A stretch of DNA of 58,494 nt from a virus. Its lineage: Duplodnaviria; Caudoviricetes. Below the pieces are notes generated by a model. The model did not search any database. It saw nothing but the letters and a program-made list of their open reading frames with translations, and had not been told where the DNA came from. Position numbers and translations under genes: made by a program. Position 1 is the stretch's first letter. Every line of letters starts with the position of its first letter. The DNA is taken from positions 1 through 58,494 of the IMG/VR virus record IMGVR_UViG_3300040664_000002, one strand, 5' to 3'. Shown in pieces: positions 1 through 58,494 of the stretch.

Positions 1-140
1 CTCGGCGCTCCAGGCGGCGCTCCAGGCGGCGCTCCGGGCGGTCTCGGCGGCGCTCTCGGCGCTCCGGGCGGCGCTCCGGGCGGCGCTCCAGGCGGCGCTC
101 CGGGCGGCGCTCCGGGCGCTCTCGGCGGCGCTCTCGGCGC
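1..140. repeat. Coding tandem repeat of 9/12-bp units (GGCGCTCC[A/G]GGC, GGCGCTCTC); contig-end overlap
   Basis: 1-62 is identical to 58424-58485; 141-149 matches 58486-58494. Confidence 0.9.
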
Positions 141-612
141 AACCTCTCAACGGGCGAACGAGAGCGAGCACAGCATCGATCTTCGGACGCCACTCATCGT
201 TCAGGTTAGCCAGCGTGCTCTCGGCGTTCCACAACGCGAAGTCGAACACCTTCCATCGATCGGCACCACGGGCGAGCGCGTTGGTGAGCCCCCACATGCG
301 ATCGGAATGCGTCACCGATTCGTCCTCCGCCAGGTCTCGCGCGGTGAAGAACGCGCGCCCGTTCATATAGGCGGCCAGGCGGTCGTCTTTCCAGCATGCC
401 TTCCAGCCGCGCAGCATCTTCGGGGTGATTGCCACGATCGCGTTCAGATGCTTCGTGACTAGTTCACGCGAGCGCTCCACGGCGAGGGCGGAGCCTCGCG
501 CCTCCAGCGCGATGCTACATGCATCGGCGATTCTCGTATCATCGGCGTCGATGGCCTCGTTACGGAGTTGGTCGATCATCTCGTTTGTCAATGCATCGAT
601 GGTCAGCAGCAT
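1..612 (-). CDS. Low-complexity SAAW/SAAR/SAE-repeat phage protein, 5' part (continues across the circular junction at 58494->58193)
   Basis: Hand translation from ATG 612 is open to base 1: MLLTIDALTNEMIDQLRNEA...RGCAESAAESARSAARSAAWSAAR...; missing from the ORF track because it runs off the end. Confidence 0.8.
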   Translation of the reverse strand, partial: MLLTIDALTNEMIDQLRNEAIDADDTRIADACSIALEARGSALAVERSRELVTKHLNAIVAITPKMLRGWKACWKDDRLAAYMNGRAFFTARDLAEDESVTHSDRMWGLTNALARGADRWKVFDFALWNAESTLANLNDEWRPKIDAVLALVRPLRGCAESAAESARSAARSAAWSAARSAARSAESAAETARSAAWSAAWSAE

Positions 613-673
613 GATGCCTGTATACGACACCCGAGATGTTCCACCGGGTACGCGTCGGGTACGTCTGGGGTAG

Positions 674-703
674 TTGACATTCGACAGGTATCGTGCATAC
701 AGT
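674..703 (+). promoter_or_regulatory. sigma70-like promoter, probably leaderless
   Basis: TTGACA-18nt-TACAGT, ATG 709 lies 35 nt from the first T of -35; CGGGTACG direct repeats at 645-652 and 656-663. Confidence 0.65.
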
Positions 704-708
704 GAGGC

Positions 709-981
709 ATGCGCGATCAGGCTCCGCGAATGAAGGTGGTGGGTGCAAATGCGTTGACCACCTCGACGCTCAGGGATGAGCATCTCAGGGATCTGCGGTT
801 GTTCCTCGAGCCCACCACGGCGGCTCGGATAAACCGCTCTCGACGTCTGCTGTTCGAGCGGCTGGGGCTCGTGGCACGGACCGGAGTCGACCAGAATGTC
901 CGGCTCCGCAAGGCCGGCGCGAAGCTGCCGAGGATGTGGATGGCGACGGACGCAGGCAGGACGGTGCTCAGTGGCCGATGA
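709..981 (+). CDS. Hypothetical protein, possibly winged-helix-like
   Basis: First gene after promoter; LFERLGLV...WMATDAGR pattern. Confidence 0.6.
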   Translation: MRDQAPRMKVVGANALTTSTLRDEHLRDLRLFLEPTTAARINRSRRLLFERLGLVARTGVDQNVRLRKAGAKLPRMWMATDAGRTVLSGR

Positions 982-1441
982 TATCCACGTGGCGATCACC
1001 GCTACCAGCTGCGAGCCGACGGAGCGCGATGCTCCGAAGGCGGCAGCGCTGTTGCAGCAGCGTGATGCGATGGCGGCCGAAGTTCACGCCATCAACAGAG
1101 CCGCTGCACTGCGCACTGCAGGCGATGCGTACTTCACGCGCTGTGCCTGTGGATGGCAGGGTCTGCGCGTCGCTGACCCCGAGGTTGCGCGGCGCGAGTA
1201 CGACGTGCACAGCTGCCGGATGACAGGAGAGGTCGGCGTCCGGCTGCACCGCGTCGAGGAGTTGCCTCCGCAGTGGGCCGAGGAGACGAAGCGGAAGATC
1301 GAGGAAGCTGCCGATCTGATGCGCGAGCGCCAGCGTGAGGCAGTGGAACATCAGCGTTCGGAGTTCGCCGACTTCGCGAAGCGAGTGCACGGCGAGTCCG
1401 ATGACTTTGTGCAGCGCGTGCAGATGCTGGAGATGAAGTGA
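971..1441 (+). CDS. Hypothetical protein with CxCGW/HxC Zn motif
   Basis: GTG 971 in ORF 896-1441; chained overlap. Confidence 0.6.
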   Translation: MADDIHVAITATSCEPTERDAPKAAALLQQRDAMAAEVHAINRAAALRTAGDAYFTRCACGWQGLRVADPEVARREYDVHSCRMTGEVGVRLHRVEELPPQWAEETKRKIEEAADLMRERQREAVEHQRSEFADFAKRVHGESDDFVQRVQMLEMK

Positions 1442-1677
1442 AGCGACCCAGGATGCTGGAGCTGGTCACGGAGGCTATTTGGCGTTCTGGACCGGGTCCC
1501 GATGCGCTACTTGTTGTGACAGACGAGGAGTTTCACGACGAGTTCAAGAATGGTGGAGCGGGATCGGGATTCGTAGACCACGAGGGCTATCGTTGCTTCA
1601 TGGTCCAGCGCTACGGATCGAAGGTCTATGTGTCTTGTCCCAAGCTGAAGCTCGAGCCCGAGGTGCATGCATCATGA
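1438..1677 (+). CDS. Hypothetical protein
   Basis: GTGA/ATGA overlaps at both ends. Confidence 0.6.
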   Translation: MKRPRMLELVTEAIWRSGPGPDALLVVTDEEFHDEFKNGGAGSGFVDHEGYRCFMVQRYGSKVYVSCPKLKLEPEVHAS

Positions 1678-1829
1678 CAACCGCTCGTGAGAAGCCGAAG
1701 AAGCCGATCTGTAAGTGCGGCACCGTCGTTGACGGATTGTCGTCGTACTTCGGTGTCCCGCTGCACCTGAAGAAGTCTAAGGCTGGATTTGAGTCCTATC
1801 GCGTCTGCCCGTCGTGGTCCGGCGTATGA
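1674..1829 (+). CDS. Small hypothetical Cys/His protein
   Basis: ATGA-coupled start at 1674. Confidence 0.55.
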   Translation: MTTAREKPKKPICKCGTVVDGLSSYFGVPLHLKKSKAGFESYRVCPSWSGV

Positions 1830-2056
1830 CCGCCCGCGACGTCTTCGTGGTGTTCCGTGACGCGAACAACCTACAGTGGGTGGACTCGCCTGCTGAGTTG
1901 CTGACGTACGCACGCATGGATGAGATGCCGGGCGGCAGACGGTTCGCCGCTGCGCTGCTCGGTCTGGAGATTCACCCGCAAGCGGCCATGGTGAGCAGGG
2001 AGATCCTGCTACCCGGTAACTCTCGGCATGAAACAGCCGCCGGCGGGACTTTATGA
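1826..2056 (+). CDS. Hypothetical protein
   Basis: ATGA coupling at both ends. Confidence 0.55.
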   Translation: MTARDVFVVFRDANNLQWVDSPAELLTYARMDEMPGGRRFAAALLGLEIHPQAAMVSREILLPGNSRHETAAGGTL

Positions 2057-2346
2057 TGCTCATCGCTGAAGAGCAGCGACTCCGTGCGTACGTGCTTGGA
2101 CCCGGCTACCCGCCGGGCAGCGAGTGGTGCGAGGCCCTCATCTCCACGGGGCTGCGCTACGCCGTGCCCCGCCTCACCGGAGGACGCGACCTGTGGGACG
2201 GCACCGTGACGGTCAAGAGCCTCGCGCTAGCGATGCAGCGGTTCGAGCGGATGCGGCAGGCCTACGCGGAGATGTCCAGCGAGGAGCAGTCCGCCGTGTG
2301 GGCGGATCCGGACATGGCCGAGATGCGCAGGGCGGTGCGGCGGTGA
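2053..2346 (+). CDS. Hypothetical protein
   Basis: Coupled chain, GC3-rich codons. Confidence 0.6.
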   Translation: MMLIAEEQRLRAYVLGPGYPPGSEWCEALISTGLRYAVPRLTGGRDLWDGTVTVKSLALAMQRFERMRQAYAEMSSEEQSAVWADPDMAEMRRAVRR

Positions 2347-2615
2347 TGGAATGCGTTGCCGCTCGCGGATTCGCGTTCGACCTCCAATATCGTCCGTTCT
2401 GTGTGGACACCAGCCATGCGCGCAGCGGCTCTGCGTGGCCAGCGCCATGGAGAGCGCGCATCCGGCCTTCGCACTGCACGAGACAGGACTACAGGCTCAC
2501 CGCGTACGGTGACACCGCGGATGCGGCTGTTGCGGCCCTATACGGGAAGGTTGATGCAGTCGATCGAGCGGTCAATCTGGTTGCCAGGGCGAAGAATGAC
2601 TGGAGTCGTCGATGA
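2343..2615 (+). CDS. Hypothetical protein
   Basis: GTGATG start overlapping upstream stop. Confidence 0.55.
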   Translation: MMECVAARGFAFDLQYRPFCVDTSHARSGSAWPAPWRARIRPSHCTRQDYRLTAYGDTADAAVAALYGKVDAVDRAVNLVARAKNDWSRR

Positions 2616-2992
2616 ACTACACGCCATCCGAGCAGGCTGAATACGACGCCGCGTTCTTCCGTGCATCTCGCGGATACAAGCGCCCAGCCGTGGAGCGCTA
2701 TCTCCGCGTCGAGTTCGAACTGCCCGATGGCGGTGTCGTCGACTTTGGCGTGGAGGATCGCGAGGAGAAGGACTGGCCAGAAGCAGCCGAGAAGGCAATG
2801 CACTGGATTCTTCGACATGCATGCGATTGCGACGGTCACGACGCCAGGGACATAGCCAAGCGAATCGAGGAGGGAGTACTGGCGTGGTTCCCGCATCGCT
2901 ACTGGTTCGCCGAGGTCTGGACCCCGGGCAGCGACGGCGTGAAGCGCTACCAGGTCATCCAGCCGGCCGTGGTTGGAGGGTTTCGACGATGA
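2612..2992 (+). CDS. Hypothetical protein
   Basis: ATGA-coupled 126-aa ORF. Confidence 0.6.
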   Translation: MNYTPSEQAEYDAAFFRASRGYKRPAVERYLRVEFELPDGGVVDFGVEDREEKDWPEAAEKAMHWILRHACDCDGHDARDIAKRIEEGVLAWFPHRYWFAEVWTPGSDGVKRYQVIQPAVVGGFRR

Positions 2993-3198
2993 CCACTGCA
3001 GCCACGCTCACCGATGCGCAGATCCGCGATGAGTGGAACCACTCTGGCCTTACGCTGGACGAGGACTGCTACTACGCGCTCAAGCGCAACGCGAGGATGC
3101 GGATCATGCTGCAGGGCGACGACGATTTCTCGCTGTTCTGCGAGTGGCGAGCGGCCCATGTGGCAGCACGTATCAACCGGCGCAGTGGTGCCGTATGA
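2989..3198 (+). CDS. Hypothetical protein (TLTDAQIR...AARINR family)
   Basis: ATGA-coupled, GGAGG upstream. Confidence 0.6.
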   Translation: MTTAATLTDAQIRDEWNHSGLTLDEDCYYALKRNARMRIMLQGDDDFSLFCEWRAAHVAARINRRSGAV

Positions 3199-3635
3199 TC
3201 CGCGCGCCTCGGCCATCGGACCAGGGGTTCATCGCGGCGACGTGGTCCCGCTCGATGTTGTCGAGCCACGTCAGCCAGCGTCACCTTAGGTCGCGGACGG
3301 GGCAACAGATCAGCGCGCAGATCGACCGCGTGCTCGACCGTCCGGACACCCGCGCCCTCGTGTGCTGTCCGGATGCGGCCATCGATACCATCTACGGGTG
3401 GCTGCTCTACGTCGAGGGGCCGCGCACGCCGGTGGTGCACTATGCTTACTCTAGGCATCGCTCATCCGACGGAACGTTGCTCCGCGGACGTGGCATCATG
3501 TCAGCTCTGCTTGCTGAAATTGGCGTGACGCGCAACAGTCCCGTCGTCTGCACGTCAAACGGACCAGCATCAGAGGTGATTCGTGGGATCTTCAAGGCGA
3601 GTGTGTTCATGCCATTGGATGAGTTTCTGAAATGA
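3195..3635 (+). CDS. GNAT-family acetyltransferase-like protein
   Basis: MIRAPRPSDQGFI start, IYGWLL strand, VHYAY...RGRGIMSALL acetyl-CoA-binding motif A. Confidence 0.65.
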   Translation: MIRAPRPSDQGFIAATWSRSMLSSHVSQRHLRSRTGQQISAQIDRVLDRPDTRALVCCPDAAIDTIYGWLLYVEGPRTPVVHYAYSRHRSSDGTLLRGRGIMSALLAEIGVTRNSPVVCTSNGPASEVIRGIFKASVFMPLDEFLK

Positions 3636-4045
3636 AGTGGGGAGATCAAAGGCTTCCGGATGCCTTCTGGGACAGGGTCGTTCCTGAACCGATGAGCGGA
3701 TGCTGGCTATGGATCGGCGGAGCCACCGTGGCCGGCTATGGTGTGTTCAAGAGAAAGTACACGCACAGAATTTCGCTTGGGGTGACATCTCATATACCGA
3801 AGGGCATGCATACAGATCACCTATGCAGGGTTGTTTCATGCTGCAACCCTGACCACCTCGAGGTCGTGACCCCCAGGGAGAACATAGTCCGCGGGATGAA
3901 AGGATCGATGAGGACGCACTGCAAGCATGAGCATGAATACACTCCAGATAACACATGGAGGCATCCCGACGGATGCCGGTATTGCAGGAAATGCAAACTG
4001 ATTGCGAACAGCAAATTTTACCATGCTACGAAAGGCCTGAAGTGA
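3632..4045 (+). CDS. HNH homing endonuclease
   Basis: SGCWLWIG, YTHR, DHLCRVVSCCNPDHLEVVTPREN, THCKHEH..CRKC; visibly more AT-rich than neighbours. Confidence 0.9.
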   Translation: MKWGDQRLPDAFWDRVVPEPMSGCWLWIGGATVAGYGVFKRKYTHRISLGVTSHIPKGMHTDHLCRVVSCCNPDHLEVVTPRENIVRGMKGSMRTHCKHEHEYTPDNTWRHPDGCRYCRKCKLIANSKFYHATKGLK

Positions 4046-4380
4046 AGATCGAAATGCTCGGTGACCGTATGCTCGTGCGGCCGCTCAAGTCCAATGAGCG
4101 CACGCGCTCCAACCTGCTGTTCATCCCGGAGACGTCACGCGACGGCACACCATGGGTGAATGCCGAGGTGGTCCACGTCGGTCCCGGTGGCTACTCGAGC
4201 GCTGGTGCGCTCATCCCGATGCAGTGCAAGGAAGGGGATGTCATCATCTTCTTCCGGCAGCAGGCGACGGGTGAGCAGATGGTGGTGCCCGATGGTGACG
4301 AGGAGCTGCTCTGCATCCGACAGAACCACGTGCTCGGTATCCTGCGGGATCTGTCGGCGATTCAAGTGGTGTCCGCGTGA
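4042..4380 (+). CDS. groES: GroES/Cpn10-like co-chaperonin
   Basis: MLGDRMLVRP, FIPETS, AEVVHVGPG, IPMQCKEGDVIIF, IRQNHVLGIL match the GroES pattern. Confidence 0.85.
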   Translation: MKIEMLGDRMLVRPLKSNERTRSNLLFIPETSRDGTPWVNAEVVHVGPGGYSSAGALIPMQCKEGDVIIFFRQQATGEQMVVPDGDEELLCIRQNHVLGILRDLSAIQVVSA

Positions 4381-4688
4381 AGCGCGCATGGCGCTGGCTG
4401 ACGCAGCTGTTCCGCCGGAAGCCTGTGGCGCTGGCAGTACCGAGCGTCTACGCGGAGCCAAACGTTAGCCGGGTCAGGGAGGTCAGCGACATCCATAGGA
4501 ACGAAGGGTGGAATGATCTCGCCTGGGACATGCACGAGATGGCGCTGACCTGTGACGGGATGAACGACGGGACGACCAACTGGGCGAAGTCGTACAAGAG
4601 GCCAGCCGTCCAGGTGTACGATGGGGCAAGAGCGGAACGCGTCCGTAACATTCGAGCCAAGTACCAACTCAAGGACGGTGATTCGTGA
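4377..4688 (+). CDS. Hypothetical protein
   Basis: GTGA-coupled chain. Confidence 0.55.
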   Translation: MKRAWRWLTQLFRRKPVALAVPSVYAEPNVSRVREVSDIHRNEGWNDLAWDMHEMALTCDGMNDGTTNWAKSYKRPAVQVYDGARAERVRNIRAKYQLKDGDS

Positions 4689-4921
4689 TTCTGAACGTCC
4701 ACTTCATCCATCCGCTCATCGTTGGAGGCCAGACGATGACCGACTGGTCGTCGGCGAAGAACAGCGGGCAGGTCAATGCGCAGTGCACGCTTGAGGACCG
4801 TGGACCGCTCGGCGTGGTCGTGCGGTTCCGCGGCGGGGCGACCGCACACGACATCGAGGTCCCGCGGTCCAACATCAGCCAGATCACCCGCATGGCGGAT
4901 GAGAAGGAGAAGAAGAAGTGA
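4685..4921 (+). CDS. Hypothetical protein
   Basis: GTGA-coupled chain. Confidence 0.6.
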   Translation: MILNVHFIHPLIVGGQTMTDWSSAKNSGQVNAQCTLEDRGPLGVVVRFRGGATAHDIEVPRSNISQITRMADEKEKKK

Positions 4922-5006
4922 AGCTACGCATGCCGGATGCTGGTGATGTTCTCTGCTGGGCGGCAGTCATCGCGCTGTCGATCGCCATGCTCAGGAACGT
5001 GCTGTC

Positions 5007-5729
5007 GTGAGCGTCATACTCATCGGCCCCAGCGAGCCATGGGACGATGAGGTTCCGACGACGGCGACGAGCGTTCCATGTCCCGAGCAGGATATGCCGT
5101 GCCAGAAGTGCGGTAATCCGCATCGCGGACGGAGCAGCGCCTACGACGGCTACACGTGCGGCAGCTGTCACGCGTTCGAGTCGCACATGGACGCGCATGG
5201 TCGGCTCGTCGCGCTCAGGAAGTTTGTGGATGATCTGCGGGTGCTGGCGGCGCAGCAGGATGCGGCCGGGATTACGCAGCGTGGCCCCATCGACTGGGCG
5301 AACCTCAAGAAGGCTCCCAGCGGTCCTTACGCCGTGTCCCAGCCCGACGGCTGGACGAACCAGTGGGCGCAGGGCGTTGCTCGAATCCAGGACACCGAGA
5401 AGGCTTACCCCGTCGGGGACATGATCAAACGTCGCTGGGACGAGCACTATCTAGGGGCGAAGTACTACGCCCTTATGCCGAGCGATCCGCCGGCTCCTTC
5501 CGTCGATCCGCTGGACGTGAAGATCGACGGCGTGACGCTGCGCCGACTGCTAGAGATGGACGAGAACCACCGGCGCGAGCACATCGTCGGCGCGATCATC
5601 GGCCCTGCCCAGCGCGATGCCATCTCCGCCTACTGGTCGGCGCAGCTGCGGGCGAAGGTCGCGGCCACGAAGAAAGCCGATGCCGAGCGCGAGCGCAATC
5701 GGGTAACCTACTGCGAGGAGGACGACTGA
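5007..5729 (+). CDS. Hypothetical protein with two CxxC motifs
   Basis: 240-aa ORF, CQKC/CGSC. Confidence 0.6.
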   Translation: MSVILIGPSEPWDDEVPTTATSVPCPEQDMPCQKCGNPHRGRSSAYDGYTCGSCHAFESHMDAHGRLVALRKFVDDLRVLAAQQDAAGITQRGPIDWANLKKAPSGPYAVSQPDGWTNQWAQGVARIQDTEKAYPVGDMIKRRWDEHYLGAKYYALMPSDPPAPSVDPLDVKIDGVTLRRLLEMDENHRREHIVGAIIGPAQRDAISAYWSAQLRAKVAATKKADAERERNRVTYCEEDD

Positions 5730-5730
5730 C

Positions 5731-5919
5731 ATGACCATGGTGAAGCGCAACGAGGTGAACAAGGCGATGATCGCCGCCGCGAAGGTGATGCCCGACGCCA
5801 AGGCTGACGAGGACACCGACAGCAAGCGGTCCACGGACTCGGACCTGTCCAAGGCCGCCGAGGCTCCGGTCAAGCCGCTGGGTGGCGCGCCTGCCCGTCT
5901 GCCAGGGTACGGGAAGTGA
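5731..5919 (+). CDS. Small hypothetical protein
   Basis: GAGGAGG upstream, strong codon bias. Confidence 0.6.
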   Translation: MTMVKRNEVNKAMIAAAKVMPDAKADEDTDSKRSTDSDLSKAAEAPVKPLGGAPARLPGYGK

Positions 5920-6332
5920 GTAGCGTGGCTGACCGGTCCGATTGGACCAACATCGACGGTGATTCCACGAACAATCAGCCACGAATGAGCCAGCGTGCCA
6001 GGGACCTCATCAACCACCAGATGCCGGGCTATCTGGAGCGCGAGGCCAAGCGCCAGGAACTCGCTGATGCCCATGCGGCGCCCATCGACCTGGACGCATC
6101 GCTGTCGGATGCCGCCCTGGCCAGCTCTGCCGCGCGGCAGGATGTGCAGACCGGCGAGGGGCTTGTGCTGTCCGGTGCCGAGCTCGCCGCGTACCTGCGG
6201 TTCCGCGATGCCGCCATGCTGGCGAAGCGTGCACAGGTCGGGATGACCGAGGCGTCATCCGCGATGCGCGAGGCGATCGCCGAGCTTGCGCGGGCTGTTC
6301 CCGTGTTCGATGAGGCAGAGTGGAAGAAGTAG
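5916..6332 (+). CDS. Hypothetical protein
   Basis: GTGA-coupled. Confidence 0.6.
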   Translation: MSSVADRSDWTNIDGDSTNNQPRMSQRARDLINHQMPGYLEREAKRQELADAHAAPIDLDASLSDAALASSAARQDVQTGEGLVLSGAELAAYLRFRDAAMLAKRAQVGMTEASSAMREAIAELARAVPVFDEAEWKK

Positions 6333-6547
6333 CGCCGTGCAAGCGCTGCGGCGAGGCCACGGATCACCGCGTCGAACTGACTGGAGCGATGAGCCTGACG
6401 ATGGCCATGTGCGAGCGCTGTGCTGATGAGAAGTTCACCGACATCCGCAGCGTGAGTCACACGTTCGACTCACTGCTGAAGTGCGGTGTGGACCGCGCCA
6501 TGGCAAACCGCATCATGGTCCAGCAGATCACGGGCATGCCGTCGTGA
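6320..6547 (+). CDS. Small Zn-finger protein
   Basis: CKRC...CERC. Confidence 0.55.
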   Translation: MEEVAPCKRCGEATDHRVELTGAMSLTMAMCERCADEKFTDIRSVSHTFDSLLKCGVDRAMANRIMVQQITGMPS

Positions 6548-6765
6548 TTCACGTCGAGTGCGACAGGCTGGACGGAGCCACGTTCTGCGGAGGCAGATGG
6601 CACGACGGAGATGTGCAACATGGGACATGGGCAAATGACCCGTCGCAGATCCAGCGAGCCGACTGCACCGATTGCCTGCGAAAGCTGATCGAGATTGGTA
6701 AGCATGCAGATGCTCGGTTGTGGGAGATCGATAGGGACTACCGATGCGAAGGGAACGACGAGTGA
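6544..6765 (+). CDS. Small H-C-CxxC protein, paralog A
   Basis: VIHV...DPSQIQRADCTDCLRKL shared with next gene. Confidence 0.7.
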   Translation: MIHVECDRLDGATFCGGRWHDGDVQHGTWANDPSQIQRADCTDCLRKLIEIGKHADARLWEIDRDYRCEGNDE

Positions 6766-7004
6766 TTCACGTTAGCGCCGATGAGTTCTACGACGTTGCG
6801 ATGTGCGGAGCCGACATCGGAAACGGAGAACTCAAACTCGGTGTCGTTGCGATGCGTGAGTGGTTCACCGATCCATCGCAGATCCAGCGCGCCACCTGCC
6901 CGGAGTGTCTGCTGAAGCTGTTCATGCTCGGCGACAGCGCGCAGATCGCCCTGGCCCGGATGGGAATGAAGGTCGACGTTCGCAACGAGGAGGAGATTGC
7001 ATGA
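6762..7004 (+). CDS. Small H-C-CxxC protein, paralog B
   Basis: VIHV...DPSQIQRATCPECLLKL. Confidence 0.7.
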   Translation: MIHVSADEFYDVAMCGADIGNGELKLGVVAMREWFTDPSQIQRATCPECLLKLFMLGDSAQIALARMGMKVDVRNEEEIA

Positions 7005-7522
7005 GCGAGTCGGGACTCAGGCCCAAGGGAACCGTAGAGCGGCAGTGCGATACGTGCGGATGGAGCGCATGGTACGATCCGTTGAGTATGGAGGCCAGTG
7101 CGGATCTGGATCAGATTATCTGCATGGCGTGCCGAACAAACCCTATGGTTACGTTCAAGTGCACGGCGTGCAACCGGACATCGGCCAAGACGCATCTCGA
7201 ACTGGCGGCAGATCACAAGGACTACGCTACCAACTGCTACGAGTGCATCGCGGCCGGCGTCAAACCTCGCGAGTTCGCGAAGGAGGTGTACTGCTGGGCT
7301 CACTTCGACGGCGAGCGTCCGATTGCCACGCAACTCAAGAGATTCGGCGGAAAACCAACCAGGCCCTGGGCATGGCAAACGCACTACCACGTCTGTGATG
7401 CGTGCGCGGCCGACTGGATCCATGACCTATCGGAGGATGAACAGAAGGCAGCTCTCAGGAAGCGCGGAGTTCGCGTTACCGAGCATACGGATGGCAGCTG
7501 GTCATACGGAGGCAGAGCATGA
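7001..7522 (+). CDS. Multi-CxxC Zn-binding protein
   Basis: Five CxxC motifs; GAGGAGGAG RBS. Confidence 0.65.
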   Translation: MSESGLRPKGTVERQCDTCGWSAWYDPLSMEASADLDQIICMACRTNPMVTFKCTACNRTSAKTHLELAADHKDYATNCYECIAAGVKPREFAKEVYCWAHFDGERPIATQLKRFGGKPTRPWAWQTHYHVCDACAADWIHDLSEDEQKAALRKRGVRVTEHTDGSWSYGGRA

Positions 7523-7851
7523 GTGACATCGACGACATGACCATCGAGGAGCGAGACGAGGAGATCGAGCGCCTGTTCAAGCTCGGCGAGGGCCAGACCG
7601 GCGTGGAGAAGTCATGCCCGATGTGCAGCGCTCGGTTCACGCCGCGGTCGCTGAACGATGTGACCTGGGACGACTTCCACCTGAACACGTGCTCGACGGA
7701 GTGCCAGGGCCGCTACAACACGCGCATCTTCGCGCTGGATGGTGGTCGCTCCATCGTGACCATCAAGGATCTATCGCCTGAGACAGCCGCATCGCTGCTC
7801 GGCGAAGTGGGACTCGGTGTGGTGGGCTCGCGGAAGGTGATGCAGTCGTGA
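7519..7851 (+). CDS. Hypothetical protein with CxxC...CSxxC finger
   Basis: CPMC...CSTEC. Confidence 0.6.
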   Translation: MSDIDDMTIEERDEEIERLFKLGEGQTGVEKSCPMCSARFTPRSLNDVTWDDFHLNTCSTECQGRYNTRIFALDGGRSIVTIKDLSPETAASLLGEVGLGVVGSRKVMQS

Positions 7852-8039
7852 TCTGGTATCAGTGGATCGCTCTGCTGTGGATGGCGTCGGTTGTCGTCGT
7901 GTGCGGTGGTCACGTTATGGTTCAGATGCTTCGTGCTCTCCGAGAGCAGGAGGATGTTGAACGCGTCTCTCCTCAGTTCCTAATACTGGCCGTGTCCGGC
8001 GTGTTCACGGCGATGGCGTTCTATGGGGTCCAGTGGTAG
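7848..8039 (+). CDS. Small two-TM membrane protein
   Basis: Two hydrophobic segments. Confidence 0.55.
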   Translation: MIWYQWIALLWMASVVVVCGGHVMVQMLRALREQEDVERVSPQFLILAVSGVFTAMAFYGVQW

Positions 8040-8395
8040 GCGAGTTCTATGATAGCTTCATCCGTGGTGAGGATGGCGATATCGACGTCAACGACGCCAT
8101 TGGCAGGGCTGATGAGGTAGCTGTCATCCATGGCGGGTGGTTGCTTACTAAGACTGAAGACGGCAGGGTCAGCTTTGCGGTTCTCGAACTCGAGAAGGGC
8201 GAATCGACGAACTGCGATGGCGTGATCGTTGCCGGACCTACCGCGCGGATTATCATTCGTGGAGTTGGATACATCGGTCTCCGCGAACTGCGCCACACGT
8301 GGTGGGGCGATGATGATGCGTACATCTTCTATCCAAACGGCAAGGTGATCGCAGCTGCGTTTGTCGCGCTCGGGAAGTGGTTCGACTGTGATTGA
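8033..8395 (+). CDS. Hypothetical protein
   Basis: 120-aa globular-looking ORF. Confidence 0.6.
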   Translation: MVGEFYDSFIRGEDGDIDVNDAIGRADEVAVIHGGWLLTKTEDGRVSFAVLELEKGESTNCDGVIVAGPTARIIIRGVGYIGLRELRHTWWGDDDAYIFYPNGKVIAAAFVALGKWFDCD

Positions 8396-8431
8396 CGCCG
8401 CACCAGCTGCGCGGTTCGTCGACCGCTGGCG
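8392..8431 (+). promoter_or_regulatory. Conserved element upstream of terminase (copy 1 of 2)
   Basis: TGACGCCGCACCAGCTGCGCG-N12-CTGGCG; 29/39 identical to 11414-11452. Confidence 0.7.
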
Positions 8432-10105
8432 ATAGACCGCGACCACGCCACGCTCCTGCTCGCTCGCCGACGAGCTCGAGCGGAGGCCGAACTGCAGGCG
8501 GCGGTCATCGCGGAGACCTGCGAGCGCATCCGCTCATTCTTCTACCCGAAGCAGCGTGAGTTCTTCCGCTCCAAGGCCCCGCGGCGCGCCACGAAGAAGA
8601 CTCGCCGCAGCGGCGCCACGGCCGGCGGCTGCCGTGAGTTGATCGCGCGCTCGTTGGAGATGCCGAACCATCGCGCCACCTACATTACCGGCACCCTGAA
8701 GGATGCGCGTCGGAGAGCCTGGGAGAATGACACACGGTCCGGGTTCGTCGACGTCATTCGCCTGCTCGGCAAGCAGCGCAAGGGCCTTGGCGTCGAGGCC
8801 TACGTCCTGGCCGGCATCACGATCCGCGTCCTTCGGCAGGACCTGAAGCTGGAGTTCTCCAACGGATCGCAGATCGACCTGTTCGGTGCGGACAAAGAGG
8901 GCATGGCCGAGGGTCTCCGCGGCATCGCGAAGAACGTGTTCTGGATCGACGAGGCCCAGGACCTAAGCGGCCTCGACTACTTCTACCGAGGTGTCATCGT
9001 CCCTTCGATGTCCGATTTCGTCGGTGAGTGCTGGATGACCGGCACCCCTGGCCGTGACTGCGTTGGGATGTTCTACGAGGTCACCGCCGACGACGAGCCC
9101 CCGCTCACGGGCTGGGAGGTTCATCGCATCGCGGCCGTGGACAACCCGTTCTTCGGCCGCGTCGTGCGTGATGGCGACGAGTGGGTGGTGATGGACAACA
9201 TCGACGTCCGCTGGGCGCCGTACCGACCATCACCGTCATGGACCGAGGAGGAGGCGCTGGCGGCGGCACTCGAGGTCCGCTGGGATCGCGCGGCCGGCGC
9301 GGCGATCCGCGAGAACGGCTGGGCCGAGGATGACCCGGACCTGTTGCGCGAGTACTACGCGCGCTGGGTGAAGCAGGATGCGCGGTTCGTGTACGCGCTG
9401 CACAGCGTGCCAGAGCACAAGATCGCCACCCTGCCCCAGCGGCTCGGCGTGGACGGCTTCCCTGACCTGAGGCTGGCGCTGACGGACTTACCGGGCTGGG
9501 CCGAGGAGCGCCAGTACTTCACGATCTGCGGTGCCGATCTCGGAACGCGGGCCGCGTTCGCGTTCTGCGTGTGGGCGTGGTCGCTGATGGACTCCATCCT
9601 GTACGAAGTGGCGAGCTGGAAGATGGCCGGACTCGACTACGACGAGATGGCAACGCACCTCCACTCGGTCCGTGGGCAGATCGGCCTGTCGATGATCACC
9701 GCGGACGCTGGCGGCGGCGGCAAGCCGGCGGTGATGGGCTGGTCGCGGAAGTGGATGGAGCGCTACAGCCTGCCGATCACCGAGGCCACCAAGCAGAACA
9801 AGGCCATGGCCCAGAAGCAGATGAACAACGACATCCGCAAGGGATTCATCGTGTTGCGCAAGGACAGCCCGCTGATGCTGGAGTGGAAGGCGCACAGATG
9901 GAAGAAGCTGCGGACCGAGGATGGCCGCGAGGTCGAGGACGGTACGCCGCACGATGTCAGCGACGCGGCGCTGTACGGGCACCGCGAGAGTTTCCACCAC
10001 AGATTCCGCGAGCCGGTACCGCAAGTGGTACCGGGAAGTACCGAATGGGTGCTAAAAGAGGAGCAGGAGATCCTGAATGCCGCGATCTATGAAGATTACG
10101 GGTGA
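8426..10105 (+). CDS. terL: Terminase large subunit (start proposed at CTG 8426)
   Basis: Q motif FYPKQREF and Walker A KTRRSGAT lie upstream of the TTG at 8639; Walker B FWIDEAQ, coupling motif MTGTPG, RNaseH-like GADLG/ITAD/HDVSDAALY. Confidence 0.88.
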   Translation: MAIDRDHATLLLARRRARAEAELQAAVIAETCERIRSFFYPKQREFFRSKAPRRATKKTRRSGATAGGCRELIARSLEMPNHRATYITGTLKDARRRAWENDTRSGFVDVIRLLGKQRKGLGVEAYVLAGITIRVLRQDLKLEFSNGSQIDLFGADKEGMAEGLRGIAKNVFWIDEAQDLSGLDYFYRGVIVPSMSDFVGECWMTGTPGRDCVGMFYEVTADDEPPLTGWEVHRIAAVDNPFFGRVVRDGDEWVVMDNIDVRWAPYRPSPSWTEEEALAAALEVRWDRAAGAAIRENGWAEDDPDLLREYYARWVKQDARFVYALHSVPEHKIATLPQRLGVDGFPDLRLALTDLPGWAEERQYFTICGADLGTRAAFAFCVWAWSLMDSILYEVASWKMAGLDYDEMATHLHSVRGQIGLSMITADAGGGGKPAVMGWSRKWMERYSLPITEATKQNKAMAQKQMNNDIRKGFIVLRKDSPLMLEWKAHRWKKLRTEDGREVEDGTPHDVSDAALYGHRESFHHRFREPVPQVVPGSTEWVLKEEQEILNAAIYEDYG

Positions 10106-10349
10106 TGCAGCGCAGGTGAAGGCGCTGCTTCGCTGGAGCAAAACTGAGGGCATCGAACTGAGCCGCATCACGATCGGCGCATGCACAGTGGACGTGGTCC
10201 GCGCCGTGCCGCTCATCGCCCGGAAGCAGCCCGACGCGCCACCGGAGCATAGTCCTTCTCTGTACGAACGGTTCGCGCCCGACGTGATGATCCGGGCGAT
10301 ACAGGACATGGGCGGCGAAGAGTACACCCCGGTACTGAGGAGCAAGTAG
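10089..10349 (+). CDS. Hypothetical protein
   Basis: Small ORF directly after terL. Confidence 0.6.
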   Translation: MKITGDAAQVKALLRWSKTEGIELSRITIGACTVDVVRAVPLIARKQPDAPPEHSPSLYERFAPDVMIRAIQDMGGEEYTPVLRSK

Positions 10350-10351
10350 CG

Positions 10352-10756
10352 ATGCCTGTTCTGGATTTGGTCTCGTTCGACGAGATGATTCGGGACCACT
10401 GCCCGCGTCCGGGCGACCGCATCAAGCAGTACGTCGTCGACGGTAGACGCGAATCGCGTTGGGAACGCGAGACCTGTCCGAGTATCCACATCGATGAACA
10501 CATGGACAATACTGGACTGGAATGCCGAAACTACGGTCCGACGCGATGGACAGATCTCAGCCACGACTGCTGCGACGTGTGTTGTGAGATGCAGGAGTCC
10601 ACGAAGGACCAATCCGACGTCGAGACGTGGCTGGCGGAGCGCGCCCAGCGGCCGCCTGTCTGCAGTGACCGCTCGCTGCTGAGCGATGTGATCGAGGACT
10701 ATGGAGACATCGTCATGGCCAAGAACCCGATGTTCGCCATGCTGAGGAAGCCATGA
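10352..10756 (+). CDS. Hypothetical Cys-rich protein
   Basis: GAGGAG RBS, 134 aa. Confidence 0.55.
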   Translation: MPVLDLVSFDEMIRDHCPRPGDRIKQYVVDGRRESRWERETCPSIHIDEHMDNTGLECRNYGPTRWTDLSHDCCDVCCEMQESTKDQSDVETWLAERAQRPPVCSDRSLLSDVIEDYGDIVMAKNPMFAMLRKP

Positions 10757-10995
10757 CCACCGAAGAACAGAAGCAGTGTCGTGAGCAGGTCAGCGCCCTG
10801 CTTGGCATCATCGCGCCGACCGCGCGGTGCAGAGTCTTCGAGGAGGACATGAGCGATGACGCGCCGCCGATCTGGCAGATCGAGGTACGCGGCCGGAACC
10901 GCACCGTCCAGATGGATGCCGACGTGTGGCTCTCGAACCGCAGCAACGGCGACGTCTGGCGCGAGGCGGTCGCAGACCTGGTGGCTACGCTGTGA
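10753..10995 (+). CDS. Hypothetical protein
   Basis: ATGA-coupled. Confidence 0.55.
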   Translation: MTTEEQKQCREQVSALLGIIAPTARCRVFEEDMSDDAPPIWQIEVRGRNRTVQMDADVWLSNRSNGDVWREAVADLVATL

Positions 10996-11017
10996 CGCCT
11001 GTGATACGGTGGCCGCA

Positions 11018-11167
11018 GTGAACCCGTATCGGCCACTGTTCGTCGAGACGCCCCAGTGCGGATGTCGCGGCGTCATGCACACGTGCTGGGGTAAGTGTTC
11101 GTACATGTGCGGCAAGTTCGGCATCGCCGAGTCCGAGTGGCGGATGATGGTGGGGCGGCGCCAGTGA
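11018..11167 (+). CDS. Small Cys-rich protein
   Basis: GTG preceded by TGA-TACGGT extended -10-like element; CGC..HTC..C..C. Confidence 0.45.
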   Translation: MNPYRPLFVETPQCGCRGVMHTCWGKCSYMCGKFGIAESEWRMMVGRRQ

Positions 11168-11460
11168 ACATCAACGACAACTTGCAGCCGGTGCTCCGCG
11201 AGCATTATCCGTCGCCGAACATCAGGATCCACATCGGATGCCATCCCGATCTGGATCTGCACGAGGTCCGCGTGCTCAACAGCATCGGGACTTACACGTA
11301 CGCCAAGGCGTCGCTCACAAACGATATGGTCATGGCAATCGCCAAGGGCGACGACGGCGCATCGCTGTCCCTGCTGTTCGACATCATCGACGGACTACTC
11401 GCAGTCCTCAACCTGACCGCGCACCAGCTACGCGCTGCCACCTCGGCTGGCGCGCCGTAA
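11164..11460 (+). CDS. Hypothetical protein; C-terminus overlaps the portal upstream element
   Basis: GTGA-coupled; ends LTAHQLRAATSAGAP*. Confidence 0.55.
   Translation: MNINDNLQPVLREHYPSPNIRIHIGCHPDLDLHEVRVLNSIGTYTYAKASLTNDMVMAIAKGDDGASLSLLFDIIDGLLAVLNLTAHQLRAATSAGAP
11413..11452 (+). promoter_or_regulatory. Conserved element upstream of portal (copy 2 of 2)
   Basis: TGACCGCGCACCAGCTACGCG-N12-CTGGCG. Confidence 0.7.
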
Positions 11461-13471
11461 GCGCAAGGACGTCGCCGACGTCCGCCCTGGTCGCGAGCAG
11501 CCGGATGAGCCGGTCGCTCTTCACGCGCGCTGGTGGCAACTCAAGGGCCGCGAGGCCGCGCTGGCGCTCTGGTCATGGTCGGACACCCGCCGGGCGTTCC
11601 TTCGTGGCTACGGCACGCTGGACCTGATCCACGAGGCCATCTACGAGGGCCGTCCCATCGGCCGCCGTATCAACATGGCCGCGATGGACTTCCTTCGCGC
11701 CCAGTCCTCGATGTCGAGCTACCTCAACGTCCTCCAGTCCATGGTGGACACGTCGGTTGCCCGCATCGGCAAGCGCCGCGCGATGCCGGTCATCGGCGCC
11801 GACGACGCCGAGTACAGCGAGAAGCTCTACGCGCGCCGCGCGAGCCGCGTGCTGCGGAAGAAGATGGCCACGCCGGCCATCGAGCGCATGATGCCGATGT
11901 TCCTGCGTGACGGTGTGGTCCGCGGCGACGGCTGTATCCACGTCATGCGCCGCGGCGGTGACGCCGTGCTGGAGAAGTTCCCGCGCAGCGAGCTGGTGTT
12001 CGACGATGGCGAGAGTCGGAACGGCTCGCCGCTCACGCTCGCTCGCGTGCGGATGATCGATCGCACCGTGCTCACCGCACAGTACCCGGAGTTCGCCGAG
12101 CGGATCCGGGACGTCACCGCGGCGCCGCGCGACTACTGGGATCCGACCGACTACGACTCGCCGATGGACCCCGATCAGATCGAGGTCATCACGGCATGGC
12201 GACTGCCCTCGCACCCTGGAGCGGGCGATGGCTGCACCCTGACCTGCATCCGCGACGGCGAGGCACCGCTCGATGAACGCCTGTGGAAGCGTTCGCGGTT
12301 TCCGATCGCCCGCGTGCAGTGGACGCCGTCCATGCGCGGGTTTCTTGGCATCGGGCTAATCCAGCAGCTTGCCGGAAGCCAGAACAAGGTGAACGAGCTG
12401 TGGAGCGATCACCAGCTGGCACTCCACTGGGCGTCCCAGCTGACCGTGTTCGTGCCGCGCGGTTCGAACATCCCCAAGTCGCAGCTGCGCGGTCGTGATC
12501 CGAAGGTCGTCGAGTACGACGGAGGTGTTCCATCGTACATCGCTCCAGATCCAGCCTCGAAGCAGGCCATGGACAGCCTACGCTGGCTGATCCAGCAAAT
12601 GTACGAGGTCTCTGGCATCAGCCAGGCAGCGGCGTCGTCGCGCAATCCGCTCGGACCCAACGCCAGCGGCAAGGCGCTCGACACGTTCATGGACATCGAG
12701 AGCGATCGGTTCTCGCAGCTCGAGCTGCAGTACGCCATGGGTCGCGTTGACGTCGGCATGGCGCTGCTCGATGAGGCCAAGGACATCGCAGCGCTCGCGG
12801 CCGAGGATGACAGCATCGAACCAGCGCCCTGGATCGATGAGATCGACTGGGAGAAGTTCGACTTTGACGGCGGCAACTACCACCTGATGCCGGAGCCCGA
12901 GAACTTCATCCCGAGCACCCGCGGCGGCCGGCTGGATGCGCTGCAGGACATGGCGAAGATCCCAGGCCTGCTCAACAACCCGCTCATCACCGCCTCGCTG
13001 TTCGAGGAGCCCGACATCGCCCGCGCGAACCGCCACCTGCTCGGCCCGTACCGACAGCTCGAGAAGCTGATGGAGATGCTCGGCGACGAGAAGATCCCGC
13101 AGGAGATGTGCGTCCCCACACCGTACATGCTCAGCCCGCCGGGCCTCGCCAAGGAGATGGCGCTCGGCGAGCTCGGCAACGCCTTCAGCGAGGGCGCCGG
13201 CGACGCGCTGCTCGGCCGCTACCGCTGGTTCCTGCAGATGCTCGAGGACGAATCCCTGCAGGCGATGCCACCCGCCCCGCCGCCGATGGCACCAGGGCCG
13301 CCCGGCGCCGAGATGCCGCCGCCCCCGATGGGGATGTCGCCGGGAATGCCGCCCGGCCCTGGTGGCGTTCCGTTCATTGGCCCCAGCGGGGGGCCAATGC
13401 AGGTTCCGGATCCAATGGGTGGTGCGACCTCTCAACTCGCCGCGGGCATGAGCCCGTTCGGCCCCATGTGA
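11447..13471 (+). CDS. Portal protein (start proposed at CTG 11447)
   Basis: Position between terL and scaffold/capsid; YLNVLQSMVDT, FPIARVQW..GIGLIQQL, YEVSGISQ, SGKAL; 76 in-frame protein-like codons (ARWWQL, IYEG) upstream of the first ATG at 11675; Pro/Gly/Met tail. Confidence 0.85.
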   Translation: MARRKRKDVADVRPGREQPDEPVALHARWWQLKGREAALALWSWSDTRRAFLRGYGTLDLIHEAIYEGRPIGRRINMAAMDFLRAQSSMSSYLNVLQSMVDTSVARIGKRRAMPVIGADDAEYSEKLYARRASRVLRKKMATPAIERMMPMFLRDGVVRGDGCIHVMRRGGDAVLEKFPRSELVFDDGESRNGSPLTLARVRMIDRTVLTAQYPEFAERIRDVTAAPRDYWDPTDYDSPMDPDQIEVITAWRLPSHPGAGDGCTLTCIRDGEAPLDERLWKRSRFPIARVQWTPSMRGFLGIGLIQQLAGSQNKVNELWSDHQLALHWASQLTVFVPRGSNIPKSQLRGRDPKVVEYDGGVPSYIAPDPASKQAMDSLRWLIQQMYEVSGISQAAASSRNPLGPNASGKALDTFMDIESDRFSQLELQYAMGRVDVGMALLDEAKDIAALAAEDDSIEPAPWIDEIDWEKFDFDGGNYHLMPEPENFIPSTRGGRLDALQDMAKIPGLLNNPLITASLFEEPDIARANRHLLGPYRQLEKLMEMLGDEKIPQEMCVPTPYMLSPPGLAKEMALGELGNAFSEGAGDALLGRYRWFLQMLEDESLQAMPPAPPPMAPGPPGAEMPPPPMGMSPGMPPGPGGVPFIGPSGGPMQVPDPMGGATSQLAAGMSPFGPM

Positions 13472-13477
13472 GCAACC

Positions 13478-14692
13478 ATGTCTGACGACTACGAGCCATC
13501 CATCGACCTGCCGACCACCGAGTCCGGCGCCGAGTCCGAAGCGCCGGCGCGCATCGAGGAGACCGCCGAGGATACGGGCGAGGTCACCGGTGGTCCGCGC
13601 GGCGGCCGTGTGCTGTCCGACAAGGTTCGCGCGATGTTCCGTGGCATCGCCAAGGCCGCATCCGAATCCCCAGCCGGCGTCGAAGGCATCTCCGACGACC
13701 TGCAGCCGGCCATCGAATCGTCACCCGCCGCGGCAGCGGCATCCGTCGAAGCAGCAGCATCACCCATCGCTGTTCCGGATGTACCTGCCGCGGCTGCCGT
13801 GACCCCTGCGCCCGCGCCTGCGCCGACCCCGCCGATGCACGACGTGGGCAAGGCTGCCGCCGAGCAGGCGAAGGTGCTGCAGGAGCTGCGCGAGAAGGAG
13901 TATGCGGCCCGTGAGGAGCGCATCGCGGCTCGCGAGAAGGAGCTGTTCAGCGACACGGACCTCATCGAGCGTCCAGGCGCGACGCTCGCCAAGCTGCTGC
14001 AGAAGACCTACGGCGCGACCGATGCCGAGCTAAAGGACATCATCGAAGACGTTGTCACCGAGTTGTCCGAGCACGCGCTCGGCATCCAGCTGCCGTCTGA
14101 CCTCAAGGGGCGCATCGACGCGCGCAAGGCCGTGCGCTCGGTGAAGGTCTACAAGGCTGACCTGACCCGTCGAGAGCAGCAGCTGCAAGAGCAGCGCGCC
14201 GCCGCGGACAGAGCGGCAGCCGAGGCCCGCGAGCAGCAGCTCAAGGAGCAGGCCGAGGCGCAGGCTGCGCGGCAGGTGTCCGATCTGGTCGCGACGACGC
14301 GCGCCGAGTTCAAGTTCCTCCATGCTCAAGAGGATCCGTCTGGGATCGTGTTCACGATCGTCAAGGATCAGCACGAGCGCGGTCAGCCCGTCGACTGGAT
14401 GGGTGCGGCCAAGTTCGCCAACGATTACTTCCGTAAGCAAGCTGAATATGCTATCAAGGAAGCTGACAAGCTTCGATCCCTGCTCACCCCGACAGCGCCA
14501 CAGGCGCCGGTCCCGGCCAAAGCAGCGACTCCAACAGGTGGGGCACCAGGTCCAGCCCCGGCAGCGCAACCCAAGCCCGCCCCGACGCCAGTCGCCGAAG
14601 ACGATGGCCCCGCGAATGTCGACTATCGCGACCAACGCAAGGCGAACCTCCGGAAGATGCTCGCTCGAACGCGAGAGCAGCTGAAGGCGTAG
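13478..14692 (+). CDS. Capsid scaffolding protein
   Basis: Acidic/Ala-Pro N-terminus, coiled coil, basic C-terminal helix, between portal and capsid. Confidence 0.75.
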   Translation: MSDDYEPSIDLPTTESGAESEAPARIEETAEDTGEVTGGPRGGRVLSDKVRAMFRGIAKAASESPAGVEGISDDLQPAIESSPAAAAASVEAAASPIAVPDVPAAAAVTPAPAPAPTPPMHDVGKAAAEQAKVLQELREKEYAAREERIAAREKELFSDTDLIERPGATLAKLLQKTYGATDAELKDIIEDVVTELSEHALGIQLPSDLKGRIDARKAVRSVKVYKADLTRREQQLQEQRAAADRAAAEAREQQLKEQAEAQAARQVSDLVATTRAEFKFLHAQEDPSGIVFTIVKDQHERGQPVDWMGAAKFANDYFRKQAEYAIKEADKLRSLLTPTAPQAPVPAKAATPTGGAPGPAPAAQPKPAPTPVAEDDGPANVDYRDQRKANLRKMLARTREQLKA

Positions 14693-14701
14693 TCCGAACT
14701 G

Positions 14702-14729
14702 AGCAGGTCCAACCCTGAAAGGACCTGTT
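14702..14729 (+). promoter_or_regulatory. Hairpin occluding the capsid RBS
   Basis: AGCAGGTCC-10nt-GGACCTGTT; 3' arm contains the GGA of AAAGGA, ATG at 14732. Confidence 0.5.
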
Positions 14730-14731
14730 AC

Positions 14732-15988
14732 ATGAGTGTTCTCGATCTCACCATCTTTGACCCCATGGTCAAGGAGCACTACTCACCGCTCGAAGTCGCC
14801 CGTATGGCGATGCAGAAGAACAAGGCTGTTGGCATGCTCGCCAAGAGCCAGAAGAAGATGGTCGGCGGCCGCGAGTGGGTCCAGCCGATCATGACGGCGC
14901 TGCCCGGCGGCGGCTCCGTGTCGTTCTCCGTGGCGGTCACCAACGCCAACAACAACACGTCGAGCTACAAGAACTTCAACGTCACGCGCCGGCAGCACTA
15001 CCGGATCGCCAAGGTGGACAACCAGGCGATCGAAGCAACGGCCACCGGCGACGAGGATGCGTTCGAGAGCGCGTTCGACGAGTTCGACAACGGCATCGAG
15101 GCCGAGGGCAACTACATTAACTTCCGATTCTTCCGCACCCAAGCGGGCGAGGTCGGGCAGCTCGATGGCGTCGTCAATGTCGCGACGCCGAACATGGCGT
15201 TCTCGGACATCTCGGCGATGTGGGGCGTCCGCGCCGGCGAGGTGCTGACGGCTTCGGCGACGCTCGGCTCGGCGCTTCGTGCGGGCACGATCACGATCCT
15301 GTCAGTCAACCGCACCAACGGCACGTTCATCCTGACCGGCAACGGCACGGCGGGCATCGCGGCACTGGTCAACACGGACTTCCTCTACCTGAACGGTGAC
15401 GGGCAGAACGCCGGCACTGGGACCTCGGCCTCGGGGCTCGCGGACTGGGTGCCGGATACGGCGCCGACGTCGACGCTGTTCTACAACGTCGACCGGACCA
15501 CGGAGTCGGACTACCTGGGTGGCCTGCGCATCACCGGCACGGATGGCCGGTCGATCGCCAACCTGCTCGTGGATGCCGTCGCCGCGGTGGACAACATCGG
15601 TGGCGATCCGGACGTGATCTGGATGAACCCGATCACCTTCGGCACGTTCTCCAAGCAGCTCGAGGGCAAGTGGGTCATCACCTCGGCCGTCGGCTACGAC
15701 GGCAAGAAGATGGCGACGATCGGCTTCAAGGGGTTCAGCGTGAACCTCAACGGCAAGGACCTGTCCATCTACACGGACCGGTGCTGCCCGGCGAAGCGCA
15801 TCTACGTCCTGACCTGGTCGACCTGGTGCATGTTCTCGGCGGGCCCCGCGCCCAACTTCCTCCAGAAGCGTGCCGGCAGCATCATCAAGGTCTCCGAGCT
15901 CAACGACGGCTACGAGGCCCGCATCGGTGAGTACTTCAACTTCAGCTGCAAGGCGCCAGGCTACAACTGCGTCATCGTCCTGCCGTAA
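14732..15988 (+). CDS. Major capsid protein
   Basis: 418 aa after scaffold, strongest codon bias, SGLADWVP...FYNVDR, PDVIWMNP, IYTDRCCP pattern typical of P22-like coats. Confidence 0.85.
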   Translation: MSVLDLTIFDPMVKEHYSPLEVARMAMQKNKAVGMLAKSQKKMVGGREWVQPIMTALPGGGSVSFSVAVTNANNNTSSYKNFNVTRRQHYRIAKVDNQAIEATATGDEDAFESAFDEFDNGIEAEGNYINFRFFRTQAGEVGQLDGVVNVATPNMAFSDISAMWGVRAGEVLTASATLGSALRAGTITILSVNRTNGTFILTGNGTAGIAALVNTDFLYLNGDGQNAGTGTSASGLADWVPDTAPTSTLFYNVDRTTESDYLGGLRITGTDGRSIANLLVDAVAAVDNIGGDPDVIWMNPITFGTFSKQLEGKWVITSAVGYDGKKMATIGFKGFSVNLNGKDLSIYTDRCCPAKRIYVLTWSTWCMFSAGPAPNFLQKRAGSIIKVSELNDGYEARIGEYFNFSCKAPGYNCVIVLP

Positions 15989-15998
15989 GGAGCCGACC

Positions 15999-16430
15999 AT
16001 GAACCGGTCAGACAACCCCGCTACGGCGATGCCGTACGACATGGTCACGATGTTCGGCAAGCTGCAAGGTGCCGGCGCGGCGGCCCCGGTGCGTGCGCCG
16101 ACCACGTTCTCGTCTACTTCGTCCGCCGGGTACATGCACACGTCGAACAACTTCGTCTCGACGACGGTGATCCCGACACGCTCCGGTGTCGGCGCCTACA
16201 CGGTGACGTTCAGTGATGGGCTCCCCGTGATCCTCGACATCGACATCCGCGTGGCATCTACGACCGGTGCCGCGGCATACAAGGACGCGTACTGGACGGA
16301 CTACAACCCGACTACGCGCGTCCTGACGTTCGGCACCAACCTCGCGACCACCGGGGCTGCTGTCGACCTGCTGTCGACGGACTTCGTCACGTTCATCATC
16401 ACTGGACAGAAGACGGTCCCGGCGTACTGA
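15999..16430 (+). CDS. Virion protein, possibly capsid decoration
   Basis: AAGGAG RBS, beta-rich, directly after capsid. Confidence 0.6.
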   Translation: MNRSDNPATAMPYDMVTMFGKLQGAGAAAPVRAPTTFSSTSSAGYMHTSNNFVSTTVIPTRSGVGAYTVTFSDGLPVILDIDIRVASTTGAAAYKDAYWTDYNPTTRVLTFGTNLATTGAAVDLLSTDFVTFIITGQKTVPAY

Positions 16431-18208
16431 TGACCAACTACGTCTACGACAACATCGCGCTGCCAGCGCTCAAGGCGGGAAACAAGTACCCCGTCACCGA
16501 TGCGTCTCGGCAGGTGTCCTACACGGATATCAACGCGTTCATCACGTCCATCGGTGACATCATCAATGTCGTCCGCAGTACGTCGGTGAACGCGGCAGCG
16601 TATGGAGCCGTAGGCGATGGCGTCACGAACGATGCGCCCGCCATTCAGGCGGCGATGGATGCCGTTGCTGCGGTCAACGCGACCACCGGAGCGTACGGTG
16701 GTTTCGTTGACCTCGGCGGCGGCCCCTATCTCATCGGACAGAAGCTGGTCGCGCGGAACGGAGTCGGCCTGCGCGGTACCGTGCCATCACGGGCAATCCT
16801 GCGCTGCTCGTCAACGTTCAGCGACACGGCGATGATCGAGAACTTCGGGCAGACCGGAATCCAGGAGTACATGTTCCTTGAGAGCATCCTGTTTGATGGC
16901 AATCAGGGCAACGGTGCTGTGTGCTCCGATGCTGTCGTTCAGTGGCTGTCCATCTTCGTCAACTCGTGGATGTACAACTGCGTCGTTCAGGGTGGTTCCA
17001 ACGTCGGGCTTCGCGTCGCCGCCAAGGGCACACCGGGCGGCATGGGGCCGATCCTGTTCAAGAACAACTGGATCAACAACACCATCGGCGAGGGCCTTGT
17101 CGTCGAGGAAACCGGCGCGAACACCGGCGCATGTGCCGGCATCTACTTCGACCACATCGTCGTCGAGAACCAGGGCTCCAACAAGCCAGCCATCCGGCTC
17201 TCTGGCAGCGGACATTCGACGCAGTACCATCTGAAGAACGTCCACATCGAGATGGGCAACGGCGCGACGAATCGGATCGGCATCCAGCTCGATGGCGCGG
17301 CGCACACGCTCATCGATGGTGTGCAACTCCTGCAGGGAGCGGGCACCACCACGGCGGGCATTCAGATCACCAACGTCGCCTCCAACGTTGGCATCCAGAT
17401 CCGTGGCGTCACCAACGAGAACCTGATCAACCCAGTCATCCAGGACCTCAAGAACGGCGTCACGTTCGGTGCCATCAACGTGCCCATCTACGTCACGCCG
17501 GATGTGGCCTGGCGCGGTGGCGCTCGGTTCATCCCAACCTCGACGGGAATCTCGCTCGCGGCGCAGGACTCATCGGGGACTGACCGAGCTTGGTTCGACA
17601 ACAACGGCCGGCTGACCGGCTCGAGTGTGTTCGGCGCTGGCGTCGACGTGAAGGCCGATGCGGTGAACAACCGCGCGCTGGTCATCACGGACAACGCGGC
17701 GACGCGCGCATGGGGATTCTTCTTCCCGGATGCGAGCAATGTTCGGTTCCGCAACTTCACCGGCGGCGTCGACCTGTTCAACTTCGACAACGCCGGGAAC
17801 GGGTTCATCTATAACCCCATCACGATGCAGTTCGCGGCGACGTTCCAGTCGGGGACCGTCAACAACGCCACCGAGCGCATGCTCGGCGAGCTCACCCCGG
17901 CTGCGATCGCAGCGAACCAGAACGACTACAGCCCGTCAGGGCTCGCCAACGCCGCCGTGCTCATCGTGAGCGCAACGGCGCCGTTCAACATCACGGGTCT
18001 CGCCACGCCGACCACCGGTCGACGGCTGACCGTGTACAACAACAGCGCCAACGCCATCACGCTGACCCACCAGGACGCGCTGAGCACCGCGGCGAACCGG
18101 TTCATCGGCCGCGGCGGTGCCAACACCGTGCTCACCGCGAACACGGGCGTCAACCTCTACTACAGCCAGTCGCTCACGCGATGGCTCATCGTGGGAGACA
18201 CCCTGTGA
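16430..18208 (+). CDS. Tailspike / beta-helix depolymerase
   Basis: YGAVGDGVTNDAPAIQAAMDA pectate-lyase-3-like entry motif followed by Asn/Gly/Ile beta-helix rungs. Confidence 0.8.
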   Translation: MTNYVYDNIALPALKAGNKYPVTDASRQVSYTDINAFITSIGDIINVVRSTSVNAAAYGAVGDGVTNDAPAIQAAMDAVAAVNATTGAYGGFVDLGGGPYLIGQKLVARNGVGLRGTVPSRAILRCSSTFSDTAMIENFGQTGIQEYMFLESILFDGNQGNGAVCSDAVVQWLSIFVNSWMYNCVVQGGSNVGLRVAAKGTPGGMGPILFKNNWINNTIGEGLVVEETGANTGACAGIYFDHIVVENQGSNKPAIRLSGSGHSTQYHLKNVHIEMGNGATNRIGIQLDGAAHTLIDGVQLLQGAGTTTAGIQITNVASNVGIQIRGVTNENLINPVIQDLKNGVTFGAINVPIYVTPDVAWRGGARFIPTSTGISLAAQDSSGTDRAWFDNNGRLTGSSVFGAGVDVKADAVNNRALVITDNAATRAWGFFFPDASNVRFRNFTGGVDLFNFDNAGNGFIYNPITMQFAATFQSGTVNNATERMLGELTPAAIAANQNDYSPSGLANAAVLIVSATAPFNITGLATPTTGRRLTVYNNSANAITLTHQDALSTAANRFIGRGGANTVLTANTGVNLYYSQSLTRWLIVGDTL

Positions 18209-18972
18209 GCAGCCTCGCATTCGGCCTGGCCGCATACCTCGGCGGCGACACGGTTCCGCTCAAGAGCACATTTGCGCAGCTGTCGCTCGCAGTGCAGCAA
18301 CTCGGGCAGTGGGAGAACTCGGGCGACATCACCCCGGCCATCCTGCTGCAGGCGATCAACTTCGCGCTACTCGAGGGCTACGACATCGTCACGCAGAAGT
18401 GGCTCGACTACTACACGACGCAGACGGACTTCCTGCTGACGTCTGGCGTTGACTCGTACCCGCTGACCGACGTCGCCCCGGGCCTCTACAAGCTTCGTCA
18501 CCTCGACTACACGCCGGACGTCGTGGTCAGCAGCACGACGCGGTGGACGCCGATGCTGCCACACGCCGTTGATGGCGCACACATGTTCTCTGGCCGCACG
18601 TCGTCGGGTCGCCGCGCGCCGCGGTATCGGATGCAGGGGCCGGTGATCGTCCTGGCGCCGCCGCCGGACGCTGGGACGATCCGGGTATTCTACATCCCGG
18701 CGCCGTACCAGTTCAGCGACGTCAACGACACGAACGAGATCGTGTTCGACGTACCCATCGAGATCCGCCTCGTCGTGCAGATCGCCCAGCGTGACCTACT
18801 CGAGCGCAGCGATCTCAGCACAACCGATTGCGATGCGAAGATCGGCCGACTCACTGGGCTGCTCCGCTCGGCGGCCGATGCGCGCGATGCCGGCGAGCCG
18901 TTCTACCTGAACCCAGCTGGGCCTCGCCGCGAGAACGGCGGAGGATGGCTCGGCTACGATGAGGACTGGTGA
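18205..18972 (+). CDS. Head-tail adaptor (P22 gp4 / T7 gp11-like)
   Basis: LLQAINFAL helix, SGVDSYPL, PRYRM..IVLAPPP..IRVFYIP pattern; position. Confidence 0.7.
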   Translation: MSSLAFGLAAYLGGDTVPLKSTFAQLSLAVQQLGQWENSGDITPAILLQAINFALLEGYDIVTQKWLDYYTTQTDFLLTSGVDSYPLTDVAPGLYKLRHLDYTPDVVVSSTTRWTPMLPHAVDGAHMFSGRTSSGRRAPRYRMQGPVIVLAPPPDAGTIRVFYIPAPYQFSDVNDTNEIVFDVPIEIRLVVQIAQRDLLERSDLSTTDCDAKIGRLTGLLRSAADARDAGEPFYLNPAGPRRENGGGWLGYDEDW

Positions 18973-19295
18973 TGCCCACGCAGAAGCCACAGCGACCCCA
19001 GCAGCGCGCGCGTGTCATCGCCCCCGTGGCGGATGACTTCGTTCAGCGGCAGCTTGCCGACGCATCCCAGCGTGCCGCCGATCAGCTGCACGACCGCAAC
19101 GGCGTGTTCGTGAGCTTGATCGTTGGTGCAAACACCATCACACACGGTCTCGGGCGCAAGCCGCGTGGCGTAGCGGTGACCCCGACCGTTGCCGATGCCT
19201 CCTGGGCGTACGCGCTGACCCGCGCCGACGCCAAGCAGGCCACGGTGACCTGCGTTGGCGTGGCTCAACCCAACGCGTACGTGGAGTTCTCGTGA
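18969..19295 (+). CDS. Small tail protein
   Basis: NTITHGLGRKPRG motif common in tail-fibre-associated proteins. Confidence 0.6.
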   Translation: MMPTQKPQRPQQRARVIAPVADDFVQRQLADASQRAADQLHDRNGVFVSLIVGANTITHGLGRKPRGVAVTPTVADASWAYALTRADAKQATVTCVGVAQPNAYVEFS

Positions 19296-20371
19296 CCACG
19301 ACGCCGCTGATGGGGCTGACGCTACCCGTAGAGCACGGATCCGCTGACGTCTGGGATACCATCCTGGATGCGGTGTTCGGGGTGATCGACAGCCACGACC
19401 ACACGACGGGGAAGGGGGCGCAGGTCCCGTCAGCTGGCCTGAAGATCGACGCGGACGTGTCGTGGTCCTCGGCTGCAGTGAGCCATGCCATCACCGATCT
19501 GAAGGCCATCGACTTCGCCCCGCAGGCCGCGTCGGGCATGACGCTGCTGTCCGGCGCCCTGTTCCTGAACAGCGCGGACAACGAGCTGTACTGGCGCAAC
19601 ACGAGCGGTGTGCTGGTGAAGTTCACCGCTGGCGCCGCGCTGAACGTTGCTGCGTTCACGGGCGGCATCGGTGGCGACTACTCCGCGGCCGGCGCGCTTG
19701 TCGTGTTCGACGACGCAACGGACAGCTACTGGTTCCAGCAGCAGATCGGCGCAGGTGTTCGTCAGTACGCGCGTATGCGCAGCGCCGACGTCGACCTCTA
19801 CGAGTTCAAGGCGAACCCGGCGGCGGGTGTGCCCACGAACCGCGTGCGTCTCGCATCGCCGGCCGCGCTCGCCGCGTCGTACACGCTAACGATGCCGGCT
19901 GCGCTGCCCGCATCCAAGGCTGCGTTGCGTGTTGATTCGGCGGGCACGGTGTCGGTCGAGTCGCTAGGGACTCGCACCTTCCCTATTGGGATGGCACTTC
20001 CCGGAACTGGGTCATTCACAGTTGCCGGTAATGCCATGTGGGTCACGATCGGCACTGGCAGCAGCACGGTCCTACCAGTGCCCATCCACGTTGGAGAGAC
20101 GATCACCTCGTGGAGTGCGTACGTCGATAAAGCGAGCAACGCGGCGGTCACACTGACGGCAACGATGATCGTGTGGACGGGGGCCCACCTTGGCGGTGGT
20201 GGTACTGTTGTTGGGGTCGCTCAGACGAGCTCGGCCAATGCGCCTGGCGCCTTTGTGATGGGGCAGAGCGGACTGAGCCAGGTGGTTGCAGCTGGAACGT
20301 TCTACGGAATCATTCTCAACGTAAGCGCAGGCACCGCCGATGTGGCCTACGGCTACTCGGTGACGTCGTGA
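19292..20371 (+). CDS. Tail fibre-like protein
   Basis: TPLMGLTLP..IDSHDHTTGKGAQVP N-terminal anchor, Gly/Ala/Thr-rich, beta-sandwich-like C-terminus. Confidence 0.7.
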   Translation: MTTTPLMGLTLPVEHGSADVWDTILDAVFGVIDSHDHTTGKGAQVPSAGLKIDADVSWSSAAVSHAITDLKAIDFAPQAASGMTLLSGALFLNSADNELYWRNTSGVLVKFTAGAALNVAAFTGGIGGDYSAAGALVVFDDATDSYWFQQQIGAGVRQYARMRSADVDLYEFKANPAAGVPTNRVRLASPAALAASYTLTMPAALPASKAALRVDSAGTVSVESLGTRTFPIGMALPGTGSFTVAGNAMWVTIGTGSSTVLPVPIHVGETITSWSAYVDKASNAAVTLTATMIVWTGAHLGGGGTVVGVAQTSSANAPGAFVMGQSGLSQVVAAGTFYGIILNVSAGTADVAYGYSVTS

Positions 20372-23300
20372 GCATCCGCAAGGGTGCACTGCCGATCCAG
20401 TTCTCGGGCGGCGTCGAGCTGCGCCAGGATCCTAAGCAGGTCCCGACATCGAAGCTGCTCGACCTGCAGAACGCCGTGTTCACGCGGCAGACGACACTGT
20501 CCAAGCGCAACGGCTACATCGCGCTCAGTACGCAGATCCAGGACGGCGGCGGCGACTACACGAACGCGCGAGGTCTGGCCGTTCGCGACAGTGAGCGCCT
20601 CCTGTTCACCGACAAGCGCTGCTACTCCTACCGCCCGTCCAACGATCGCTGGGCGGATACCGGGGAAGTCGCCGCGACTACGGCAACCACGCTGCCGATC
20701 GCCCGCACCGGAACGATGCAGACGCAGCCCGACATCGCCGACCGTAACGGGGTCCGAGTGGTTGCGTGGGAGGACTCCCGCGGTGGCGTGTGGATCTCCA
20801 TCATCGAGAGCCAGACGGATAGGATCCTGCGCTCGCAGTACCAACTCGACTCCTCATCGTCCGCACGCAGCCCACGCTGCATCGCGGTTGGTGAGCAGAT
20901 CCATGTGATCTGGACTCGTGGCGATCTGAACCAGCTGCAGATCTGTGTCATCAACCCGGCGTCTCCGACTGCGACGCCGGTGGTGGCTGCGCTGACCGGA
21001 GACCTCGATCCACTACAACCGTTCTACGACGCCTTGGCTACACCGAACGGCGCCAGTGGTGCGTTCGATCAGCGACCCGGACTGATTGCTTGGGCACAGA
21101 TTGGCGGCGGGTTCCGCGTTGCGTGGCTGGCGCCCGGCGGCGTGCTTGGTGGACCGGCAACGGCACTGCCATCCGTTGCGACCTATGCAGACATCCTCGC
21201 CGGGCCAATCGCCGTCGCATGGGATGGCGTGTTCGGAATCGTTGCCGTGATCTGGGGCGGTACGGGTGGCGTGCTGCGCGCTCGGTTCATCAGCGGCGCA
21301 TCGCTGACGACCGTGTTCCGTGACGTTACCGGACCTGCCCTGGTTGCGGCCAAGGTCATCGCGGACTTCGGGGCCGCTGACAGCAGCGGCGCTCCGGTGC
21401 TGTACTGGGCCGTTGAGGTCACGGCGGCGCGCACCGACCTGACATCCGTCGTCAGTGGCAGGATGTTCCAGAACGACACCACGACGGACCTGCTATCGAC
21501 AACGCTGCTGGGTCACGGTCTGGTGTCCCGTGCCTGGCATGACGGTGCGACGCTGCTGCCCGATGACAGCGTCAACCTCGCCGATGGCGATGTCTACGTC
21601 ATGGTGGCGCACACCGTGCGTTACTTCCCATACATCGCCGCGCTGCGCATCAGCGGCTCGTCTGCCGTGCCGATCATCGTCTCGCGGCTACTCCCCGGCG
21701 AGGCCGCCGGAGCGCTCATGCGGCCCACCGGCGCAGGAACTCGAGCGTGGACACAGCATCTGCCGTCTGTGCTGTCCATCGATCTCGACGAGACGAACCT
21801 GTACTCGCGGCAGCACGCCGTCTGCCTGCCCTACCGCATCCAGCTGTCGAGCCAGAACGGCGACCAGTTCAGCGAGCAGGGTATCAAGCTCGCTACGTTG
21901 AACTTCGACGTCCGCTACCAGACCGCGCAACTCGGACGCGGCCTATACCTGGCGAGCTCGGCGCCGATGCACTACGACGGCGATGCATGGCACGAGGCTG
22001 ACTTTCACTGTGCCCCGGACTACGGCTACAACGCGGCTGGCGCTGCAGTCAACATGTCTGCCGCAGTCACCATGGTTGCAGGCGGGTCGGTTGCCAACGG
22101 GACGTATCTCTACCGCTGGTGGTACGAGGCCGTGGACGCGCAGGGCGAGTTGCACCGTGGCCCGACGAGCGTCCCGCTGCTCGTGACGATGACCGGCGGA
22201 CCGCGCTCGCTCACGATGGATATCCCGACGTGCCGCATGACGCGGTTCCCGGTCGTGTACGTCTGCGTCGCGCGCTCCGTGGCCGGCGCCACCGGAACCG
22301 ACTCGACGCTGCCCCTGTACCGCGTCACATCGACGGACATCACAGTGACCGCGGGCTCGAATCGCTTCGTCCTCAACGATCCGACCGTCAGCACGGTAAC
22401 GTTTGTTGACGGCCTGGCAGATGCGGATGTCTTGCTGCGAGAGCCGCTCTACACGAACGGCGGCATCCTGTCGAACGCCCCGGCATCCTGGGGCGGGAGC
22501 ATCATCGCGGCGTCGAAGTCCCGGCTGTTCTGGAACGATACGACCGATCCGTACCTCGTTCGCTACTCGCAGTCGATCGCCGACGACACCGCGCTCGAAG
22601 CGCCGGTGGACCTGTCGCTGTCTGTGGATCCGTCCGGCGGTCCCATCACGGCGATAGGTGGGCTCGACGACACGATCATCGTGTTCAAGGAGACCGAGAC
22701 CTATGTGTTCGGTGGCCCTGGTCCGCTGGCGGATCCATCCGCGGGCGCTGAAGCCAACGCGTTCACATCTGCCGAGCGCGTGACCTCTGACGTTGGCTGC
22801 CTGTCGTCGGCGAGCATCGGGCAGACGCCGGCGGGTATCACGTTCCAGAGCCGGAAGGGCATCAAGCTGTTGTCGCGCCAGCGGCAGGTCATCGACATCG
22901 GCAATCCAGTCGAGCCGCTGGGGACGCAGAACTTCACGCGCACCACGCTGCTGCCGGACCGCAAGAGCATCCTGTACCTGACGGACACCGCCGACGGGTT
23001 CTCGCTGTACTGGGATTACGATCGCGACCAGTGGTCCAAGTTCTCCAATCACCTCGGCCTCGATGCGGTCGTCGTGGACGGCATCTACCACTACCTGCGC
23101 ACCGACGGCCGCGTGTTCCAGGAGACCCCTGGCGTGTACCGCGACGACAACTCGCGGATCCCGCTGCGCATCGAAACCGCTTGGATCCATGTCGCGCAGT
23201 ACCTGCAGGGCTGGCAGAAGATCCTGTGGGCATACTTCCTTGGCTCCTATCAGAGCCCGCACACGCTGTCCGTTCGCTGGCGCCTCGACTACGGCGAGGC

Positions 23301-23580
23301 GTACTATCCGGCTGTGCTGTGCGACGTCAACGCCAACTACGATCCGTCGCTGTACGGTGCTGGAGCATACGGCGCGGGCGCATACGGTGGCCCGCAGTCC
23401 GGTGGCACGCGCTACCAACGGCGCATTCACATCAACCGGCGCTGCCAGTCGGTCTCGTTCCTCATCGAGGACATCGAGGCGTACGGCGACTTCGGCGCAT
23501 CGTTCGAGCTGTCAGAGCTTCTGCTCATCGGCGGCGGACTCGGACCGGACTTCAAGATTGGCGCATCAAGGAGCAGCTGA
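20368..23580 (+). CDS. Tail nozzle / DNA-stabilisation protein (P22 gp10 / T7 gp12-like)
   Basis: FSGGVELRQDPKQVP..LQNAVF..LSKRNGY start, beta-propeller-like RLFW..VRYS..GPITAIG..VFKE..VGCLS; ~1070 aa. Confidence 0.75.
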   Translation: MSIRKGALPIQFSGGVELRQDPKQVPTSKLLDLQNAVFTRQTTLSKRNGYIALSTQIQDGGGDYTNARGLAVRDSERLLFTDKRCYSYRPSNDRWADTGEVAATTATTLPIARTGTMQTQPDIADRNGVRVVAWEDSRGGVWISIIESQTDRILRSQYQLDSSSSARSPRCIAVGEQIHVIWTRGDLNQLQICVINPASPTATPVVAALTGDLDPLQPFYDALATPNGASGAFDQRPGLIAWAQIGGGFRVAWLAPGGVLGGPATALPSVATYADILAGPIAVAWDGVFGIVAVIWGGTGGVLRARFISGASLTTVFRDVTGPALVAAKVIADFGAADSSGAPVLYWAVEVTAARTDLTSVVSGRMFQNDTTTDLLSTTLLGHGLVSRAWHDGATLLPDDSVNLADGDVYVMVAHTVRYFPYIAALRISGSSAVPIIVSRLLPGEAAGALMRPTGAGTRAWTQHLPSVLSIDLDETNLYSRQHAVCLPYRIQLSSQNGDQFSEQGIKLATLNFDVRYQTAQLGRGLYLASSAPMHYDGDAWHEADFHCAPDYGYNAAGAAVNMSAAVTMVAGGSVANGTYLYRWWYEAVDAQGELHRGPTSVPLLVTMTGGPRSLTMDIPTCRMTRFPVVYVCVARSVAGATGTDSTLPLYRVTSTDITVTAGSNRFVLNDPTVSTVTFVDGLADADVLLREPLYTNGGILSNAPASWGGSIIAASKSRLFWNDTTDPYLVRYSQSIADDTALEAPVDLSLSVDPSGGPITAIGGLDDTIIVFKETETYVFGGPGPLADPSAGAEANAFTSAERVTSDVGCLSSASIGQTPAGITFQSRKGIKLLSRQRQVIDIGNPVEPLGTQNFTRTTLLPDRKSILYLTDTADGFSLYWDYDRDQWSKFSNHLGLDAVVVDGIYHYLRTDGRVFQETPGVYRDDNSRIPLRIETAWIHVAQYLQGWQKILWAYFLGSYQSPHTLSVRWRLDYGEAYYPAVLCDVNANYDPSLYGAGAYGAGAYGGPQSGGTRYQRRIHINRRCQSVSFLIEDIEAYGDFGASFELSELLLIGGGLGPDFKIGASRSS

Positions 23581-23582
23581 AC

Positions 23583-24542
23583 ATGAGTTGGTACAACCCG
23601 TTCTCGTGGGACATGGTCACCAATGCCAACGTCCCGACCCAGTACAAGGACCGCGATCAGCTGCTCGGCTATGTCAACCAGGGCATGGGCCCTGGCGGAA
23701 TCGCCAATCAGACAGCAGCGCAGATCGACCCGAACCGCGACGCAGCGTTCCGCAACGCGCAGCTGACACAGCTGCAGCAGCTGCAGGGCGTTGCCAGCGG
23801 CCAGCAGCAGGGCGCAGGCGAGCTCGCGGCGCAGCGCCAGTACGCGAACGCCATCGCCGCACAACAGGCTGGCGCGCGGATGGCGCGTGGCGACAACGCA
23901 GCGCTCGCGTACCGCAACGCGGCGAACCAGAGCGCAGCCCTCGGATCGACCGCAGCGGGTATGGGCCAGCAGGCCGCACTCCAGGACCAGCAGAATGCCC
24001 AAGGTGCGCTGACCAGCGCCGCATCCTGGGGGCGCCAGGGCGATTTCAACACGGGCAACGCGAACGCCGGGTATCAGCAGAACACGCAGAACGCGAACGC
24101 GCAGAACTACCTCAACCTGATGAATCAGCTTGGGAACATGAACGCGAACGAGTTGAGCGCCGCAAACTCTACCGCGAAGGACGCGAACACGCGGCAGAGC
24201 AACCTGCTTGGCGGACTACTGAACCAGGGTGGCCAAGCCGCGGCGATGATGGCATCCGACGAGCGACTCAAGAAGGACATCACCGACGGTCGCTCGAGCA
24301 TCGACGATCTGCTCGACAAGCTGGGCGGCCCAAAGGAATGGACCTACAAGAACCAGAAGCGCCACGGAGAAGGGCGCTGGCCTGGTATCATCGCGCAGGA
24401 CATGGAGAAGTCGGACATCGGCAAGACCATCGTGCGCGACACCCCGGAGGGCAAGATGCTGGACGTCAACAAGTCCGTGTCGGCGCTCCTCGCAAGCGCG
24501 GCGCGGCTCAACGAGCGCGTTCGCGATCTGGAGCGCAAGTAA
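23583..24542 (+). CDS. Gln/Asn/Ala-rich ejection (pilot) protein with C-terminal S74 intramolecular-chaperone domain
   Basis: SDERLKKDI...WTYK...GIIAQDME...coiled coil. Confidence 0.8.
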   Translation: MSWYNPFSWDMVTNANVPTQYKDRDQLLGYVNQGMGPGGIANQTAAQIDPNRDAAFRNAQLTQLQQLQGVASGQQQGAGELAAQRQYANAIAAQQAGARMARGDNAALAYRNAANQSAALGSTAAGMGQQAALQDQQNAQGALTSAASWGRQGDFNTGNANAGYQQNTQNANAQNYLNLMNQLGNMNANELSAANSTAKDANTRQSNLLGGLLNQGGQAAAMMASDERLKKDITDGRSSIDDLLDKLGGPKEWTYKNQKRHGEGRWPGIIAQDMEKSDIGKTIVRDTPEGKMLDVNKSVSALLASAARLNERVRDLERK

Positions 24543-26840
24543 GTGGCGCTGCCGCCCGAGGTTCTGCAAGGGCTCGGCTGGTTGCCGCCGCAGTCCGGCA
24601 GCCTGACGGGCGGACCGCTGCCGCCTGTTCCGGAGCAGGCCCCGCTTGGCCTTCCGATGCCAGAGCCACAGCTACAGCCGCCGCCAGTCGCCGGTGGCCC
24701 GCAGGCTGAACCACCGCCATCGCTGCCCGAGTTGCCGCCACCCCCGAAGACGCTGGACCTGCAGCCGCCGGCTGTGGTTCCGGCGCCGGCTGCGCCCAGC
24801 CCGGACTTCGTGGTGGCGCCTCCTGTTGCGCCCGTTCCTGCGCCGGCCTCGGCCCCGCAGCGCCAGGCCAAGCCGCAGACGCCGGATCAGCAGCTGGCCG
24901 GCGTGCAGCAGCGCCAGAATGAGACAGACCAGTCCGGACTGAACGCGATCAAGGCGAACACCGACGCGGACCGGCAGCAAGCTGCATCCGAACTGTTGAA
25001 CTACGAGGCTCACGACGCAGCGGCGAAGAAGATCGCCGACGAGCGCGCAGCCTGGGAGGCTGAGCGTGCGAAGACATACGCGCAGAAGCAGGCGTACGTC
25101 GACGCATCCGCGAAGGAGATCGACGACTTCAAGCTCGACCGCGACAAGTACTGGAAGGACGCTGGAGTCGGCGACAAGATCGGCTGGGGCGTCGGTATGG
25201 CGCTGTCGGGGCTCGGTAACGCGTTTCTTGGCATCAACAACCCATCGCAGGGCTCGGCACCGAACCCCGTGATCCAGATGCTCCAGAACAAGATGCACGA
25301 GAGCGTGGTCGCGCAGATGGACCAGCGTGACCAGCTGAAGGAGAAGAACACCCGCGCCGAGCATGCGCTCGACCGCTACGACGCGTTCTCCAAGGACCGC
25401 AGCGCACAGATCGCCCTGAAGGATGCGAACAATGACAAGGCACTCGCCGGGCAGCTGCTGATGACCGCGGCGAAGTCGCGTGATCAGAAGATCATGGCCA
25501 ACGCGCAGACTGAGGCCGCGAAGCTGATGCAATCGTCGACGGACAAGTATCAGAAGGCCGTGGAGTTCGCAGCGGGCTACGACATCCAGAAGAAGCAGGT
25601 CGCCGTGTCCCAAGCACAGGCCGCGACCGCGGCCGGCCATCTGCAGCTGCAACGCGACACGTACAACCAGGAGTACGGGCCGAACGGCCTAAAGCAACAG
25701 GCCCTCGACCTGAAGGCCGCCGAGGAGGGCCGCAAGGCATCGGCGGACAAGAAGAAGGCCGTCAAGGAAACCGGCGTGTTCGATCCGACGACGGGCAAGG
25801 GGCTACACACCGAGGCTGGCAACAGGATGCTGTCCATGGCCGACCAGCTCGAGGCTCGCGCACAGCAGAACCCGGCAATCGCCCCGGCTGCGATGGCCAA
25901 AGCCCAGGAGTTGCGCAAGCAGGCCAACGAGGAGGAGGTCGTCACGCTGAATGACCCGGTCGACCGGCGAAAGGTCGTTGATGGCCTGGCTAAGGCGCAG
26001 GAGTTGACCGACACGCTCGGCGAGATGAAAGCGTTCCTCAACAGCGATCCGGACATCACTAACCGTGAGGGATGGGCCAGCCTCAAGACGAAGCTGGGCG
26101 GCGCCATCGGCGGATACGCCGAGTTCATCGGAGCGCGCGCATCCAGCCCAGAGTTCAAGGCGTTGACGAGCCATGTCCTCGACTACGACCCGGACTCCAT
26201 CTATGACCGAGCTCTGCGCACGTCCCCTGGCGCGGCCTCGGTAGATGCCCTGATGGGTAGCATCAAGAACGGCGTCGACAAGACGCTCAAGGCCCGCGGC
26301 ATCACTGACGGATGGACCCCATCGTCACTGCTCGACCAACCGACGCTCAAGCCGACCGGTGAGACTGCTGCGGAGATCTCCGACAACCAGCAACCTGGTA
26401 GGGTAGCTACCGGCTTCTGGGATCTCGTTCGACCGATCCCCGGACTTAGGGGTGGGCCGACTCTCATCGAACAGGACAAGATCAGGGCCAACGAGTCAGC
26501 GCTGTCCGACACGATCAACAAGACCGGTGTCAGCAGCGGACTCGCCCCGGACGACGTTAAGGCAACCCAGTCGCTGGTCAATCAGGCCTCGGCGGCTGGC
26601 GCGAAGAAGCGCGAACAGATCGTCCTCCAGCTGGCCGACACGGTCATCTCGAACTTCGAGGCGCGCCCGTCGCTGACCAGCGGCATCCTGAACCTGGTCC
26701 GCGATCAAGATCCGGGTGTATACCAGGACATCCTGTCCAAAATGACACCAGCCCAGGCCGACGCACGTCGGCGCACTGACGCCGCGCGAGTGCCGTTCCC
26801 CTCACCGGAGACCCAGGTGCGCTCTCAGTCTTCGCCGTAG
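24543..26840 (+). CDS. Internal virion / ejection protein
   Basis: Pro-rich N-terminus, one hydrophobic Gly-rich helix, long coiled coils; position after nozzle. Confidence 0.7.
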   Translation: MALPPEVLQGLGWLPPQSGSLTGGPLPPVPEQAPLGLPMPEPQLQPPPVAGGPQAEPPPSLPELPPPPKTLDLQPPAVVPAPAAPSPDFVVAPPVAPVPAPASAPQRQAKPQTPDQQLAGVQQRQNETDQSGLNAIKANTDADRQQAASELLNYEAHDAAAKKIADERAAWEAERAKTYAQKQAYVDASAKEIDDFKLDRDKYWKDAGVGDKIGWGVGMALSGLGNAFLGINNPSQGSAPNPVIQMLQNKMHESVVAQMDQRDQLKEKNTRAEHALDRYDAFSKDRSAQIALKDANNDKALAGQLLMTAAKSRDQKIMANAQTEAAKLMQSSTDKYQKAVEFAAGYDIQKKQVAVSQAQAATAAGHLQLQRDTYNQEYGPNGLKQQALDLKAAEEGRKASADKKKAVKETGVFDPTTGKGLHTEAGNRMLSMADQLEARAQQNPAIAPAAMAKAQELRKQANEEEVVTLNDPVDRRKVVDGLAKAQELTDTLGEMKAFLNSDPDITNREGWASLKTKLGGAIGGYAEFIGARASSPEFKALTSHVLDYDPDSIYDRALRTSPGAASVDALMGSIKNGVDKTLKARGITDGWTPSSLLDQPTLKPTGETAAEISDNQQPGRVATGFWDLVRPIPGLRGGPTLIEQDKIRANESALSDTINKTGVSSGLAPDDVKATQSLVNQASAAGAKKREQIVLQLADTVISNFEARPSLTSGILNLVRDQDPGVYQDILSKMTPAQADARRRTDAARVPFPSPETQVRSQSSP

Positions 26841-29800
26841 TTGGGCCTTTTTAAGTCGGCAGATGGAACCGTCGTTTCGGTTCCCGATGACCAGGCTGGG
26901 TCAGCTGCGGCCCAGGGGCTCACGCCGATTGAGCCGGGGCAGGGCGGCGTTGCGGTCCCAAAGCAAGAGGACGCAGGGGCACTCGGCGCGGTTGGCACTG
27001 CGCTGACCAGCGCGGCGTCTGGTGCGACGCTCGGCGCGAGCGACATCCTGCTGTCTGGACTCCTCACCAAGGAGAGGTCCAGGCAGGTGCTCGCAGAGCG
27101 CGAGGCACACCCGTGGATCGCCGGGGCTGCTTCAGCGGCCGGTGCCATTGTCCCGGCGCTCGCCGCGCCTGGATCTGCGCTGTCGTTCACCCCCGCCGGC
27201 GCAACATCGGCAGTGGGCCGCGGCGTCGTTGAGTCTGTTGCCCCTGAGGGTGCGGGACTCATCAGGCGAACGGTCGGAGGCTCACTGGGCGGTGCAGCTG
27301 AGGGTGCTGCGTTTGCTGGCGGGCAGTACCTCGCCGAGACTGCGCTCGCTGACAAGGAGGCATCCGCCGAGGGCTTCATGGGTGCAGCTGGCCATGGTGC
27401 GCTATTTGGCGGGGCGCTGGGCGGCGGTTTCACGCTCGGCGAGGCCGCGCTGATCAAGGCCAAGTCGCTGTTTCCGCATCACGAGGTCAACGCCGAGGCC
27501 GCCAAGGGCGTGCAGCAGGAGGCGTCCGTTGGCGTATCGCAGGCGATCGCCGACGGCGACCAGATGGCGGAGATTGCTCGTCAGAAGCTGGCGCAGGCCA
27601 AGGCCGACATTGGTGTTGCCGAGTCAGCTGTCGCGCCAGTCGGCACTCAGGTCGCCCGCAAGGCGTTTGAGAGCCCAGCCGAGTCGACCACCGTCGATCG
27701 CACTGCGTTTCAGCAGGAGGCCGGCAGCAAGCTCAACGGCCAGTACCCATCGCAGTGGAAGCCCGACTTCGAGGCGGAGCTGCGAGCGCCCGATGAGCGT
27801 CCCCTGCCGCCGGAGCCTGGACTGACTCCGTACCAGCAGGACATGATCGCCGCAAAGGCAAAGTTCGATGCGGCACGCAAGGCGGTAGAACTGCCACCGG
27901 AGATGGCGGACCTTGAGCGCTCGCTGCTCGACCTAGAGAACAAGAAGGAACTGCTGCTCGACTGGCTGCACGGTTCCAACGACGTCGCTCTCGAGGCATC
28001 CCTGCGCAACCTGGCCCCCGGCGACATCCAGCGCATCCCGGTGCCGCAGGGCGAGTTCGCGCGGCCAGGCAAGGGAGGCATCAAGACGCCACAGGAACTC
28101 GAGCAGATGGTCGCTGATGCGGCCAAACCGGAGGCTCCGGCCACGGCGAAGTTGCGCGGCCCCAGCACCGAGGAGCCGACCGCTGTTCTGCGCGGCCAGC
28201 CCAATGCGCAGATCCAGCAACTGCTCACCGATCCGGCGACCGCTGCGGGTCGCCGTCGCCCGACGCTCGATGAGCCAACCGCAGCTGGCCGTAAACGTCC
28301 TGCCGACCTAACCAGCAGCGGCGGTGACAGCGGCCTGGCTCAGCTCATCCGCATGCAGCGTGAGGCCGGCGAGCCCGAGACTGGAATCGAGGGGCTATTG
28401 CGCATGCAGGCAGATGCATCGGCTCCGGAGACTGGGCTTGAGAACTTGCTGCGTATGCAGTCGGAGGCGTCCGCCCCTGAGACTGGGCTCGAAGGCCTTC
28501 TCCGCATGCAACGTGACGCAGGCAAGGGTCGCGCGCCCCGTGAGATCAGCGGGCTCGAGCGCCAGCTTCAGCTACAGCGCAAGGCCAGCGCGGAGCCGTC
28601 CGATGGTCCGGTTCCAGGGTTCTCCCTGAACAAGACCGAGACCAGCGAGCCCCTGTTCAACGACAACCCGACCCTGCGAGAGGGCATTCCGACGCGGCGC
28701 CAGGCAAAGCGCGGCGACTACCGGGACACCGCGTACATCGTGAAGCCATCCGAGCTCGCAGCACGCGAGGTTCGCGGCGTCACTGCCGATGAGGCCGCGA
28801 CCGCCGCGCGCGTGTCCAGCGTTCGCAAGGCGTGGGACAGCGGCGAAACGCTACCCGCCGTCGAGGTCGACATCGACAAGAGCGGCAACTACTTCGTGCT
28901 CGCCGGGAACAAGCGGCTGCTTGCGGCGGCACAGGATGGCGATCGCCCAGTGCTGGTTCGGTTCCGTCCAGTCGAGCACCCCGTGCGCGGCATGGATGAT
29001 CTCGCCAGCGATCTGCGCGGCCCGCGCGCCGCGGAACTCGCCCCGGCTGTAGCCCCCGAGGATCTGTCGCTCGAGGCGCTGCTGCGCGGTACCAAGAGTG
29101 CGGTGGACAGCGGAGCGGATATCGGAGCGCTTGGTCGCTCGAGCCCGGCCAGGGATCGCTACATCGCCGACAAGGCCGTGACCCGCGCCCAGCAGACCGA
29201 GCACTACCGCGCCAAGGCTAATGAGAAGAACTTCGCTGCGTCGGAGATGGGCGCGTCCGAGCGCGCGGCGAATGAGCGCCCGCCGGCTCCAGAGAAGCGC
29301 GGATCGTTGGACGACCTGCGCAACCTGATCGGCGACATGGGCTGGTCGACGCCGGGCACACGCGCAGCGCGCATCCGCGTCAGCGACACCGAGAACCCGA
29401 TCCCGTTCGTCGAGGACAAGATCCCTCGCCGCATGGAGACCTGGAAGGCAAAGGAAGAGGCCAAGGTCGGGCGACGGCAGTTGCGCGAGGCGGCTCGCAC
29501 GGCTCGCAACAACGAACTGCTCCTGAAGAAGCTTGCGAAGTTCGGCAAGGACGTTGAGCCGGCGGCAGCGCGCGCTGGTATGCCGAACCCCAGGCCGCTC
29601 AAGCGCGAAGTTGCCACGGCCACGTCCCGCGCCCCGCGAGCCGCTGGGATGCGCGCACCGCGTCCGCCAGCCGTGATCCCGCCCGTACCCGGAGTCGCCG
29701 CCACTACTGCGGCAGCGGCTCCGTCCATCGCAGCCAACCCTCAGCCGCTCACGCCGAGCGACCGCGCGCAGATGGCGGACAACCTGAGCGAGCCGGCCGC

Positions 29801-31859
29801 CGCCGCGCTTGCCGATGTCGGCCAGGTTACCTCCGTCGGGCGGAAGCTGCGCGAGGACGTGGCGCTGTCGGCCCGCGATGAGCGGCTCGTCGAGACCATC
29901 GACGACGCGCTGACCCGCTCGCCTGCCCCGCACGACGTCGAGGTCTATCGTTCGGCGGACGTCGACTACTCGCACATCAAGCCTGGCGACACCGTTGTCG
30001 ACGAGGGATACCTCACCGCCAGCACCGAGAAGCCAGGCACCGGACGCACCCAGTTGCACGTCACGGTTCCGGAGGGTTCGCCCATGGCTCCGGTTGGTTC
30101 AGTCGAGGTCATCTTGCCTCGCGGAACATCGTTCCGCGTCGACTCTATCGCCGAGACGCCGTCGACGCGCGTGCTCAAGGTTACCGCGCATCCGCCAGAG
30201 GAGTTCGCCGCCGCGGTGGAGAACGGCCAGAAGACGATGGTCGATCGGCTGTCCGAGGTGCTATCCACTTCCAAGGAGCCGGTGACGCCAGCTGCTGTGG
30301 CCAAGCATCTCGAAGTGTCCGAGCCGCAGGCCAAGCAGATCGTCGACGAGTTGCAGAGTCGTGGTCTGATCGGCGAGGCGCGTCAGCCGCCGCGGTCTGA
30401 GTTCGCTGCATCTGCGGATGTCACGGCGCCGCGGTCGCTGTCGGATACGCTCACTGACGGTGGGCGCGCGCTGTCCCGCTCCGAAGAGGACGCTCTGATC
30501 TCCGCGGCGCTCAAGCGGCACGGCCTAGATGGTGAGCCGCTGCCGGTGCGCCCGGTGGATCCGATCGCTGATAGGCTCACCGCGAACCGCAAGGCAGCCG
30601 AGGCGCAGATCGGCAAGCACGTTGGCAAGGACGTCGACATGGGGACCGCACTCGCCCATGCCGCCAAGGTCATCAACGACTACGAGGCCGCCGCCGCGAA
30701 CCTGACCGGAAAGCTGGGACCGCAGGCACCGGCATCGGCTCGAGCCCGAGCGGACGGCTATCACGCGGCGACCGCCAAGCAGGGCGAGGCTCAAGCTGCT
30801 TCCAGCGCCAAGGCGGCCGCCGATGTGAATAACAAGCTGGCCCCGAAGCTGAACGTTGTCACGGGCGGACGTGCTGGGTCCGCCCTCAACGCGGCGATGG
30901 ACCTCGGCACCGGACTCGAGGTGCTGAAGGCGATGGGCGTTCACGTCCCAGGGCTGTCCGCCATCCCGGTCATCGGCCCTGTCCTGAGCCTGTTCCTGAA
31001 GGCCAGGGCCGTCATGGGCATCCTGAAGCGCAAGGGAGGCGGCGTGCTGCGCTCGAGCGAGGGCGTCGTCGCCGCGAAGTCCGTCGAGACGCGCAACCGC
31101 ATCAATGCAGCGACCCGTGCGTTGCTCGACCGCGGAGCACGCGGCGCAGCCAAGGCATCGACGATCGCCGCACCTCCGGCCGCCATCCTCGCCCACAAGC
31201 TATTCCCCGGTGGCGCAGACCCAAAGACCAAGGACCTGCCCACGCTGTACCATGCCCGCATCGACGAGCTGTCGCGTGCGCTGGTCCCAGGTGCCATCGA
31301 GGCGGCTGTGGCCGACAGCGTGCCGACGTCGAATCCAGAGCTGCAGGACGCAATCGCCGCACAGGCTCGCAAGGGTTTGGAGTTCATCGCATCCAAGGCG
31401 CCGCGTCCCGGAACCTCGCCGGGGATGATGTCGCCCGATGGTGTGTGGAAGCCAAACAAGGCATCCCTGGACGTCTGGAGCAAGTACGTCGCTGCGGTGG
31501 CGAATCCGGCCGCCGTGCTCGAGGACCTCGCCAGTGGCCACGTGTCTCGCGAGGGTGCCGAGGTTCTGCGCACCGTCTACCCGAAACTGTTCGGCGAAGC
31601 GCAGCGCACGCTGATGGAGTTGATGCCGACGTTCCAGAAGACGATGCCGTACCCGCGGCGCGTGGCGATGTCGATCATGTTCGGCGTTCCTGTCGACGGC
31701 TCCATGCAGCAGTCGCACCTCCAGTTCATCGCGGGTCCGCCGGCGGCGCCCGCGCTTCCGCTCGGCGCCCAGCCGCCTCCGATGCAGACCGGACCTGCGC
31801 TCACCGGACCGCTCAAGACCTCAACCCTGACATCGCTCGATCGCCGAGCAGGAGCCTGA
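26841..31859 (+). CDS. Large polyvalent ejection protein (ParB-like, ADP-ribosyltransferase-like and wHTH modules)
   Basis: Gly/Ala membrane-helix N-terminus; LPAVEV..YFVLAGNKRLLAA (~28795-28975); VYRS..GYLTAS..EVILPRGTSFRV (~29830-30190); VTPAAVAKHLEVS..VDELQSRGLI (~30250-30375). Confidence 0.75.
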   Translation: MGLFKSADGTVVSVPDDQAGSAAAQGLTPIEPGQGGVAVPKQEDAGALGAVGTALTSAASGATLGASDILLSGLLTKERSRQVLAEREAHPWIAGAASAAGAIVPALAAPGSALSFTPAGATSAVGRGVVESVAPEGAGLIRRTVGGSLGGAAEGAAFAGGQYLAETALADKEASAEGFMGAAGHGALFGGALGGGFTLGEAALIKAKSLFPHHEVNAEAAKGVQQEASVGVSQAIADGDQMAEIARQKLAQAKADIGVAESAVAPVGTQVARKAFESPAESTTVDRTAFQQEAGSKLNGQYPSQWKPDFEAELRAPDERPLPPEPGLTPYQQDMIAAKAKFDAARKAVELPPEMADLERSLLDLENKKELLLDWLHGSNDVALEASLRNLAPGDIQRIPVPQGEFARPGKGGIKTPQELEQMVADAAKPEAPATAKLRGPSTEEPTAVLRGQPNAQIQQLLTDPATAAGRRRPTLDEPTAAGRKRPADLTSSGGDSGLAQLIRMQREAGEPETGIEGLLRMQADASAPETGLENLLRMQSEASAPETGLEGLLRMQRDAGKGRAPREISGLERQLQLQRKASAEPSDGPVPGFSLNKTETSEPLFNDNPTLREGIPTRRQAKRGDYRDTAYIVKPSELAAREVRGVTADEAATAARVSSVRKAWDSGETLPAVEVDIDKSGNYFVLAGNKRLLAAAQDGDRPVLVRFRPVEHPVRGMDDLASDLRGPRAAELAPAVAPEDLSLEALLRGTKSAVDSGADIGALGRSSPARDRYIADKAVTRAQQTEHYRAKANEKNFAASEMGASERAANERPPAPEKRGSLDDLRNLIGDMGWSTPGTRAARIRVSDTENPIPFVEDKIPRRMETWKAKEEAKVGRRQLREAARTARNNELLLKKLAKFGKDVEPAAARAGMPNPRPLKREVATATSRAPRAAGMRAPRPPAVIPPVPGVAATTAAAAPSIAANPQPLTPSDRAQMADNLSEPAAAALADVGQVTSVGRKLREDVALSARDERLVETIDDALTRSPAPHDVEVYRSADVDYSHIKPGDTVVDEGYLTASTEKPGTGRTQLHVTVPEGSPMAPVGSVEVILPRGTSFRVDSIAETPSTRVLKVTAHPPEEFAAAVENGQKTMVDRLSEVLSTSKEPVTPAAVAKHLEVSEPQAKQIVDELQSRGLIGEARQPPRSEFAASADVTAPRSLSDTLTDGGRALSRSEEDALISAALKRHGLDGEPLPVRPVDPIADRLTANRKAAEAQIGKHVGKDVDMGTALAHAAKVINDYEAAAANLTGKLGPQAPASARARADGYHAATAKQGEAQAASSAKAAADVNNKLAPKLNVVTGGRAGSALNAAMDLGTGLEVLKAMGVHVPGLSAIPVIGPVLSLFLKARAVMGILKRKGGGVLRSSEGVVAAKSVETRNRINAATRALLDRGARGAAKASTIAAPPAAILAHKLFPGGADPKTKDLPTLYHARIDELSRALVPGAIEAAVADSVPTSNPELQDAIAAQARKGLEFIASKAPRPGTSPGMMSPDGVWKPNKASLDVWSKYVAAVANPAAVLEDLASGHVSREGAEVLRTVYPKLFGEAQRTLMELMPTFQKTMPYPRRVAMSIMFGVPVDGSMQQSHLQFIAGPPAAPALPLGAQPPPMQTGPALTGPLKTSTLTSLDRRAGA

Positions 31860-31861
31860 CC

Positions 31862-32266
31862 ATGACCGCAATCCAGCAAGCATCGGACGCAAAGAAGGGC
31901 ACCCAAGCCGTAACCACCAACTGGTACGGACTAGGCAACGACGCCTCGATGATCAGTAGCTCCCACATCCAGTGGGACGCGGCGTTCACCGGGGTTATCA
32001 CCTTCTGGACGGCATCGTTCCCCGAGGTCGCACTCACCAGCATCGTTGCCGGTGAGTGGATCCAGCAGAACCCACCCACCGGGTACACGGCCATCTCTCC
32101 GGCTGGCGCGGCCACGGCTGCGACGCCGCTGGTCATTACCGTGCCGGGCGGCACGGCCGGTGGATGTGACGTCCAGTTCGGCAACCTCGGATCGATGATG
32201 CTCCGCGCGCAGGTGGTCTGCACTGTCGCTGGCTTCCTTCGCATCCGAGCCCACGGCAAGCAATGA
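31862..32266 (+). CDS. Virion protein, beta-rich
   Basis: AGGAG RBS, ATG 31862. Confidence 0.6.
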   Translation: MTAIQQASDAKKGTQAVTTNWYGLGNDASMISSSHIQWDAAFTGVITFWTASFPEVALTSIVAGEWIQQNPPTGYTAISPAGAATAATPLVITVPGGTAGGCDVQFGNLGSMMLRAQVVCTVAGFLRIRAHGKQ

Positions 32267-33069
32267 TCGGCATCCGCGCAGGCGTGATCGTGGGGCCGCG
32301 CGCAGGCATCGCCGTAGGCGTGTCCTCCGATCCGGACGCCCCCGATGTCAGCACGGCCATCCCTGGCGTGACCCGCGATAGCAGCAACCTGAACTACTAC
32401 CCCGCCAACGCCGCGGAGTGGACGGCGCTAATGACAGCAGCCGGACTCGCGACCGGGAACCCGGCGTCCACATGGACGCTGCAGAACGCATCAGGGAACC
32501 CTGCCGACACCATCGGGTCGATCACGCTGACCAGTACGATGACCCTCTACCAGCAGAGCATCACCGGGCTGACACGGAAGTGCATCCGCGGCGTTGATGG
32601 CACCGCGAACAGTCGGCTCGTGAACTCAACGACCGCGCCCAACCCGTCGCTGACCAGCACGTTGGAGTTGGCGTACATCGACATCCCGGTGGCGCCTGCG
32701 GTTGTCCGCGATGTCGCGTTCGGCGCCGCGAACTACGATCTCCGCTACAACACGAACGGACGACTGCGGCTGGTGTCTGGTGCATCGGCCGACCTGGTGA
32801 ACATCGCGGCGTCGACGAAGATGTGGGTCGCGCTGCAGGCCAACATCACCGCTGGCACCACGAAGGTGTTCACCGAGCAAGAGAAGTTCTCCGGCACCTA
32901 CGTGCTGCCAACGTCAGCTACGATCATCGCATTCGGCGGCCAGTCGACTGCGGTCGCGGCGATTGGCTATGCCTATGCGGCCCAGTTCACTGGCACCGCT
33001 GCTGAGCTGTCCGATGCACAGGTCAAAACGCTGCTGCAGACGCTCGGCGCAGCCATCCCATGGAGCTGA
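32263..33069 (+). CDS. Virion protein, lectin/LamG-like
   Basis: WTLQNASGNPADTIGSITLT...AAELSDAQV pattern. Confidence 0.55.
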   Translation: MIGIRAGVIVGPRAGIAVGVSSDPDAPDVSTAIPGVTRDSSNLNYYPANAAEWTALMTAAGLATGNPASTWTLQNASGNPADTIGSITLTSTMTLYQQSITGLTRKCIRGVDGTANSRLVNSTTAPNPSLTSTLELAYIDIPVAPAVVRDVAFGAANYDLRYNTNGRLRLVSGASADLVNIAASTKMWVALQANITAGTTKVFTEQEKFSGTYVLPTSATIIAFGGQSTAVAAIGYAYAAQFTGTAAELSDAQVKTLLQTLGAAIPWS

Positions 33070-33070
33070 G

Positions 33071-33613
33071 ATGAACGACGAGGATGACACCTGGCGGAAG
33101 ATCAGACGGGATCCAGACGATGAGCCAACCCCGGTCCATGATATGCTAGATCGGGAACTGGATGCCGACGAGGTTGAAGGTGTCCGACGGAGCCGCCGCA
33201 GTATCCTCGACTACGCCACCATCGGTGACGTGGTCAAGCTCGACCGCTCCATCCGCCGGCTGCGCAAGGACCTGCAGTCCAGCTCGGAGACGTCCGGCCG
33301 CGAGCTGCAAGAGCTGCTCGACCGGCCACCGAAGCAGGTCGCTGAGGCGCTGCTTGAACGGCTTACGTCACTCGAGCGCGACGTGGCAAGCCACCGCCGC
33401 ATCATCCGCTGGGTACAGGCGGGGCTTGCCGCCGCCGTGCTATCGATCGTCGGCTTCATCTACACCCGAGGGCTCACCGAGGGCGGCAATGCGATCCGCA
33501 TGGATCACGTCGAGCGCGCCATCGAAGAGTTTCGCACCCGCATATACGACCGTCGCAGTGAAGTCACGAAAGCGACGGATGCTGTGTTTGTCTCAACCAA
33601 GGATCTCCCATGA
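33071..33613 (+). CDS. Single-TM coiled-coil lysis-cassette protein
   Basis: One TM (WVQAGLAAAVLSIVGFIY) flanked by coiled coils, upstream of amidase. Confidence 0.55.
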   Translation: MNDEDDTWRKIRRDPDDEPTPVHDMLDRELDADEVEGVRRSRRSILDYATIGDVVKLDRSIRRLRKDLQSSSETSGRELQELLDRPPKQVAEALLERLTSLERDVASHRRIIRWVQAGLAAAVLSIVGFIYTRGLTEGGNAIRMDHVERAIEEFRTRIYDRRSEVTKATDAVFVSTKDLP

Positions 33614-34458
33614 TGGCTCGCTCTCACCCGTTTCGATCTGCAATCCTGTTCTCCCTAGGCGTCCTGCTGTTCGTTATCGCAGTCAACGCCGTGTTCTTCA
33701 TCGGTAAGGCCCACGCGGAGGGCCCAGTGCCCATCGTGTCCGTGACGCCATCGGCGGATGCTGTCGTTGCCGCCCCGATCGCCACGCTGCCGATCTCGGT
33801 CACCATCCTGACGGTGCTGGGAGTCGTTGCCGCGATCCTGGTTGGACTCGGCCTCGCACTGCACGGCCTCGCGGCTGCGGTGCGCGCGTTCGCAACCAAG
33901 ACCGCAACCACGGCAGATGATCGCCTCGCGGCGGCGCTGGACAGAATGGGGGATCTCATGGACTCATTCGCCGGACTGCTTGGGAAGATCGTCCCGGCCG
34001 CTCATGCTGCCCCGCCCCCGCCGCCACGCGATCCGCAGTCCGGTCGCGCGACGCTCGCCACGATGCTGGCGGTAGTCGCACTGGGCGCTGCAGTCCTCGG
34101 TACGGCCTGCGGGACTTGGCGCGAGCGCACCGGCGCCAGCGTGGGTACGGCGATCGACTGCGAGACCCCGAACCTCAAGGCCGCCGCGCTCGAGCTGCTC
34201 GGACTGGCCGGCCCCGCGATCAAGGCCGCGATCACCGGCGATGGCCACGTCGACAGGACGCAGTTCAAGGCCGCGCTCGCCACGATCAAGACCGACGCGC
34301 CGCGCTGCGCCGTGGATGCCGCGATCGCCGCGCTGCTCACGCCCGCGCCAGCACAGCCCGCCGCCGCGATGGCCGCCCCGTTCGAGGTCAACGCCGCCGA
34401 GTTGCGCGCCGCCTACGCCGAGACCGCGGCCGAGCTCGGCTGGCCGGCGATCCGATGA
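33610..34458 (+). CDS. Multi-TM holin/spanin-like protein with internal lipobox
   Basis: Signal/TM ending AHA|E, second TM plus TKTATTADD, third hydrophobic segment ending LGTA|C. Confidence 0.55.
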   Translation: MMARSHPFRSAILFSLGVLLFVIAVNAVFFIGKAHAEGPVPIVSVTPSADAVVAAPIATLPISVTILTVLGVVAAILVGLGLALHGLAAAVRAFATKTATTADDRLAAALDRMGDLMDSFAGLLGKIVPAAHAAPPPPPRDPQSGRATLATMLAVVALGAAVLGTACGTWRERTGASVGTAIDCETPNLKAAALELLGLAGPAIKAAITGDGHVDRTQFKAALATIKTDAPRCAVDAAIAALLTPAPAQPAAAMAAPFEVNAAELRAAYAETAAELGWPAIR

Positions 34459-35315
34459 CCGCTGGACTCCTGCTCGACGGCAAGCTCGTGCCGACGCCCG
34501 GCGTCACGGTGATCCCGCCGGCGAGCCACGGCGGGCCGGCATGGAACCTGCTCGGCGTCGACGACTACATGGCGCGTCAGCTGCCGGTCTCGCTGATCGG
34601 GGTGCACAGCACGGGCGGGCACTGGCCGCAGCCGATCCACGCCGGCGGCGGGCCGGCCGGGCACGCGCAGCAGATCCTGGAGATGTGGCTCGGCGCCGAC
34701 CATGGCGGCGGAGAGCGCGTGCACAGCGCGGCGCAGATCGTCGTCGACTTCGACGGCACCGCGTTCTGCGCCGCCGACATCGTGAGGTCCACCGCGTACC
34801 ACGCCCAGCTGATCAACGGTCGTGCGGTCGGCATCGAGATGTGCACGCTGCCCGACGGCAGCATCTACGAGGCCACGCTCGACGCCACGGCGCAGCTGAT
34901 CGCCCTCCTGACCCACAGCGGGCTCGACGGTGCCGGGCTCCTGCCGATCCCGTTCCAGATGCCGCGCGGCCCATACCGCAACCAGCCCTTGCGCCGGCTC
35001 GAGGTCGGCGGCGTCCAGACCGACGGCCGCGGGCTGGTCGGCGTGATCGGCCACCGCGATCAGACCGGCGCGCGCGGCCGCGGCGACCCGGGCGACGCGA
35101 TCCTGGCGCGGCTCGCCGCGCTCGGCGCCGAGGGCGTGGACTTCGACGGCAGCGAGGACCTCGCGCTCGGCCGCGCACGCCAGGCTCGCCTCAACGCGAT
35201 CGACGCCAAGGACGGGAACACGCTGCGGCCGCTCGTGGTCGACGGCGTCTTCGGTCCGGCGACCGCGACGACCATGCACCGGATCGGGTTTCGTCGGTGG
35301 AGGGATGTCGCATAG
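34455..35315 (+). CDS. Endolysin, N-acetylmuramoyl-L-alanine amidase (Amidase_2-like) with PG-binding-like tail
   Basis: GVHST, AYHA..NGRAVGIEM, VIGHRD..DPG; LVVDGVFGPAT. Confidence 0.85.
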   Translation: MTAGLLLDGKLVPTPGVTVIPPASHGGPAWNLLGVDDYMARQLPVSLIGVHSTGGHWPQPIHAGGGPAGHAQQILEMWLGADHGGGERVHSAAQIVVDFDGTAFCAADIVRSTAYHAQLINGRAVGIEMCTLPDGSIYEATLDATAQLIALLTHSGLDGAGLLPIPFQMPRGPYRNQPLRRLEVGGVQTDGRGLVGVIGHRDQTGARGRGDPGDAILARLAALGAEGVDFDGSEDLALGRARQARLNAIDAKDGNTLRPLVVDGVFGPATATTMHRIGFRRWRDVA

Positions 35316-35324
35316 CGCAGGCGA

Positions 35325-35414
35325 TCAGGTACCGATCAGCCATACGCAGAACCCGGCGACGAGCGCGATCACGGCCAGCCACAGCGCGGCCTCGATGATA
35401 ATAGAGCGCATCAC
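35325..35414 (-). CDS. Tiny TM peptide
   Basis: GTGA-coupled, MRSIIIEAALWLAVIALVAGFCVWLIGT. Confidence 0.45.
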   Translation of the reverse strand: MMRSIIIEAALWLAVIALVAGFCVWLIGT

Positions 35415-35764
35415 GGCATGTCCTCTCTGCGCGATTGGTAGCATATGCATCCCATCACCCCAGGGCTGTGTCCATCGCTGATGGTGTGGTCCGCGGATGG
35501 GGTTCCACATGGGCACATCTCCTCATCGATGAACTGGCCGCATCCATCGCATACCTTCATACCATCGTCAGGTATCCATTCACGCCCACGCTGCTCAGCT
35601 GCCGAGAGAGCGATGACCACGGCAATGTTGCGGAGCACGATGGACAGATCGAAATCGGTCTCCCATTTGAGCGCCATCGTCCCTGGACCGGTCGCGACCC
35701 ATCCTCCCCTGTCCCATTGCGAATCGAGATAGTAGTCCCCGTAGGTGACAACCGTGATGATCAC
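35411..35764 (-). CDS. Hypothetical Cys/His protein
   Basis: Coupled chain; CxxC, CxC..H..H..CxC. Confidence 0.55.
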   Translation of the reverse strand: MIITVVTYGDYYLDSQWDRGGWVATGPGTMALKWETDFDLSIVLRNIAVVIALSAAEQRGREWIPDDGMKVCDGCGQFIDEEMCPCGTPSADHTISDGHSPGVMGCICYQSRREDMP

Positions 35765-36003
35765 TTAACCGCCTCCAGTTTCTCCAGCGCTGCAGTCACC
35801 TCGTTCGCGGCACGCTCGCTGTCACCGTAGCTGCGCGCATGCTGCCAGCGCTTGCAGGCCTCAGCGAGGCTGATAAGTGCGGATGCATGATCCAGCAGAA
35901 TAGCTGTCCCACTCCAGTTCGCTGACCCAGCATCGAAACTATTCCAGTCATTCTCATCGTTAGAGATCGCCACGACCACGGCGCGCAGCTGCTCGACCTT
36001 CAC
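35761..36003 (-). CDS. Hypothetical protein
   Basis: GTGA-coupled. Confidence 0.55.
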   Translation of the reverse strand: MKVEQLRAVVVAISNDENDWNSFDAGSANWSGTAILLDHASALISLAEACKRWQHARSYGDSERAANEVTAALEKLEAVK

Positions 36004-36503
36004 GACTCACCATCCGGCAGCTCCGCGTGCCGCGCGACGCTCGCGGCGACGTCGTGCCTGGTCTGCTCGGCGATGCGCGCGATCTTGACGTCGACGAGGA
36101 CCGGAACGCTCACCTGCGCAGCGCGCTCGCCGAACTTCTCCGCCGGGTCCGTCGGAACGTTATCGCTGTCGTCGTCAACGAGCGAATCCAGCGCGTCCCG
36201 CCAGTGCTGCGACCCGTCCTCGACGGCGGTCTCGCACGCCTTGTCGATGACGTTGGTGATCAGGGACGAGCCATCCTCTCCAAGTTCGTCGGTCAGCGCG
36301 CGCTTGACGTCGGCGGCGAATCCACGCGCGTTGGTGACCGAGAAACGCGTGTCGGGCAGCTCCTGCTTCGGGCCCATCGCGTCGAACGCGAACGGCGCGC
36401 GAAGCGCAGAGAAGGCGAGCGTGTCAATCCCGATCTCGATCGTCAGCACACCCTCGCGGGTGACGCGGACCTGCAGCGCGCGATTGCGAGGTGACTTCGG
36501 CAT
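36000..36503 (-). CDS. Hypothetical protein
   Basis: GGAG RBS, 167 aa. Confidence 0.6.
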   Translation of the reverse strand: MPKSPRNRALQVRVTREGVLTIEIGIDTLAFSALRAPFAFDAMGPKQELPDTRFSVTNARGFAADVKRALTDELGEDGSSLITNVIDKACETAVEDGSQHWRDALDSLVDDDSDNVPTDPAEKFGERAAQVSVPVLVDVKIARIAEQTRHDVAASVARHAELPDGES

Positions 36504-36659
36504 CTACGCTCTCCCTGGCCAGCGCTGGGCCGGCGGTGTGGTCATGACCTCGGACAGCAGCAGGCCTTCCTCGACCTGCGCTTGGTGGTGGAACCCGCCG
36601 GCGGCCAACAGCCCGGCGAGCAGCGCGTGCACGGCCCACGGCGACGATGGATCCCTCAC
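36504..36659 (-). CDS. Small hypothetical protein (51 aa)
   Basis: Hand translation; fills gap with coupled overlaps. Confidence 0.45.
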   Translation of the reverse strand: MRDPSSPWAVHALLAGLLAAGGFHHQAQVEEGLLLSEVMTTPPAQRWPGRA

Positions 36660-36805
36660 GACTCAACACCCATTCCACGTGCAGCGGCGCAGATCAGTAG
36701 CACGCCAACGGCATACATCGCCAGTAGCGCCAACGGCCCCATCGTCCACAGCACGAGGGCGATCGTCGCACTCGACAGCGCGAACCCAGCGATGGGGAAC
36801 CTCAT
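36656..36805 (-). CDS. Small membrane protein (49 aa)
   Basis: Hand translation MRFPIAGFALSSATIALVLW...; ATGA-coupled to dUTPase. Confidence 0.5.
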   Translation of the reverse strand: MRFPIAGFALSSATIALVLWTMGPLALLAMYAVGVLLICAAARGMGVES

Positions 36806-37212
36806 CGTCCCGTGCTCCCAAAGCCACCGGATCCGCGCTCCGTGTCGTCTAACTCTTCAACGACCTCGAACGTCGGATGCTCGACCCTGGCGAACACGAG
36901 CTGAGCAATGCGGCGTCCGTTCTCGATCTTCAGCGTGTTCGGCCCAACGTTCAGCAGCAGGACCTTGATCGATCCTCGATAGTCACTGTCTACGGTACCC
37001 ATCGGCACGATGATTCCAAGTTTGGAGATGCTGGACCGCGGACGGACCTGTGCCTCCACACCCATAGGGATCTCCAAGTGGACGCCAGTGTCGATCAGAA
37101 CGCCACTACCTGGACGTACTACGATGTCCCCGATGCCGCACAGGTCATATCCGCTGGAACCTGCTGTGGCGCGGACCGGCATCCAGCCACCGCCGCTCAG
37201 CTTGATCCTCAT
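36802..37212 (-). CDS. dut: Trimeric dUTPase
   Basis: All five motifs: SGYDL, PRSS, GTVDSDYRG, RIAQL, RGSGGFGSTG. Confidence 0.95.
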   Translation of the reverse strand: MRIKLSGGGWMPVRATAGSSGYDLCGIGDIVVRPGSGVLIDTGVHLEIPMGVEAQVRPRSSISKLGIIVPMGTVDSDYRGSIKVLLLNVGPNTLKIENGRRIAQLVFARVEHPTFEVVEELDDTERGSGGFGSTGR

Positions 37213-37457
37213 AGCTCACCTGCCAGCGCGATGGCTGCAGCCTTGGCCTTGTCGATCTCGGACTGCTGGATTCCATTGACATCCACATTTTCATTATCTG
37301 TATGGATATCAGGAACAGCACGGAGCGACTTCACCACACCGAAGTGGGCGCTCGCTGCTTCCATTCCACATGCGAAGTGCGCTGCGTTCATTAGATCGCT
37401 GAACGTGTACTCACCCATGTACATCCCGCTGACGAATACGCTAACCACGTGAGTCAC
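37209..37457 (-). CDS. Hypothetical protein
   Basis: Coupled chain. Confidence 0.5.
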   Translation of the reverse strand: MTHVVSVFVSGMYMGEYTFSDLMNAAHFACGMEAASAHFGVVKSLRAVPDIHTDNENVDVNGIQQSEIDKAKAAAIALAGEL

Positions 37458-38011
37458 GGCTTGGCCGTCAGCTTCCCATCAACGACGATGTATGCGATTC
37501 CGGGCTTGACCAGCACACCGTCGACCTCGGCGATGGCTTTGCGGTAAACCTGCCTCGTCTCATCCCACCAAGTGATCGATATCGCACCTCTGTAGCCCGC
37601 GGTGGCGGTGCCGCTGTAGCCCGCGGTGGCGGTGCCGAACATGACCGGCGTACCCACCGGAGCATGCTCCGCGATAAGGCGGACAGCCTCCTCTCGCTTC
37701 CCGCAGAACACGACGGTTCCACGCGGGAACTTCACCTCCCCGTCGAGATCAACGATATCCGACGCAGCGACCTCAACGACCAGCCACTTCGTGTCATCGG
37801 CGTTCCAGTATCCACACGTGGCCCCCAGGTCTCCGATTCCCCACAGCCATCCATGCAGCCCGTTGCCGCACTTCGGAGACGGATCCCAGTGCGCATCAGG
37901 ATCATTCGGATCCGTCGGGGGACACTCGACGGGGCCGCTCTCCGGCCACACGAATCCATTGCGGCTGGACATGTCACCGTGCACACAGCGCAGAACCATT
38001 GCATTCATCAT
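37454..38011 (-). CDS. Phage protein with GTATAGYx repeats
   Basis: CGNGLHGWLWG..KWLVVEV..VKFPRG N-domain plus two 24-bp GTATAGY(S/R) units. Confidence 0.7.
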   Translation of the reverse strand: MMNAMVLRCVHGDMSSRNGFVWPESGPVECPPTDPNDPDAHWDPSPKCGNGLHGWLWGIGDLGATCGYWNADDTKWLVVEVAASDIVDLDGEVKFPRGTVVFCGKREEAVRLIAEHAPVGTPVMFGTATAGYSGTATAGYRGAISITWWDETRQVYRKAIAEVDGVLVKPGIAYIVVDGKLTAKP

Positions 38012-39136
38012 CTACTCTTCTCCATTCTCCGCGATCATCCGCGGGCCCATGTCATACTCTTCGATGCTCGACTTCACGGACTGCGAGGCGCCGCCACGGC
38101 TACGAATCTCAGACATCACCTTGCGCATCGCAGGAGCGACGCTGACCCCGGACGACTTGAGCGCCTCCTGGATCTTCTTCTTCGATGCACTGCGTACGAC
38201 AGCAGCATCGGCCACCTCTTGACCATGTATCTCTTTCATCACCTGGTACGCAGTATCCCCTATCAGGCGCTCGTTGCCAAGCGTTTCGATGCGACCAAAC
38301 GCGCGACCGCTTGGCAGCTGGATCGGACGCGTCGCGGCATGTGAGTACAACTGCTGGCCAATCCGCTTGTGCAGGATGCCGATGCGCTTCCATAATTCGT
38401 ATACATTGGCGGCGGCATCATCGTCCACAAACGTGGACAACGCTAACTCCGGATCGTCCTCGTCGCGCACCACGAGTGACCGCAGATCAGCCTGTCGCGG
38501 ACATGCCGCAAACGCCGGGCACCATCGGCACCAGCGTCCGGTGTTGAACTGCGGTGTGATGCGTCCGGCGCGTGCGTCGGAGCGCAGCTTCGCTGTGCTG
38601 ATCACCAGCTGGCGGACCTCGTACGCGATGACATCGAGGTCGAAGACCGGATCTATGTCGACGACATCCATGGGGCCCTGCTCGGGGCGGATCGCCGCGA
38701 TGATGCGCTGTGCTGGCTGATGCCGCGCCGCAGCCAGCGTGAGGAACCGGAGCTGTGGATGTGACTCGGCTGGTGTCTGCCGCTCGAACCCCTTGCGGTC
38801 CACGACGACGAGCAGGTCATCGCCGCGCCCCTCGGCATCGATGGTTCCTGGAACCTCGAACGGGCTTAGGTTGCCGTAGGCGCGGTTGATTCCGCAGCCG
38901 AGGAATCGGCTCGATCCATCCGCGACGTCGTAGGCGTAGCTGACCTCGGCGCGCCAGGTTAGATCCGGCCAGCGCTCGGCGTACTCGTCAGGGACATCAC
39001 CCGCGTTGATGGCGGTCTCGTCGCCGGCGTGGCGAACGTTGCCCGCGTCGGAGTGCTCGTTGGGCTCGTCGCGCCAGGGCAGTGTGAATGCCCCGGGACA
39101 CTGCCCGGCGAGCTCGAGCTTGGACGAGCTGATCAC
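38012..39136 (-). CDS. Cas4-like PD-(D/E)XK exonuclease
   Basis: N-terminal CP, GTIDA..VVDRKG, QL, C-terminal CRWCP...CP Fe-S staple. Confidence 0.8.
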   Translation of the reverse strand: MISSSKLELAGQCPGAFTLPWRDEPNEHSDAGNVRHAGDETAINAGDVPDEYAERWPDLTWRAEVSYAYDVADGSSRFLGCGINRAYGNLSPFEVPGTIDAEGRGDDLLVVVDRKGFERQTPAESHPQLRFLTLAAARHQPAQRIIAAIRPEQGPMDVVDIDPVFDLDVIAYEVRQLVISTAKLRSDARAGRITPQFNTGRWCRWCPAFAACPRQADLRSLVVRDEDDPELALSTFVDDDAAANVYELWKRIGILHKRIGQQLYSHAATRPIQLPSGRAFGRIETLGNERLIGDTAYQVMKEIHGQEVADAAVVRSASKKKIQEALKSSGVSVAPAMRKVMSEIRSRGGASQSVKSSIEEYDMGPRMIAENGEE

Positions 39137-39363
39137 AGGTGTCCGGCCTCACTGCATGCCTTCGCCTGCGCATCCAGCCCCTCCTCGTAGCCGATATCTG
39201 CGGCGCGGCCTAGCAGTGCGGCAATGGCGAGGTTCGCAGCGAGCACGTCGCACCAAGCAGTGCGGCTACCTGACCACACGATGCTGTCTCCGAGAGAGCA
39301 ATGCGCCATCCCTCCGCTCACGTGCGGCTCAGTCCACTCGAACGTCACGCCATGGATGGTCAT
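39133..39363 (-). CDS. Hypothetical protein
   Basis: Coupled chain. Confidence 0.5.
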   Translation of the reverse strand: MTIHGVTFEWTEPHVSGGMAHCSLGDSIVWSGSRTAWCDVLAANLAIAALLGRAADIGYEEGLDAQAKACSEAGHL

Positions 39364-39674
39364 GGTTCACCGGCCCATTCCGACGGCCCCGGCTGCTTGC
39401 TCGTGAGCGCGTCAGCCTTGCGGACGGCCCCTTCGATGCGGAACAGGATATTCTCTGCACCAGATCGATCATCGGTTTCAGTGAACTCTGCCAGCTTACG
39501 GGCCTCGTCCAACACCAACCGAGCGGCATCCAACTCACACATCATAGAGTGGATGGCCTTGGCGCCGTCAATATCTTCGATCCACTCCTCACCATAGCGG
39601 AGCACTCGCAGCTTCCACCCAAGGTCCAGCACGAACGTGTACTTGCCACTGTCGACGCTGATCTTCATATGCAT
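39360..39674 (-). CDS. Hypothetical protein
   Basis: GGAGG RBS right after tRNA; SGKYTFV..LRYGEEW motif. Confidence 0.65.
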   Translation of the reverse strand: MHMKISVDSGKYTFVLDLGWKLRVLRYGEEWIEDIDGAKAIHSMMCELDAARLVLDEARKLAEFTETDDRSGAENILFRIEGAVRKADALTSKQPGPSEWAGEP

Positions 39675-39682
39675 TTCCTCCG

Positions 39683-39755
39683 TGAATCCGGCGGGACTCG
39701 AACCCGCAACCTTCCGATTAGAAATCGGCCGCTCTATCCACTGAGCTACGGATCC
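39683..39755 (-). tRNA. tRNA-Arg(UCU), CCA not encoded
   Basis: GGATCCG/CGGATTC acceptor, GCTC-AGTGGATA-GAGC D arm, CCGA-TTTCTAA-TCGG anticodon arm, GCGGG-TTCGAGT-CCCGC T arm. Confidence 0.92.
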
Positions 39756-39780
39756 AGTGCCGGCATGGCCGGCGGTTTGT

Positions 39781-40098
39781 TCAGTCGCTGTACACGAACG
39801 AGCATTCTGGCTCGTCGTGCGGGACCATCTTCATCCTGAACTTCTTCACCTTCACATCGAAGGTGTCGACCGGTCTGGAGAACACCTTAAGCCAGTCATC
39901 GCCCTGTTCTTCTCCGTGGCCGCGGATCTCGACTCGCCACGCATTGGTTTTGCGCATGGCATTTACGATGTCGCGCTCGTGATCGTACCACTTCTGTGCA
40001 TCTGCCAGGATGAACGTCCTGCCGTTCGCGGCCAGGCAGAATGCCGTCTCGTCGGGACCCTCGAACTTCTCTAGGTGATAACGCGTGCAGTAGCCCAT
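39781..40098 (-). CDS. Hypothetical phage protein
   Basis: MGYCT..KWYDHERD..GHGEEQGDDW motif. Confidence 0.65.
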   Translation of the reverse strand: MGYCTRYHLEKFEGPDETAFCLAANGRTFILADAQKWYDHERDIVNAMRKTNAWRVEIRGHGEEQGDDWLKVFSRPVDTFDVKVKKFRMKMVPHDEPECSFVYSD

Positions 40099-40100
40099 GG

Positions 40101-41066
40101 TCAGCCCTCGACCGGATCCGGTTCCATGGTCTCGGTGACGCGGACCAACTGCTGAGTCAGCCACTCCTTCCGCGCCGCGTACCGCTTGCGTCCGTCGGCG
40201 AGCGCTGCCCCGAACAGCGACTTCGTGATCTGCGGGATGAGCCCATCCAGTTCCGATAGTGACTGCGCAGCGCTGATCGCCGTCAGCACTCCTGAGATCG
40301 CCGCATCCACCGTCGGCTCCGGCGCGATTGGGTCACGCCGCGCTGCCGGTGCAGAGCCGCTCATCAGCCAGCCGTAAACCTTTTTCGCGAACAGCTCGCC
40401 GGGCTTCTCGTACGCATCGCCCAGCGAGAGCACACCGTCGAGGCGGGACTTCGAGATCTTCAGCACATGGTCGAGCCCGATGTCACCGACCACCGTGAAC
40501 TCGTACTCCATGCCCTCGCGCTGGATCGCCGCAAGGCCGACTTTCTCGATCTGCGCCTTGCCGTTCGGCCCCGTGCTCTGGATGTACTCCATCTTCGTAC
40601 GCATGCTAGCCAATACGTGCATCCGGCACCCGAGCATCGTGTCGATCAGCTGGTTGTGCATCGGCGTGATGTCGCGCCACGCCGTCCAGCTGTTGCCTCC
40701 GCGCGCCGCAGCGCTGTCCTTCTGCTCCAGTGCACCGTTCTTTCCCGACCATGCATGGCTCAGGCTGTCGATGACCACGAAGTCGTAGCCCTCCGACTCG
40801 GCTTCCTTGATCGCCGCGACGTAGGCCCGCGGGCTGTGGTTGTCCAGGTTCATCGTGTCGAACTCGAACCGGTCCGCGTACAGCGACGCGCTCTCGTGCT
40901 CCGTGTCGATCAGCGCGATGCGGCCGTCGCCGTGCCCGAGCCGGCGCATGTCCGCCGCCATGGCAGACGCCACCGACAGCATCGTGTACGTCTTGCCGCT
41001 GCCCGCGAGTCCGCACACCGCGAGCCGCAGCTTGCTCTGTGCCTTGGTTGCTCTGATGAACGCCAT
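40101..41066 (-). CDS. Sak4-like AAA ATPase / recombinase
   Basis: MAFIRATK..GLAGSGKT, IDTE, VVIDSLSHAW, QREGMEYEF. Confidence 0.85.
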   Translation of the reverse strand: MAFIRATKAQSKLRLAVCGLAGSGKTYTMLSVASAMAADMRRLGHGDGRIALIDTEHESASLYADRFEFDTMNLDNHSPRAYVAAIKEAESEGYDFVVIDSLSHAWSGKNGALEQKDSAAARGGNSWTAWRDITPMHNQLIDTMLGCRMHVLASMRTKMEYIQSTGPNGKAQIEKVGLAAIQREGMEYEFTVVGDIGLDHVLKISKSRLDGVLSLGDAYEKPGELFAKKVYGWLMSGSAPAARRDPIAPEPTVDAAISGVLTAISAAQSLSELDGLIPQITKSLFGAALADGRKRYAARKEWLTQQLVRVTETMEPDPVEG

Positions 41067-41073
41067 GGGGTCC

Positions 41074-41556
41074 TCAGAACGGAACGTCGTCGTGGTTGGC
41101 GCGCGGCGCGGCAGCCGCCGACTCTTCCTCGTCCTCGGTGAACCAGGAATCGACGTTGCTGATCATGACGTCGTCCGCCTTGGCCAGCGGGACCTGAGCG
41201 ACGCCGATGGATCCCACCGTCCACCATTCGCTGATGGTCCCGTCCAGGCGGGTGAACGACGCGAGCCGCGCCACGAACCCGACCGGGACGCCGGCCGCAG
41301 CCTTGACGTCGGCAGCGAACGTTGCGATCGACTTGCCGTCCCAGCCGACCGCCTTGAGGTCGCGCTTGGCGTACTTGATCGCCTCCTTCTTCAGGTTCGC
41401 CTTGTACGGGACCCTGACCCCCTTGAGCGGGCCTTCGGTGATCTCCATCATCAGTCGGATCTCCGGCTTTTGATCCTTCGGGTTCGGACCGAACTCCGGG
41501 TCAACCGGGACGCCCATGTACTCTTTGCCATCAACCAGATCGTTCTTCGATGCCAT
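41074..41556 (-). CDS. Single-stranded DNA-binding-like protein
   Basis: AGGAG RBS, acidic tail DDVPF, adjacent to Sak4. Confidence 0.75.
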   Translation of the reverse strand: MASKNDLVDGKEYMGVPVDPEFGPNPKDQKPEIRLMMEITEGPLKGVRVPYKANLKKEAIKYAKRDLKAVGWDGKSIATFAADVKAAAGVPVGFVARLASFTRLDGTISEWWTVGSIGVAQVPLAKADDVMISNVDSWFTEDEEESAAAAPRANHDDVPF

Positions 41557-41579
41557 CTGTATCTCCTGTTGTTTACGAA

Positions 41580-41622
41580 CGGTGACCCGACACGGACTCG
41601 AACCGTGTGACACCGCGGGTCA
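41580..41622 (-). ncRNA. Armless tRNA-like minihelix (acceptor stem plus T arm)
   Basis: TGACCCG-CGGTGTC-ACACGG-TTCGAGT-CCGTGT-CGGGTCA-CCG. Confidence 0.6.
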
Positions 41623-41895
41623 GTGGAAGCGGTGAGCCGAGCACACGCCATCCTCGCCGGCGCTGTCCTCGCACGTTGGCTCGACGCACAGCCCGGCGTA
41701 CTTCCGCACGCGATATTCGAGTCGGCCGCGATCGCGTTCCGTGCAGCCCTGCGGATCCAGCATGCGGCCGGTCTCGCCGAGCAGCTCGAGCTCGGCCGCG
41801 ATGAGGCAGTCCGGCGCCTTGGCCGCCAGCATCTCGTCCAGCCGAGTTAGCGACTGAACCATCCGCTCCCACACCGCGTCGCGTGCGCGGCTCAT
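41620..41895 (-). CDS. Hypothetical protein with C-terminal C..C..C..H finger
   Basis: ATGA-coupled. Confidence 0.6.
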   Translation of the reverse strand: MSRARDAVWERMVQSLTRLDEMLAAKAPDCLIAAELELLGETGRMLDPQGCTERDRGRLEYRVRKYAGLCVEPTCEDSAGEDGVCSAHRFH

Positions 41896-42125
41896 CGGGC
41901 ATACACCGTGATGCGGCTGGTACTGCTCCACGGTTTCACGTCGATCACCGCCGACGCGCCTCCGACATCGCGGACATCGGAGCGAGTGGCCGTGATGCCA
42001 CGCGCGCTGGCCCATGCCTCGAGCGCCGCACTGGCGCCTGGCTCGTCCAGGTCCCAGACCACGAGGGTACACTTCGAGTCGTACGCCAGGTCGAACAGAT
42101 GCGTCAGTCGCTGCGAGTCACTCAT
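41892..42125 (-). CDS. Hypothetical protein
   Basis: AGGAGG RBS. Confidence 0.55.
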   Translation of the reverse strand: MSDSQRLTHLFDLAYDSKCTLVVWDLDEPGASAALEAWASARGITATRSDVRDVGGASAVIDVKPWSSTSRITVYAR

Positions 42126-42261
42126 CGTTATCCTCCTGTAGTGCCTGTGCTGCGTTGTTTGCGATTGCTCGTGCTGCTTGCTTCGCCGTCTCGTCGTCCA
42201 CCAGCTGCCGCAGCGTGGCGTACGCAGCGGACTGGATCACGTCACGAACCGATGCTGTCAC
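42118..42261 (-). CDS. Small hypothetical protein (47 aa)
   Basis: Hand translation, GTGA-coupled. Confidence 0.45.
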   Translation of the reverse strand: MTASVRDVIQSAAYATLRQLVDDETAKQAARAIANNAAQALQEDNDE

Positions 42262-42509
42262 AGTTCCCTCGTCGTGCGTCGGTCAATAGCGTTGTCACCG
42301 TGCAGATCGACCACGTCAACATCCGACACGTCGAACACCATGCTCTTGGGTGTGGGCAGCAGGACCGTGCGCGCGAGCTGACGCGACATCTCCTGGACCT
42401 GGATTCCGAGGTCAGTCAGTCGCATCGCCAGGAAGCGCAGCAGGATCGCGTCCTCAGAGCCAGACGATGCAGCGAGCAGTGCTGCTGCGATGGCCTTGGC
42501 GTCGGTCAT
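42258..42509 (-). CDS. Hypothetical protein
   Basis: ATGA-coupled. Confidence 0.5.
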   Translation of the reverse strand: MTDAKAIAAALLAASSGSEDAILLRFLAMRLTDLGIQVQEMSRQLARTVLLPTPKSMVFDVSDVDVVDLHGDNAIDRRTTREL

Positions 42510-42661
42510 GGCGCCACGTTCTCCCATGCGTCGATCAGCCTCTTGATGATCCAGTAGCTGCGCTCATTGCTCAGACGGATGTCCTTCAGCATGTGCTGCA
42601 GCTGCTTGATCTCGCTGCGGCTGAACTCGATGATTACCGGGATCGGATCGTTGTCGGTCAC
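42506..42661 (-). CDS. Small hypothetical protein
   Basis: GGAGG RBS, GTGA-coupled. Confidence 0.5.
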   Translation of the reverse strand: MTDNDPIPVIIEFSRSEIKQLQHMLKDIRLSNERSYWIIKRLIDAWENVAP

Positions 42662-42918
42662 GGCGCCTCCCTCATCTGATCGATGATCTTCTGGGTTTTC
42701 AGGCGAAGCCAAGCTGCACGGTGTGCTTGCATTTTCAGCGCAGTCAGGCTGATCCCTGCCTTCGAGATGTCGCGCTTCAGCGCACGCGCTCTCACCCCAG
42801 ACAGCCACATCCTGGCTGCTCTTGCAGCTCTGGATAACTCCTCAATAGAAAGCTCTGGACACGTCTTTCCATAGAACCCCGCGGCTCCACATCTCGGACA
42901 GCTGCGATCTTTGCTCAT
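42658..42918 (-). CDS. Hypothetical protein
   Basis: ATGA-coupled, CPRC. Confidence 0.5.
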   Translation of the reverse strand: MSKDRSCPRCGAAGFYGKTCPELSIEELSRAARAARMWLSGVRARALKRDISKAGISLTALKMQAHRAAWLRLKTQKIIDQMREAP

Positions 42919-43109
42919 AGCATCACCCGCGCCAGGTACGCATCCATCGTCGCAGCGTCCGCCCGACGGCACTGCAACTGGAACATCCACCACGGACCGC
43001 GCCCGATGGTGCGGTCGCCGTGTACGACCTGTATCTCGTGCGCATTCGCCCATGTGACCTCACCTACGCCTCCATCATCGAGCACCACGATGTCTCCCTT
43101 GCGGTTCAT
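42915..43109 (-). CDS. Small SH3/KOW-like protein, first gene of the leftward operon
   Basis: KGDIVVLDDGGVGEVT pattern; directly after promoter. Confidence 0.55.
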   Translation of the reverse strand: MNRKGDIVVLDDGGVGEVTWANAHEIQVVHGDRTIGRGPWWMFQLQCRRADAATMDAYLARVML

Positions 43110-43181
43110 GCAGGGACCCTAGCAGCGAAGGTACGCAACGTCAACCTTGTTTTTACGCTTCATATACGGTACGCATCATCC
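43110..43181. promoter_or_regulatory. Divergent promoter pair (main early switch)
   Basis: Minus: TTGACG-17-TAGGGT-6-ATG 43109; plus: TTGTTT-17-TACGCA-6-ATG 43182; GGTACGCA at 43130 and 43168. Confidence 0.7.
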
Positions 43182-43391
43182 ATGAAGAAGAAAAGGCCCC
43201 GTCCCATCCACGCCAACATCAAGCGATGCCGGCTCGATCTCGAGCTGACCCAGGAGGACCTGGGGCAGATGATCGGCGAAAGTCGCATCGTGATCTCCCA
43301 CTGGGAGACTGGACCCAACGCACCGCGCGTCGACTCGCTGCCCACGCTGGCCGATGCCCTCCAGGTCACCATCGATGAGTTGGTGCGATGA
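43182..43391 (+). CDS. XRE-family (Cro-like) HTH regulator
   Basis: NIKRCRLDLELTQEDLGQMIGESRIVISHWETG..P..LPTLADALQVTIDEL. Confidence 0.9.
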   Translation: MKKKRPRPIHANIKRCRLDLELTQEDLGQMIGESRIVISHWETGPNAPRVDSLPTLADALQVTIDELVR

Positions 43392-43618
43392 ACGATTCAG
43401 TATTCACGCTTCTGGCGTTGACCATGTCTATCTGCTCAATTGGTTCCATCATTTCACTGATCGAGATGGTCACTGGTCGAGATCAGGACCGCAGGGAGGC
43501 TGCCTTGGTGTTGTTCCTGCTGGTCTCCTTGATCTTGGCTACGTGCATCTTGGTAGCGGTCAAGTGGCCGACGCTGCCACAGGCCATCCATGCCGCGATG
43601 CCAGAGGCCGCGCGATGA
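43388..43618 (+). CDS. Two-TM membrane protein, paralog A
   Basis: Ends KWPTLPQAIHAA. Confidence 0.65.
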   Translation: MNDSVFTLLALTMSICSIGSIISLIEMVTGRDQDRREAALVLFLLVSLILATCILVAVKWPTLPQAIHAAMPEAAR

Positions 43619-43836
43619 GCGGAACCATGGCTGCGCTGCTCTCGCTCAACCTGAGTGTGTTCAGCGCCATCGGTGTCGGGTCGCTGATCGCCCTAATCCA
43701 GGAGGACGACTCTGACATACGCAGGGCGGCGGCGCTGCTGCTGGCGATGTCCGTCCTGGCGCTGACGCTGGCGATCGTCGCGTTCATGCAGTGGCCGACG
43801 CTGCCGCAGGCCATCCACGCGGCAGTGCACTCATGA
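43615..43836 (+). CDS. Two-TM membrane protein, paralog B
   Basis: Ends QWPTLPQAIHAA. Confidence 0.65.
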   Translation: MSGTMAALLSLNLSVFSAIGVGSLIALIQEDDSDIRRAAALLLAMSVLALTLAIVAFMQWPTLPQAIHAAVHS

Positions 43837-44069
43837 CCAAGATCCAGGAGGAAGCGTGCAACCTGCTCAGCGCACTAGCGACGGAGCATGGGCGGATGAG
43901 CGGATTGTACACGCCAGCCACCCATAATCTTCAAGGCGGATGGGGCAGTAGTGCGAGATGTCTGGCTGCACAGGCATGCTACGCATCAAACGCCGCAAAC
44001 CCATACCGCCCGCCGAATGAGTTCTACGCCGAGGCCGAGGCCCTGATCCGCGATGGGAGCGTGCGATGA
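43833..44069 (+). CDS. Hypothetical protein (AEA..LI.xGW family, copy 1)
   Basis: EEACNLL..YAEAEALIRDG. Confidence 0.6.
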   Translation: MTKIQEEACNLLSALATEHGRMSGLYTPATHNLQGGWGSSARCLAAQACYASNAANPYRPPNEFYAEAEALIRDGSVR

Positions 44070-44284
44070 ACAGCATCAGAGAGCAGGCGATCCACATCTT
44101 AGACATCGCCGCGTGCCACGCGGAGTACGACTGGCTGGGGATAGCAGAGGTCGGTGGCCTCGCCGGATACTGTGATGCAGCCAAGCACCTGGCATGCGAG
44201 GCGTACTTCGCTGTTCCGGGAATCGGGGCGCTCGGTCGCGCCGAGGCAGCGGCCAGGCTACGTGAGGGTTGGAGAATGCGGTGA
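44066..44284 (+). CDS. Hypothetical protein (family copy 2)
   Basis: REQAIHIL..AEAAARLREGW. Confidence 0.6.
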   Translation: MNSIREQAIHILDIAACHAEYDWLGIAEVGGLAGYCDAAKHLACEAYFAVPGIGALGRAEAAARLREGWRMR

Positions 44285-44478
44285 CCGACCACATCCACAG
44301 ATGGAATCCCGTCGACGGCCGGATGGGTCGCTACGAGTGCGATTGCGGTGCGCTCGGTCGACGTTGCCGCAACGGGAAGATCGAGGAGGACAGCAAGCCG
44401 CGGCGCACGGAGCGCTGGACGGCGCGAGGCACGGGACGCATCACCGGCGGACGGATTCCGCCAAAGCCAGGAGCATGA
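44281..44478 (+). CDS. Small HxH..CxC protein
   Basis: GTGA-coupled. Confidence 0.5.
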   Translation: MTDHIHRWNPVDGRMGRYECDCGALGRRCRNGKIEEDSKPRRTERWTARGTGRITGGRIPPKPGA

Positions 44479-44870
44479 GCATGAGAGTCTACATCGCAGC
44501 ATCATCCATGGAACTCGAGCGCGTCGACTACTGGGCCGCACAGCTCGTCGCGGCCGGCATCGAGGTCTCGTCCACGTGGCCGATCAGCGTGCGCGAGCAC
44601 GGGGCGAACCCGCGTGAGTCGTCGAATCGGCAGCGGTCTGTCTGGGCCCTGAGGTGCCTGGATGAGATCCGCGAGTCTTACGTTGTCTGGTTCCTCGTTC
44701 CTCCGCTGGATAAGCCGACGCGCGGGGCGTGGGCGGAGCTTCAGCTGGCGTACAGCCTGGACATCGTGCTCATCTGCAGCGGCGATACGCGGCAGTCCGT
44801 GTTCTGCGCGCTCGGCGAGGAGTACGCCACCGACGTTGAGGCGTTCAACCGGATCGTGAGCCTGACGTGA
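44475..44870 (+). CDS. Nucleoside 2-deoxyribosyltransferase-like protein
   Basis: RVYIAAS, CLDEIRES, TRGAWAELQLAYSL correspond to the NDT Y..D..GxxxE(G) motifs. Confidence 0.6.
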   Translation: MSMRVYIAASSMELERVDYWAAQLVAAGIEVSSTWPISVREHGANPRESSNRQRSVWALRCLDEIRESYVVWFLVPPLDKPTRGAWAELQLAYSLDIVLICSGDTRQSVFCALGEEYATDVEAFNRIVSLT

Positions 44871-46198
44871 GCCGCCGTAAGCGGAAGTGGCGCTCGGCTA
44901 CCGAGGCCGAGCTCGCCGCGGTTCATCCGCAGCCCGAGCCGGACCGCAGTACTCCCGAGGCATGGCACGCGGTATGGGCGGATCAGGCGGTGCGGCGATG
45001 AGCACCGACTGGAACGTTTTCTGTCTCGACCGTGGAGATACGCACTACTTCGGTGACGCCAACCACCAGGAGGATGTGATGGTCTTGCTGTGCAAGCACG
45101 CCACGGCGATCGGTGCACTCGCTCCGCTGCTCGACAGCGTCGACTTCGGCCTCGAATTCACGACGCCATGGGGACGCATAGACGCAAGCTGGTTCGCCAG
45201 GCATGCGACACATCGGCTGGCTCCGATCTCCGAGTACGGGGACATCCTTGACTCGTGCCAGGAGCGCATCAGTTGCGAGTGCGGATCGAACAATCGCAGG
45301 TGTGCGCTTGACCCAGGTCATGCTGGCGAGCATCAGGCGGTGCGGAGATGAGGCAGATCGACGTGTTCGTGGTGCTGGTCGATACGAGTTACCCGTACGA
45401 TCCGGGACCTCCGAAGATCGGAGGCGTGTTCACGGTGGAGTCTGAGGCCAACACCATCGCAGAACGCATCAGCTCGCTGAAAGGCGACGGTGACAGTGCA
45501 ACCGTGCACAGGTTCACCATCAGCATCGAGGATGCCCCATGACCAGCGCTGAACGCTTCCTCGCCCTGCGTGCTCGTCGTCCTGGTCCGCCGAAGGGCGT
45601 GCCGTGGCGTGCACGGCCGGTCCGCAAGGACATGCGCAAGATGATCTTGTTGGTCGCCGCGGACGTGGGCCAGTTCACGTTCGGGATGTTCGAGTGCGGC
45701 CACATGGTCATGCTGAGGAATCTGCGGTGAGCGACGAGTACGAGATTAGGCTCACGTCATACGCTACCGTGTGCCCAGTGTGCTTCCAGTTGTCGTCGCT
45801 GCTGAAAGCAGATCGACAGGTCGGACTCATCCGTGATGGCTGGATGCATGCGACGATCGCCGGCACAGAGATCCCGCTGTGTGAGGTGGTCGAGTGACGT
45901 ATCCGTTCTATATTAGCTGCGAGCCAAAACGACGGGCGCACGTGCATCGATGGTCTGGGCTGCGCACGTATCACGCAGTAAACGTAGCAGCACTTAGCCG
46001 TGAGCTAAACCCGCGACCGCGACCTGGCGGCCTCCTGAGCCGTATACTCTATGCAGCGGCGGTGATGCGATGAACTGCGCCGGCTGCGGACAGCCATCCG
46101 TGGTCCTGCTCGTCGTCGTCACCCGACGCGGCGAGTCGTCGCTCTGCCCGCGGTGCTGGCTGCCACCGCCAACCCTGACAGCTAAGAGGAAGAAATGA
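44867..46198 (+). other. Chain of seven small coupled hypothetical ORFs (44867-45001, 44998-45351, 45348-45542, 45539-45730, 45727-45897, 45894-46073, 46070-46198)
   Basis: Each start overlaps the previous stop as ATGA/GTGA; several carry CxxC. Confidence 0.55.
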
Positions 46199-46482
46199 GC
46201 GAATACACCGACGAGGAACGCGAGCAGGCCTACATCATTCTGCAGTGCTGCGCGGACCACTATGCACGCGGTCGTTTGCTCTTCTACTTGGCTGCAGGAA
46301 CCGCAGGTGATGCCGGCGACGGCCTAGAGTTCAGTGAACGTTCTGTATGGCTCGCGCGATTTGCTCACTCGGAGATCCTTGGGGATCGGGACGTATGGGG
46401 GAACCTTGGACCAGATCGCCACAACGGCTCCGAGTGCTATGCCGAGGCATCCTCGCTGATCGCGACGGGCTGGGATCCATGA
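46195..46482 (+). CDS. Hypothetical protein (family copy 3)
   Basis: REQAYIIL..YAEASSLIATGWDP. Confidence 0.6.
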   Translation: MSEYTDEEREQAYIILQCCADHYARGRLLFYLAAGTAGDAGDGLEFSERSVWLARFAHSEILGDRDVWGNLGPDRHNGSECYAEASSLIATGWDP

Positions 46483-46709
46483 GCAGCTATATCGATGACT
46501 GGAAGTCGTGGCCATGCTCGGAGTGTGGTTCTCCTCCAGGTGTTCCATGCGAGCATGATGAACCGATGCCTGATCCTGATAGGTGCAACTCCATCAGCAT
46601 CACGAAGCTGCGCTCTATCAGGGCGATCATCGCCAAATGGGGTCCTGGGCACGTCGACAAACTGCAAGCGATCGACCACGCGATCGAGGCACTGCTCACC
46701 GCACGATGA
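46479..46709 (+). CDS. Small Zn-finger protein
   Basis: CSECGSPPGVPC. Confidence 0.55.
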   Translation: MSSYIDDWKSWPCSECGSPPGVPCEHDEPMPDPDRCNSISITKLRSIRAIIAKWGPGHVDKLQAIDHAIEALLTAR

Positions 46710-48007
46710 GCGTCCTCCGCCCCTATCAGCTGCGGGCAATCGCGGCGCTGCGAGCATCATACGCCAGCGGACACCGCGCGCCGATGCTCGTGGCTCCAAC
46801 GGGGGCGGGTAAGACGCTGATCGCCGCGGAGATCATCCGCAGCGCTGCGGCTCGCGGCAACCGCACGCTGTTCGTCGCACCCCGCCGCGAACTGATCCGC
46901 CAGACCGCGGCCAAACTCTCCGATGCTGGCGTCGCTGATCCGCGCATCATCGTGGCAGCGGATGACCTCGGTTCGCGCGATGCGACGGTCACCATCGGCA
47001 GCATACAGACGCTCACGCTCGAGCGCTGGCGCAGCGTGCTGCCACCGGCCGATCTGCTGATCTGCGACGAGGCGCATCATATGGCCGCTGATGGCTGGTC
47101 CGCGCTGGCCCGCGCCTACCCGCACGCTCGCATCCTTGGGCTCACCGCCACGCCAGAGCGCGCCGACGGCCGGCCGATGGGCGACATCTTCGACGACATC
47201 GTGGTGGCTGCCACCGTGCGCGAACTGACGGACCTCGGCCACCTCGCTCCGGCTCGGTTCTGGGCTCCGCCGTCCCTGCTCGAGTCCGGCGAGCTCGCCA
47301 TGGATCCGCTGGCTGCGTATCGCCAGCACGGCGCGGGTCAATCCACGGTCATCTTCTGCGCCACCGTCGACCACGCCGAGCGGATCTGCGCGTCCATCGG
47401 TGACGGCGCTGCCACGGTCAGCGGGCGTACCTCGGAAACGGCTCGAGACTCCGCGCTCGCCAGGTTCGCGGTTGGCGAACTGCGCGTGCTGTGCTCGGTC
47501 GGTGTGCTCACCGAGGGATGGGACGCACCAATCGCCTCCGTTGCCATCCTCGCGCGGCGATTCGGCCATGCTGGCCTGTTCCTGCAGGTCGTGGGGCGCG
47601 TGCTGCGCCCGCATCCGGACAAGATCCAGGCGACCATCATCGACCTCTGCGGCAGCGTTCATGAGCACGGCACGCCGGACATGGAGCGCGAGTACTCCCT
47701 CATCGGGAAGGCCATCGTCCGCAAGGACAGCATCACGCAGTGCAAGACCTGCGGATCCGTGTTCCTCGCTGGACCTGCAACATGCCCATACTGCGGTGTC
47801 GCTCGTCCGCTTGCGCCGGCATCCATCCCGCAGGACACCGGAGTCGGCGTCGCGCCGCTCGAGCCGCCCAAGCCTAAGCGTGAGTTCTTCGTTCGGATGG
47901 TCAGCAAACGCCACGGCCAGTGCGCGGCGTGCAAGCGCGCCATCGCACCAGGCGATGCCATCCTGTGGGCAACGCTGGCGAAAACGGCGACGCACACAAT
48001 GTGTTGA
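46706..48007 (+). CDS. Superfamily 2 (DEAH) helicase with C-terminal Zn ribbons
   Basis: LRPYQ, APTGAGKT, DEAHH, GLTATP, LTEGWD, QVVGRVLR, CKTC..CPYC. Confidence 0.92.
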   Translation: MSVLRPYQLRAIAALRASYASGHRAPMLVAPTGAGKTLIAAEIIRSAAARGNRTLFVAPRRELIRQTAAKLSDAGVADPRIIVAADDLGSRDATVTIGSIQTLTLERWRSVLPPADLLICDEAHHMAADGWSALARAYPHARILGLTATPERADGRPMGDIFDDIVVAATVRELTDLGHLAPARFWAPPSLLESGELAMDPLAAYRQHGAGQSTVIFCATVDHAERICASIGDGAATVSGRTSETARDSALARFAVGELRVLCSVGVLTEGWDAPIASVAILARRFGHAGLFLQVVGRVLRPHPDKIQATIIDLCGSVHEHGTPDMEREYSLIGKAIVRKDSITQCKTCGSVFLAGPATCPYCGVARPLAPASIPQDTGVGVAPLEPPKPKREFFVRMVSKRHGQCAACKRAIAPGDAILWATLAKTATHTMC

Positions 48008-48032
48008 CACGTAACGTGCCGATGCGTATACA
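48004..48032 (+). promoter_or_regulatory. sigma70-like leaderless promoter
   Basis: TTGACA-17-TATACA-6-ATG 48039. Confidence 0.7.
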
Positions 48033-48038
48033 TGAGGC

Positions 48039-48494
48039 ATGACGAACTGCAACATCCTCATCAATGGCGAGACCGATGACCGGGGCACGAACTGCAGCGT
48101 GGGCGACGATGGCCTCGTCCGCGACGCTGACGGTAACGACCTGAGCGACCTTCTCTCGTCGCGGGCCACGGTCATCCTCCAGTTCGAGGCGATCAGCGAC
48201 GATCTGGCGGACCTTCTGGAGAAGGCGGGCTGGACGATCGAGTGCATCGGTATCCCCTGCGATGTGGTCGTCGGTGGGTTCCCGGCCCTGGGCATCCCGG
48301 GGGCTATTACCAAGGGGCGTGCGTTCGATCAGTTGGTCGGCGTGGTCAACGCTCAGAACGAGAACCTGTGGAGCCTGAACTGCGCCAAGCTTCCCGTCGA
48401 ACTCGTCCTCCGCCCCACGAACGGCTGGACCGACGCCATCACGACAGTTGCCACGGAGCTTTCGGCGGCAGGTTGGCACGTGACTGTGAAATAG
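48039..48494 (+). CDS. Hypothetical protein
   Basis: 151 aa after promoter. Confidence 0.65.
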   Translation: MTNCNILINGETDDRGTNCSVGDDGLVRDADGNDLSDLLSSRATVILQFEAISDDLADLLEKAGWTIECIGIPCDVVVGGFPALGIPGAITKGRAFDQLVGVVNAQNENLWSLNCAKLPVELVLRPTNGWTDAITTVATELSAAGWHVTVK

Positions 48495-48509
48495 CTACGC
48501 TGCGGGTCC

Positions 48510-49049
48510 ATGAAGAAAGTCATCCTCGCCCTCCTGTTCTCCGCATGCGCTGTCCCGGCTCCATCGACCAACATCGATGACCTGGACGGCCAGACGGACA
48601 CGAAGTCCTGCGACACCAACTGCACCAACGACTCGGACTGTCATCCGACGTGTGGCTCGCAGTACCACTGCGACATCGGCGTGGGATGGCATGGCTCGTG
48701 CGTCGCCACGCGCACTCCGGTGTCGGGGCCGCTGGATCCGATCCCTCAGGCCTGCGGCATCGAGTGCTCGCTGCAAGGCGACTGCGCCGTCCCCGCGTGC
48801 AACTACTGCGCGAAGCAGAACCCGTGGACCAAGGGCAACTGCATCAGCGGCGTCGCGCTGTCCCCGGAGGAGCGCGCCGCGTATGACGCAGAGCGCGAGG
48901 AGGAAGCCAGGACCGACACCCAGTCGTGCCCGGTGAACTGTACGTCCAGCACGACGTGCGCGGTGGAGTGCGGTCCGTTCTACGTGTGTAAGGTCGGCCG
49001 CTCCGGTGATGGCGGATCGTGCACGCGCTCGAGTCCGCCGGCTCGGTAG
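48510..49049 (+). CDS. Cys-rich lipoprotein with three disulfide modules
   Basis: MKKVILALLFSA|C lipobox; three six-Cys units; TTGGCA-17-TACGCT at 48473-48501. Confidence 0.75.
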   Translation: MKKVILALLFSACAVPAPSTNIDDLDGQTDTKSCDTNCTNDSDCHPTCGSQYHCDIGVGWHGSCVATRTPVSGPLDPIPQACGIECSLQGDCAVPACNYCAKQNPWTKGNCISGVALSPEERAAYDAEREEEARTDTQSCPVNCTSSTTCAVECGPFYVCKVGRSGDGGSCTRSSPPAR

Positions 49050-49088
49050 CGCTGGTGGCGCGACGTGCGCCTGTGGTACGTCTGTCGG

Positions 49089-49226
49089 ATGCATCCAAAA
49101 CGTGAGCGTCTGACGGTGTGGTTGGATGGCGACGTGCTGGCCGAGTGCCGACGCATCGCTAGGGATGAGCGGATCGCGGTGGCGATCGTAATCCGCCAGC
49201 GGCTACGGCAGGCGGTGGCCGCGTGA
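49089..49226 (+). CDS. Ribbon-helix-helix (CopG-like) protein, 45 aa
   Basis: Hand translation RERLTVWLDGDVLAECRRIARDERIAVAIVIRQRL; TGG-TACGTC-6-ATG upstream. Confidence 0.6.
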   Translation: MHPKRERLTVWLDGDVLAECRRIARDERIAVAIVIRQRLRQAVAA

Positions 49227-49549
49227 TCAAGCTGAGCGAGCTGGTCGCGGCGCGGGCGGCGATGACGGCCGGACCGTTCACCTACTTCGAGCGCGATGGG
49301 CGGATCGAGGCCCCTGGCGTCAACGAGTTCCTGACCAGAACCGTATGCGAGATGTACATCGCAAACCACGACGCCAACGCACACGGCATCGTCGCGACGC
49401 ACAACGCGGCGGACGTGCTGATCGAGATCGCGCTGGCGGCCCTGGAGTTTGACACTGCGATGCGTGCGCCAGGCACACGTGGCATCAGTGCACGTCGAGG
49501 CGATGCTGCGATGCGCCTACATGCCGCGCTCGCGAAGGTGCAGCCGTGA
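49223..49549 (+). CDS. Hypothetical phage protein
   Basis: MTAGPF..DANAHGIVATHN resembles the TPGPW..ANA.LIAAAP phage motif. Confidence 0.6.
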   Translation: MIKLSELVAARAAMTAGPFTYFERDGRIEAPGVNEFLTRTVCEMYIANHDANAHGIVATHNAADVLIEIALAALEFDTAMRAPGTRGISARRGDAAMRLHAALAKVQP

Positions 49550-50053
49550 GACGAGACCCGGACGCTTGGCTTCGGAATCGTCAGCCGACCGCTGAACTGT
49601 GCCGGTTGTTCCACGGCATCGACTGCAAGCTGTGTGGGTTCGTCGCCGCGCTCGCGAGGGTGACGCCATGAGCAGGCCGGGTCATGAACATGGGTGTGAC
49701 TGCTACGACTGCCTCGAGTGGCGAGATGCGTGTACTCGACACCGTGGAACCTGGACTCCAGAGCGTGACTACCACCGCCGCCTGCGCATACAGGATCGCC
49801 GCGCTGGACGGTTGACTCCGGCGGTGAAGCAGTGAGTCAGCCCGATTGTGAGCATGGGTGTCGCTGCGAGGAGTGCGTCAGCTGGCGCTCTGGCTGTGCT
49901 TATTACACCGCGTTCTTCCGTGCGGATCGGAGTCCAATCCGGCCAGCGCAGCGCAGAGAGCGGAACCGATTGCGGCACCAATGGCGCCGATTGCGAACCC
50001 AGACCCGCATGCGAGGCGAACTCCTCTCAGCCCAGACCCGGAGGACGCCATGA
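49546..50053 (+). other. Three coupled small HG-C-CxxC ORFs (49546-49671, 49668-49835, 49832-50053)
   Basis: HGIDCKLC, EHGCDCYDCLEWR, EHGCRCEECVSWR. Confidence 0.55.
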
Positions 50054-50436
50054 CCTGCCGATGCTCTCGCTCCGAACGTCGGTGGACCGACGACGGGCAG
50101 TGCGCCGCCTGTCAGGGCACCATCACCGAGGCCCAACTCACCCCCGTGCTCCTCCAGCTTCTGTGTGGTGGTACCGGGCTCGTGCTGTGGCGGAACACCA
50201 CCGGGTACGACGACGAACGCAAAATCCGCTACGGCGTCGGCGGTCCTGGCGGCGGTGACTTCATCGGGCTCCATCGCGGTCGCTACATCGAGGTCGAGCT
50301 CAAAACGGCCCGCGGCATTCAACGCCCCGAACAGCGCGAGCGTCAGGCGCTGATCGAACGCCTCGGCGGCATCTACGCCCTCATCCGCTGCGAGCGCGAC
50401 GCTCGCGCACTGCTTGAACGGTTATCCAACGCATGA
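50050..50436 (+). CDS. VRR-NUC domain nuclease
   Basis: LWRNTTG..RYGVGGPGGGDFIG..EVELK..G.QRPEQ..GGIY. Confidence 0.85.
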   Translation: MTCRCSRSERRWTDDGQCAACQGTITEAQLTPVLLQLLCGGTGLVLWRNTTGYDDERKIRYGVGGPGGGDFIGLHRGRYIEVELKTARGIQRPEQRERQALIERLGGIYALIRCERDARALLERLSNA

Positions 50437-52265
50437 CCTCCACTCTCCAGCTCGTCGATTCGCGCCTCGAGCGCATGCTCGTCGTCGCTGTCATCAGGAA
50501 TCCTGACACCCTATCATCCATCGACAGCCTGTCTGCCATCGACTTCGGCGATCCCAACGCACGCTGGGTGTTCTCCGCCATCCGCAACCTCGTCGAGGCC
50601 GGTACCACGGTCTCCGCCGACAGCATACGCATCGCGCTCGTCGACGAAATCCTCGAACGCGATCCGGACCACACGGTCATCGACCATCCCCAGGTCGGCG
50701 ACCTCGCCTGGTTCGAGCGCATGATCAGCGAGCCCGCTCACGACGGCGATCCGCCACTGCCCCAGTGGGCGAACCAGATCACCCAGCTCGCCGACGTCCG
50801 CCGCATCGCCATCGAGAGCGCCGAACCACCGCGCCCATCACGCCGAGCACCCACCGGCCCCCGGGCCGCCAACGACGAACCAGTGCGCCTCGCCGAATCC
50901 TTCATGGCGTTCCGCTACCAGCTCCACGGCGAGCCAACCCTCGTCCGCTGGGCGCGAGCGTGGTGGCGCTACGATGGCCATCGCTACGTCGAGCACGACG
51001 ATGAGGTGCTGGACCGGGAGATCATCGGCTTCCTGGACGTGGTGGTGGCCCCAGTCATCAGCCGCAAGGACGGCACGGTCTCGCTCCGCCGCGTCACCTC
51101 CAGAAACAAAACGGTCCGCGAGCTCGCCAAATCGCTCCACCACGTCATGCCTGCTCTCAGCGGGGCAGCGCCCCAGTGGTGCTCGGCGGAGGATGGCGAT
51201 CCACGTGACGGCGACGCCATCGCCGTCCGCAACGGCGTGCTCGACGTGGACCGGCTCACGCTGTCACCGCCGACCCCGCGATTCTTCTCCACCACCTGCA
51301 TCGGCTGCGAGTACGCCGCGGATGCTCCGCCACCCGCGCGATGGCTCGCGTTCCTGGGCGAGCTATGGGGCGAGGACAACGAGAGTATCCTGGCCCTGCA
51401 GCAGATGTTCGGTTACCTGCTTACCGCGGACACGTCCCAGCAGAAGCTCTTCGCCCTCATCGGCCCTCCTCGATCGGGCAAGGGCACCATCGCCCGCATC
51501 CTCAAGGCCCTGCTTGGTGACGAGGCCGTGGTTAACCCCACGCTGCAGTCGCTCGAGCAGCCGTTCGGCCTGGCCCCGCTGGTCGGGAAAACGGTGGCCA
51601 TCATCGGCGATGCTCGCCTCGGCGGCCGCTCCGATCAGGCTCAGGTCGCGGAGCGCCTGCTCAGCATCAGCGGCGAGGACGCGCTCTCCATCAACCGCAA
51701 GAACCGCGACGCCATCAACGTCCGCCTCCGCACTCGTGTCCTCCTGCTCTCCAACGAGCTGCCCCGCATCTACGACACCTCCGGCGCCCTGGCCTCGCGC
51801 TTCATCATCCTGTGCCTCACCAGGACGTTCCTGGGCAATGAGGACCTGGGTCTGGAGGCTGCTCTCCTCTCCGAGCTCCCTGGCATCCTCCAGTGGGCGC
51901 TGGAGGGTCGCGCTGACCTCGCAGAGGCGGGGCGGTTCACAGTGCCGGCTACGTCCCGGAGAGCGATGGAGGAGCTCGAGGCCATCTCCAATCCCATGGG
52001 CGAGTTCTTCGATGAGCACCTGGAGCTGGACCCTGATTCGTGGACCTCGTGCGCTGAAATCTACAGTCTGTATGTAGGGTGGTGTGAACGCAGCGGATGT
52101 AAGCCAGCATCCAGGTTTGTCATGGGCAGAGACATCCACACCATGCATCCGAAGCTGGCCACGGTGCGTCGATCGGCGAGTTTTATCGGGACCACATCGG
52201 GACCAGTATCGGGACCATCGGGCCGAGTGAAGGGCTATCAGGGAGTTCGGATTCGTCTCTCTTGA
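50433..52265 (+). CDS. DnaB N-terminal-like domain fused to P4/D5-type SF3 helicase
   Basis: ERMLVVAVIRNP..LSAIDFGDPNARWVFSAIRNL N-terminus; VRNGVLD, WLAFL, FGYLL, GPPRSGKGT, ISGED, LSNELP, RF. Confidence 0.85.
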   Translation: MTSTLQLVDSRLERMLVVAVIRNPDTLSSIDSLSAIDFGDPNARWVFSAIRNLVEAGTTVSADSIRIALVDEILERDPDHTVIDHPQVGDLAWFERMISEPAHDGDPPLPQWANQITQLADVRRIAIESAEPPRPSRRAPTGPRAANDEPVRLAESFMAFRYQLHGEPTLVRWARAWWRYDGHRYVEHDDEVLDREIIGFLDVVVAPVISRKDGTVSLRRVTSRNKTVRELAKSLHHVMPALSGAAPQWCSAEDGDPRDGDAIAVRNGVLDVDRLTLSPPTPRFFSTTCIGCEYAADAPPPARWLAFLGELWGEDNESILALQQMFGYLLTADTSQQKLFALIGPPRSGKGTIARILKALLGDEAVVNPTLQSLEQPFGLAPLVGKTVAIIGDARLGGRSDQAQVAERLLSISGEDALSINRKNRDAINVRLRTRVLLLSNELPRIYDTSGALASRFIILCLTRTFLGNEDLGLEAALLSELPGILQWALEGRADLAEAGRFTVPATSRRAMEELEAISNPMGEFFDEHLELDPDSWTSCAEIYSLYVGWCERSGCKPASRFVMGRDIHTMHPKLATVRRSASFIGTTSGPVSGPSGRVKGYQGVRIRLS

Positions 52266-52476
52266 AAAAAAACCTGTGAGATTCCGTCAAATGGTCCCGA
52301 TGCTGGTCCCGATATTGGTCCCGATAAATCATCGGGACCAGCTGAATGATTCCATACAGCTATACCCCAATTGGTCCCGATGGTCCCGATAAGTCTTCAA
52401 CTCAATGGGGGATCTGAGTTATATGATAAGTGAAAAGGTGGACCGAAGATGGGTTTTCGCGGGACCATCGGGACCA
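52185..52476. repeat. Iteron cluster, putative replication origin
   Basis: Ten perfect ATCGGGACCA copies: forward at 52185, 52196, 52208, 52331, 52467; reverse at 52292, 52304, 52316, 52372, 52381; AT-rich spacers. Confidence 0.85.
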
Positions 52477-52481
52477 GGGCA

Positions 52482-52661
52482 ATGAACGAACACTCTTCAC
52501 CTCTATGTGTGACAATGTACCCTGAACAACTACGTAAGCTGGATTCAGTAGTAGAAATCCTGATACCACATCACCCTACAGCCAGCCGCTCACTTGCGGT
52601 GCGTTTGGCGGTGACTCGGCTGGATCTCGACGCACTGCGCAAGGAGTTGACCGGTGAGTGA
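52482..52661 (+). CDS. Ribbon-helix-helix-like protein
   Basis: LCVTMYPEQLRKLD..SRSLAVRLAV. Confidence 0.55.
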   Translation: MNEHSSPLCVTMYPEQLRKLDSVVEILIPHHPTASRSLAVRLAVTRLDLDALRKELTGE

Positions 52662-52869
52662 GTCAATATTCGACCTCGATTACGAGGACTGGGTTCGAGG
52701 GGAAACGTTCGATGAGCACCCGCCGCGAGGGATGGTTCACGTCCGCATGCTTGAAGGCATGCTGGCGTATTGCATCTGCAAGTCGGACAGAGAATGGGAT
52801 CCGCGAATCTATCGGCAGTTCAAGCGGCAACAGCGTCAACGCCGTATCCAGCGCCGGGGGTGGGCATGA
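52654..52869 (+). CDS. Hypothetical protein
   Basis: Coupled chain. Confidence 0.5.
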   Translation: MSESIFDLDYEDWVRGETFDEHPPRGMVHVRMLEGMLAYCICKSDREWDPRIYRQFKRQQRQRRIQRRGWA

Positions 52870-53120
52870 GCGATCTCAGCTTCCAGCGCTGCGGCCACTG
52901 CGGGTTGCGGTGGACTGGCCGGTCGTTCGATGAGTGCCCGTCGGACAGCTGCGGCGCTGCGGTGGATGCGGTACGGCTCGAGCGCGACGGCGAGGTGCTC
53001 GCTGAACATCTGCAGCACCTGCTGGACCTGGTCGACCCGCACCAGTTCCTGAAACCTGCCCAGCAAACCAGGCTCATGGCGGCCAGGTTTGCGCTGGATG
53101 CCTATCGGAGGTCGCGGTGA
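52866..53120 (+). CDS. Small Zn-ribbon protein
   Basis: CGHCG..CPSDSCG. Confidence 0.55.
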   Translation: MSDLSFQRCGHCGLRWTGRSFDECPSDSCGAAVDAVRLERDGEVLAEHLQHLLDLVDPHQFLKPAQQTRLMAARFALDAYRRSR

Positions 53121-53734
53121 GCGATTGCGGCAGCGCGGCCGGCTATGACATCGCTGAAATGGTGCCTGGCGAGCCCGTGGCTGCGTTTTTGGCGTGGCCT
53201 GCTGTCTTCCACCGGGCATGGAGAAAAACGCGCGTACGCGTGGCCAGGGTGATTCGCAGGCTAAGCGGGTCTGGACATAGGACGGTGATGCGCAAACACA
53301 TGCTGCAGGCCGTCAAAGCTGGCCGCGCGGCAGCCGATACGGATGCGCCGACCGAGCAGCGACCGCTCACCCGCGCGGACTGCGAGGGGGCACCTCGGCC
53401 CTGCCCCTGGGTCAGTTGCCGGCATCACCTGTACCTGGATATCACCGAGTTCGGCGGCCTCAAGCACAACTACCCCGGCGAGCTCGAGAGCCTCACCGAG
53501 AGCTGCTCGCTTGACGTGGCCGATCGCGGCTCGCACCGGCTGCATCAGATCGGCACCATCCTGCGCATCACCCGCGAGCGGACGCGGCAGATTGAGCTGC
53601 GCGCTCGCGAGCGGCTCGCCGAGGGACTCTCTATCGCCATGCCGGGAATGACAGCGGACGACTTCACCGAGGTCACCGAGGCTGGCGGCGAGCCTGACAT
53701 GCCTCGAGCACGCAGAGCCGGTCCCGCGGACTAG
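53117..53734 (+). CDS. Cys/His Zn module plus sigma70 region-4 HTH regulator (start may be further downstream)
   Basis: RPLTRADC..PRPCPWVSCRHHLYLD..SCSLDVA..LHQIGTILRITRERTRQIE. Confidence 0.8.
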   Translation: MSDCGSAAGYDIAEMVPGEPVAAFLAWPAVFHRAWRKTRVRVARVIRRLSGSGHRTVMRKHMLQAVKAGRAAADTDAPTEQRPLTRADCEGAPRPCPWVSCRHHLYLDITEFGGLKHNYPGELESLTESCSLDVADRGSHRLHQIGTILRITRERTRQIELRARERLAEGLSIAMPGMTADDFTEVTEAGGEPDMPRARRAGPAD

Positions 53735-53772
53735 CTGTACGCTGGGGAGGGGGATGTAACGGGTTCAGTCGG

Positions 53773-54018
53773 TTACCGGGCTGCAATCATCGCGTTGATG
53801 ACCCGGGCCGCGCTGTCCAGGCACGTGCTGGTGTACGGATCGTCGCGGTTGTCATCGCGGAGCACGTCGCACGCGTCGATCAGCGCCACGCGGAGGTTCA
53901 GGTCCTCGATGGCCGGCTCGTAGCACATCAGGGCCACCTCGATGTCGCGCTCGGCGATGGTGTCGGCGGTGACCGTGGTCATGGTGGCGAGGATGCGGAG
54001 GGCTTCGCTGTTCATCAT
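53773..54018 (-). CDS. Hypothetical protein (VTADTI..AARVINA family)
   Basis: Starts 6 nt after a near-consensus -10. Confidence 0.65.
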   Translation of the reverse strand: MMNSEALRILATMTTVTADTIAERDIEVALMCYEPAIEDLNLRVALIDACDVLRDDNRDDPYTSTCLDSAARVINAMIAAR

Positions 54019-54024
54019 GACCAC

Positions 54025-54065
54025 AGCATAGGGTACGATTCGTACCATGTCAAGCATGCTAAGAT
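54025..54065. promoter_or_regulatory. Overlapping divergent promoters with palindromic operator
   Basis: Minus TTGACA-17-TATGCT-6-ATG; GGTACGA-T-TCGTACC palindrome 54032-54046 in the spacer; plus TGC-TAAGAT-7-ATG 54073. Confidence 0.75.
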
Positions 54066-54072
54066 CCGCCTC

Positions 54073-55494
54073 ATGCTCAGAATCGCTCTCATCGCTGTCC
54101 TCGCGGCATGCTCCACGTCACCGACGTCCTCCGTGGTGGCATCCCTCGCGTCCTCCTGTCCCACCGCCGCGGTCCCGGATGACGGCCTCGACGACCGAGG
54201 TGCCATCCAGGCCGCGTGCGACGCGCCGCAGCACTGCGCGTACCTGCCGGCCGGCGTCTACGACGTGGACAGCATCCCGTTCACGCCGCCGGCGCGGCGG
54301 CCATACGCCATGGTCACGGCGGATGGCTGTGAGATCTACGGTGATGGCGCAGCGGCGACCACGGTGCGGTTCCGCGGCTCGGCCGGTAGCCAGGACTGGG
54401 AGGGTATCCGGCTGACCGGTGCATCTCCGTCGCTGCACGACCTGACGCTGCGCACTACCTCGAGCGTGACCGAGACTGGTGAGCAGACCCACGCTGTGCG
54501 GGTGCTGGGGCCGTCGACGTCGCCGAGTGTGTACCGCGTGACCATCGACCATCCAGTGCTGGACGGCTGGAAGCGCGGCGACTGCATCCAGTTCGTGGCG
54601 TACAACGACGGGCGGCTGGTTAGCGGTGCTCGTATCCACGATGTGGAGTTCGCGCACTGCGATCGAAGCGGCGTCGCAGCGCACAGCGGCGTGTCCGATC
54701 TGCAGGTAGTCGACAGTCACTTCTCGGATACTGGGAACACGGCGCTGGACTTTGAGGGTACCGGCGACACGCACGATGTGCTCATCGCGTTCAACCGATT
54801 CGAGCTGTCGCCCGGACCGCACGGCGTAGTCGAGATTCAGCTGCAGCTCGTCGACCACGCGCGCGTGACGGGCAACATCCTACAGGGCCGCAGCATCGAT
54901 GTGTACCAGAGCGACGACGTGCAGATTGACCACAACACCGTCGTGCTGACGCAGACCACGGGCGTCCCGGTCATCGGCATCGGCAAGGACAGCTCGCGCG
55001 TCACCATCGACCACAACACGCTCACGCGGACGGCAGCAGCCGGCACTGGGGCGGTCATCCGCGCCGTGCCGCACGGGACCGGGACGCCAGATCACGTCGT
55101 GGTGGCGGATAACACGCTCGAGCAGCAGACCGGCGACCACGTTATTGATACCGTTGGTCTCGTCGGGCTGTCCGTGCTGCGGAACCGCGTGACGTACACC
55201 GGCGCGGTGGGCAACACGTACGGTGTACTCGTGGCAGGAGGCGGATCGAACGCGGCCCCGGGCATCCGCGCCACGGACATCGTGGTGGCCGACAACACGT
55301 GGACCGGGCCGCTCCACGGGATGCTGGGGCTGTCCGGTTCGTACGGCGGCGTGGGTACGGCGAGCTCGAGCGGGAACACGGCCTCGGCTGGCATCGTCTG
55401 CTGGAACGTGGCCGTGGGTCGTGGCATTACCGGACCGCTGACGTCGGTGCGCGACGCAACGCCGGGCCCGCTGGGATGCGCTCCGCTGCTCTAG
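54073..55494 (+). CDS. Lipoprotein with right-handed beta-helix (pectate-lyase-like)
   Basis: MLRIALIAVLAA|C lipobox; DDGLDDRGAIQAACDA..YLPAGVY; repeated IDHN/VADN rungs. Confidence 0.8.
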   Translation: MLRIALIAVLAACSTSPTSSVVASLASSCPTAAVPDDGLDDRGAIQAACDAPQHCAYLPAGVYDVDSIPFTPPARRPYAMVTADGCEIYGDGAAATTVRFRGSAGSQDWEGIRLTGASPSLHDLTLRTTSSVTETGEQTHAVRVLGPSTSPSVYRVTIDHPVLDGWKRGDCIQFVAYNDGRLVSGARIHDVEFAHCDRSGVAAHSGVSDLQVVDSHFSDTGNTALDFEGTGDTHDVLIAFNRFELSPGPHGVVEIQLQLVDHARVTGNILQGRSIDVYQSDDVQIDHNTVVLTQTTGVPVIGIGKDSSRVTIDHNTLTRTAAAGTGAVIRAVPHGTGTPDHVVVADNTLEQQTGDHVIDTVGLVGLSVLRNRVTYTGAVGNTYGVLVAGGGSNAAPGIRATDIVVADNTWTGPLHGMLGLSGSYGGVGTASSSGNTASAGIVCWNVAVGRGITGPLTSVRDATPGPLGCAPLL

Positions 55495-56554
55495 CCGAGG
55501 CCACGCAAGCACCTTGACAGGTCCAGCCGCGCCTTGAAGTGGCGGTGGTACTCGGGGAATGGCAGGTCCAGGCTCGCGACGAGGAGCAGAGCGGCGCACC
55601 ACTGGGTAATGGTCATCGCGGCGACGGGTGGCGTCGTCCACCATGGTCTACCGTTGACGTGAGGAGGCTTGAGTGATGCGACGGACTGGCCGATCCGGCT
55701 CTTGCGATTTGGCCACCATGCGAATGCATCGATGTTCACCGCCGCACCACCCGCGCAGTCGGTAGCAGATCGGCCTCGTGGCGGCGGTTCGCGGCGGACA
55801 ACATCAGGTCAGCGATAACCACGGTGAGCAGCGGAAGACCAAGGCTGACCGCGATGGCGGCTGCGAGGTCGATCACAGCGTCCCATCCGTGCATCCGCCC
55901 ATCCACCAGACTTTCGCATCCAGGTGTGACAGCAGGATCTGCCGGCGCCGGGCGATCCGCGTGGTCATGCGGGACTCGCGGCGCGGTTCACGGTGACGTC
56001 TGGGCTGGGCTGGCTCACGAACCGCGTCGCGCCATCGTCCGTCGGTTCCTCTGACGCGGATCACGTGACCACCCACACCTTGACCTGGCGGTCGATCTCG
56101 ATGACCTCAACGGCCTCGATGTTCTCTTCGTCGTAGATCTGCCAACCTTCGCTGTGATGGAAGTTGACGATGATTCTCCAGTGCTTGTCTTCGTGCGCGA
56201 AGACGAGCGTCTGGGTCGTGCCGTGTCGCCACGGACTGCAGGCGACCATGGTAAGTTCGGCGTCCTCTATCTCTTCGGCGGTGAACGTGCGTTTGTTCAT
56301 AACTACGCCTGCGCCGCCATCCATGGGTACGCCGCCTGCATCGCCGCGACATTGCGGGCCTCGTGCTCCGCCCACTCGCGGCGGAACTGCGCATCGTTGG
56401 CCCGGCTCATGACGAAGTAGCGGTGTTCGCCGTCGAGCGGCTCGGCCTCGGAGAACAGCCAGCGCTCGATGGCCAGCCACTCGAGCGCGCTGAACACCTC
56501 GCGGCTGTTGACCATGTCGTTGTACCTTCGGATGGCGACGTTTGGATTCGACAT
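55491..56554 (-). other. Leftward operon of five small ORFs (56303-56554, 56061-56300, 55873-56064, 55736-55876, 55491-55739)
   Basis: Coupled starts/stops downstream of the promoter at 56561-56589. Confidence 0.55.
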
Positions 56555-56560
56555 ACCGCT

Positions 56561-56625
56561 ACGATGCGTCACTTTATGGTGGATGTCAACATGGAATTGA
56601 CATGGATATTGATATGCCGCATGGT
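56561..56625. promoter_or_regulatory. Back-to-back leaderless sigma70 promoters
   Basis: Minus TTGACA-17-CATCGT-6-ATG 56554; plus TTGACA-17-CATGGT-6-ATG 56632. Confidence 0.75.
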
Positions 56626-56631
56626 GGTGGC

Positions 56632-56886
56632 ATGAAGCACGGATCTTTATATACATACCAGCAGCATGGATGTCGCTGCGAGCCATGCGTGGAAGCTCAG
56701 CGCAGCTACAACCGGGCATACGGCAGGGACTACAGGGCCGGCAGGCTGCGCGGGCGTCCGCCAGCGCCGCCAACGCCGCACGGAACCATCGGCGGGTACA
56801 CCAACCGCAAATGCCGCTGTGAGATGTGCAGCTCGGCCATGGCCGCGTACAACCGGAAGCGGTACGCGGAGCGCAAGAACGCTTGA
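56632..56886 (+). CDS. Basic protein with two HG..Y..CRCxxC Zn repeats
   Basis: HGSLYTYQQHGCRCEPC and HGTIGGYTNRKCRCEMC. Confidence 0.7.
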   Translation: MKHGSLYTYQQHGCRCEPCVEAQRSYNRAYGRDYRAGRLRGRPPAPPTPHGTIGGYTNRKCRCEMCSSAMAAYNRKRYAERKNA

Positions 56887-56919
56887 TCAGCGCCGGAGCG
56901 TCGGTGTAAGACGCTCCTC

Positions 56920-57774
56920 ATGAAGCATCTCATCGTTGTTCTGATCCTTCTCGGGCTGATCACTGCCACTGCGGAGGCCTCGACGCCGGTAACCGGCCAG
57001 AGCGTGCTCTACCACTACGACTCGACGCACGTGTACAGCGCGGTGGTGAGCAGGGTGAGAACGGATGGCAGCTGTGACCTGATCGTGCTGGCCGTGGCGA
57101 GTGCTGGATTCAGCTTCGGTCCCAGCAGCCAGGCGGCGTACGCCGCCATCCTTGTCGACGGGGTTGTTGAGGGCACGACGGACAACCGGTGGGAGGTTAA
57201 CCCGGACATCAGCATCACCGGACCGCAGGGACCGACCGGGCCTGCCGGACCGACTGGTGCGACCGGTCCGCAGGGCGCGGTTGGTCCGCAGGGGCCGCAG
57301 GGGCCCACGGGTCCACAGGGTGCGGCAGGCTCTACCGGTTCGCAGGGTCCGGCGGGTGCTACCGGTGCGACTGGATCCACTGGGGCGACCGGCGCTACCG
57401 GACCCGGGGCGGTTGTGGTCGGTCAGTCAACGCCAACGCTGACCATCGGTGGCAGCGCTGTGCAGTTCTCGACGACCGCGGATACGATCTACACGGCGAG
57501 CATCAAGATCATCACGACGCTCTCGCTCTCAGGTGGCGCAGCTGGCCACGTCGACCTCCAGTGCGACGCCAGCGCGACTCCGACCACATCCGTGGTTACA
57601 GTGCAGAGCGAGAGCACGGGGACGCTGACCATCGGGCTGAACCTGCAGAGCTCGAACACGATGCAGGTGCAGTGGCGCGTCCCGGCTGGCCACCGATGTC
57701 GCATGGTGAGCACGAACGACACGGGGACGCCGACGTACTCAGTTGTCAGGCAGGTGCTGCAGACGCTAGGCTGA
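56920..57774 (+). CDS. Secreted collagen-like protein
   Basis: Signal peptide ending AEA|S; 21 Gly-X-Y triplets at 57220-57408; GGAGCGTC/GACGCTCC inverted repeat at 56895-56917 just upstream. Confidence 0.8.
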
Positions 57775-57779
57775 GAGTA

Positions 57780-58196
57780 GTGAGTACAGCAAACGACTGG
57801 TTACGCCGCGAGACACCGAAGCACACCGACCTGCTGACGAAGCTGCGCGAGCGGCTGGAGAAGTCGCTGGACTCGCGGATCGAGTACGACGCTGACGGCC
57901 AGAGGATGGTCATCCCTGCGGATACTACGCCGGCGGGGACGCCAGACCGCGAGTGGTGCCGCGCGTTTCAGCGCTACAGCACTGGGTACACGACCATCCT
58001 GGCCGAGGAGCGCGAGCGCGTGAAGCTGACGATGATGGCAAAGACCGCCGGCATGGCAACGCTGTCCGATGAGGACTACGAGCGCGAGATGCTCGCACTT
58101 GGGCGTGAGGCGGTGAAGGAGCTGAGCGCGAGCGATCTCGAGGCGGAGCTGAAGAGGCGTGGGATTGCGCTGCCGCTGCCACACGTCGAGGACTAG
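57780..58196 (+). CDS. Possible terminase small subunit
   Basis: 138 aa, helical, C-terminal LSDEDYEREM / LSASDLEAELKRR; no better candidate in the genome. Confidence 0.45.
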   Translation: MSTANDWLRRETPKHTDLLTKLRERLEKSLDSRIEYDADGQRMVIPADTTPAGTPDREWCRAFQRYSTGYTTILAEERERVKLTMMAKTAGMATLSDEDYEREMLALGREAVKELSASDLEAELKRRGIALPLPHVED

Positions 58197-58494
58197 CGCT
58201 CGAGGATCTCAACGGCGGCGCTCCGGGCGCTCTCGGCGGCGCTCCGGGCGGCGCTCCGGGCGCTCTCGGCGCTCTCGGCGGCGCTCTCGGCGCTCCAGGC
58301 GGCGCTCCGGGCGGCGCTCCGGGCGCTCTCGGCGCTCTCGGCGGCGCTCCAGGCGGCGCTCCAGGCGCTCTCGGCGCTCCAGGCGGCGCTCCAGGCGGCG
58401 CTCCGGGCGGTCTCGGCGGCGCTCTCGGCGCTCCAGGCGGCGCTCCAGGCGGCGCTCCGGGCGGTCTCGGCGGCGCTCTCGGCGCAACCTCTCA
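58193..58494 (-). CDS. 3' part of the SAAW/SAAR/SAE-repeat protein
   Basis: RGCAESAAETARSAAWSAAW...SAAVEILER*, TAG at 58195-58193 overlapping the convergent gene's stop. Confidence 0.8.
   Translation of the reverse strand, partial: RGCAESAAETARSAAWSAAWSAESAAETARSAAWSAAWSAESAWSAAWSAAESAESARSAARSAAWSAESAAESAESARSAARSAAESARSAAVEILER
58214..58485. repeat. Coding tandem repeat of 9/12-bp units with a 54-bp higher-order duplication
   Basis: 58370-58423 is repeated at 58424-58477. Confidence 0.9.

Follow-up and report, generated by a model that had tools for sequence, protein, structure and literature searches.

In the viral record analysed here, the whole 58,494 nt of which we call the window, the genes for the large terminase (TerL) and the portal protein have no ATG, GTG or TTG where their homologues begin; both can be read from a CTG that lies about ten bases downstream of a small predicted hairpin, and at the portal gene this arrangement recurs in related phages. 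We posit that the hairpin is part of a small cassette that would support initiation at near-cognate codons independently of a Shine-Dalgarno sequence, probably in dependence on termination of the upstream gene, that would keep portal output low, and that was in this phage copied onto terL; taken as a whole, this account strikes us as somewhat probable. The carriers are best read as a clade of uncultured, high-GC, podovirus-like soil phages in which the element acts as the translation-start cassette of the portal gene. All features described below lie on the plus strand.

Read from CTG 8426, terL (8426-10105) encodes 559 residues, and read from CTG 11447, the portal gene (11447-13471) encodes 674. 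At both loci the CTG stands 33 nt after an in-frame TGA (8393-8395 and 11414-11416, respectively), and the list of open reading frames places the earliest in-frame ATG, GTG or TTG at TTG 8639 for terL and at ATG 11675 for the portal gene. Among the portal protein's 108 homologues, N-termini of the form (M/V/L)-A-R-R-R-R-K-D align their residue 1 exactly to CTG 11447; N-termini of TerL homologues (n = 218), reading M(I)DR or VTLDRDR, align to L-A-I-D-R-D, within one or two residues of CTG 8426, with ATA 8432 a less likely alternative start. These alignments bear out the claim of the preliminary description that both genes lack canonical starts and support the CUG initiation that it proposed, and they place the homologues' beginnings at or near the CTGs, not at the downstream ATG or TTG. 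The stretches upstream of TTG 8639 and ATG 11675 are coding by the evidence of their composition, with a GC3 of 0.83-0.84 in both, and the Walker-A stretch of terL (KTRRSGATAGG) precedes TTG 8639. TerL matches Terminase_6N (PF03237) at 24 bits (curated cut-off 22; E 3.5e-5) over residues 69-190 of the frame read from 8396. The portal protein has no Pfam match at E <= 0.01; precomputed assignments to PF16510 or PF23899 exist for its homologues at 40-62% identity, and its size and position after terL also fit the assignment. A 25,013-nt Logan contig assembled from the probable source run at a depth of 12 shows 0 differences over 8300-11700 and, while built from the same reads and thus not independent of them, indicates that the CTG starts are not an assembly slip; base for base, it also repeats the CTGs where sequencing errors for ATG or GTG had been a concern.

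The two starts share a 39-nt element consisting of TGAC, the hairpin, a spacer and CTG-GCG, with copy 1 at 8393-8431 before terL and copy 2 at 11414-11452, the latter being the portal leader found across the family. The reported 33-nt distance and the identity of the copies at 29/39 positions are confirmed in the sequence. When the portal 39-mer is compared with both strands of the genome, the terL site is its top partner (29 identities; runner-up 26), and of 200 39-mers drawn at random from the window, only 2 have any partner with at least 29. Because this GC-rich genome abounds in short repeats with 70-75% identity, and a repeat search returned at least 60 families of similar quality, the 29/39 identity alone is weak evidence; we regard the repeat as real because it is in exact register with both start codons, which is not chance, and because it is conserved in relatives. 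The absence of a third copy was reported correctly; the core CGCACCAGCTRCGCG occurs twice in the forward orientation and not at all in reverse in the 58,494-nt record. As for the in-frame TGAs, the one at 8393 is a true stop, forming the first three bases of copy 1 and the end of the gene 8033-8395 (120 aa, no Pfam family match), but the one at 11414 ends no gene.

Conservation of the motif at homologous portal loci, which had been proposed as a check, holds in 23 distinct related sequences, where GCGC-[A/C]CCAG-N4-6-GCGC precedes the portal start by 6-14 nt or, in one degenerate copy, by 17 nt; these are related phages, not independent events, and their portal proteins range down to about 40% identity. 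The aligned start codon in these hairpin-bearing sequences is ACG in nine, CTG in eight, GTG in five and TTG in one, so that a canonical start is missing from 17 of the 23; replacement of CTG by GTG thus does occur, but replacement by ATG was found in none, and the third base, G, never varies. L080 has ACG at the position of CTG in L012, L075 and L076, and L018 reads ACG-GCA-CGC..., which corresponds to the N-terminus (M/V)ARRRRKD seen where homologues are called from ATG, GTG or TTG. More distant portal genes without the hairpin start mostly at ATG or GTG, some behind a purine-rich, Shine-Dalgarno-like stretch. A weak start does not require the hairpin, since one distant relative (L032) has a hairpin-less CTG behind GGGAG. 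The bare motif is common in viral contigs, and 111 of 119 new pattern matches were unrelated.

The predicted hairpins consist of a G+C stem of 4-7 bp and a loop that usually contains CCAG: GCCGC, loop ACCAGCTGC and GCGGT before terL (8397-8415), and GCGC, loop ACCAGCTAC and GCGC before the portal gene (11419-11435). Hairpin stems of 4 bp or more could form at 23 of 24 sites, as against 35% of 5000 random positions, and the C, A and G of CCAG are invariant across 20 aligned sites. The CCGC/GCGG arms at this phage's terL and in L092 represent a double change from the GCGC/GCGC of the family; other arm variants that preserve pairing are GGCGUGC/GCACGCC in L024 and closing A-U or U-A pairs. Because the stem is nearly invariant, the covariation rests on this handful of variants. 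Single-sequence folding performs no better than shuffled controls (z -0.2 to -1.5) and often misses the predicted hairpin, including that at 8397-8415, and with a covariance model the portal copy of this phage scores no higher than noise (15 bits, E 1.6) and the terL copy goes undetected; we infer from the comparison of sites that the hairpin forms in the RNA. A different stem had been suggested, in which CCAGC pairs with GCTGG and buries the start codon, but it lacks conservation, for where relatives start at GTG or ACG, CCAG is kept without the partner; the conserved predicted stem is GCGC/GCGC with CCAG in the loop. None of the 22 spacers listed contains a Shine-Dalgarno sequence (GGAG, GAGG or AGGA), and other genes in the window do have GGAGG, GAGGA or AAGGA. 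GCGC-N9-10-GCGC is also an inverted repeat in the DNA.

The portal element lies within translated sequence. A small gene at 11164-11460 (98 aa if read from GTG 11164, which overlaps the preceding stop as GTGA; GC3 about 0.8 over 11140-11440; no family match) runs through copy 2 and ends at TAA 11458-11460, inside the portal codons CGT-AAG and 11 nt downstream of where the start codon begins. In all 25 related loci a stop in this frame lies at +8, +11, +17 or +20 of the portal start, so that a same-strand upstream frame always ends near a downstream start whose ribosome-binding site is weak or absent; by GC3, an upstream gene occupies the +2 frame in 21 of them, running across the element to a stop shortly beyond the portal start, and in the other four it is not clearly in that frame. 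The stop takes its T from the last base of a codon which in 22/25 loci is CGT, a triplet that makes up only 12% of the arginine codons in this genome. Several different C-terminal contexts occur among the upstream genes of relatives, 15 of the 25 falling into one cluster by single-linkage blastp. Substitutions between start and stop favor the portal frame weakly: its first, second and third codon positions show 6, 9 and 12 extra states, respectively. At terL the arrangement is looser, the upstream stop lying 31 nt before the CTG in this phage and within the hairpin loop in L019, and because of this difference a single termination-restart geometry does not fit all sites.

Among terL loci for which DNA was available, the hairpin occurs only in this phage and in its distant relative L019, and both start at CTG; hairpin-less terL loci with a readable start all use ATG or GTG. 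In relative L042, copy 1 is absent from the same gene junction, and the homologue of the gene 8033-8395 ends in a GTGA that overlaps the terL GTG. The two copies within one genome have loop bases beyond CCAG in common, CCAGCT in this phage and CCAGGA in L019. Co-regulation of terL and portal, as first proposed, thus applies insofar as both genes carry the hairpin in this phage and one relative, but the family-wide element is that of the portal gene.

We propose that a cassette made of the small hairpin, a 6-14 nt spacer that lacks a Shine-Dalgarno sequence (and is 17 nt long in the degenerate copy) and a near-cognate start (CUG, ACG, GUG or UUG) would let ribosomes that end the upstream frame, or are held at the hairpin, restart locally on the weak codon, with the result that portal output would be low and tied to upstream translation. 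Such dependence of the start on upstream termination, and the low expression from the element, are what the positions of stop, hairpin and weak codon suggest, and the idea, put forward in the preliminary description, that low-copy proteins are throttled in this way is a reasonable one. In this phage the cassette, including CTG-GCG, would have been copied between the upstream gene's stop and terL, replacing a GTGA-type overlap, and both packaging proteins would start at CUG behind the same hairpin because of that copying. A bolder version, which we offer tentatively and by analogy, is that the element may be a bacterial-virus counterpart of the calicivirus TURBS, a portable hairpin that holds terminating or standby ribosomes for a CUG or ACG start in the absence of a Shine-Dalgarno sequence and that, moved from portal to terL as a weak-start cassette, could set the stoichiometry of the packaging machine.

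The same palindromic arms, about one helical turn apart, could mark a DNA site recognised by a protein of phage or host origin (such as a repressor, an activator of late genes or a packaging protein) or an unusual leaderless promoter, the weak starts being a separate trait. The closing A..T and T..A pairs suit an RNA stem and a DNA dyad alike, no thermodynamic signal emerges from folding, and the motif heads packaging and structural genes; yet CCAG is asymmetric and invariant and the start codon follows at a narrow 6-14 nt, both of which point to mRNA, the hairpin tracks CTG at terL, and the upstream gene is translated through the site in 21/25 loci, stopping just past the start. This read-through, together with the lack of a -10-like hexamer at either site, also speaks against the late promoter with a leaderless CUG transcript that had been suggested, and no sigma-70-like -10/-35 pair was found at 8393-8431 or 11414-11452. 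Neither a phage RNA polymerase nor a sigma factor came to light, a result that is uninformative, as the RNA polymerase control matched no genome. On this evidence we consider a DNA site unlikely. Rather unlikely, too, is an RNA operator in the manner of the MS2 coat protein and replicase, in which a phage RNA-binding protein would repress or activate portal (here also terL) by binding the hairpin, with no role for upstream termination. A small stem with an invariant loop motif does adjoin the start codon, the upstream stop at terL precedes the hairpin, and the two copies share loop bases both in this phage and in L019; those of this phage, however, follow from recent duplication (29/39), no candidate binding protein was found, the neighbours being devoid of family matches, and the conserved upstream-frame stop and the frame bias would go unexplained.

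Programmed +1 recoding, by which translation would start in the LT(A/P)HQ frame and shift into terL or, at the conserved stop, into portal, had also been considered and is very improbable. It would account for the stop in that frame inside the first portal codons (25/25 loci) and for the fact that many relatives have an ATG of that frame 4-7 nt ahead of the portal start. At terL, however, the LT(A/P)HQ frame has no stop until 8557, and in L019 AHQ stands in a different frame relative to terL, so that the peptide LTxHQLR is out of register there; the pre-stop codons CCG, ACG and GCG offer no +1 re-pairing, and a Shine-Dalgarno-like stimulator of the prfB type is lacking. Because upstream genes differ between relatives, the fusions would differ as well. 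The aligned start is always a near-cognate of ATG with a constant G, and the portal frame preserves the basic N-terminus A-R-R-R-R-K. That nothing special is present, and that chance similarity combined with sequencing errors or decaying genes hides starts at the downstream TTG and ATG, is largely refuted and hardly credible: such a view could invoke the abundance of short repeats and of the bare motif noted above, but the re-assembly is identical, relatives likewise lack a canonical portal start (17/23), the N-termini that would be skipped are conserved, high in GC3 and contain the terL Walker A, and the register statistics oppose chance.

Our literature searches found no description of such an element, and comparison with known systems supports resemblance in parts. 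Regulated non-canonical start codons exist in bacteria, as in infC, where an AUU start is subject to discrimination by IF3. The proposed cassette is similar in that a conserved weak start codon would set or regulate the level of expression, and differs in serving a phage structural gene, in varying among CUG, ACG, GUG and UUG at a fixed position, and in being combined with a hairpin and an overlapping upstream stop. MS2-type translational operators place a small hairpin with specific loop bases at the start of a phage gene, as is predicted here; unlike them, the present element leaves the start codon outside the hairpin and has no known binding protein. Prokaryotic translational coupling, in the passages of a 2025 review cited here, comprises termination and local re-initiation, as at ATGA-type overlaps, phage f1 VII/IX and the MS2/fr coat-lysis junction (PMC12548453). 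Co-oriented genes, a downstream gene without its own Shine-Dalgarno sequence and an upstream stop within about 30 nt of the start are common to both, and f1 VII/IX has a hairpin just upstream of the start, as here; the phage element departs from what those passages describe (PMC12548453) in that the majority of members have CUG or ACG as the restart codon and that it comes with a short hairpin of conserved sequence and invariant loop motif. The TURBS of caliciviruses and influenza B virus, as presented in the portions of the source cited, is a cis-acting element close to where the upstream ORF ends, in which a stem presents a conserved loop motif ahead of an overlapping stop/restart, and its restart tolerates near-cognate codons read by initiator tRNA (PMC5972666). 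In the phages, a stem able to present a conserved single-stranded motif upstream of the stop/restart is possible at 23/24 sites, and the natural variation among CTG, ACG, GTG and TTG at one aligned position suggests a similar tolerance of non-AUG restart. TURBS, by contrast, works in eukaryotes, its motif 1 pairing with 18S rRNA (PMC5972666), and at terL of this phage the stop precedes the hairpin; the likeness, drawn by analogy, is one of working and not of membership.

If this account is correct, CUG or ACG serves as the start of an essential structural gene throughout a clade of soil phages, aided by a conserved cis element, a requirement that the cited passages of the 2025 coupling review treat as a feature of caliciviruses and not of prokaryotes (PMC12548453). 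It would add a mechanism to bacterial initiation and re-initiation, provide a natural series of start-codon swaps (CUG, ACG, GUG and UUG) for testing it, and show how low-copy packaging proteins can be dosed. Standard gene finders miss these starts because they are CTG or ACG in place of ATG, GTG or TTG; restriction to the latter removes 76-82 residues from these proteins and deprives the terL call of its Walker A. The database entry for this phage's portal protein begins at ATG 11675 (P0122, 598 aa), terL and portal of the closest relative are both called from an internal start (P0022 and P0123), and the same appears to hold for 34 of 58 close portal homologues (about 59%) in the public protein collection.

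Neither the large terminase gene (terL) nor the portal gene of the window has a canonical codon at its start, and both are preceded by the same leader. In the terL frame, open from 8396, the first ATG, GTG or TTG is TTG 8639, and in the portal frame, open from 11417, it is ATG 11675; the stretches 5' of these codons are coding-like (GC3 0.83-0.84), and the terL extension contains the Walker-A stretch and lies inside the Terminase_6N match. The 39-mers at 8393-8431 and 11414-11452, each with TGAC at its start and CTG-GCG at its end, are identical at 29 of 39 positions. On both strands of the window, the terL site is the best partner of the portal 39-mer (the runner-up scores 26), and among 200 39-mers drawn at random from the window, 2 have a partner scoring at least 29; because short repeats of comparable quality form at least 60 families in the window, what decides is that the match falls in exact register with both start sites. 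The probable source run yields a Logan contig that agrees with 8300-11700 at 0 differences and, being built from the same reads, excludes an assembly slip only; of further sequencing runs, X2 covers parts of terL only and X3 and X4 gave no coverage.

Homologous proteins locate both starts. Among 218 terL homologues (the closest 71% identical), N-termini of the form M-I-D-R, M-D-R or V-T-L-D-R-D-R align to the window's L-A-I-D-R-D, which places the start at CTG 8426 and makes ATA 8432 less likely. Of 108 portal homologues, the full-length ones start with (M/V)-A-R-R-R-R-K-D, and their initial residue falls exactly on CTG 11447 in the alignment. The preliminary description had reported two genes lacking canonical starts behind a common upstream element, which the frames, the repeat and the homologue N-termini confirm; its suggestion of CUG initiation likewise holds, since these N-termini align to the two CTG codons. 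Read-through of the TGA, which would fuse the upstream gene to terL in the same frame, is rejected because the homologues begin at M(I)DR. Database records conceal such starts: the window proteins (P0002, P0122) are called from internal start codons, as are both P0022 and P0123 from the closest relative, a 57,595-nt contig in which, we infer, the two genes also lack canonical starts. The 58 closest portal homologues (P0122-P0179) retain the conserved N-terminus in 24 cases and are called further downstream in 34, at least one of which was probably truncated where its contig stops. All protein records whose sequence opens with V or L come from JGI, so an 'M' from other sources need not mean ATG.

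DNA of relatives was retrieved with alignment queries from IMG/VR (39 and 27 loci), JGI metagenomes (22 loci, many on the same contigs) and two contigs of metagenome bins (MAGs); a single-protein locus query returned none. The pattern GCGC-[A/C]CCAG-N4-6-GCGC stands 5' of portal in 23 distinct sequences, and element-bearing relatives include two (L035, L036) whose portal N-terminus is only ~40% identical. Of 24 sites, 23 can form a hairpin of at least 4 pairs, compared with 35% of 5000 random positions; the copy in L016 is degenerate. Thermodynamic folding of single elements did no better than shuffles (z -0.2 to -1.5), and an Rfam search gave three chance-level matches, none at the elements. 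A covariance model, R1, built from copies with a 10-nt loop, recovers such copies only before portal genes and before the terL gene of L019 (E <= 0.002); it places copies with a 9-nt loop, the window portal copy included, among ~100 background matches and did not find the window terL copy, and thus has no genome-wide specificity for the window. In a loose pattern scan of viral_contigs, portal relatives made up 8 of 119 new loci among the matches listed, with 0 new lineages. Four leaders of the ACG type (L005, L007, L009, L011) carry three GCGC blocks in a near-repeat, GCGCACCAGCACCC / GCGCACCATCGAC / GCGCC, so that two mutually exclusive hairpins are possible; the second would take in the last base of the ACG.

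Read at the position aligned to the homologues' first residue, and counting distinct sequences, the portal start codon behind the hairpin is ACG in nine (L005, L007/09, L011, L013, L014, L018, L022, L080, L091), CTG in eight (the window, L003, L008, L012, L015, L016, L020/21, L024), GTG in five (L004, L019, L074, L079, L092) and TTG in one (L006). Of the two exchanges for CTG in homologues that the preliminary description had raised, that to GTG therefore occurs in those five and that to ATG in 0 of the 23 hairpin-bearing portals. L080 has ACG at the very position that is CTG in its close relatives L012, L075 and L076; L018 starts ACG-GCA-CGC-CGA-CGC-CGT-AAG-GAC ('M'ARRRRKD); and in L013, L014 and L022 an in-frame TGA two codons 5' of the ACG makes any start further upstream impossible. 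The third base of the start codon is invariantly G, yet window codon usage shows no preference for CTG and ACG over CTC and ACC. Stem and start are separated by 6-7 nt where the start is ACG and by 9-14 nt where it is CTG, GTG or TTG (17 nt in the degenerate L016); no Shine-Dalgarno motif was found in these spacers, and other window genes have GGAGG, GAGGA or AAGGA. More distant portals without the hairpin (L025, L026, L027, L030, L037, L039, L090) start mostly with ATG or GTG, in some cases preceded by purine-rich sequence. An exception is the distant relative L032 (~5741-5790), which has CTG-GCT-AGA-CGA behind GGGAG without a hairpin and whose database call, P0205, uses an internal start; on this sequence, weak portal starts may extend beyond the hairpin clade.

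The hairpin also lies within another gene. In the window, a small gene 5' of portal, probably 11164-11460 (GC3 ~0.8), runs through it and ends at TAA 11458, 11 nt past the first base of the portal CTG. A stop in this upstream frame is present in 25 of 25 loci, at +8 (13), +11 (6), +17 (5) or +20 (1), although the rows are not independent, and GC3 indicates an upstream gene in that frame at 21 of the 25. The stop is composed of the third base of a portal codon plus A-A/G; the codon giving its first base is CGT at 22 loci, CCT at 1 and GCT at 1, and L016 has GTA-GCA, while CGT accounts for only 12% of Arg codons in the window. Across relatives, the upstream genes end in several kinds of C-terminal context, the count of families being approximate because single-linkage clustering merged many long open frames. 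In L020, a tRNA-Arg(TCT) gene (2555-2624) lies 13 nt before the portal hairpin and, compared with L021, forms an insertion of 27 codons (81 nt) that keeps the upstream frame open. The conserved stop, the GC3 of the frame, the rare CGT, the varied upstream genes and the open-frame tRNA insertion together point to selection for upstream translation that terminates just after the portal start, that is, to translational coupling. The window has a tRNA-Arg(TCT) gene of its own at 39682-39755 on the minus strand. Many relatives (L004, L006, L008, L012, L014, L015, L016, L019, L020-L022, L036, L080) carry, 4-7 nt 5' of the portal start, an ATG that belongs to the upstream frame (ATG-N-CTG/GTG/TTG or ATG-ACC-G-ACG); it yields a mini-ORF of 4-8 codons ending at the conserved stop, is absent from both window copies and may be a decoy, a mini-cistron for coupling or a plain internal Met.

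The terL element has a narrower distribution. Most relatives' terL genes begin with ATG or GTG at or overlapping the upstream stop, without a hairpin; in L042, the homologue of the window's upstream gene ends in GTGA, and that GTG is the terL start. Between the same TGA and CTG-GCG the window has ~30 extra bases, the element, and its CTG-GCG is identical to the first two portal codons, which indicates that the terL cassette of the window is a duplicate copied from portal. This argument rests on the protein alignment and the junction sequences, as a MAFFT alignment of the window with L042 gave no clean position for the insertion. Only one further terL carries the hairpin, that of L019 (55% identical to the window's), and it also starts at CTG, with an N-terminus of P-L-I-D-R-E-R versus M-I-D-R-E-R.

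Several readings of the element compete. The preliminary description had proposed +1 recoding from a frame encoding an LTxHQLR peptide, but in L019 the 'AHQ' reading lies in another frame relative to terL; the conserved feature is thus the nucleic acid and not the peptide, and frameshifting is disfavoured. The codon-position count (6, 9 and 12 at positions 1, 2 and 3) weakly favours the portal frame and is too weak alone to decide between frames. A late promoter producing leaderless CUG mRNAs finds no better footing: scans detected no sigma-70-type promoter at the elements and, in the 40-58 kb part of the window, no more promoters than shuffles lead one to expect, and a search for a sigma factor in the window detected none. 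Stems are mostly identical GCGC/GCGC and uninformative either way on pairing; the informative variants are CCGC/GCGG, in the window terL copy and independently in L092, GGCGUGC/GCACGCC in L024, and the closing A-U or U-A pairs of seven sites. That the motif serves as a DNA site we consider unlikely. Invariant positions in a 20-site alignment are one stem G and the C, A and G of CCAG; a role of the hairpin as a protein operator we consider about as unlikely. Pairing of this loop with the start (CCAG:CUGG), with flanking pairs seen by eye at 9 of 14 positions in CTG lineages, is not a conserved function, because GTG and ACG lineages keep CCAG without the partner, and the proposed CCAGC:GCTGG stem burying the start codon falls on the same ground.

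With frameshifting and a sigma-70-type promoter set aside, what remains is a cassette of a hairpin and a near-cognate start. As its most likely mechanism, which we put forward with modest confidence and from sequence comparison, a deliberately weak codon would be used either by local re-initiation or by hairpin-assisted standby initiation; at portal, the cassette would work with the upstream ORF terminating a few codons downstream. The nearest known working principle is termination-reinitiation. In caliciviruses, restart depends on a cis element placed 5' of the stop/restart site and tolerates near-cognate codons (PMC5972666), and a 2025 review of prokaryotic coupling holds that this cis-element requirement separates viral (calicivirus) from prokaryotic coupling (PMC12548453). 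A limited full-text literature search turned up no phage work describing CUG or ACG portal starts or an element of this type, and the one phage paper with the phrase 'CTG start codon' says that it assumed none (PMC9503643); within that search, hairpin-led CUG/ACG portal starts are not in print.

The window, an entire IMG/VR virus record of 58,494 nt (estimated completeness 99%, G+C ~64%), encodes a tail-spike-like protein, an internal-virion-protein-like protein and a primase, and carries its packaging and structural genes on the + strand. An annotated phage collection queried with the window DNA and both proteins gave no match. In genome_contigs, the only matches were two contigs, one binned in a Chloroflexota and one in a Kofleriaceae MAG; at 2.5 and 3.3 kb they are too short to name a host. 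The gene before terL (8033-8395) has a GC3 of ~0.6-0.7, versus 0.85-0.9 in its neighbours, and no family match; L042 has a homologue at the corresponding position. From terL to portal (10077-11460) lie five small genes without family match, linked in a chain whose stops and starts overlap or abut (10349/10352, ATGA at 10753, GTGA at 11164), and this region varies among relatives. At both record ends (1-150; 58211-58494), units of 9 and 12 nt, GGCGGCGCTCC[A/G]G-like, form arrays. The ends overlap, since 1-95 and 58370-58464 agree at 97%, and the record, though classed as linear by IMG/VR, may be circularly permuted or terminally redundant.
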